This document shows, piece by piece, positions 1-64,000 of a DNA stretch of 64,000 nt (position 1 is its first letter; each line of letters starts with the position of its first letter). Below the pieces are notes generated by a model, which worked only from the letters and a program-made list of their open reading frames with translations, had not been told where the DNA came from and did not search any database. Origin of the DNA: Anaeramoeba ignava BMAN (taxonomy: Eukaryota; Protista; Anaeramoebae); NCBI GenBank assembly GCA_028826165.1, contig JAPDFW010000081.1, positions 1 to 64,000 of the forward strand, written 5' to 3'. A program made the position numbers and the translations under genes.

Positions 1-3000
1 AATCAAATTTTACATTTTAATTCTTTTTTTTTATTATTTTTGAATTGAAAATATTCAAATTTCTTTCTTTTAAAACAAATTTTTATAAAAATTCATTCAA
101 TAATAAAAGAAAAGAAATATTTACATAAAAAATCAATCTTTATTTTCAAAAAAAAGATATAAATAAATTAATCTTAAATTTATTAAAAAGTTCATTGCAA
201 ATAAGAATTGAAAATTTATTTATTCATTCATTCATTCATATTCTTTTTTTTCTGAATCTTAAATCAAGATTAATTAGATTTAGGATATATTTCTGTTATT
301 TTAATTCATGTTTTCTTGAAATAAATATTAATTACAAAAAAAATGAACAAAAAAAAAGAAGAAGTAACTCGAAAACTTGAAAATTATTTTAGAGATAATA
401 GAAAAGGAATGGAAATGATTGTTTTTTTTTTTGGTTGATGAATTTTTTGATTATTTCATTCAACTAAAGGAATTGAAAATTATCCATCAAATTTTTTTTT
501 GTGTTTAAATAAAAATTTTTGAAAAATAGATAATAAATTAGAATATTTCGATTATGAATTTTTTAACTCAAAGAATCTCTTAAGATGAAATTTTTATCAC
601 TTTAATGTTCTATTACTTCATTTAAATGGAATTTTTTCCAAAGATATCGAAAAGATAATTATATTAAATGAAAGAAGAAATTTTCAAAAAAATAAAATCT
701 TTTTTTTTCCTTTTCTCTCAAATATATCTCAAAATTTCAATATTATAATTCAATATAATTTTTTTTTTCTTCTTCTTACATAAGGAAGAAATAATGATAT
801 TGATTTTGTAAAAAAAAAGGAAATGAAAATATGTGAAATTGAGAAAAGTATCCAAATGTTTTTATTCAAAATATTTTTCATTTTGAAATTATGTTTTCCA
901 CAAAATTAATTCGTTATTATCAACCAAAAAAAATGAAAAGGATTAAAGAGATTAAGTAATTCTTTTTTTTTTCATTGTGAATTTCTTCTAAGGGTGATTT
1001 TTTTTCAATTTTGGGAAAAACAAATTTTCTAATTTTTGAAATTTAAATTCTGTTTTTTATTTTAAATAATAAATCAAAATTAGATAAAATAAATATCTTC
1101 TTTATGGAAAAAAAGAAGATAATAAAAGGAAATTGTAATAAAAAATCAGAAAAAGAAATAATTCAATTTTTATAATCTCAGAAAAAAAAAAGGGAAATAA
1201 AATAAATTTGAGATTGATTTCAGATAATTCTTAATTTGTTGATTATCTGCTCTTATCATTTTTTTTTCAATTCCAACAAAATAAAATCAAATGGAAAAAA
1301 ACTTCCCGATTTTTATTTTATTGTTTATAAATTTTGAGAAAAAAAATTTAATAATTTTAAAATAAATTAAAATTGAATTTTCTTTTGTTAATAAAAATAA
1401 AAATAAATATTAATAAATTAATAAATTTAAATTTGAATTTATTTGAAAATAATCAAAATTATTGAATTTTTTTTTAAAATTAATTATTATTATTATTATT
1501 AAATAAAAATAAATACATCTTGTTTATTCCATTCAGATCTTTTTTTGAATAAAATTTGGAAAATTTCAAAATCAATTGGTTCCTTTTTTGAAAAGTAATG
1601 AAATAAAGTTTCCTAAATTTGAATAAAAAAATAAATAAAGAATAAATTAAAATTAGTTAAAAAGAATTAATTTGTTAAATTAAATAATTTGTTTTTTTTT
1701 GAATTGATAAAAACTAAAAAAGAATAATTTAAATTTTTTATTAACTCAAAATTAATTAATTTAAATTTGTGTTTTTTTTTTTTGAAATTAAAATAAAAGG
1801 AATTGAAAAATAATAAATTAAGAATGAATAAATAATAATTATAATTATCAATTTTTCTTTAGAAATTTTACTTTATTTCCTTCATTCTTTTTAATTTTTC
1901 ATTAAATAAAAAATGAAAAACAAAATTTATTTATTTATTTATTTATTGGGAAAAAGAAAATAATAAAGATATTATCTGGATTATGAATTATGAATAAAAA
2001 AATTTTTTTGATGAATAAATTAATTTTCAAATTGAATTTATATTTTTGATTTTTAATAATAAATTTCCAAATAATAAAATAGATTTAAAATTTTTTATTA
2101 TTAAAAACAATTTAATTTAGATTTAATAATCAAAAAAACAAAAATTATTTTAAATTAATTATATCCTAATCAAAAAAAGAAAATATAAATAAATTGGGAA
2201 AATAAATGATTAGAGAAAATATTATATTTATTATTATTATTATTGATTTCAATTTTTTTTTCAAAAAGAGAAAATTTAATTTTATCAAATAAATATCTAT
2301 TTTTTATTTCTTTAATTTTTTATCAATTTTTTTTATTATAAAAAAAAGAATTGAATTTAGTTATTATTGATAAAAATAAATAATTATTAAAAAAGAAATC
2401 AAATATCTCTTTGTTTTTTGTTAATCTTTCTTCATTCTTGAATTCTATTAATTTCTTATCTAATCAATAATAATTAATAATAAAATTTTGAAAGAAAAAA
2501 AAAACAAACTTTATTTTCAAATTTGTTTTCAAATAATTTTTGATATAAGAATTATTTAGTTTTTTTTTTGATAAATATATTTCTAATCTTTTATTTTTAT
2601 TATTAATTTAAATTTAATAATTTCAATTTTCTCAAAAGGAATTTAATTAATTTGATAAATGTTTCTATTATCAACTTTCTCAAATTTTGAAAATAATATA
2701 ATAATAAAAAATCATAATTTGTTATTTTTAAATTAAATTAAATTAAATTAAATTAAATTAAATTAAATTAAATTAATAATAATAATCAATTTTTTTTTGA
2801 AATTAATAAATCTTATTTAATTTAATTCCCAAAATAAAAAAGAGAAAGAGAAAGAGAAAGGAGAAATATGTTTGTTTTTTTCCAAAATGGCAAAAATAAA
2901 GAAAATAGTTATTAATGCAAAAAAATGAAAAATATTATGTTAGTTTTAAATTTTAAATTAAAAAAATTTTGTTCTCTTTCTTTTTTGGCAAAGAAAAATA

Positions 3001-3132
3001 ATGAAATAAAAAAAATAAATTATTATGATTTGAGAAAATAATTATGATAGAGAGAAAATATTGAATTTTTTTTTGTTTATGAAATAATATGAAGTTTTTG
3101 AAAATTGAAATAAAAAGAAATAAATTATATTT

Positions 3133-8748
<5,616 letters not shown>

Positions 8749-8779
8749 TTTTCAAGAAACTGATTTAAAAAGATATAAT

Positions 8780-9700
8780 TTTAATAAATAAGTTATAAAT
8801 ATTTTGATTATTTAAATAATCAAATTTAGATAAATAATTTTTTTTAAATTTTTAATAAATAAAATAAATTGAAATTAAATAATATTAATAAATAATTTAT
8901 AAATATTTTGATTATTTAAATAATTTAGATAAATAATTTATGTTTAAAATAATAATTTTAATATTTTTAATTTAATTATTTTTTAATTTTTTAATTTGTT
9001 TTTTTCTTTTTTTTAATAAATAAAATAAATTGAAATTAAATAATATTAATAAATTAAATAATTTAGATAAATAATTTAAAATAAATAATTTTAAATAAAT
9101 ATTTTTATTTTGATTATTTAAATAATTTTTAATTTAATTATTTTTTAATTTTTAATTTGTGTTTTTTCCTTTTTTTAATAAATAAAATAAATTGAAATTA
9201 AATAATATTAATAAATAATTTATAAATATTTTGATTATTTAAATAATTTAGATAAATAATTTATGTTAAAATAATAATTTAATATTTTTAATTTAATTAT
9301 TTTTAATTTTTTAATTTTGTTTTTTTCTTTTTTTAATAAATAAAATAAATTGAAATTAAATAATATTAATAAATAATTTATAAATATTTTGATTATTTAA
9401 ATAATTTAGATAAATAATTTATGTGTAAAATAATAATTTAATATTTTTAATTTAATTATTTTTAATTTTTAATTAATTTTTATTTTTTAATTTTTTTAAA
9501 ATTTAAAATTAAAATAATTAAAAATAAATAAATAAAAAAAATTAATTTAAATTTTTAAATATTTTTTTAATTTATTTTTAATAATAATTTTTTTAAATAT
9601 TTTATTTTTTATTTAATAAATAAAATAAATTAAAATTAAATAATATTAATAAATAATTTATAAATATTAAATTTAAATAAAATAATTTTATGTAAAAATA
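8780..9700. repeat. AT-only tandem minisatellite, ~160-bp unit, about 5 copies, upstream of the kinase
   Basis: The block aataaataaaataaattgaaattaaataatattaataaat recurs near 8855, 9015, 9177, 9335 and, degenerate, 9615. Confidence 0.8.
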
Positions 9701-9999
9701 ATAAAAATATAAATAAAATTACTTTTATTTCTTTGTGTTTACTTTTGTGAAAAATGAAAAAAAATGAAAAATTTGTTTTTATTTTTAATTAAAAAAAAAA
9801 AAAAAGAAAAAGAAATTAAAAAAGAAAATTTCTTATTTATTAAGTTTTGAATAAATTTCAAAACAAATTGTTTATTTAATTTCTTTTTCAAAAATGAAAT
9901 AAAATTGATAAAATTGTTCTTAATCATAATTTTGAATTTTTTTAATTAAATTTATTTATTTTTTCCAAATAAAAATCAATTAAAATATTTTTTTGAAAG

Positions 10000-12900
10000 A
10001 ATTTATAAATAAATTAAATCTATTTAAATATTGAATTTCTTTCTATTTTTTTTTGGAAAATAATTTAATAATAATTTTTAAATCAAAACAATTCAATTCT
10101 ATCTATTTTTTTTTTGGAATTTAAATATTAATTCTATCTATTTTTGAATTTAAATAATTCTATTAAAAAGAAAAATTTTTGAATATTTTATATTTTGTAA
10201 TAAAAAATCAAGAAATATTTCTTTTTTTGGAAATGTTTTGATTTGAGTTTGAGGTTTATAAAGGAAATAAATTTGGAAATTTTGTTGAATAAAAAAGAAA
10301 GGAATGAATAAATAAATAATAAATAGTTTTTTTTCAAAGTTATTCAAAAGTAGAATTAAATAAAATCTTCCAAAATTTGAAGATAAATATTTTAAAGAAG
10401 ATTTGTTGAGTATTTATATAATAATTGATTTATCTTTATAATATTTGTGAATTTGGAAATATTTTGAAATCAAATTTGTTTTGGATTATATTTTGGATTA
10501 AGTAAATGAACAGATATCATGTTTTTTAAAAAGAATTTTGAATATTTCTTGATTAAATTGATTTAAATAATAAATTAAATAAGAGTTAGAATTTTGATAT
10601 TTATATCATTTTCCAATATTTAAGTAAAGAGAATTGAAATTTAAAAGTGATTTGGGATTTTGAAGATTATTTTCATTTGTTTCATTTTGTTTTTCCAATA
10701 AGGATTTAATTTCTCAATTTTAAAGAAGTTAGAATTTATAAATAATTTTTTTTGTTGTTGTTAAATAATTAAGATTAATGAACAGAAATAACTTGTTATT
10801 GTTTAGAATTTTGTGAATTTAAATTGGATTTGAAATTGAATTTAATATTTTGAAAAAGAGTTTTCTTGTTTGATATTAATGGAAATCTCTTCAAAATGGA
10901 ATGATTAATAAATATTTATGATTAGGAATTTTGTAATTTTATCAATTATTTTGGAGAAATGAAGAATAATTTTGTAATAAATTAAATTAAATTAAATTAA
11001 ATTAAATTAAATTTATTGATAAAATTGAGTTCTATCTGTTATATTTTTTGAATAGATTAAATAGAAGTATATTTCCTTGAAATAAATAAAGAATTTGTGA
11101 ATATTATTGAAATTATTAAGAAATGTATTTTCAATTCAATTCAATTTAATATTCTTTTTCTTGAAGAAAATAATTGAATAATAATTTTGAAATGGAAATA
11201 AATAATATTCTGGAAATTGGAAATATTTCTAAAGAAAGGATATATAAATTATTCAAAAATGTTGTTGAATTTTGTTAATTTTGTTTTAGAATATAAAAAG
11301 TTGTAATTAATCATCAATTTCAAAATATTTGTGGAAAATATTCTTTTTGTGTATTTTGAATAATTGATATTTACAAATAAAAGGGAGAAATATTTTGTGA
11401 AGATTTGTGAAAATAAGTATTCATTGATATCAGTAATTTTTTATTCAAAAAAAAATATTCAAGAAATATATTTTGATTTTATCTTTTTTTTCAGTTTCAA
11501 GAAAATGGAAAAAATTTCATAATTTCAATATTTGGTTAATTGTTTATTTGTGATATTTTGATTCAAGAAATAAATAAATATCCAAATTATTATTTTAAGT
11601 TATTGAATATATGTATCAAGTGTTTCCAATGCAAAAGTAAATTGAAGATATTTAAATAATTTTCATAAATTCTTGAAATAATAAAAATGGAAATAAGTAT
11701 TTCTGTTTATGGATTAAATTGTTGAATATATGTAAGATAGATATTTTTGTTGTTGATAATAATTCAAATTCTTCTTTCTTTTCATAATATAAATAAAATA
11801 AAATAATCTTGAAAAATTGTGAGATTTGAGAAATATTGATTAAATTGGAAGAAAATATTTCTGTAATGATGTAAACAGTTAGAAAGTTTGTTTTTGAAAG
11901 GAAAATGAATGAAAATTGTTGTATATTCAATATTAAAAGATCAAATAAGTGTTGAAATATTTTGGAAATCAAGAATATTTTCTTTTCTTTTTATTGTAAA
12001 TGTTTCAATTTGTGGATTATCTCTTAATTGTTATTCTATTTTTTCTTAATAGAAAAATCTATATTAAATAAAATTCTTTCTTTCTTTCTTCTTCTTTTAA
12101 ATTTCTTTTTAAAATATCCAATAATGTTAAATATCAATAGTTTTCATTTAATTCAAATATTAAAATGAATTCTGTAATAAGATCTATAAAAAAACAGGAG
12201 AAACAAATAAGAATTAATAAAATATTTCATGTGTTAATTATAGATTTTAAGGAAATATTTTGGTTATTAATTTAATTCCACAAATTTCTTCTTCTTCTTT
12301 TTTTTCGAATAAGAAATAACATTAAAAAGAGAATATAAAGGTTTTTCTTTATAATATCAATAAATAGATTATGAAAATACAGTAAGCTTGTTATTGTTTG
12401 TTTTATGTTAATTTCTTTTTTGATTTTGAAATGTAGAATTGTTTTAAAATATCCATTTTAAGTTCTTTTTCTTTTTCTTCTGTAAAATATTCCATAATAA
12501 TATTTGGTTTTATCTTGATATTTGATTTATTGATTTCAAATTTTTTTCAATTAGATTCAATCTATTTTCTTTGTGTTTCTATTCAAAGATTCTGTTTTAA
12601 TATCAATTTTATCAACTGAAATATATATTTTTTTATTGTATTATTTTTGAATTGAGAAAAGAGATATAATGTTATTGGTGAATTTTTTTTTTGGTTTAAT
12701 ACAAAGGTGAAAACTTGAATATTTATCAATTTGATTTCCTTTTTCTTTTATTATTATTTTTTTTGTTTTTGCAATTAAATTTTCATAATCAAAATTAATG
12801 TAAATTTGATTTGATTTTCTTTTAAATATTATGAAGAGATATATTTATTTTGTTGATTATAATTTTGTTTGAATTTCATTTCAATTTGTAAATAATTTGA

Positions 12901-13340
12901 TAATTTAAATTATTTGTGTTTTGATAATTGAAATTTATTGTTAGATTTCTTTTTGTAGAGAAAATGTATCAATTTTGATTTTTTGATTTGGGAATTTTGT
13001 TTCATAATTTTATTCAATTAATATAATAAGTTTCATTTTCAAAATTATTTTTTTTTTGAATATAAAGAAATATTTTATAAAATTTTGAGAGTTTTTATTT
13101 GATAAATTCTATTGTATTCCTTTTTTAAATAAATAAAATTATTTTGGAATTTGAATTAAAAAAAAATTTTAAATCAAATAAAATAATTTACTATTGAATA
13201 ATAATCATCTTCTTCAATTTTCTAAATTGTTTTAATAATTATTTCTTGAATAAAATCAACAATTTCAAATCATTTTTGAAGCAAAAAAATTTGAAATTTT
13301 CTTTAATAATAATATCTAAATATTTCTTCAATTTTAATTT
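10000..13340 (-). pseudogene. Probable decayed protein-coding relic(s)
   Basis: Non-repetitive sequence with codon-like texture but no long ORF. Minus-strand 13340-13190 reads VKINNEEIKIEEIFRYYY* then, in another frame, FEIVDFIQEIIIKTI*KIEEDDYYSI followed by gtaaat. Family not identifiable. Confidence 0.35.
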
Positions 13341-13359
13341 CTTCATTATTAATTTTAAC

Positions 13360-14410
13360 ATATTTATATTTATTTTTAAATCAATTTTTGAATTAATTTA
13401 GATAATAAAACCTTTTTATAAATTATATAAATAAATTATTTTATATTTTAATTTTAATTTTTATTATTTAATTTTTTGATTAAATTTATATTAAAAATTA
13501 TTAAATTATTTTATTAATTATTTAATAAGGAAAATAAATAATAAAATTATATTTTATATTATTAATTTATTTCAAATTAATTTATAATTTTAAATTTAAT
13601 TAAATATTATTATTTAAAATTATTTAAAATTATTTTATTTTTTTTGGAAATAAAATTAATTAAATTTAATTTTTGATTTAAATTTATATTTATTTTTAAA
13701 TCAATTTTGAATTAATTTAGATAATAAAATTCTTTTTATAAATTATATAAATAAATTATTTTATATTTTAATTTTAATTTTTATTATTTAATTTTTGATT
13801 AAATTTATATTAAAAATGTTTAAATTATTTTATTAATTATTTAATAAGGAAAATAAATAATAAAATTATATTTTATATTATTAATTTATTTCAAATTAAT
13901 TTATATTTTAAATTTAATTAAATATTATTATTTAAATTTATTTAAAATTATTTTATTTTTTTGGAAATAAAATTAATTAAATTTAATTTTTTTTGATTTA
14001 AATTTATATTTATTTTTAAAATCAATTTTGAATTAATTTAGATAATAAATTATTTTTATAAATTATATAAATAAATTATTTTACATTTTAATTTTAATTT
14101 TTATTATTTAATTTTTGATTAAATTTATATTAAAAATGTTTAAATTATTTTTATTAATTATTTAATCAAAAATTAAATAATAAAATTATATTTTATATTA
14201 TTAATTTATTTCAAATTAATTTATACTTTAAAATTTAATTAAATATTATTATTTAAATTTATTTAAAATTATTTTTATTTTTGGAAATAAAATTAATTAA
14301 ATTTAATTTTTGATTTAAATTTATATTTATTTTTTAAAATCAATTTTGAATTAATTTAGATAATAAATTCTTTTTATAAATTATATAAATAAATTATTTT
14401 ACATTTTAAT
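13360..14410. repeat. ~320-bp AT-rich tandem repeat, 3 full copies plus a partial copy
   Basis: atttatatttatttttaaa(a)tcaattttgaattaatttagataataaa recurs at ~13362, 13682, 14002, 14320. Confidence 0.85.
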
Positions 14411-14529
14411 TAACATTTTCTCTTTATTTTTTTTATAATTTTGTTTTTGAAATTTTTATTTGATTTTTCTTTTTTTCTTTTTATTTTTAATTTAAAAAAA
14501 ACAAAAAAATGAAAAAATGAATAAAAGTT

Positions 14530-16550
14530 TTAAAATCATTTTTAATTAATTTTATGCCAAAATAATAAATTAATTATTATTAAATTTTAAATTAAATATT
14601 TATTTAATATTTTCTTTTCAAATTTTATTTATTTTATTTTTAATAATATTATTTTTTTAAAACTATTTAATTTTATTGCAAAATAATAATTTAATTTAAT
14701 AAATAAAAATTAATAATTTTTTTAAATTTCTTAATTAATTTTATTGCAAAATAATAATTAATAATTAATTAAAAATAAAAATTAAAATCTATTTTTTTTA
14801 AAATTTATTTCTTTATTTTTAATAATATTAATTTAATATTAATAATAAATTCTTTTTAAAAATTTCTTATTAATTTTATTGCAAAATAATAAATTAATTA
14901 TAATTAAAAATTAAATTAAATATTTATCTAATTTTTGTTTTAAATTTATTTCTTTATTTTTAATAATAATTTAATATTAATAAAAAATTTTTTTAAAATC
15001 ATTTCTTAATTAATTTTATTGCAAAATAAATAAATTAATTATTATTAAAAATTAAAATTAAAATAATAAATAAAATATTTTAATTTATTTTTATTTCTTT
15101 ATTTTTAATAATATTAATTTAATATTAATAATAAATTCTTTTTAAAATTATTTTTTAATTAATTTTATTGCAAAATAATAAATTAATTATAATTAAAAAT
15201 TAAATTAAATATTTATCTAATTTTTGTTTTCAAATTTATTTCTTTATTTTTAATAATATTAATTTAATATTAATAATAAATTTGTTTTTAAAATCATTTC
15301 TTGATTAATTTTATTGCAAAAAAATAATAATTATAATTTAAAATTTAAAAAATTAAATTTTTAATAAAAATATTTAATCCTTTTTTAATTTTTTTTAAAT
15401 AATAAATTCTATTTTTGATTTTATTTTTATTAATAATAAATTTAATCCTTTTTTAATCTATTTTTAATTATTTTATTGCAAAATTAAATTAATTGCAAAA
15501 TAAAAATAAATAAATTTTTATTTCAAATTTATTTCATTTTTTAAATAAAATCTTTTATCTAATTTTTGTTTTAAATTTATTTAATTTTTTATTTTTAATA
15601 AATAATTTTTTAATAAAATTAAATTAATTTAATAATAAATTATTTTTAAAATCATTTCTTGGTTTCAATTAATTTTATTGCAAAATAATAAATAAATCAA
15701 ATTATTATTAAAAATTAAATTAAATATTAAATATTTATTTTTGTTTTAAATTTATTTCTTTTATTTTTAATAATATTAATTTAATATTAATAATAAATTC
15801 TTTTTAAATCAAAATCATTTTTCTTAAATTAATTTTATTACAAAATAATAAATAATTATAATTAAAAATTAAATTAAATATTTAAATAATTTTTTTGTTT
15901 TAAATTTATTTCTTTATTTTTAATAATATTAATTTAATATTAATAATAAATTTGTTTTTAAAATCATTTATTTTTTTGATTATAATTTTTAATATTAATA
16001 ATAAAATTTAAAAAATAAATTATTATTAAAAATTAAATTAAAAATATTTAATTTTTTTTCAAATTTATTTATTTTTAATAATATTAATTTAATATTAATA
16101 ATAAATTCTTTTTAAATCATTTCTTAATTAATTTTTTAAAATTAATAAATAAAAATTAAAAATTAAATAAAATATTTACTTTTTAAATTTATTTTTTATT
16201 TTAAATTAATTTTATTTAAAAATAATAAAATTTTTAAAATAATCAATTAATTATTATTGCAAAATAATAAATTAAAATTATTAAAAATTAAATTAAATAT
16301 TTATCTAATTTTTGTTTCAAAATTTATTTCATTATTTTTAATAATATTTATTTAATATTAATAATAAATTCTTTTTAAAATCATTTCTTAATTAATTTTA
16401 TTACAAAATATTAAATTAATTATAATTAAAAATTAAATTAAATATTTATCTAATTTTTGTTTCAAATTTATTTCTTTATTTTTAATAATATTAATTTAAT
16501 ATTAATAATAAATTCTTTTTAAAATTATTTCTTGATTAATTATTATTAAA
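14530..16550. repeat. Degenerate ~140-bp AT-rich tandem repeat with TTATTGCAAAA core
   Basis: taattttattgcaaaataataa (or ttacaaaa variant) recurs about a dozen times together with tttaataatattaatttaatattaataataaa. Confidence 0.8.
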
Positions 16551-16668
16551 AAATATTGATTTGGTTTTGAAATTATTTATTTTCCCAAATTAAAATAAAA
16601 ATCAAACTGAAAATAGATTTGGAAAAAAAAATAATTGAAAAAGGAATTGAATTTGAATTTCCTATTTC

Positions 16669-20345
<3,677 letters not shown>

Positions 20346-20426
20346 CTTCTTTTTGTTTTAAAAAAAAAAAATAAAAAAGATAAAAATGAAATTTATTTTT
20401 TTTTCATTTTTTTTTTTCTTTTTTTT

Positions 20427-23400
20427 ATGGATTGGAATAAATCAATTGAAATTTTACGTTCGATCGTAAAATCCAATCAAAATACATCAAAAAAAATTCG
20501 CACACAAGAAATTGTTGATGCGTGTTGGGGAACTTATAAATATCTTATAATTTCAAACACAAATCCGCAATATGAAGACAAGCTAACTTTAGCAATAAAT
20601 CTTTTACTTCAAAGCACAGAATATTCCGATGCAAATATTCGGATGACGGTAGTTGAATGTTTAACGCGGATTCTCAAAAACTCGTTCTTTTTTTGCAAGG
20701 AAATAATTGTGAACGAGCTTTTGAATTCGTTTCTTAAGATGGAATCGCATTCGCGCAAAGTGGCTTTTGAAAAATTGTGTTTTCTTTCTAGCCAAATCAA
20801 CCCAACAAAATTAAAGACTTTTATCGATCATTTTATTGACGGGATGATTGAGTTTATTTATCAAGAGCCAGAAACAAGCTTTGAGATTTTTTCGCAAGAT
20901 TCCTTCAGGAATTTCCTTCTTAATTTCCGAGAGCTTCTCGATATGAAAACAGTCACGCCTCTTATTCAAACCTTTATTTTCAAGTTCCAACACCAGTCCC
21001 AATTAATTAGTCGTAATTGCGCTTATGGACTTGCTGCCATTTGCGTGCATTCCAAGTATATCCAAGTTAGTGATTTCTGCTTTGTTGAAATTTTCAACTC
21101 CAAAAATTGGAAATTTAATACTGAACTAGCAAACGATCAAATTCAAAAAAATTCCAATTTATTTGATTTGGGGAATATAAATATGGAAAAAGAAAGCCAA
21201 GAAAATCAAAACGAATTGATCGAGAGGATCATCTCAAACATAACTTCTAACAGCGAGCTTGTCTCGTCAACACTAACTTTCTATTATTACTTTCTTGGCG
21301 AATTCTCAGCCCAAAATCTGTGCAACCTGCATTTTCCGCTTTATCAGTTACTGATGATTGTTTCCAACATTTTGGCGAATCACGCGAATCGCGAAATCAA
21401 TTTCATTACAAAATCCGCGGAGTTGCTGAATCTCCTAATCTCGCGGTTTTACAGCATATCCCAGATGGTTTCGCTCTTTATGAGCCAGCATATGGACTTG
21501 TTTATTGAGATGCTTATGGACAAGAAGGTGTTTATATCGGCAAAGTCTGCGATCATCAAGTGTGTTTATGAGTATTCAATAAGAGGCACTGCTTCCTTTT
21601 CAAGTTATGTCTCGCAAAAACGCGCTCCCTTTGGCTTCATCATACAGAATCTGAAGCTTCAGGATCCTCTGCTGTCTTCGACTTGCCTCCTCTTCATTGG
21701 AGATCTTGCACAATCCTTCTTGAAAAGGGGATACATCGAAAATAAAAAGCAAATCGATGATTTTCTTCATATCATTTCTTCCGAGATTTTCAAAACAAAC
21801 ACATCTTCTCAAACAATCAAGGATGCTTGCATCGCCCTTTCTTCATTTATTAGCGAAATTGCGTGCAATAAGCATCTTACCAAATACGTGCAAAAATTGT
21901 TCAAGCATTTGATCCAAATTGCCCAAGTGCCGAATACATACCATCTTTTGAAAATCTCTGTTTTGAATTTGTTCACGAAATTCCGTCTGGCGCCTGCAAA
22001 GGCACGCATTCACGTCTCTCGCATTGACGAGCGTTTTGAGGCTTTTGCGCTCCATATCGAGATCAGTGCGGATATAACGCAATTCATGTTCAAATCACTT
22101 GCAGATTCGAATGAACAAGTGGCACAAACTGCAGCCAGAAGCATTTCCGCTCTCTTTTTTCACGCCCAAGATCAAGAACGCGCAGAAATGATTATCCGCA
22201 TTACCAAGGAGCTCATTTCAGAATCGAACCGCAAACAGTCTATAAAGGGATATCTTTGGCTGATAAACTCGGTTATTGCGGACTACAGAACAAAATATCC
22301 TGACATGCAAAATTTCAATGCAAAATATTCCACTTTTGCGAATTTTGTCAACAAAATCCAACTTATTCTGAGTGATTTTTTATTAGGTTATAAAATCAAA
22401 AGATTAAGTACCTATCTGCTTATGCTCAAGACATTCGTCAAGACATTCAAGATTACAAAGTACTTTGCGAATGTTCGGCAAGAAAACGCTCGCGAAATTG
22501 TTGTGCATGTGCTAAAATGCTTGAAGATCTGCGACGATGTGATAAAGAAGCATATTCCGCAGGAGGTTATTCGCTCTCCGCAAAGAAGCGAGGTCATTTC
22601 TTCTTCAATGCAACTTTTTTCCATGAAAAAAGACAGCAACATCTACAAACCCAAAATTCCGCCAAACTTGCAAAGAAACTATCCAAGTCCAGCAAAATCT
22701 CTCCAGTTTACATCTCACAGGAAATTTACAAACCGCCAAATGCTCTTCAAGCTTGTCAATTATCGCGACAAGGATCACCAATTCTCACACTTGTTTAATT
22801 TCGTCCACAACTTCTTGCTCTCTTCGTTGGTGCCGAACGCGTTGGGATATTTGGAAGAGTCTCTCTATCACCATCTATTCCAGTTTCTTTACCAAGCAAG
22901 ACATTTCGGCGAAAATGAACTGAATCCCAAGCTCGATACTTTTTTCCAGTTCAGAAAATATTGTCTGCGCATCTTAAGCTTTTTTTTGAGACGCGGATAC
23001 GATATCAAGATGATTGGGTTCGTGATCGATTTACTGAATCAACATCTTAACGAAGACCCGCGCAATGTCGGCAAATGCTTATGCTCTCTTTTGAATTCTC
23101 TGCATTCAGAGACTATCAATTTATTCGAGGTTGAATGGGATCTTTTCTTGGCAAACGAAAAAAAACCGCGCAATGATTTACTCAAAAGGGCTATCACTCA
23201 ATCCCACAAGAAGGAGTCTGTAATTGCGTTTGATGGTATCCAGGAAAATAGTCTTCCTGTTGCAGATATAAATTTGGTTGAATCCAATTCACGCGAAGTT
23301 ACACCTTCCAAAAACCCAAAAGTAAATACTCACAACCTCGCGCGTTCCCAATCTCCACAAAAATTGCCTCAAAATTTCCTTCCTCTCAGCAAGGAAGAGC

Positions 23401-26400
23401 AGCAGAATGTCAAGAAACTCGTCTTCAAACTCCTGCTCACTCTGATACAAGCTTGCGAAACCCATTTCCTCGATTCGTACAACATTTACTTCCAAAACCA
23501 GATGTTCAATTTATTGAGAACGCTAGTCACAAATCATCACGGCAAGACTGTAGTCAAAAACCTTTCCAACTTCATTTTTGAGGGTGTTTCTTCAAGCGGA
23601 TATTTCCAAGAACCAAAGCAGATCAAGCATATTCTCCATTTCTTCTATGTTCTTCTCGATTCTCGCCATTGCTCTTATATCGGTCTTTCCAAAAAGAAAA
23701 TACAGCTTAATATCGAGTTTCTTTTAAATAGCAATCAGTCAAACAGTTTTGAGCAAGCCAAAAAAATGGATATTCTGGAAAAGCTTTTTCTAAAAATTTA
23801 TCATCAAAACACAAGCGGTGATCATCACCAAACATTCTCCAAAATTGAGAATATTTTCCTCAAGTGCATTCATCCAAGACTTCATTTCCATTTCTTCAAT
23901 TTTTTCCTGGTTGCTTTCCAAAACCAGAGCAACTTCGATGACTACTCCCACAAATTCGGCGAAGTTTTCGTATCTGTTCTTGGAGATACTCATGCAAACA
24001 TTGAGGAAGCAACCGAATCAATAACACATCCGTTTGGCATCCATATCAATTTAACGGAGCTTAAAAAAATGATGATTTTACTATTCCCCAAAGTCATTTC
24101 CACTGACAAATTACTTGGTTTTTTTTTCAGTTCCTCTTTATCATCAATCCCCTTATTTATTTTGGTATTGAATCAGATTTTGCTGTTGGAATGGGAATTG
24201 CTTCTTTTGAATATCAAGAAAGTCAACAAAATAAAAGAAGAATTCATCGCGCAACTTTTCTTTTTATTCTGTTCTTTTTACAAAAAACTCAAAACCAAGC
24301 CATCAAAGAAATCAAGCAAATATTTAACCGAAGCAAATAAATTGGTGCTTAATTTTCTTTCCAAAAACCAAGATAAGTTTGGAATTCCGCCAAATTTCCA
24401 GCATGAAATTACCAATATCACAGAAAATTTTGTGAGTGATATCAAAGAAGGGAATGTTTGGTCGAGCTACCAAAAAACACTTTCTTCGCAGCTATTGGAG
24501 ATTTCGTATATTCTTTCGCAAAAAAACAGCATACAATGGTGGTCGTGGATCTGGAAGCAAACGCATCTAGAAAACTCTCAAGAATTATCCAGAATTCCAT
24601 TTATTTTCATCTGCCGCTATTCATTTGAAGTTATTGATAAAGAAGCTGCGCAGATTGACATGCAGTTTTACAAAGAGAAGGAAACGTTTCTTGAGCTAAT
24701 GAAAACAGATGCCTTCATCAAGCAAACGATCAACAATCTGGATCTCAAAGTTGTTTGGCAGTTTATCCAAAGAATTGTTTCTGATGATGAATATTATAAT
24801 ATTCTGAAGTATTTTGCTGGCTTTTGTTTTATGCAAGATTCGTCTTTATTCACCTATCCTTTTGCTCGCAAAATTACGAAATTCATTTCATCTTTTCCGG
24901 ACAATTTTCCTCAGAAGAGCGAGCTATTGAATCATTTGAATGAGAAGTTTAAATTTATTTCTAATCAAAATGAAAAGCAAAATGAAAATAATAAAAATAA
25001 TGAAAATGATGCGAATCAAATCCAAAAAATCAATATCCAAATTTTGGATCCTCAAATACTAAAACCACGCAATTTATTCAAATTCAATCTCTCTCTAAGC
25101 AAAAACCCAAACAAAATCCAAAATAATAAATTCGTCAACATAAAAATAAAATTTCGTATTGATAAAATCATGAAGGAAAAAGACCAGTTAATCGAAAAAT
25201 TCAATAAAACAATATTTCGCTATATTTTTTGTAATGCCATGAATACAGAAGAAATTAAGGAAATTTTGAACAACGAACAAGACGAACAGCAAGTGAAAAT
25301 GATATCTTTTCTACCAATGGTCATAACACTGACGAAAAACACAGATATAATCAAGACAATCCTCGAGACTGCAAACCAGCACATTCTTAATTTTGTTCAG
25401 AATCCCAAAGAAAAATTGCAAATATTGGGGTTTTATGAATGGAAAACATTATATCCGTTGCTTGAATCTGTCAAGCTATTTATCAAACATAACAGCATTT
25501 CTCAGCCTGAATTTGCACATATCGAGATTCTTAAACACGAAAATTTAGTTTTGCTCTGCATTAATATGTGTGTTCATTTGATTCAGAACTACAAATTCAA
25601 TTCAAAAATTTATCCGCAATTCACAGAAAACTTTCTCGAGATTGTGAATGTTGTTCTGAAAACAACACCCAATGCAGGGTTTATGGTGAAGCTGCTTGTG
25701 GTACTTCTTTCCAAGCTGACGCACCAAATATATCATGAGCACAGCAAATTCGGACTTTCTCAATTCGAAGAATATTACATTTCATATCAAGATCGAAAAG
25801 AGACAGAAGACGAAGATGAGAGTATCAATGATATCTATAACCAAAGCTTGCATTACTTCGCCTTGAAAATCATAGAAAACGATAAGAATTCACAAGCGCA
25901 AGAGAAAATGTTTTCTGGATACTGTTCAACCAGTCCAAACGAACCTATTCCTTATTTGATGCATAAAGTCATTGTCTCCGTTTTGCGCACAGATATTTCC
26001 TCTGTTCTTCAAAATAGGAGCTTGTTTCAACATATTTTCTGCACTGATATCGAGGATATGACGATCAAGGAATCGCCTTTGCTTGAGCTTGATGAGCCAG
26101 TTCAAACAATTGAGAGAATTGTCAATTTCATCAACAATATTGGATTCCGCTCGCAAAATGAATTCATGTTGATTTGGAACAGTATTTTTAAATTGATTGA
26201 AATTAAATCCTTTGCTCATCAAATCCAGTTTCTTGAAAATTACGAAAAGGTTCTTGTGCTGCTCATTCGCGCGCTGTCTTCCTTGATTGTTTTGTTTATC
26301 AAGGAAGATTTTGGCGATCCTCAATCGCTCTGGCTTTATTCTCCGCGCAAAAAGAACTATGATTTTTTGCGCAAAAAAGAAGGACAGGAGCTATCTTTTC

Positions 26401-29174
26401 TTCACTACATCATTGACCAAGGTTTGTTTGAATTGTGTCAGCCATTCTTACCTGTTTTTTATCACCAATACTATTCTGTATTCCTCAAAAATAGCACTTT
26501 GTATGATCCCTTTAATCGGCATGAATTGTTTTTCATAAGTTCTGAAAAAAGTGAAGAAATCAAAGATGTTTTCCATGAAATTGAAGATGAATTAAGAACC
26601 AATTTTCCAATTGTTGAAAACAATAGGTATTAATATAACAAAATCAATTAAAATTAAAATCTAAATCAATTAAAATTAAAATCAATCAAAATTAAAATCA
26701 ATTAAAATTAAAATCAATCAAAATTAAAATCAAAATTAAAATCAAAATCAAAATAAAAATCAAAATAAATTAAAATTAAAATCAATTAAAATCAAAATTA
26801 AAATTAAAATCAAAATTAAAATTAAAATCAAAATCAAAATCAAAATTAAAATCAAAATCAAAATCAAAATAAAAATTAAAATTAAAATAAATTAAAATCA
26901 AAATCAAAATCAAAATTAAAATCAAAATCAATTAAAATCAAAATCAATTAAAATTAAAATCAAAATCAAAATAAAAATTAAAATAAAAATTAAAATCAAA
27001 ATCAAAATCAAAATTAAAATTAAAATCAAAATAAAAATCAATTAAAATTAAAATCAAATTAAAATCAAATTAAAATCAAAAACAAAATCAAAATCAAAAT
27101 TAAAATCAAAATTAAAATCAAAATTAAAATTAAAATCAAAATTAAAATTAAAATCAAATTAAAATCAAAATTAAAATCAAAATTAAAATCAAAATCAAAA
27201 TCAAAATCAATTAAAATTAAAATTAAAATCAAAATTAAAATTAAAATTAAAATCAAATTAAAATCAAAATCAAAATCAAAATAAAAATAAAAATCAAAAT
27301 CAAAATCAATTAAAATCAAAATCAATTAAAATTAAAATCAAAATCAAAATCAAAATTAAAATAAAAATTAAAATCAAAATCAATCAAAATCAAAATCAAA
27401 ATTAAAATCAAAAATAAATCAAAATCAAAATTAAAATCAAAATCAATCAAAATCAAAATCAAAATTAAAATCAAAAATAAATCAAAATCAAAATTAAAAT
27501 AAAAATCAAAATTAAAATCAAAATTAAAATCAAAATTAAAATCAAAATAAAAATCAAAATCAAAATCAAAATCAAAATTAAAATTAAAATTAAAATTAAA
27601 ATTAAAATTAAAATCAAAATTAAAATCAAAATCAAAATAAAAATCAAAATAAAATTAAAATCAAAATTAATTTATTTATTATTAGATTCTCAAACTTACT
27701 CAAATCTCCTTTTAATTACAATCTGGAAAGACCTTTTGGTTATGAAAGAACCAAATTTGAAAATCACCAGATCCGAATCAAAAGAATCATGTACCGATTC
27801 CGGAAACAATTAAAATTCCAAGAAATCGATATTCGAAACTACATCACTAGTTTCCTTGATTTACTTGAATATTTCATTCGGCAAAGAGTAAGATTTTCAT
27901 CATCAACAATTATTCGGGAATCCTTTCATTCGGTGCTTGTTATCAGTGATCTGTTCAACTCGGAGCAATTTGTGCGGATGATCTCACTATTTGCGCAGAT
28001 TTTGGATTCGACAAGTGATGATGATTATGTCACGAGACCTTTGCTGATTCTTGGGATTTGCAAAGCTGTCTCTGTTCTTGACAAACAACTTGAGTCGTAT
28101 TCTGTTTTTGATATTGATCTCTTCACCTTTTTAACGGAATCAATGAAAAGTGAACACGAGGAAATCAAGCTTGCCGCTCTTCAAGGATTGCTTTATTTGA
28201 TTGAGGAAAAATCAGGATTCATTACTTTTGGATTGATCAACTTTCTTTTTGCATTCTTGATCCAGAACCTAAAAGAAAACGAAATGGAGCAAATTCGGTT
28301 GCACTTGCTTTCTGTTTCCTTTCTGCTTGCGGAGGTGTTCCATCAGCAGGCAGAGGAAGCTGGATTTACAAGGCAAGTGATCATGCTGTGCATTGATGTT
28401 GTGGAAAGAAAAAGAGCCAGTTTTGAAGAGTTTCATTGCATCTTCCGCGGATTTGAGAAGTTGGTTGTTTCCTTTACCATTTCGCATGCGAACCGCAAGT
28501 TGGTTAGTTCGTTGGTGAATCTGGAAATGGAAGAAGATGAACTTAAATATTCCTTAGTGTTTTTGCGGTTTTTGTTGACAATCTCTTTTACCGAAAACAA
28601 GGAAAACAACAACAAGGAAAAAAGTCCGATTTCTTACATAATGAACTATATGATCGAGAAGATTAGCAATTATCATAGTTTTGAAGGAGAAATAATTTCG
28701 CGAATTCTCCCGAAATTTGTTTTTGGGGTTGTTTCTTGTGACGCATTCATTTCCTTGCTTATCAATCAAATGTTTGATGTCAAAACTGAATATCCTGTTT
28801 TGATTTCGCGCGTTTTATTCAGCTTAACAAGTTATATTTTTAATCAGAGCCCGAATCAGCACACGCTTGTTGGAAATGAAAATATGAATCAAGTTATTTT
28901 GTATTTTGTTGAGTCCATTTTATCCAAAAAATTTTTCACTAAAAATTTGTGGTGTTTGTGTTCTGTATTTGTTTGTTCTTCCCCTATTCCTAGGATACGT
29001 ATGCTTTATTTTAAATTGCTTGAAATGAATTATTCTATTAGTAGTCATGATCAAATACTTGAGATATTTCAAATTGCCGAATTAGATTTTATTCAAAGAA
29101 TACCATTGAAGGAAGGAATGAAATTAATTGAGAAATTAAATGAATGGAAGAAGAAGAATATTATTCGATTATGA
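20427..29174 (+). CDS. HTT: Huntingtin homologue (HEAT-repeat scaffold, ~2562 aa, 2 exons)
   Basis: ATG 20427 (MDWNK); exons 20427-26626 and 27686-29174 with a phase-2 GT-AG intron. Motifs match huntingtin from memory: LTLAINLLLQSTEYSDANIRMTVVECLTRILK (cf. [32 protein letters not shown]), ISRNCAYGLAAICVHSK, INNIGFRSQNEFMLIWNSIF (cf. [20 protein letters not shown]), IDIRNYITSFLDL..ESFHSVLVISDLF..DDDYVTRPLLILGICKAVSVL (cf. [46 protein letters not shown]). Confidence 0.9.
26640..27670 (+). repeat. Intronic (AAAATC/AAAATT)n microsatellite
   Basis: Fills the single huntingtin intron 26627-27685. Confidence 0.95.
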
Positions 29175-29189
29175 TTAAAAAAAATTTTA

Positions 29190-30740
29190 TTTAGAATTTG
29201 ATTTAGATATTAATTTAGAAATTTAATTTAGAATTTAATTTAGAATTTAATTTAGAATTTAATTTAGAATTTAATTTAGAATTTAATTTAAATATTAATT
29301 TAGAATTTAATTTAGATATTAATTTAAATATTAATTTAAATATTGATTTACAATTTATTTACAATTTATTTACAATTTATTTACATATTTAATTTGATTT
29401 AAATATTGATTTAAATATTGATTTAAAAATTAATTTAAATATTTATTTAAATATTGATTTAAATTTATTTTAGAATTTATTTAAATTTATTTTACAATTT
29501 ATTTTAAAAATTAATTTAAATATTGATTTAAATATTTGATTTAAATATTTGATTTTAAATATTTGATTTAAATATTTGATTTAAATATTAATTTAAATAT
29601 TGATTTAAATATATTGATTTAAATATTGATTTAAATATTTGATTTAAAATATTGATTTAAATATTTGATTAAAATATTGATTTAAATATTAATTTAAATA
29701 TTGATTTAAATATTGATTTAAATATTGATTTAAATATTAATTTAAATATTAATTTAAATATTAATTTAAATATTAATTTAAATATTAATTTAAATATTGA
29801 TTTAAATATTGATTTAAATATTGATTTAAATATTAATTTTAAATATTTGATTTAAATATTAATTTTAAAAATATTTGATTTTAAATATTGATTTAAATAT
29901 TATTAATTTAAATATTAATTAAAATATTAATTTAAATATTGATTTAAATATTGATTTAAATATTGATTTAAATATTAATTTAAATATTAATTTAAATATT
30001 AATTTAAATATTGATTTAAATATTAATTTAAATATTAATTTTAAATATTAATTTAAATATTAATTTAAATATTAATTTAAATATTGATTTAAATATTGAT
30101 TTAAATATTGATTTAAATATTGATTTAAATATTGATTTTAAATATTGATTTAAATATTAATTTAAATATTAATTTAAATATTAATTTAAATATTAATTTA
30201 AATATTATTAATTTAAATATTGATTTAAATATTAATTTAAATATTGATTTAAATATTGATTTAAATATTGATTTAAATATTGATTTAAATATTGATTTAA
30301 ATATTGATTTAAATATTGATTTAAATATTGATTTAAATATTGATTTAAATATTGATTTAAATATTGATTTAAATATTGATTTTAAATATTGATTTAAATA
30401 TTGATTTAAATATTTGATTTAAATATTGATTTAAATATTGATTTAAATATTAATTTAAATATTGATTTAAATATTGATTTAAATATTAATTTAAATATTT
30501 GATTTACAATTTATTTAAATTAATTTAAATATTGATTTAAATATTAATTTAAATATTTGATTAAATATTTGATTTAAATATTGATTTAAATATTGATTTA
30601 AATATTAATTTAAATATTGATTTAAATATTGATTAAAATATTGATTTAAATATTGATTTACAAATTGATTTAAATATTGATTTAAATATTTATTTAAATA
30701 TTGATTTAAATATTGATTTAAATATTGAATTAAATATTTA
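29190..30740 (+). repeat. Intergenic 12-bp satellite (TTTAAATATTGA/TTTAAATATTAA)n
   Basis: Over 100 degenerate 11-13-mers directly after the huntingtin stop. Confidence 0.95.
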
Positions 30741-30980
30741 TTAAAAAGATTTTTGTTCATCTTCTTTCAATGTCAATATGTTTCAATGATTTAAAATAAA
30801 TTCTGTTATTTTATTTTTCTCTTTATTTCTTTATTTCTTTTTTTGAATAAAATAATTCAAATTATTTATTTTGGATTTAAAGAAAGTAAACAAAATAAGA
30901 TTTTTGTTGATTTAAAAAAAAAAAAGATCAAAAAAAATTTTTTTCATTTTTTTCTTTTTATTTTTCTTTTTCTTTTTAAA

Positions 30981-32860
30981 ATGAATTACCATTTCTTTTT
31001 GTTTGTTTTTTTTATTTTTATTTTTATTTTTGTTTTTGTTGTTTCAACAGAACCTTTCACAGAAAATGAAATTGAATTATTATTTTCGAAATTCAAAACA
31101 GATTATAAAAAAAGTTATTTAAATCCAAACGAAGAAGCTTATCGAAAATCAATTTTTGAAGAAAACCTAAAGTTTGTGCAAGAACATAACTCAGATCCAA
31201 CTAAAACTTATAAAAGTAATCCCCAATTAATTAATTAAAATTTTTTTTCAATTAAAATTTTTTTTCAATTAAAATTTCTTTTTGTTTTTTGATCTTTTTT
31301 TAAATTTTTAAAAAAAAAAAAATTAAATTTAAAAAAATAGTTGGAATCAATAAATTTAGTGATTTAACTTATGAAGAATTTTCATCAATGTATTTGAATC
31401 CAATAGTAAACAGACCAATGGAGAAACATGAATTTAAACAAGAATTAAATTTAGAAGATAAATCTAATAATAATAATAAAAATAAAATGAAAGGAGGTTT
31501 AAAATCAAATCCAGCAAATGTAGATTGGAGAATGGATTATGTAACTGATATCAAAGATCAAAAAGATTGTGGGAGTTGTTGGGCTTTTAGCGGTACTGAA
31601 GTGATTGAAAGTGCACTTGCTAAAGATACAGGTGTTCTTATTGAATTAGCACCTCAAGAAGCTCTTTCTTGCACTTATAAAGATTCTAATTCTACAAATC
31701 CAAATGTAACTGATGGATATGTTGAAGTTCCATCAGATTGGATCGGTGATGGTTGGGAAACAGGATGTGATGGAGGAAATGCTTGTCATATTTTTGAATT
31801 ATATGCTTCATCCAAAACAATCACTTCAGCTAAGTTATATCCTTATGTTGAGGCTGATGAAATTTGTCAAACTCATACAACTTATGCTGAATTAAGTTCA
31901 GATGAAGTTTATAGTTTTGGTTGTGTTAAAACATCAGAAGGACTGTTGGAAACATTAGTTGCAAATAATGGACCTGTTAGTGTCTCTGTTTATGCTTCAT
32001 ACACATTTGAACATTATATAAGTGGAGCTTATGCCAATACAGATTGCTATGAAGGTGGAGATACAAATCATGCAGTTAATGTTGTTGGATATCTCAATAG
32101 AGATTTTCTTGGTTTTACGGTTTGGATTGTTAGAAACAGTTGGGGAGATGATTGGGGACAAAATGGATACATTTATGTTCGTAAAGATATAACAAGTTAT
32201 GGCGGCACAAGTTTTCTTTATGGAATGTGTAATATTGGAAAGTCTCTTATTCAACCTCAAAAACCTATTACATCAACATTAAGTTCATTTGGACCTGTTT
32301 CTAATTTTGATTGTTCAAACACTTCAACTTCATGGAGTTGTTCTTGGGATTCACTTGTTGGAGCAACTTCTTATAGAATTTATCATAGTAGTGATGGAAC
32401 AAAATGGAATGCAATTATGAATGAAACAACAAGTACAAGTTTTGGAAATACTGAAGATCCAACAAATGTTTATGTTGCAGTTAGACCAATGAAATCTACT
32501 TCAAATTATAATCAATATGGAGTTTTGACTGATTGGGTTCCAATTATTACACCATCACCAACTCCTACTCCAACACCAACACCAACACCAACACCAACTC
32601 CTACTCCAACACCAACACCAACACCAACTCCAACACCAACACCAACACCAACACCAACACCAACACCTACTCCAAATGAAACTCAAACTTCTTCCATAAA
32701 TACAACAATGATTGCTGTTGTTGTTAGTGTTCCTGTTGTTGTAATTGCTTTCGTTATGATAATTTTAATAAAAAGACATAAAAAGAAAACATCCTATAGG
32801 TTTCAACATCAGAAAAAGAACTTAAAAACCTTTAAGAAAGCAAATTATTTTTCTTTTTGA
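30981..32860 (+). CDS. Papain-family (C1A) cysteine protease: signal, I29 prodomain, catalytic domain, FN3-like domain, (PT)n stalk, TM and tail (copy 1)
   Basis: Exons 30981-31215 and 31341-32860. ERFNIN-like [51 protein letters not shown]; FN3-like SWDSLVGATSYRIYHSSDG; [22 protein letters not shown]. The tail has a 1-nt frameshift relative to copy 2. Confidence 0.93.
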
Positions 32861-32869
32861 TTTTGATTA

Positions 32870-33730
32870 ATAAATTGATTTTTGATTTTGAAATTGATTT
32901 TGATTTTGATTGATTTTGTTTTTGATTTTGATTTTGATTTTGATTTTGAATTTGATTTTAATTTTGAATTTTGATTTTGATTTTCAATTTGATTTAGAAT
33001 TTGATTTTGATTTTCAATTTAATTTTGATTTTGATTTTAATTTTGATTTTGATTTTTAATTTTGATTTTGATTTTGATTTTGATTTTTGATTTTGATTTT
33101 GATTTTTATTTTGATTTTGATTTTGATTTTGATTTTGATTTTGATTTTTGATTTTGATTTTGATTTTGATTTTTGATTTTGATTTTTGATTTTGATTTTG
33201 ATTTTTGATTTTGATTTTTGATTTTGATTTTTGATTTTGATTTTGATTTTGATTTTTGATTTTGAATTGAATTGATTTTGATTTTGATTTTGATTTTTTG
33301 ATTTTGATTTTGATTTTGATTTTGATTTTGATTTTGATTTTGATTTTGATTTTAATTTTGATTTTGATTTTGATTTTGATTTTAATTTTGATTTTGATTT
33401 TGATTTTTAATTTTGATTTTGATTTTGATTTTCAAATTGATTTTGATTAATAAATTGATTTTGATTTTGATTTTGAATTTGATTTTGATTTTGATTTAGA
33501 TTTTGATTTTAATTTTGATTTTGATTTTGATTTTGATTTTGATTTTGATTTTGATTTTGATTTTGATTTTGATTTTGATAAATTGATTTTGATTTTGATT
33601 TTGATTTTGATTTTGATTTTGATTTTGATTTTGATTTTGATTTTGATTTTGACTTTGATTTTGATTTTGATTTAGATTTTGATTTTCTTTTTGATTTAGA
33701 TTTTGAATTTTGATTTTGATTTTCATTTTT
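32870..33730 (+). repeat. (GATTTT)n microsatellite
   Basis: Hexamer run between protease copy 1 and the metalloprotease. Confidence 0.95.
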
Positions 33731-33777
33731 CATTTTTCATTTTTCATTTTTTTTTTATTCTTTTTGTTTTTTTTTCA

Positions 33778-35505
33778 ATGAAAAATTATTTTGTTTCATT
33801 TCTTTTTGTTTTTTCTTTTTTTATTGTTATATTTGCCTCTTCAACTCATTTTGACAGAAACAACTTAGAAAGAAGAGCCACAGAAAGTAAAAGAGTTTAT
33901 CCCCTGTTTGCAGAGAAAGAAATAAAACTATTTCCAGAAGAAGTTATGAACAGCAACGATTTATTAAAAAGTTCTAAACGCTTGCGAAGTGTAGAATTAA
34001 CACCACAAATAACAACAGAAGGGTTGATCGAGGTTGGAGATGAAATTTTATTGGAATTGTTCACTGACGCAGTACATGAAGCAACTGTAGATAAAATTTC
34101 GGTTGATGTTCTTGGAACTTTTTGTGTGCGTGCACGTGTGAAGGATTCAGATTTTGGGTATATTATCATTACAACAAACGCGGGAAAGAGTTTGGCATCA
34201 ATTGAGGTTCCTGATCAGAAACAGCGGTTCATGATTGTTTACAACAATCTGGCAAATTCGCATTTTGTAATGGAAATTGATCCATCCAAAGAAGATGTTT
34301 TAGAACCACTTTCAGCTCCTATTCCGGAATCCGAAGTAGTGAACAAAGCGAGCAATAGGAATGAAATGCCGAGTCTAAGGTCGGTGTTGCCGGGAGCGGG
34401 TGTAGACGATCCAGCAACAATTGATGTGATGGTTGTATACACAGCAGCAGCAAAGTCATGGGCCGATTCAAATCAAGGAGGAATCAGCAACACAATATCT
34501 CTTTCTATGGCAAACGCTCAATTGGGAAACGACAACAGTCAAACACAAGTCACAATGACACTTGTTCATTCCGCACAAGTTTCATATACTGAAACTGGGA
34601 ATACTTCCTTAGATTTGTATCGGCTCACCGACCCAAGCGATGGATATCTTGATGAAGTGCAAACCTTGAGAGACTCATACGCAGCTGATATTGTTGGTTT
34701 GTTTGAGCTTATATCCGACACTGGTGGTCTTGGTTGGCTTCTTAGCTATGCGCCAGGTATGCCCGATTATGCTTACAGTATTTCAAGAGTCCAGCAAGTT
34801 GGTACAACATTCACTTTCATCCACGAAATGGGACACAATATGGGTTTGCATCACGCCAAAAATCAGCTTGTTCAACCCGGTCCGGGGCTCTTTACTTACT
34901 CAGCTGGTTGGAGATGGACTGGAACCGATTCTGGCAAATATTGTGATATCATGACATATGAAGATGGAATTTATTTTTCTGATGGAATTACTCACACTCG
35001 AGTTGCATTGTTTTCAACACCTTTAATCACATATCAAGGTGTTGCTGCAGGTGATGCAGTTGATGGAGATAATAGAAGAGACATCCGAGAAGTCAAACAC
35101 ACGATTGCTGCTTACAGAACATCACTAACGCCAACACCAACTCCACCACCAACTCCAACACCAACTCCAACTCCAACACCAACTCCTACACCAACTCCAA
35201 CACCAACTCCAACTCCAACACCAACACCAACACCTACTCCAACACCTACTCCTACTCCAACACCAACACCAACACCAACTCCAACTCCAACTCCAACTCC
35301 TACTCCATCTTCATCTTCATCTTCAACTCCAAGTACAATTCCAATTAAAGTTGAAACTTCTTCCACAAATACAACAATAGCTGCTGTTGTTGTTGGTGTT
35401 CTTGTTGTTGTAATTGCTTTCGTTATGATAATTTTAATAAAAAGACATAAAAAGAAAACATCCTATAGGTATCCAACATCAGAAAAAGAACTTCAAAATC
35501 TTTAA
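33778..35505 (+). CDS. Metzincin zinc metalloprotease (bacterial-type reprolysin/M12B-like) with signal peptide, (PT)n stalk, TM and tail; intronless, 575 aa
   Basis: ATG 33778 [22 protein letters not shown]; [31 protein letters not shown] (HExxHxxGxxH), Met-turn CDIMTY, FSTP. C-terminus is nearly identical to protease copy 2. Confidence 0.92.
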
Positions 35506-36195
35506 GGAAAGAAAATCACTTTTTATTCCAATGCTTCATTTTAAAATTGATTTTGAATTTGAATTTGATTTTGATTTTGATTTTCAATTTGATTTTGATT
35601 TTGATTTTGATTTTCAATTTGATTTTGATTTTGATTTTGATTTTGATTTTCATTTTCAATTTGATTTTGATTTCTTTTCTTTCGGGTTATAAACCAAAAT
35701 TTCAATAAAAAGAACAAGAATTCATTTCACAAAATTTTTTGGATTTTATTTTTAATTTGAATTTGATTTGAATTTGATTTTGAATTTGATTTTGAATTTA
35801 AATTTAAATTTGAATTTGATTTTACTTGATTTTACTTGATTTTACTTGTTTTCTAATTCAATTTTCATCTTTGCTTTTTTTTTTGTTGTTTGAAAATAAA
35901 AGAAATTATTAATTTATTAATTTGTTAATTTGTTAATTTAAATAAAGATATTTTCATTTAATCTTTTATTATTATTATTAAATAAAAAAAATAAATTTTT
36001 CTTTTTAAATTTTTTTTTTAATTTTTTTTTTTTTGATGAAAGGAATGAATTAAAAAGAAAAAATTTTTTTTAATTTAAAATTTAACCCAAATAATAATTA
36101 ATAAATAAATAATAAATAATTAATTAATTAATAAACAAATAAATAAACAAATTAATAAATAATAGAAAGAAATTTAATTTGATCAATAAAATTTT

Positions 36196-36203
36196 ACGTG
36201 TCA
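36196..36203 (+). promoter_or_regulatory. ACGTGTCA (G-box/CRE-like core) ~260-300 bp upstream of protease copies 2, 3 and 4 (also 40153-40160, 43471-43478)
   Basis: The only CpG-containing word in the otherwise almost pure-AT proximal upstream DNA; retained in three paralogous promoters. May simply reflect recent duplication. Confidence 0.3.
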
Positions 36204-36480
36204 TTAAAATATTAAATTAATTTTAATTTTAATTATAGTTTTAATTTTAATTATTTTCTTATTTGATCAAATTATTAAATAAGTTAATCATCAATTTAAT
36301 TTATTTTAATTTAATTTAATTTAATTTAATTTAATTTAAATTCTTTTATTTTAATTTAATTTAATTTATTTGTTTTTTTTTGTGGATTTTTTTTGGGTTT
36401 TTTTGTTTAATAAATTTTTAAATGATTGAACTTCATTTTTATTTTTGGTTTTTAATTTTGATTTTGGTTTTTAATCAAAA

Positions 36481-39251
36481 ATGAATTATTTTTTGATTTT
36501 TTTAATTTGTTTTGTTTTTGTTGTTTCAACTAATCATTACACAGAAAATGAAGTTGAATTATTATTTTCTAAATTCAAATCAGATTATCAAAAAAGTTAT
36601 TTAAATCCAAACGAAGAAGCTTATCGAAAAGCAATTTTTGAAGAAAAATTAAATTTAGTGCAAGAACATAACTCAGATCCAACTAAAACTTATAAAAGTA
36701 ATATTTATTTTGATTTAATTTTGATTTAATTTTGATTTAATTTTGATTTGATTTTGATTTAATTTAATTTGATTTGATTTGATTTGATTTAATTTGATTT
36801 AATTTAATTTAATTTAATTTAATTTAATTTAATTTGATTTGATTTAATTTGATTTGATTTAAATTAATTTGATTTCTAATTTGATTTGATTTAATTTCTA
36901 ATTTAATTTGATTTAATTTGATTTAATTTCTAATTTGATTTCTAATTTGATTTAATTTGATTTGATTTAATTTAATTTAATTTGATTTAATTTCTAATTT
37001 AATTTGATTTAATTTAATTTAATTTAATTTAATTTCTAATCTAATTTCTAATTTAATTTAATTTGATTTGATTTGATTTGATTTGATTTCTAATTTGATT
37101 TGATTTAATTTGATTTGATTTAATTTCTAATTTAATTTAATTTTATTTAATTTTGATTTAATTTTGATTTTGATTTAATTTAATTTAATTTTGATTTAAT
37201 TTAATTTGATTTAATTTGATTTAATTTGATTTGATTTAATTTGATTTAATTTAATTTCTAATTTAATTTGATTTGATTTGATTTGATTTGATTTGATTTG
37301 ATTTGATTTAATTTGATTTGATTTGATTTGATTTAATTTGATTTAATTTCTAATTTAATTTGATTTAATTTAATTTAATTTAATTTAATTTAATTTAATT
37401 TGATTTAATTTGATTTGATTTAATTTGATTTAATTTGATTTAATTTCTAATTTGATTTCTAATTTGATTTAATTTGATTTGATTTAATTTGATTTAAATT
37501 GATTTAATTTGATTTAATTTGATTTAATTTAATTTAATTTGATTTGATTTGAATTGATTTAATTTAATTTAATTTGATTTCTAATTTGATTTCTAATTTG
37601 ATTTCTAATTTGATTTCTAATTTGATTTCTAATTTGATTTTAAATTTTTAAAAAAAAAAAAAATTAAAAAATAGTTGGAATCAATCAATTTAGTGATTTA
37701 ACTTATGAAGAATTTTCATCAATGTATTTGAGTTCTTTAAAATATCCAAATAAAAAATCTGAACATGAATTTAAACAAGAATCAAATTTAGAAGATAAAT
37801 CTAATAATAATAATAATAAAATGAAAGGAGGTTTAAAATCAAATCCAGCAAATGTAGATTGGAGAATGGATTATGTAACTGATATCAAAAATCAAAAAAG
37901 TTGTGGAGATTGTTGGGCTTTTAGCGCAACTGAAGTAATTGAAAGTGCACTTGCTAAAGATACAGGTGTTCTTATTGAATTAGCACCTCAAGAAGCTCTT
38001 TCTTGTACTTATAAAGATTCTTCATCTTCAAATCCAGATGTAACTGATGGATATATTGAAGTTCCATCAAGTTGGATTTCTGATGGTTGGCAAACAGGAT
38101 GTGATGGAGGAAATGCTTGTGATGTTTTTCAATTATATGCTTTATATAAAACAATTACTTCATCTCAATTATATCCTTATGCTGATGCAGATGGAATTTG
38201 TCAAACTTATACAAATTATGTTGAATTAAGTTCAAATGAAGTTTATGAATGGGGTGGAGGTTGTAATAAAGAATCAGAAGCAACTTTAGAAACATTAGTT
38301 GCAAATAATGGACCTGTTAGTGTTGCTATTTATGCTTCAAGTACACTTGAATTATACACATCTGGAGCTTTTGCTAGTACAGATTGTTATGTAAATGGAG
38401 AAACAAATCATGCAGTTAATGTTGTTGGATATTTAAATAATTATGATGGATATCCAGTTTGGATTGTTAGAAATAGTTGGGGATCTGGTTGGGGACAAAA
38501 TGGATATATTTATATTCGTAAAGGTTTAACAAGTTATGATGGAACAAGTTATCCTTATGGAATGTGTAATATTGGAATGTATCTTATTCAACCTCAAAAA
38601 CCTATTACATCAACATTAAATTCATTTGGACCTGTTTCTAATTTTGATTGTTCAAGTACTTCAACTTCATGGAGTTGTTCTTGGGATTCACTTAGTGGAG
38701 CAACTTCTTATAGATTTTATCATAGTAGTGATGGAACAAAATGGAAAGCAATTATGAATGAAACAACAAGTACAAGTTTTGGAAATACTGAAGATCCAAC
38801 AAATGTTTATGTTGCAGTTAGACCAATGAAATCTACTTCAAATTATAATCAATATGGAGTTTTGACTGATTGGTCTTCAGTTATTACACCAACACCAACA
38901 CCTACTCCAACTCCAACTCCAACTCCAACACCAACTCCAACTCCAACTCCAACTCCAACTCCAACTCCAACACCTACTCCAACTCCAACTCCAACACCTA
39001 CTCCTACTCCTACTCCAACTCCAACACCAACTCCTACTACATCTTCATCTCCATCTCCATCTCCATCACCAACTCCAAGTACAATTCCAATTAAAGTTGA
39101 AACTTCTTCCACAAATACAACAATAGCTGCTGTTGTTGTTGGTGTTCCTGTTGTTGTAATTGCTTTCGTTATGATAATTTTAATAAAAAGACATAAAAAG
39201 AAAACATCCTATAGGTATCCAACATCAGAAAAAGAACTTCAAAATCTTTAA
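36481..39251 (+). CDS. C1A cysteine protease-FN3-(PT)n-TM (copy 2, ~597 aa)
   Basis: Exons 36481-36697 and 37675-39251; [19 protein letters not shown]; tail [21 protein letters not shown]. Confidence 0.93.
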
Positions 39252-39329
39252 GGAAAGAAAATCACTTTTTATTTTGATTTTGATTAATAAATTGATTTTT
39301 GATTTTCAATTTGATTTTGATTTGGATTT

Positions 39330-39576
39330 TCATTTTGATTTTGATTTTGATTTTGATTTTGATTTTGATTTTGATTTTGATTTTGATTTTGATTTTGATT
39401 TTGATTTTGATTTTGATTTTGATTTTGATTTTGATTTTGATTTTGATTTTGATTTTGATTTTGATTTTGATTTTGATTTTGATTTTGATTTTGATTTTGA
39501 TTTTGATTTTGATTTTGATTTTGATTTTGATTTTGATTTTGATTTTGATTTTGATTTTGATTTTGATTTTGATTTT
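39330..39576 (+). repeat. Pure (GATTTT)n microsatellite
   Basis: Perfect hexamer run in the 3' flank of copy 2. Confidence 0.95.
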
Positions 39577-40409
39577 CATTTTCAATTTGATTTTGATTTC
39601 TTTTCTTTCGGGTTATAAACCAAAATTTCAATAAAAAGAACAAGAATTCATTTCACAAAATTTTTTGGATTTTATTTTTAATTTGAATTTGATTTGAATT
39701 TGATTTTGAATTTAAATTTGAATTTAAATTTGAATTTGGTTTTGATTTTACTTGATTTTACTTGATTTTACTTGTTTTCTAATTCAATTTTCATCTTTGC
39801 TTTTTTTTTTTGTTGTTTGAAAATAAAAGAAATTATTAATTTATTAATTTGTTAATTTATTAATTTATTAATTTGTTAATTTGTTAATTTAAATAAAGAT
39901 ATTTTCATTTAATCTTTTATTATTATTATTAAATAAAAAAAATAAATTTTTCTTTTTAAATTTTTTTTTAATTTTTTTTTTTTGATGAAAGGAATGAATT
40001 AAAAAGAAAAAATTTTTTTTAATTTAAAATTTAACCCAAATAATAATCAATAAATAAATCAATAAATAAATAATAAATAATTAATTAATAAACAAATAAA
40101 TAAACAAATTAATAAATAATAGAAAGAAATTTAATTTGATCAATAAAATTTTACGTGTCATTAAAGTATTAAATTAATTTTAATTTTAATTATTTTCTTA
40201 TTTGATCAATTCAAATAAATCAATTAACTAAATTAATTAGATCATTTACTTAAATAAATCAATTAAAAATTTTGGAGTGGTAATTTGTTTTATTTGCTTT
40301 ATTAATTTTAAATTTTTTTTGGGTTTTTTTGTTTAATAAATTTTTAAATAATTGAACTTCATTTTTATTTTGGTTTTTTTTTAATTTTGATTTTGGTCTT
40401 TAATCAAAA

Positions 40410-43032
40410 ATGAATTATTTTTTGATTTTTTTAATTTGTTTTGTTTTTGTTGTTTCAACTAATCATTACACAGAAAATGAAGTTGAATTGTTATTTTCTA
40501 AATTCAAATCAGATTATCAAAAAAGTTATTTAAATCCAAACGAAGAAGCTTATCGAAAAGCAATTTTTCAAAAAAACTTAGATTTTGTGCAAGAACATAA
40601 CACAGATCCAACTAAAACTTATAAAAGTAATATTTAATTTGATTTCTAATTTGATTTGATTTGATTTGATTTGATTTGATTTAATTTAATTTAATTTAAT
40701 CTAATTTGATTTAATTTGATTTAATTTAATTTAATTTAATTTAATTTAATTTAATTTAATTTAATTTGATTTGATTTAATTTAATTTAATTTGATTTCTA
40801 ATTTAATTTAATTTCTAATTTAATTTGATTTGATTTGATTTAATTTAATTTAATTTAATTTGATTTAATTTGATTTAATTTGATTTAATTTGATTTGATT
40901 TGATTTAATTTAATTTCTAATTTGATTTAATTTGATTTAATTTGATTTAATTTAATTTGATTTCTAATTTGATTTTAATTTGATTTAATTTGATTTGATT
41001 TCTAATTTGATTTAATTTGATTTAATTTAATTTAATTTAATTTAATTTGATTTAATTTAATTTGATTTCTAATTTGATTTGATTTCTAATTTAATTTAAT
41101 TTGATTTAATTTCTAATTTAATTTGATTTGATTTGATTTGATTTGATTTGATTTGATTTAATTTAATTTAATTTAATTTGATTTCTAATTTAATTTAATT
41201 TAATTTAATTTGATTTGATTTGATTTAATTTAATTTCTAATTTGATTTGATTTGATTTAATTTAATTTAATTTAATTTGATTTCTAATTTGATTTAATTT
41301 AATTTGATTTGATTTGATTTGATTTCTAATTTAATTTGATTTAATTTGATTTAATTTAATTTGATTTCTAATTTGATTTAATTTCTAATTTAATTTGATT
41401 TGATTTCTAATTTGATTTAATTTAATTTAATTTAATTTAATTTGATTTGATTTGAATTGATTTAATTTGATTTAATTTGATTTGATTTGATTTAATTTGA
41501 TTTAATTTCTAATTTAATTTGATTTGATTTCTAATTTAATTTTAAATTTTTAAAAAAAAAATTAAAAAATAGTTGGAATCAATCAATTTAGTGATTTAAC
41601 TTATGAAGAATTTTCATCAATGTATTTGAGTTCTTTAAAACATCCAAATAAATCTAAACATGAATTTAAACAAGAATCAAATTTAGAAGATAAATCTAAT
41701 AATAATAATAATAAAATGAAAGGAGGTTTAAAATCAAATCCAGCAAATGTAGATTGGAGAATGGATTATGTAACTGATATCAAAAATCAAAAAAGTTGTG
41801 GAGATTGTTGGGCTTTTAGTGCAACTGAAGTAATTGAAAGTGCACTTGCTAAAGATACAGGTGTTCTTATTGAATTAGCACCTCAAGAAGCTCTTTCTTG
41901 TACTTATAATGATTCTAATTCTACAAATCCAAATGTAACTGATGGATATATTGAAGTTCCATCAAGTTGGATTTCTGCAGGTTGGCAAACAGGATGTGAT
42001 GGAGGAAATGCTTGTGATGTTTTTCAATTATATGCTTTATATAAAACAATTACTTCATCTCAATTATATCCTTATGCTGATGCAGACGAAATATGTCAAA
42101 CTTATACAAATTATGTTGAATTAAGTTCAAATGAAGTTTATGAATGGAGTGGAGGTTGTAATAAAGAATCAGAAGCAACTTTAGAAACATTAGTTGCAAA
42201 TAATGGACCTGTTAGTGTTGCTATTTATGCTTCAATTACACTTGAATTATATACATCTGGAGCTTTTGCTAGTACAGATTGTTATGTAAATGGAGAAACA
42301 AATCATGCAGTTAATGTTGTTGGATATTTAAATAATTATGATGGATATCCAGTTTGGATTGTTAGAAATAGTTGGGGAGCTGGTTGGGGACAAAATGGAT
42401 ATATTTATATTCGTAAAGGTTTAACAAGTTATAATGGAACAAGTTATCCTTATGGAATGTGTAATATTGGAATGTATCTTACTCAACCTCAAAAACCTGT
42501 TACATCAACATTAAATTCATTTGGACCTGTTTCTAATTTTGGTTGTTCAAGTACTTCGACTTCATGGAGTTGTTCTTGGGATTCACTTACTGGAGCAACT
42601 TCTTATAGATTTTATCATAGTAGTGATGGAACAAAATGGAATGCAATTATGAATGAAACAACAAGTACAAGTTTTGGAAATACTGAAGATCCAACAAATG
42701 TTTATGTTGCAGTTAGACCAATGAAATCTACTTCAAATTATAATCAATATGGAGTTTTGACTGATTGGTCTTCAGTTATTACACCAACACCAACTCCAAC
42801 TCCAACTCCAACTCCAACTCCAACACCTACTCCAACTCCAACACCTACTCCAACTCCAACTCCAACTCCAACACCAACACCAACACCAACTCCAACACCA
42901 ACACCAACTCCAACTCCAACACCATCTTCATCTCCATCTCCAACTCCAAGTACTTCTTTATCCAATCAAATTTTTGCTTCTTTTGGATTGATCCAAATTT
43001 TACTTGTTTTGGTTTTTAGTTTAATTTATTGA
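40410..43032 (+). CDS. C1A cysteine protease-FN3-(PT)n with GPI-signal-like C-terminus (copy 3, ~558 aa)
   Basis: Exons 40410-40626 and 41573-43032; catalytic C/H/N motifs intact; ends [27 protein letters not shown] with no cytosolic tail. Confidence 0.92.
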
Positions 43033-43773
43033 ACTAAATAACCTTTTCTTTTTTCATTTCTTTTTTCTTTCATTTCTTAATTGAATGATTGCTTGTTTTT
43101 CTTTCTTTTCTTTCTAAATCCCAATCTAAAGCTTCAATAAAAAGAAAAAAAATAGCACAATTTCTTTCTTTTTCTTTTCCAAAAAAATAAATAATAATTT
43201 TTTAATTTAAATAAAGATCATATTTTCATTTAATCTTTTATTATTTTTATTGTTATTGTTTAATAAAAAAAATAAATTTTTCTTTTTAATTTTTTTTTTA
43301 ATTTTCTTTTTTTGATGAAAGGAATGAATTAAAAAGAAAAATTTTTTTTTTAATTTAAAATTTAACCCAAATAATAATCAATAAATAAATCAATAAATAA
43401 ATAATAAATAAATAATAAATAAACAAATAAATAATTAATAATAGAAATTTAATTTGATCAATAAAATTTTACGTGTCATTAAAGTATTAAATTAATTTTA
43501 ATTTTAGTTTTAATTTTAATTTTAATTGCTTTCTAATTTGATCAAATTATTAAATAAAATTGATTTAATTTAATTTGATTTAATTTATTTTGATTTATTT
43601 GGAGAGATTTTTGTTAATTGAATTTTTCTTTTATTTTAAATTGTTTTATTTTAATTTATTTGTTTTTTTTTGTGGATTTTTTTTGGGTTTTTTTGTTTAA
43701 TAAATTTTTAAATGATTGAACTTCATTTTTATTTTGGTTTTTTTTTAATTTTAATTTTGGTTTTTAATCAAAA

Positions 43774-46700
43774 ATGAATTATTTTTTGATTTTTTTAATT
43801 TGTTTTGTTTTTGTTGTTTCAACTAATCATTACACAGAAAATGAAGTTGAATTATTATTTTCTAAATTCAAATCAGATTATCAAAAAAGTTATTTAAATC
43901 CAAACGAAGAAGCTTATCGAAAAGCAATTTTTGAAGAAAAATTAAATTTAGTGCAAGAACATAACTCAGATCCAACTAAAACTTATAAAAGTAATATTTA
44001 ATTTGATTTCTAATTTGATTTAATTTAATTTAATTTAATTTGATTTGATTTAATTTAATTTTTAATTTAATTTAATTTAATTTGATTTAATTTGATTTAA
44101 TTTGATTTGATTTGATTTAATTTGATTTAAATTGATTTGATTTAATTTAATTTGATTTCTAATTTAATTTGATTTGATTTAATTTCTAATTTGATTTGAT
44201 TTGATTTCTGATTTAATTTAATTTGATTTAATTTAATTTAATTTGATTTCTAATTTAATTTAATTTGATTTGATTTGATTTAATTTGATTTAATTTAATT
44301 TAATTTAATTTCTAATTTAATTAGATTTAATTTAATTTGATTTGATTTAATTTGATTTAATTTAATTTAATTTAATTTCTAATTTAATTAGATTTAATTT
44401 AATTTAATTTGATTTAATTTAATTTAATTTAATTTAATTTGATTTAATTTGATTTAATTTAATTTAATTTGATTTCTAATTTAATTTGATTTCTAATTTA
44501 ATTTAATTTAATTTAATTTAATTTAATTTAATTTGATTTCTAATTTGATTTGATTTGATTTTAATTGCAATTTTAATTTGATTTTTAATTTGATTTGATT
44601 TAATTTGATTTAATTTAATTTGATTTGATTTGATTTAATTTAATTTAATTTAATTTAATTTAATTTAATTTAATTTGATTTAATTTAATTTGATTTGATT
44701 TAATTTGATTTAATTTAATTTAATTTGATTTAATTTGATTTAATTTAATTTAATTTAATTTAATTTAATTTAATTTAATTTAATTTGATTTAATTTGATT
44801 TGATTTAATTTGATTTGATTTAATTTGATTTGATTTGATTTGATTTGATTTGATTTGATTTAATTTGATTTGATTTAATTTGATTTGATTTGATTTAATT
44901 TGATTTAATTTAATTTAATTTGATTTCTAATTTGATTTAATTTAATTTAATTTAATTTGATTTAATTTAATTTAATTTGATTTGATTTGATTTAATTTGA
45001 TTTGATTTGATTTGATTTAATTTCTAATTTAATTAGATTTAATTTGATTTCTAATTTAATTTAATTTGATTTGATTTGATTTAATTTAATTTGATTTGAT
45101 TTAATTTATAATTTGATTTAATTTAATTTCTAATTTAATTTGATTTAATTTGATTTCTAATTTAATTTGATTTGATTTGATTTGATTTGATTTGATTTGA
45201 TTTGATTTGATTTGATTTGATTTGATTTGATTTGATTTGATTTAATTTCTAATTTAATTTAATTTAATTTAATTTGATTTCTAATTTGATTTGATTTAAT
45301 TTGATTTGATTTAATTTAATTTAATTTGATTTGATTTAATTTAATCTAATTTAATTTCTAATCTAATTTCTAATTTGATTTCTAATTTGATTTTAAATTT
45401 TTAAAAAAAAAAAAATTAAAAAATAGTTGGAATCAATCAATTTAGTGATTTAACTTATGAAGAATTTTCATCAATGTATTTGAGTTCTTTAAAATATCCA
45501 AATAAAAAATCTGAACATGAATTTAAACAAGAATCAAATTTAGAAGATAAATCTAATAATAATAATAATAATAAAATGAAAGGAGGTTTAAAATCAAATC
45601 CAGCAAATGTAGATTGGAGAATGGATTATGTAACTGATATCAAAAATCAAAAAAGTTGTGGAGATTGTTGGGCTTTGATGTAACTGAAGTAATTGAAAGT
45701 GCACTTGCTAAAGATACAGGTGTTCTTATTGAATTAGCACCTCAAGAAGCTCTTTCTTGTACTTATAAAGATTCTTCATCTTCAAATCCAGATGTAACTG
45801 ATGGATATATTGAAGTTCCATCAAGTTGGATTTCTGATGGTTGGCAAACAGGATGTGATGGAGGAAATGCTTGTGATGTTTTTCAATTATATGCTTTATA
45901 TAAAACAATTACTTCATCTCAATTATATCCTTATGCTGATGCAGATGGAATTTGTCAAACTTATACAAATTATGTTGAATTAAGTTCAAATGAAGTTTAT
46001 GAATGGGGTTATGGTTGTAATAAAGAATCAGAAGCAACTTTAGAAACATTAGTTGCAAATAATGGACCTGTTAGTGTTGCTATTTATGCTTCAAGTACAT
46101 TTGAATCATACACATCTGGAGCTTTTGCTAGTACAGATTGTTATGTAAATGGAGAAACAAATCATGCAGTTAATGTTGTTGGATATTTAAATAATTATGA
46201 TGGATATCCAGTTTGGATTGTTAGAAATAGTTGGGGAGCTGGTTGGGGACAAAATGGATATATTTATGAGTTATGATGGAACAAGTTATCCTTATGGAAT
46301 GTGTAATATTGGAATGTATCTTACTCAACCTCAAAAACCTGTTACATCAACATTAAATTCATTTGGACCTGTTTCTAATTTTGATTGTTCAAGTAATTCA
46401 ACTTCATGGAATTGTTCTTGGGATGTACTTATAAAAATTCTTAGATTTTATCATAGTAGTGATGGAACAACATGGAATGCAGTTATTGAAGTTCCAATCA
46501 AGTTTTGGAAATACTGAAGATCCAACAAATGTTTATGTTGCAGTTAGACCAATGAAATCTACTTCAATGTTTAATCAATTGGAGACTGATTTTATATAAA
46601 ACAATTCTTCATCTCGAAAATTTTCTTTTCTTTAATATCCATTTTGTTGCAGATGGAATTTGTCAAACTTATTGGGTTTAAAAAGAAATTTTTAAATTAA

Positions 46701-47438
46701 GTTCAAATGATTTTTATGAATGGGGTTTTGGAGGTTGTATTAAAAGAATCAGAAGCAACTTTAGAAACATTAGTTGCAAATAATGGACCTGTTAGTGTTG
46801 CTATTTATGCTTCAAGTACATTTGAATCATACACATCTGGAGCTTTTGCTAGTACAGATTGTTATGTAAATGGAGAAACAAATCATGCAGTTAATGTTGT
46901 TGGATATTTAAATAATTATGATGGATATCCAGTTTGGATTGTTAGAAATAGTTGGGGATCTGGTTGGGGACAAAATGGATATGTTTATATTCGTAAAGGT
47001 TTAACAAGTTATGATGGAACAAGTTATCCTTATGGAATGTGTAATATTGGAATGTATCTTACTCAACCTCAAAAACCTATTACATCAACATTAAATTCAT
47101 TTGGACCTGTTTCTAATTTTGATTGTTCAAGTAATTCAACTTCATGGAATTGTTCTTGGGATTCAGTTAGTGGAGCAACTTCTTATAGATTTTATCATAG
47201 TAGTGATGGAACAACATGGAATGCAGTTATGAATGAAACAACAAGTACAAGTTTTGGAAATACTGAAGATCCAACAAATGTTTATGTTGCAGTTAGACCA
47301 ATGAAATCTACTTCAAATTATAATCAATATGGAGTGACGACTGATTGGTCTCCAATTATTCCAAGAGGCTCCCCATCAACGAAAATTTTCTTTTCTTTAA
47401 GCTCCATTTTATTGTTGTTCGTTTTTCTTTTGAATTGA
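43774..47438 (+). pseudogene. C1A protease copy 4 (possibly 4+5): frameshifted and internally duplicated as assembled; stalk-less, GPI-signal-like end
   Basis: Exon 43774-43990 and acceptor at 45426; 1-nt loss at ~45676; deletion at ~46268; garbled 46420-46740; second copy of the catalytic C-half plus FN3 at 46741-47438, ending PRGSPSTKIFFSLSSILLLFVFLLN. Pseudogene versus collapsed assembly cannot be decided here. Confidence 0.6.
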
Positions 47439-47469
47439 TTAATTTTAAGATTGATTGGTTTTAAGATTG

Positions 47470-47527
47470 ATTTTAAGATTGATTGATTGATTGATTGATT
47501 TTTTTTTTGGATTTGTTTTTTTGATTA

Positions 47528-47558
<31 letters not shown>

Positions 47559-47795
47559 AATTGATTGATTAATTGATTAATTGATTAATTGATTAATTGA
47601 TTGATTAATTGATTAATTGATTGATTAATTGATTGATTGATTAATTAATTGATTGATTTATTAATTGATTAATTGATTGATTGATTAATTGATTAATTGA
47701 TTGATTAATTGATTGATTGATTGATTAATTGATTAATTGATTGATTGATTGATTAATTGATTGATTAATTGATTAATTGATTGATTGATTGATTA

Positions 47796-47846
<51 letters not shown>

Positions 47847-47890
47847 TTTAATTGATTGATTGATTGATTAATTGATTGATTGATTTTTAA
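47470..47890 (+). repeat. (GATT/AATT)n microsatellite
   Basis: Tetranucleotide run closing the protease array. Confidence 0.95.
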
Positions 47891-47993
47891 TTGATTTTTA
47901 AAAAAAAAAATGAAAAAAAAAAAAAGTAAATCAAACTATTAATTTTATTTGAATCCAAAAAGAAAGAAAAGAAAAAGAAAAAAAAAGAAAGAA

Positions 47994-48033
<40 letters not shown>

Positions 48034-48100
48034 AAATTTGTTATTTTTTTTTGATTCTCTTTCTTTTAGTGAAAAAAAAATAACTAAAATTTTTTTTAGA

Positions 48101-48599
48101 TTAAAGATCTTCTTTATGTTTTCTATATTTTTGAACAAAATCATAAAAATTTTCAGCATTTCTTTCACCTGAAAAAGTTGCAAGTTGATCACCATCTTTA
48201 TAAAGATAAATTGTAGGAAAAGAAAAAACATGAAGATCAACACAAGTTTTTTTGAATTTTTCACAATTAATTTCAGCAATTGTTGCTTTATTTTTTAAAG
48301 CAGTAGCAGTTTCTTTATAATCATTCTCAATCTAAAAAAGATTAATTTAATAATTTAATAAAACGAAAAAATCAATCAATTAATTAAATGAAAAAAATTT
48401 TTTTTGATTGCTTTTTTTTATTAAAAACCTGTTTGCAATGTTTACACCAAGGTGAGTAAAATTTAACAAGAGTAAATCCTTCAGAAATTGTTGAATCAAA
48501 ATTTTCATCTGTTAATTGAAAAACATCAGATTCTGAATCTTGTGATTTAATTAATAAGAAAGAAAAAACCAAAAAAACAAAAACTGAAATTACTTTCAT
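48101..48599 (-). CDS. Single-domain ER protein disulfide isomerase / thioredoxin (133 aa)
   Basis: Exons 48599-48429 and 48331-48101; signal peptide, [45 protein letters not shown]-terminal KEDL*. Confidence 0.92.
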
Positions 48600-48844
48600 T
48601 ATTTTTTTTTATTATAAAAAAAATGAAAAGATAAAGAAAAAAATGAAAATTGAAAAATTAAAAAAATTTAAAAAAAAAATGAAAATGAAAAAAGTGGAAA
48701 TGCTTTATTATTATGAATGAATCTAGAATGGATAAAAAAAGCTAGATCATCCATTAAACAAAGAAATGATCAAAACGAAATGAATAAAAGCAAATCTTTG
48801 ATAAAATTAAAAAAGATGAAGAAAGAAATTTCTATTTTTTTTTT

Positions 48845-50478
48845 TCATTTTCTTCGACCTCTTGAGAAACCTTTTCCTTTAGATTTGCCTCTTCCACGAC
48901 CTCTTACTGTGGAAGTTGTAACAATTTTTCTATTCATTCTGGCTTTTCGAGGACGATCATCAATTAGTAATGTTTCTAGGTTCAAACTTTCAGGTAATAT
49001 TACATATCGAATATTACTTCCTCTTATTGATAATGTATCAAGTGTAATCGGATTAAATCCTTTAACTGTCATTTTTACTGTTTTTAAATGTGTATTCATA
49101 CTAATATCCACTCCTAATGTTATTTATTTTATTATTTATTTTATTATTTATTTTATTATTTATTTTATTATTTATTTTATTATTTATTTTATTATTTATT
49201 TTATTATTTATTTTATTATTTATTTTAATTTATAATTTTATTTATAATTTTATTTATAATTTAATTTATAATTTTATTTATAATTTAATTTATAATTTTA
49301 TTTATAATTTTATTTATATTTTAATTTATAATTTAATTTATAATTTTATTTATAATTTTAATTTATAATTTTATTTATAATTTTATTTATAATTTTATTT
49401 ATAAATTTAATTTATAATTTAATTATAATTTTATTTATAATTTTATTTATAATTTAATTTAATATTTATTTATATTTTTATTTATAATTTTATTTATAAT
49501 TTATTTATATTTTTATTTATAATTTTTATTTATAATTTTTATTTATAATTTAATTTATAATTTAATTTATAATTTAATTTATAATTTTATTTTATAATTT
49601 TTATTTATATTTTTTTTTTTAATTTTTATTTTATAATTTTATTTATAATTTTATTTATAATTTTATTTATAATTTTATTTATAATTTTATTTATAATTTT
49701 ATTTATAATTTAATTTATAATTTTATTTATAATTTAATTTATAATTTTAATTTATAATTTTATTTATAATTTTTATTTATAATTTTATTTATAATTTTAT
49801 TTATAATTTTTATTTATAATTTTATTTATAATTTTATTTATAATTTTATTTTATAATTTTATTTATAATTTTTATTTATAATTTTATTTTTATAATTTTA
49901 ATTTATAATTTTTTTTTTTATTTTTTATTTTATTTATTATTTTTATTTATAATTTTATTTATAATTTTATTTATTTTTATTTATATTTTTATTTATAATT
50001 TTATTTATAATTTTATTTATAATTTTTATTTTATAATTTTATTTATAATTTTATTTATTTTAATTTATAATTTTATTTATAATTTTATTTATAATTTAAT
50101 TTATAATTTTATTTATTTTTTTATTTATTTTATTTATATTTTTATTTATAATTTTATTTATAATTTTATTTATATTTTTATTTATAATTTTATTTATAAT
50201 TTAATTTATAATTTTATTTATAATTTTATTTATAATTTAATTTATATTTTAATTTATATTTTAATTTATAATTTAATTTATAATTTAATTTATAATTTTA
50301 TTTATAATTTAATTTATAATTTAATTTATAATTTAATTTATAATTTTATTTATAATTTTATTTATAATTTAATTTATAATTTTATACCAATAATAGTTCC
50401 ATAAACAACTGTTCCATTTTTAAGTTCTATTGTAACTGTTTCATTTGAGAGTTTCATTAAAAAACGAACTAATTTCAT
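48845..50478 (-). CDS. SNRPD1: Small nuclear ribonucleoprotein Sm D1 (119 aa)
   Basis: Exons 50478-50388 ([30 protein letters not shown]) and 49113-48845 ([43 protein letters not shown]); 1274-nt AT-satellite intron. Confidence 0.97.
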
Positions 50479-50742
50479 TTTTTTAATAATTTTCTTTATA
50501 TATTTATTTCTTTTTATTTAAGAAAGAAAAAAAAATGAAAAGAAAAAAATGAAAAAAAATTTTTTAATTAATTTTTTTTTAAAAAGAAAAAACAAGAAAA
50601 AAAAAGGAAAAAGAAAAAGAAAAAGAAAAGAAAATTTGACTTAAAAAATTTAAGAAAAAGAATGAAAAAAAAAAAGAAGAATTGGATTTTGATTAAAAAA
50701 AGTGGATTTTGGTTTTTTTTCCTTTCTTCTTCTTTTTTTCTT

Positions 50743-53700
50743 TTAAACTTTTTTGACGTAATTTCCAGGAAATGCACCAGATTGACCAGATTCATTTTCA
50801 CCAACAAACCAACCAGAATCAATTCTTGAAATTGTAACTGTTTCACCTTCTACAATAGATAATTCCCCATCAGCTTGGGAATCATAAGGAAATACAACCT
50901 AAAATTCAAAAGAAATTTATTTTTAAATCCATTTTTAAATTTATTATTAAATTTATTATTAAATTTATTTTTAAATTTATTTTTAAATTTATTTTTAAAT
51001 TCATTTCTAAATTTATTTTTAAATTTATTTTTAAATTTATTTTTAAATTCATTTTTAAATTCATTTTTAAATTTATTTCTAAATTCATTTCTAAATTTAT
51101 TTTTAAATTTATTTTTAAATTCATTTTTAAGTTTATTTCAAAATTTATTATTAAATTTATTTTTAAATTAATTTTTAAATTAATTTTTAAATTCATTTTT
51201 AAATTTATTTTTAAATTCATTTTTAAATTCATTTCTAAATTCATTTTTAAATTTATTATTAAATTCATTTTTAAATTTATTATTAAATTCATTTTTAAAT
51301 TTATTTTTAAATTCATTTTTAAATTTATTTTTAAATTTATTATTAAATTCATTTTTATTTTTATTTTTAAATTCATTATTAAATTCATTTTTAAATTAAT
51401 TTCTAAATTCATTTTTAAATTCATTTTTGAATTTATTTTTAAATTCATTTTTAAATTCATTATTAAATTTATTTTTAAATTTATTTTTAAATTCATTTCT
51501 AAATTCATTTTTAAATTCATTTTTAAATTTATTTTTAAATTCATTTCTAAATTTATTTTTAAATTTATTTTTAAATTCATTTTTAAATTTATTTTTAAAT
51601 TCATTTTTAAATTTATTTTTAGATTTATTTTTAAATTCAATTTTAAATTCATTATTAAATTCATTATTAAATTCATTATTAAATTCATTATTAAATTCAT
51701 TATTAAATTCATTTTTAAATTCATTTTTAAATTTATTTCTAAATTCATTTCTAAATTTACAGTGCATTTATCACCAATTTGAATATTATCATCAACATTA
51801 ACATTTTGTGTGGTTTCTTGTTGAGGTTTTTCATCATTATCAATAGGTTTAACATGATTAGCAGGAAATAAACCACGTTTTCCATTAACTTCACCTTCCC
51901 ACCAATCCTGGTCATGTTTTTTTAAAACATGAACAATATCTCCTGAATTAAATTGTAAATCTGTTGATTCTGTTCCTTTGTAATCAAATTCTGCTTTTAC
52001 ATCAAATTCTGTATCTTCTGTTTGTGAATCATTAACTGGTTGTGTTTTTGTTTTTGTGAGATTTGTTGATGTAGTTTTTGGTTGTGGCTATTATTTTATT
52101 TTTGAATTAATTTTTGAATTAATTTTTAAATTCATTTCTAAATTCATTTTTAAGTTTATTATTAAATTCATTTTTAAATTCATTATTAAATCTATTTTTA
52201 AATTTATTTCTAAATTTATTTTTAAATTTATTTTTAAATTCATATTTTAAATTTATTTTTAAATTCATTTTTAAATTTATTTTTGAATTCATTTCTAAAT
52301 TTATTTTTGAATTTATTTCTAAATCCATTTTTAAATTTATTATTAAATCTATTTTTGAATTTATTATTAAATTCATTTTTAAATTGAGACCATGATTTAA
52401 AATTCATTTCTAAATTCATTTTTAAGTTTATTATTAAATTCATTTTTAAATTCATAATTAAATTTATTTCTAAATTTATTATTAAATTTATTTTTAAATT
52501 CATTTTTAAATTTATTTATAAATTTATTTTTAAATTGATTTTTAAATTGATTTTTAAATTGATTTCTAAATTTATTTTTAAATTTATTTTTAAATTAATT
52601 TTTGAATTAATTTTTAAATTCATTTTTAAATTTATTTTTAAATTTATTTCTAAATTCATTTTTAAATTTATTTTTAAATTTATTTTTAAATTTATTTTTA
52701 AATTAATTTTTGAATTAATTTTTAAATTCATTTCTAAATCTATTTTTAAATTTATTTTTAAATTAATTTTTGAATTCATTTTTAAATTCATTTTTAAATT
52801 TATTTTTAAATTTATTTTTAAATTTATTTTTAAATTCATTTTTAAATTTATTTTTAAATTCATTTTTAAATTCATTTTTAAATTCATTTTTAAATTCATT
52901 TCTAAATTCATTTTTAAATTCATATTTAAATTTATTTTTAAATTCATTTTTAAATTTATTTCTAAATTTATTTCTAAATTTATTTTCAAATTTATTATTA
53001 AATCCATTTTTAAATTCATTTTTAAATTTATTTTTGAATTTATTTCTAAATTAATTATTTTTACAACTGATGTGTTTGTTGTATCTTTTTCTGATGTTTC
53101 TGTTGGAGTTGTATTTTCGGAAATATATTTATTAACTAATGTTTTAACATCATCTTGAGCATTAATTTTGGTAATTGATTCTTGAATATTAGTATTAAGT
53201 TGTCCATATTTAGTAACCAAATAACTTTGATCAGCTGCAAATGCTTGTAGTTGTTTTTGAACAACACCAATTCGATTTTCTTCAATTGTTTGTAAATCCT
53301 TTTAAATGAGAAAATTTTTTTCATTTTAAATTTAATTTTAAATTTAATAAATAAGTAATTAAACGTTATATTACAGCAAGTCCAAGAGGTACTACTTCGT
53401 TGTAATATTCATCTTCACAAGCTCCAAGATTACGTTTAGCTTTTTTTAATTCATCATCAATTTTTTCTTGTTTTTTCCTGAGTTTATCTGCTTTTGATTG
53501 TGCCTAAATTTATTTATAATTTTTAAATAAATTTATATTTAATTTTATAAATAATTTAATAAATAATTTTATAAATAATTTAATAAATAATTTTATAAAT
53601 AAATTTATAAATAATTTTATAAATAATTTTATAAATAAATTTATAAATAATTTTATAAATAATTTTATAAATAATTTTATAAATAATTTTATAATTAATT

Positions 53701-55263
53701 TTATAATTAATTTTATAAATAATTTTATAAATAATTTTATAAATAATTTTATAATTAATTTTATAAATAATTTATATAAATAATTTTGTAAATAATTTTA
53801 TTTTAAATTTTATAAATAATTTTGTAAATAATTTTATTTTAAATTTTATAATTAATTTTATAAATAATTTTATAAATAATTTATATAAATAATTTTATAA
53901 ATAATTTTATAAATAATTTTATAAATAATTTTATAAATAATTTTATATATAAATTTATATTTAATTTTATTTTAAATTTATATATAATTTTATATTTAAT
54001 TTTATAAATAATTTTGTAAATAATTTTATAAATAATTTTATAAATAATTTTATAAATAATTTTATAAATAATTTTATAAATAAATTTTATAAATAATTTT
54101 ATATATAATTTTATATATAATTTTATAAATAATTTTATAAATAATTTTATAAATAATTTTTATAAATAATTTTATAAATAATTTTATAAATAATTTTATA
54201 AATAATTTTATAAATAATTTTATAAATAATTTTATAAATAATTTTATAAATAATTTTATAAATAATTTTATAAATAATTTTATAAATAATTTTATAAATA
54301 ATTTTATAAATAATTTTATAAATAATTTTATAAATAATTTTATAAATAATTTTATAAATAATTTTATATATAAATTTATATTTAATTTTATAATTTAATT
54401 TTATAAATAATTTTATATTTAATTTTATATTTAATTTTATAAATAATTTTATATTTAATTTTATAAATAATTTTGTAAATAATTTTATAAATAATTTTGT
54501 AAATAATTTGCTCACTTTAGGATCATTTTGTGCATTTTGTTCAAGTCTTGTAGTTTCAGCCACATTTTTTTCAGACTTGAGTTTACTCTGAAAATTTTTT
54601 TAAATTTGAAATTTAAAATTGATATAAAAATTTGAGTATTTTTGTTAAATAATCTTTTTACATTATCAAACTTATTTTTCAAACTCATCAATTCTTTTAA
54701 TTTCTTATCACAAACTTTTGTTGTCTTTTAAAAAGAAAAAAAATTTTTTCAAAATGAATTTAATTGGAAAAAAAAATTGAAAAAGAAAAAATTTTTTTAC
54801 TTCTTTCCGTTTTTTTTGAGTTTCTTTATCAAAATCAACAAATGGTTTTGTTGTTTCTGTTAAAAGAGTTTGTGAAGATTTAGTTAAAGCTTGTCCGTAT
54901 TGAGTAAGATTTATTTTAATATCATTAAAAGCAGCTTCAATAGTTCTTGATAAAAAAAAAAAAGGCAAAATTATAAAAAAAATTTTTTTTTAGATCAAAT
55001 CAAAAAAAAAGAGGGAATTTTGATCAAAATGAAAAATAATTGAAATTAATTCTAAATATGTTTTGGATTAATTCTATTTACCCATAATTTTCAAATCCAA
55101 GTTTTGGAGAAGAAACAAGTTTAATTATTGATTTGCCAAAACCATCTTGTAATTTAGCAAATTTATGAATAAAATCTGCTAAAGATTTAAGTGCATCAAA
55201 ATTAGTTTGAGTTTGTGTTTTAATTTGAGGATAAGCTCCCCTTAAATCAGTTGAAAAACTCAT
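50743..55263 (-). CDS. F-BAR (FCH) protein with two C-terminal SH3 domains (Bzz1/FCHSD-like architecture, 435 aa, 8 exons)
   Basis: In-frame exons 55263-55082, 54945-54801, 54724-54662, 54587-54516, 53503-53375, 53298-53065, 52087-51761, 50898-50743. MSFSTDL start, DLQTIEENRI; SH3-1 AEFDYKG..DLQFNSGDIV..DWWEGEVNGKRGLFPANHV; SH3-2 FPYDSQADGELSIVEGE..GWFVG..GAFPGNYV. Confidence 0.92.
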
Positions 55264-55500
55264 ATTGAAAAAAAAAAAAAATAAGCAAAAAGAAAGAAAA
55301 AAAAGAAAATTAAAAAAATGAAAAAATCAAAATAAAAAAAAATAAAAAAAATAAAACTTTACATATTTTTTATTATATATATAAATTTTTATTTTTTATA
55401 TTTAAAGATATATCTATATTTTTTTATTGAAAATTATTTTTTATTTATTTTTTTTTTATTTTTTCAAATTCATTTTTTCTTCTTTTCTTCTTTTATTTTA

Positions 55501-58500
55501 ATGAATAATCCAATTAAAGATTATATTTTAATTTGCGAGTTTTGCCAAGTTTCTGGGCCAGTTTTAAAATTTTCATATCCAAAAATTGATGAAATAGTTG
55601 GGACAATACCCGTTCAATTACTCAAAACAAATTACGAAGTTCAACCATCTTTTCAAATACAAGAAGACATAATATCTATTCAAAAAGTGTATTCAAGTCA
55701 GGATCAAATCTTCTATGCATATGTAAATTCTTTTAAACAAGATATATTCTAAATTACAATTAGTGACAGTTTTTTTCCGTTAAAAAAAATGTAAAATCAA
55801 AATAAGGCTCATCGATTTTTTTTGTTTGATTCTCAAGCAAGAGGTTTTACTCGCTCAATTTGTCTTGCTTATTTAACAAATAACTATGATAAAATTATGA
55901 TGAATTTGAACCAATTTTTATTTAAATTTTCAAACATTTCAAATCTTTTAAAACTTGATAATTTTGCTTTATTTTTAAAAAGATTTAAAACCCAAAATTT
56001 GGATTTGGATTTTACATTAAATCGAGCAAATGAAAATAAAGAAGATAATGTAAAATTTCAAAATTTAAAAATTCAAAATTTAAAAATTCAAAATTTAAAA
56101 ATTCAAAATTCAAAATTCAAAATTTAATTAGAGCAAATTTATACAAGATTGGAGTAAAGAAACAATGAGAATATTTTCAATCATTTTTGAAAATATTCCA
56201 AAAAATGTGATCGATATTCTTTTGAAAATATATAAAAATCAAAATGAAAAAATTTCTCATTTATTTGAAACTGAAAACTTTAATTCTTTGGAAAATAAGC
56301 TAAAACTGAAGATGGTTTTTGATATATTGTTTCAAGATTATAATCCAAAAAGGCATCAATTTGTAAAACAAGATGAGTTTCTTCCAAATATCGAAACAAT
56401 TTTTCATTCTCATTTTTATCAAAAAGCTATAAATAATTTAATTATTCCTCTTTTGTCTAATTTTTCACTTACTAAAATTTCAAGATTATTTGATTTTGAT
56501 TTGTCAAGTTTATCAAAATCAAATTATTTATTTTTTCATGTTGGAGGAATTCCCATTTTGAATTTTTATCAATTCAATGAATTTATCAATAATAATGATT
56601 TGATTTATATCCGGAGTTTGGATTCCATAGAAAATATTTTTTTAAATGATAGTAATTTAAATAATTATCTAGAGGCTTTACTCTCTATTGAGAAACAAAG
56701 TAAAAGTCAAGATTTGTTCTCTTTTTTTGTAAAACATTTTGATGAAAATGAAAATCAATTAGAAAATGAAAATCAATTAGAAAATCAATTAGAAAATGAA
56801 AATCAAAATCAAAATCAAAATCAAATTGAAAATCAAAATCAAATTAAAAATCAAAATGAAAATCAATTAGAAATGAAAATCAAAATCAAAATCAAAATCA
56901 ATTAGAAAATAAAAATCAATTAGAAAATGAAAATCAATTAGAAAATCAATTAGAAAATGAAAATCAAAATCAAAATCAAAATCAATTAGAAAATCAAAAT
57001 CAAATTCAAAATCAAAAACAAATTCAAATTCAAAATCAAATTCAAAATCAAAATCAAAATCAAAATCAAAATCGAAATTGAAAATGAAAATCAAAATCAA
57101 AATCAAAATGAAAATAAAAATCAAAATCAAAATCAAAATCAAAATCAAAATGAAAATGAAAATGAAATTGAAAATGAAAATGAAAATCAAAATGAAAATC
57201 AAAATCAAAATCAAAATCAAAATCAAAATGAAAATCAAAATGAAAATCAAAATCAAAATCAAAATGAAAATCAATTAGAAAATCAAAATCAAAATCTAAA
57301 TCAAAATCAAATTCAAAATGAAAATCAAAATCAAAATCAAAATCAAAATCAAAATCAAAATCAAAATCAAAATCAAAATCAAAATCAAAATCAAAATTAA
57401 AATGAAAATCAAAATCAAAATCAAAATCAAAATCAAAATCAAAATCAAAATCAAAATAAAAATCAAAATCAAAATCAAAATCAAAATCAAAATCAAAATC
57501 AAAATAAAAATCAAAATCAAAATCAAAATCAAAATCAAAATAAAATTGAAAATGAAAATGAAAATAAAAATCAAAATCAAAATCAAAATCAAAATCAAAA
57601 TCAAAATCAAAATCAAAATGAAAATCAAAATGAAAATCAAAATGAAAATCAAAATCAAAATCAAAATCAAAATCAAAATCAAAATCAAAATCAAAATCAA
57701 AATCAAAATCAAAATCAAAATCAAAATCAAAATGAAAATCAAAATGAAAATCAAAATGAAAATCAAATTGAAAATCAAAATGAAAATGAAAATCAAATTG
57801 AAAATCAAATTCAAATTCAAAATCAAAATAAATTTCAAAATGAAAATGAAAATCAAATTGAAATTCAAATTCAAAATCAAAATCAAAATGAAAATAAAAA
57901 TCAATTAGAAAATGAAAATGAAAATCAAAATGAAAAACAAAATTTCAGATCAAACAATTTGACATTCAATGATTTATTTGAATTTAAAAAATTAAAACCA
58001 TTAATTGATAGTCTTTCAACCACAGAAATAACAAATATAATTCGATATCTAGATGGATATCTAGAAAATTTATTATTCTCTCTTCTAATTGGAAGACCAG
58101 TTGCTATAATTGGAGATGCAAAAAATAAAGAAAAAATATTTTGTATAATTCGATTCTTAGCAATTTTTGTTCCTGGAAACCAGGAATTTCAATATTGGAT
58201 AGAATTACCATTGAAATTTGTAGATTTGGAAAGTATTAAATTATGTGGAATGTCAAAAAAAATTGGCATTTCTCAAGAAATAAAAGAATTTATAACAATA
58301 CTTGATTATGAAGAAAATAGTTTAGTTTCTCCTTTTTATCCACCTTCTTCTTCTTCTAAGAAAAACATTATTACGAAATTGATGAGAATCAAAAAATTAT
58401 CATCTGACAAAGATCTTCTATTGTTTTTTATTTACCAAACTTTTTATGAATTTATAGTCAAAATTTACATTCATTTCTGTTTTATGCAAATTCAACAATT

Positions 58501-58750
58501 TTCTCAAGTTGGAAATTTTGTACAAAAATTCACAAAAGAAAAATTCAGTGAAATATATGATTCAGAATTATTACTTCATTCAGATACTGAATTTGATTTT
58601 AAAAATTTTGGTTTTGTAGAAGAGGATCTATTAATTATTAAAAATTTTTACAGAATTATTACTTCTCAAATTTACACTAAAAAAATAGAAAAAAATAAAG
58701 GTTCAATTCATTTAGATTTCCAAGAAATTATTAAAATTTCAAAGAAATGA
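55501..58750 (+). CDS. SMCR8: SMCR8-like longin/DENN protein (folliculin family) with long central QN tract
   Basis: Exons 55501-55722, 55807-56049, 56132 onward. DYILICEFCQVSGP, AYAHRFFLFDSQARGFTRSICLAYLTNNYDKIM, FSLLIGRPVAIIG, LAIFVP, ITILDYEENSLVSPFY match SMCR8 motifs from memory. The 56745-57940 QN tract has frameshifts (indel errors or an intron). Confidence 0.85.
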
Positions 58751-58881
58751 AAATGAAGATTAAAAAAAGAAGAATTTTAATTGATTATTTTTTTAATTAA
58801 ATTTTTTTTTTTTTCCATAATTAAAATTTTTTTTTGAATTTTTTTCTTTTAAAAAATAATTTTTTTTTAATCTTTTTTCTT

Positions 58882-59047
58882 GTGTAAAGACAAAGGAGAG
58901 ATGGTTAGCAACTCTCGGGAACACGAATGAGTTTGTTTTATTCTTTATTGAATTAAAACACAGTTTTTCTTAAGGTTTTTTATAATTATTTTACACTTAC
59001 AGCCTTTCGTTTTTTAAAAGCGAAAGAAAAAACCTTAAAACCTTTTT
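58882..59047 (+). ncRNA. RNU6ATAC: U6atac snRNA (minor spliceosome catalytic RNA)
   Basis: 5' GTGT start; AAGGAGA box at nt 12 (58893-58899); GATGGTT then AGC triad (58907-58909); ISL AACTC-TCG-GGAACA-CGA-AT-GAGTT (58910-58933) with AU bulge; hairpin TGTTTTA..TAAAACA; AACAC..TTAAGG motif; 12-bp 3' stem 58970-58981/59027-59038; oligo-T at 59043-59047. 3' end approximate. Confidence 0.88.
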
Positions 59048-59076
59048 GATTTTTATTTTTTATTTTATTTTTATTT

Positions 59077-62000
59077 TTATTTAATTATTAATCTGTAAAC
59101 ATAAATTGAATTATCTTCAGTTCCTATTATAATTGAAAGAGAATCTTCTATATTTTCTTGTTTTGATTTTTTGAAATTTCCAACAACAATATCAATAATC
59201 CAAGAATTAAATTTTTCTTCAGCGATTAACTATAAATTAAAAATTTTTTTTTTCCGATTTTATTATAAATAATTTTATAATTAATTTTATAAATAATTTA
59301 ATAAATAATTTAATAAATAATTTTATAAATAATTTTATAATTAATTTAATAAATAATTTTATAATAAATTTTATAAATAAATTTTATAAATAATTTTATA
59401 AATAATTTTATAAATAATTTTATAAATAATTTTATAAATAATTTTATAAATAATTTTATATATAATTTTATAAATAATTTTATAAATAATTTTATAATTA
59501 ATTTTATAAATAATTTTATAAATAATTTTATAAATAATTTTATAAATAATTTTATTAATAATTTTATAAATAATTTTATAATTAATTTTATAAATAAATT
59601 TATAAATAATTTTATAAATAATTTTATAAAAATATTTATTAATAATTTTATAAATAATTTTATAATTAATTTTATAAATAATTTTATAAATAATTTTATA
59701 AATAATTTTATATTTAATTTTATATTTAATTTTATAATTAATTTTATAAATAATTTTATAAATAATTTTATAAATAATTTTATATTTAATTTTATAAATA
59801 ATTTTATATTTAATTTTTATAAATAATTTTATAATTAATTTTTATAATTAATTTTATAAATAATTTTATATTTAATTTTATAATTAATTTTATAAATAAT
59901 TTTATTAATAATTTTTATATAATTTAATATTTAATTTTATAAATAATTTTATAAATAATTTTATAAATAATTTTATAAATAATTTTATAAATAATTTTAT
60001 AATTAATTTTATAATTAATTTTATAATTTTATATTTAATTTTATAATTAATTTTATAAATAATTTTATAATTAATTTTATAAATAATTTTATTAATAATT
60101 TTATAAATAATTTAATATTTAATTTTATAAATAATTTTTGTATATAATTTTATTAATAATTTTATAAATAATTTTATTAATAATTTTATATTTAATTTTA
60201 TATTTAATTTTATAAATAATTTTATAAATAATTTTATAATTAATTTTATATTTAATTTTATAAATAAATTTATAAATAATTTTATTAATAAATTTATAAA
60301 TAATTTTATAAATAATTTTATAAATAATTTTATAAATAATTTTATAAATAATTTATAAATAATTTTATAAATAATTTTATTAATAATTTTATAAATAATT
60401 TTATAAATAATTTTATATTTCTTGATTGATTTACTTTGCCATCAAGATAAGCAAAAAGAAATCCAGAATAGCATCCACAAATAACAATATTATTAGAAAT
60501 TCCTTTTATATTATAAGTTGCTACACAAGAAATTTGATATTTTAAATTTGAATAAAAAGTCATTTGAAAATTGGAAAAGACAAATAATTCACTGAATTGA
60601 TTTACTAAAAGAATTTGATTTTGATTTTCATTTTGATTTTCATTTTGAATTTGAATTTGATTTTGAATTTGAATTTGATTTTGAATTTGAATTTGATTTT
60701 GAATTTGAATTTGATTTTCATTTTCAATTTGATTTTCATTTTGAATTTGATTTTGATTTTGATTTTGAATTTGATTTTCATTTTGAATTTGAATTTGATT
60801 TTGAATTTGATTTTGAATTTGATTTTGATTTTTATTTTGATTTAAATTTTGATTTTGAATTTGATTTTGATTTTGATTTTGATTTTGATTTTGATTTTGA
60901 TTTTGATTTTCATCTTGATTTTTATTTTGATTTTGGATTTGTTGACTATTATTTAAATTAGAAAGAAACATTCCTTCACATGCTGTTTCTATTTGTGATG
61001 AAATATTAATTGAAAAAGCAAATGAATCTTCTGCATAAAAAAGTATAGCTTTTTCATTTCTACAAATCATTAAATATTTTGTTTCAATTCCATTTCCATC
61101 TTTAAAAATAACAGGTGATAAAAATTTAATTGATTTTTGTTTTTTTTCTTGTTTTTGTTTTGAGTTTTTTTTAATATTAGTTTCATTTGTATTAATTTTC
61201 CAAATTGTTTCGTGATGATCAAATTTAGAAATTATTCCATTTTGAGTTCCTATGATTAGATCACCATTTGATTCTTTTAATGATGTAATTGGAGTTTGAA
61301 AATTGTTTCTTCCAATGATTCTTTTATTGTGGAATATCAATACATTTCCTTTAAAATTAAAATTCATTTATAAAATTAAAATTAAAATTAAAATTAAAAT
61401 TCATTTATAAAATTAAAATTAAAATTAAAATTGAAATTGAAATTGAAATTGAAATTAAAATTAAAATTGATTTTGAAATTAAAATTCATTTATAAAATTA
61501 AAATTAAAATTAAAATTAAAATTAAAATTAAAATTAAAATTGAAATTAAAATTAAAATTAAAATTAAAATTGAAATTAAAATTGAAATTAAAATTAAAAT
61601 TAAAATTAAAATTAAAATTAAAATTAAAATTCATTTATAAAATTAAAATTAAAATTAAAATTAAAATTAAAATTAAAATTAAAATTAAAATTAAAATTAA
61701 ATTTTAAAATTAAAATTAAAATTAAAATTAAAATTCATTTATAAAATTAAAATTGAAATTCATTTATGAAATTAAAATTGATTTTGATTTTGATTTTAAT
61801 TTTGATTTTGATTTTGATTTTGAAATTGAAATTTGAATTACCAGAATTATCACCAATAATTAAATCATTTGAACCAAATCTCATAATATCTGAAATTAAA
61901 ATTTGTTGTATTGATTCACCCATTGTTTCTAAAATTAATTCTTCATTCTATTTTCGAAAATAATTGTAAAATTAAATTTAAATTAAATTTAAATTAAAAT

Positions 62001-62167
62001 TGTTTTTTTTTTACTTTTGTATTTTCTAAAATAAAAAATCTGATACTTCCATCATCACAACCAACAACAATACAACAAGAAAACCCAAAAATATCACCAA
62101 TAGAAAGACAATTAAAAGAAATTTTAGAAACAATTTGAAAAATTTTTTGGAAATGAAAGTTATTCAT
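59077..62167 (-). CDS. WD40/FG-GAP-like beta-propeller protein with QN insert (441 aa, 4 exons)
   Basis: In-frame exons 62167-62015, 61947-61842, 61348-60435, 59229-59077; blade motifs CLSIGDIFG..IVVGCDDGSIRFF, LIIGDNSGNVLIF, LIIGTQNGII, IVICGCYSGFLFAY, IIIGTEDNSIYVY. Confidence 0.8.
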
Positions 62168-62274
62168 TTAAGATAAAAAAAAAATGAAAAAAAAATTAAA
62201 AAAATTCCATTTTCATTTTTTTTTCATTTTTTTATTTTTTTAATAATCAATTTAAAAAAAAAAAATTTCTTTCT

Positions 62275-63868
62275 ATGACTACAAAAAACAAAACAAACGA
62301 AAATCAAAAAAATAAAGCAATAAATTCAAATCGATTTAAAACAGATAAAGACATTTCAAATGAAAAGCAAACAAAAATTTTCAATTCAGCAAATAAAGAC
62401 CGTTCACAAAGAGAAAAAGAATTTCAAAAAGGAAGAGAGGAATTGCAAATACAACAAGGTCATACACTTGACAATGTAAGAATAAGAACAGGCAATGAAA
62501 ATCAATTTGATATTCTTAAAAAAGAATTTGGAATAATAAATTCTTATAATCCTGATATATACACAATTCCACTTTCTAAAGAAGAACTTGAAGGAAATCG
62601 AAATGATTCAAATCAAAATAGATATTTGATAAGAAAACTTAAGAAGAAGGAAGAGAAAGAAGAAAAAAGGCAGAAAGACAAAACTGAGGAGGAATTACAT
62701 TCAACAGCAATGTTGAATCAATCTCATCGTAAAAATTCAAAGAAAACTCATAAAAAATCAATCTCTCAAAAAAAAGAAAGAGATGTTCAAAAACCATCAA
62801 AAGTGGACAAAAATTTGAAAGAATCAAATACTACTTTACTTCATGGGAATGTTGATGGAAATTCAAAAGCACTGCAAACAATGAAAGATACAACTGTCGA
62901 TGAGATTGAATCTCAAATTCAAAATGAGATTGAAAATCAAAATCAGAATAAAATTCAAAATCAAAATCAAATTCGAAAATCAAAATCAGAATAAAATTCA
63001 AAATCAAAATCAAATTGAAAATCAAAATCAAATTCAAATCCAATTTCAAAATCAAATCGATGTTAGAAATGAAAAGGAAAATCAAAATGAAATTCAAAAT
63101 CAAAATCAAAATGAAAATCAAAATGAAAATCAAAATCAAAATCAAAATCAAATTCAAAATCAAAATCAAAATCAAAATCAAAATGAAATTCAAAATGAAA
63201 TTCAAAATGAAATTCAAATTCAAAATCAAAATCAAATTCAAATTCAAAATGAAATTCAAATTCAAAATCAAAATGAAATTCAAAATGAAATTCAAAATGA
63301 AATTCAAAATCAAAATCAAAATCAAAATCAATATCAAAATCAATATCAAATTCAAATTCAAAATCAAAATCAATATCAAAATCAATATCAAAATCAATAT
63401 CAAAATCAATATCAAAATCAATATCAAAATCAATATCAAAATCAATATCAAAATCAAAATCAAAATCAAATTCAATATCCAATTCAATATCCAAATTCAG
63501 ATCAATATCCAAATACATATCCAAATCAAAATCAAATTCAATATTCAAATCAATATTCAACTCAATATTTAGATCAATATCCAAATCAATATACAAATCA
63601 ATATCAAGATCCAAATCCATATACAAATCCAGATCCATATCAAAATCCATATACAAATCAAGATCCATATCAATACTTAGATCAATATCCAAATCAATAT
63701 TTAGATCAAAATCCAAATCAATATTCAGATCAATATCCAAATCAATATTTAGATCAATATCAAAATCAAAATTCAGATCAAATTAAAATTCATTTAACAA
63801 TTTTTGATGCTTTTATCAAATCAAAAACAGAAAACTCAATAAATACTCAAGAAGAACTTTCTTGGTAA
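62275..63868 (+). CDS. LsmAD-domain (ataxin-2/Pbp1-like) protein with QN and QY/PNQY low-complexity tail; frameshift near 62975
   Basis: RFKTDKDIS, NQFDILKKEFGIINSYNPDIYTIPL and TEEELHS resemble LsmAD motifs (FxTDxxIS; QFxxNExxFGVxSxFdxxxYTxxL; EExxYS). The tail continues in the 62900-63868 frame. Confidence 0.65.
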
Positions 63869-64000
63869 ATAACAAAATTTTGAATTCGAAAAAGACAAAA
63901 CAAATCTAGAAGAATTTTTTAGTTTCCTTTTTTTTTTTTTCAAAGAAAAATTTAATTCATTAAAACACAAATAAAAAGTAAAGCAGAATAAACCAATATA

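Follow-up and report, generated by a model that had tools for sequence, protein, structure and literature searches.

A divergent and very probably functional U6atac snRNA gene in the metamonad Anaeramoeba ignava

We found that positions 58882 to about 59047 on the forward strand of the window, the 64,000-nucleotide stretch of Anaeramoeba ignava BMAN DNA analysed here (contig JAPDFW010000081.1, positions 1 to 64,000), carry a divergent U6atac gene which we consider to be real and very probably functional (probability roughly 0.88). The Rfam U6atac model (RF00619) matched 58882-58994 at 29.9 bits (E = 2.3e-5 in the 901 bp around the site), and U6atac was the sole Rfam family matching at E ≤ 10 within this interval. 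The locus was also the top U6atac match genome-wide (E = 2.7e-4). The second and third genome-wide matches were rejected as spurious, as the triad region is missing from both. The Rfam gathering score for U6atac is 33 bits, of which 29.9 bits falls short; a scan at the gathering cut-off reported nothing at the locus, and the gene is therefore overlooked by a standard scan. It should be noted that a gathering score is a curation threshold rather than a biological feature, and that the U1 and U4 of A. ignava are likewise below theirs. The U6 model gave no match at the locus at E ≤ 1 and a canonical U6 of 88 bits lies elsewhere (contig C70:323239-323380, reverse strand), so the locus is not the U6 of this organism. 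The original prediction had called this a U6atac and not a U6 snRNA gene and had proposed a comparison of the two covariance models; U6atac wins that comparison, with a score still under its gathering cut-off.

The gene occupies a 326-bp gap between two convergent genes (58751-59076; the left stop finishes at 58750 and the right stop is at 59077-79). Its first 52 nt have a GC content of 44%, against 8% upstream and 3% downstream, which agrees with the GC-richer island that had been described in this gap. As the score is sub-threshold, we considered whether the island might be a U6 copy that has diverged, or a match arising by chance amid convergent 3' ends. The 19-nt core by itself is not diagnostic, with chance occurrences in bacterial-type metagenome contigs. 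Among the non-animal metagenome matches of this core (32 of the 80 loci, with an animal-type internal stem-loop (ISL) and possibly human, were left out of the counts), a paired ISL with the bulge A was present in 10 of the 12 with a 5' GTGT and in 2 of the 22 without one; none of the matches was an Anaeramoeba-like orthologue. The chance cores thus have no 5' GTGT and mostly no ISL, and the A. ignava locus has neither an ACAGAGA box nor a 5' stem-loop, leaves the U6 model silent and has a promoter element at +68, all of which make a U6 copy or a chance match scarcely credible. A generic 5' pattern allowing ≤ 3 mismatches has a single occurrence, and none in 100 shuffles. An ungapped alignment of the first 29 nt with a plant-type U6atac from metagenome data has 23 identities and is in exact register, bearing out the claim that order and spacing are as in known U6atac.

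The 5' half of the RNA contains the elements expected of a U6atac, and every motif which the original prediction had placed was found in position. The GTGT 5' end (58882-58885) is exactly 10 nt ahead of the 5'-splice-site box AAAGGAGAGA (58892-58901), a spacing shared with metagenome plant-type U6atac. With only these 10 nt before the box there is no 5' stem-loop, and the well-supported start is set by GTGT and by the distance to the promoter. The box is the ‘AG’ variant and is invariant in alignment A1; within it AAGGAGA (58893-99) starts at position 12 of the gene, and AAAGGA forms a 6-bp duplex of −5.9 kcal/mol with TCCTTT at the minor 5' splice site. Next follow UGGUU (58902-58906; GGTT at 58903-06), predicted from its homologous position to be the helix Ia strand for U12, and the catalytic AGC triad (58907-58909), in register with that of the organism's own U6. 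The ISL (58910-58933) consists of a 5-bp lower stem (AACTC/GAGTT, 58910-14/58929-33), an AU bulge (58927-28), a 3-bp upper stem (TCG/CGA, 58915-17/58924-26) and a 6-nt loop, GGAACA, which is one nucleotide longer than in the plant type. All 7 scored pairs are kept relative to the plant-type rows, a result equalled by 0.24% of shuffles (p about 0.002); in three of them both bases differ, and one G-U is now A-U, so that the ISL does, as had been claimed, differ in sequence and still pair.

The central and 3' parts are more divergent. An A+U-rich central hairpin (58936-58958), taken from the Rfam alignment, is weak at only −1.5 kcal/mol. It is followed by the conserved motifs AACAC (58957-61) and TTAAGG (58970-75), which together span 58957-58975 and are present in the plant-type rows and in the Rfam consensus, and by a 69-nt 3' stem-loop (58970-59038) with a 12-bp basal stem, a 10-bp upper stem and a one-sided bulge of 22 nt (58982-59003). 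This stem-loop folds at −17.1 kcal/mol (z = −3.66; 0 of 200 shuffles) and begins around UUAAGG, as it should in U6atac, but is expanded. Its predicted tip is a 3-nt loop, and a ACACUUAC stretch sits in the bulge, compared with the CUACUU-like 65K-binding loop of other U6atac. The motifs and long 3' stem of the original prediction are therefore upheld, and its second hairpin is not well supported by folding energy.

The 3' end is presumed to be a T5 run at 59043-59047. Internal runs (T5 at 58964-68, T6 at 58976-81 and T6 at 59010-15) equal or exceed this terminal T5 in length, and the U6 of the organism ends in T10. Either Pol III passes through short T runs, or the RNA ends sooner than drawn here, or it is a Pol II product. 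A Pol III tolerant of T5-T6 seems the somewhat better guess, and Pol II a plausible if less favoured one. Trichomonas U6 is reportedly a Pol II product. In a published paper the Trichomonas U6 promoter is termed Pol III.

Upstream of the gene, 68 nt before the 5' G, is the octamer TCCATAAT (58814-58821, forward strand), a likely snRNA promoter of USE/PSE-like character. The same octamer was found ahead of U6, U4 and a U11 candidate. A pattern built from these four loci, U6atac included, had 18 matches genome-wide and none for the reversed control, and the 14 new matches include U1, two U2 copies and one C/D-box-like RNA. RNA starts lie 62-72 nt downstream of the element for U1, both U2 copies, U4, U6 (67 nt) and the U11 candidate. 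That the best U6atac match and the best U11 match of a 43-Mb genome are each at such a distance from one of 18 TCCATAAT sites is far more than chance would give. These two loci did, however, contribute to the pattern, and its independent confirmation comes from U1 and U2. Genes for all major snRNAs were located: U2 (loci L054 and L058), U1 (L066), U4 (L008), U5 (C57:42823-42945, 50 bits) and U6 (C70). U5 was missed by the TCCATAAT pattern and by a follow-up pattern, so it does not follow that the element is universal among snRNA genes. It is nevertheless of practical use in A. ignava, both for locating snRNA genes and for driving guide RNAs.

We also made some observations on these other RNAs. 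The A. ignava U2 is short by the Rfam measure and stem I of U4 with U6 is interrupted. Should U6 start 67 nt downstream of its element, it would be some 33 nt longer at the 5' end, and an additional hairpin would precede the usual 5' stem-loop. An RNA-like island on C46 (L053:1573-1745, about 384633 onward, forward strand) begins exactly 68 nt downstream of TCCATAAT and has two 5' hairpins followed by a C-box-like motif (ATGAAGA), a D box (CTGA) and a closing stem, with no Rfam match; it is possibly an independently transcribed C/D snoRNA in a U3-like position.

The left neighbour is represented by a 3' coding part at 57959-58750 (forward strand), which probably belongs to the same SMCR8/folliculin-like gene as an upstream exon at 55822-56127 (SMCR8 E = 2e-7, Folliculin E = 0.0014). 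This gene (window 55501-58750, forward strand) contains long hexamer-repeat tracts. The right neighbour is a convergent gene on the reverse strand (59077-61963) without a Pfam or PDB match of note, whose last exon (59077-59229) adjoins a repeat-filled GT-AG intron of 1205 nt (59230-60434). In both X3 and X5 its spliced junction shows up as loose ends, and these runs are therefore RNA. Contigs of both runs cover the U6atac gene, with the X3 contig extending from 58710 through the promoter to 58981. This contig is explained by read-through from the left gene, and so speaks neither for nor against U6atac expression; no snRNA-specific signal was found in the RNA-run contigs, which as assembled contigs do not make strand and ends visible. 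The contig from X5, a different sample with a depth of 2, carries an extra T after 58975 in the 5' arm and an extra A after 59026 in the 3' arm. This reciprocal pair would lengthen the basal stem and could reflect either strain variation or an artefact.

We also searched the genome for substrates of a minor spliceosome. The sequence ATATCCTTT followed by 16 A/T had 30 genome matches compared to 9 for the control, counts which are inflated if, as regions present twice in the assembly suggest, there are haplotype duplicates. Removing AT-AC introns restored a continuous Pfam profile in three genes, with profile positions running across the introns from 225 to 231 in KTI12, 226 to 228 in apyrase and 158 to 159 in an actin-related protein. 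A branch-like TTYYTTGAY was present within 100 nt at 6 of 18 exon-flanked sites, five of them independent; among 439 low-GC 100-mers taken from the window, one had it. The motif can thus be recognised at roughly one in three of these sites, and many AT-AC introns do not have it; a strict AT-AC pattern with a canonical branch site and short spacing had one match, which is not an intron. At L028/L036, L024 and L026 the branch-like motif lies ~25-40 nt from the likely AC end, compared to the 10-20 nt usual for U12-type introns, and L027/L037, L035, L038 and L043/L049 have no branch motif. Several of the ATATCCTTT sites are clustered within about 10 kb on L028 and L027 (C64) and on L035-L037 (C80). 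This ATATCCTTT-rich region is present twice in the assembly, and the same holds for C53/C69 and C100/C121. The search for U12-type introns suggested with the original prediction accordingly yielded AT-AC introns, of which 33 are already published for A. ignava.

Among the partner RNAs, a U11 candidate was found at C1:50977 onward (forward strand; L007:1501-1665). Its score of 26 bits (E = 0.2) is sub-threshold alone; it has a 5' AAAGGA pairing with TCCTTT, three hairpins, a conserved third loop, an Sm-like site and TCCATAAT upstream. As in U6atac there is A+U expansion: the second hairpin is A+U-only, and a long 3' stem lies beyond the Sm site. U12 was not found with the Rfam model, and promoter, helix Ia and branch-pairing patterns gave background only. 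Nor was U4atac found with the Rfam model, and stem I/II and kink-turn patterns yielded no corroborated locus (eight patterns were tried for the two RNAs altogether). Out of 2200-6800 RNA candidates, only 42-50 were scored in the genome covariance search, and U1, U4, U11 and U6atac are all sub-cut-off here, so that misses of U12 and U4atac are to be expected. Of the covariance searches proposed for U11, U12 and U4atac, then, the first gave a candidate and the other two were blank.

Several other matches were set aside. Two U12 Rfam matches (E = 1.5 and 4.7) have no promoter element and resemble coding or low-complexity DNA, and a U4atac Rfam match (E = 0.004) is the major U4, which scores higher as U4 and pairs with U6. 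A duplicated CAATGA..GAG..ACTGCTA on C53 (39122-39158) and C69 (218256-218290), both forward strand, resembles a U4atac kink-turn and stem I and is uncorroborated; the two copies differ by 2 T. A near-complement of the U6atac ISL region occurs at C57:272251-272267 (reverse strand; 10/10 then 6/8 matching), and a TGCT looked for 20-50 nt downstream of it was absent.

Searching spliced genes exon by exon, we found Pfam matches above cut-off for PDCD7 (E = 7e-12), CCDC84/CENATAC (E = 4e-8) and the SNRNP25-like Ubiquitin_4 (E = 6e-14), and these sequence matches support the presence of putative minor-type protein families. The zf-U11-48K and zf-SCNM1 models had no match, a weak test given that these are 25-residue models in an intron-rich genome. 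The proposed protein search therefore returned three families above cut-off and not the 48K protein. [quoted passage not shown]

It could be argued that the gene is a relic, that is, a true U6atac homologue no longer transcribed or used, with the AT-AC introns handled by the major spliceosome or vanishing. The failure to find U12 and U4atac, the branch motif in only about a third of exon-flanked sites and RNA-run contigs explicable by read-through are compatible with this, as is the condition of its relatives: A. flamelloides has 8-10 GT-AG RTATCCTTT introns and no AT-AC introns (PMC11550330), and a preprint on A. pumila gives 22 introns in all and mentions neither U12 nor snRNAs. However, a 44% GC core with an intact triad, a compensated ISL and an exact promoter distance would not last unselected in 8% GC non-coding DNA, the AT-AC introns retain the full RTATCCTTT, and three minor-type protein families are above cut-off. 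We therefore find a relic very doubtful.

The two blank searches could also mean that U12 and/or U4atac are truly lost, with an active U6atac and U11 working with the major U2 and/or U4. UGGUU-AGC can pair on paper with GCU-UC-GAUCA of the organism's own U2, but a plant-type U6atac allows the same pairing, which is therefore not special; the short and often missing branch motif TTYYTTGAY is a further point for such a hybrid. The organism's U4 pairs with its own U6 at −30.0 kcal/mol and with U6atac at only −15.9 kcal/mol, so that a separate U4atac-type partner is to be expected. The genome also has PDCD7 and CENATAC, both of which act together with U12 and U4atac; the misses are expected from the small share of candidates scored, and even U5 was missed by the promoter pattern. 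A hybrid machine thus seems quite improbable. An unlikely but broader proposal is a rebuilt minor spliceosome that retains U11 and a long U6atac but has lost U12 and/or U4atac or altered them beyond recognition, with the major U2 substituting where the branch site has degenerated. U6atac, with its inner T6 runs and T5 end, would then share its promoter with the Sm-class snRNAs and might be a Pol II product.

Under our preferred reading of a functional U6atac, a single active gene would be transcribed from the upstream TCCATAAT common to other snRNA genes, and its RNA would be delivered paired to a predicted U4atac, as in animals and plants. U6atac would displace U11 at the 5' splice site, where AAAGGA can be seen to pair with the TCCTTT of RTATCCTTT introns, and would form helix I with a predicted U12. 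By homology, the ISL would fold and the AGC triad and AU bulge would bind catalytic metals. The long 3' stem-loop may be an A+U-expanded form of the loop which targets U6atac to the minor spliceosome in animals and plants. The RNA would serve roughly 30-40 U12-type introns of the genome.

For A. ignava, the 2024 genome paper (PMC11550330, Supplementary Note 1) counts 33 introns of the AT-AC type and 32 with RTATCCTTT, and regards a minor spliceosome as strongly suggested, from intron ends only and with no branch motif found. Its supplement has no mention of snRNA or U6atac and names no minor-spliceosome protein. That intron note concerns the same genome and reaches the same conclusion; what we add is the catalytic RNA, the U11 candidate, the promoter element and the weak TTYYTTGAY motif. 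The original prediction named no report of minor splicing in this group, and its novelty is less than was claimed because the splicing had already been inferred in print, the very circumstance under which the prediction itself expected its novelty to fall; the U6atac snRNA itself was not found reported, and we found no publication linking Anaeramoeba to U6atac in a literature coverage that was incomplete. The gene is the first minor snRNA that we can find for any metamonad, and provides RNA-level confirmation of the printed inference.

In a 2023 survey, Metamonada and Discoba are among 23 complete losses of the minor spliceosome (PMC9887622 supplement). A U6atac with substrates and partner proteins contradicts the loss inferred across Metamonada, and an intact U6atac in a metamonad places the loss in separate lineages instead of at the group's base. 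Wherever among the former excavates the root is put, a minor spliceosome in the last eukaryotic ancestor also becomes better supported. The gradient within Anaeramoeba, from the AT-AC introns of A. ignava through A. flamelloides with none to the few introns of A. pumila, provides a series for the decay of the machine.

The A. ignava gene resembles the ‘AG’ U6atac of plants and animals in RF00619 in its 5' GUGU, 10-nt leader, AAAGGAGAGA, GGUU-AGC and bulged ISL, its AACAC and UUAAGG motifs, its 3' stem-loop and the absence of a 5' stem-loop. It differs from them in that the sequence of the ISL stem is replaced and the loop has 6 nt where theirs has 5, an A+U-rich central hairpin takes the place of the short G+C hairpin, and the RNA is about 166 nt rather than about 125 nt long, with its 69-nt 3' stem-loop, 22-nt bulge, internal T5-T6 runs and no clear CUACUU-type loop. 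With U6 (RF00026), including the organism's own copy, it shares the AGC triad, the ISL with AU bulge and the upstream element (at +67 in its own U6), whereas U6 is set apart by its ACAGAGA box, one or more 5' stem-loops, U4 and U2 as pairing partners, a T10 terminator and a separate locus on C70. The lack of a 5' stem-loop and the additional 3' stem-loop are features of U6atac (PMC5855946) and, with the AAGGA box (PMC2396436), identify an AG-type U6atac. The ‘CC’ variant, known from Acanthamoeba, Physarum, oomycetes and cnidarians, likewise includes protist U6atac found by covariance model (PMC2396436). Unlike that variant, the A. ignava gene is of the AG form (AAGGA) present in vertebrates, seed plants and early fungi (PMC2396436), and its box thus bears on which U6atac variant is ancestral.
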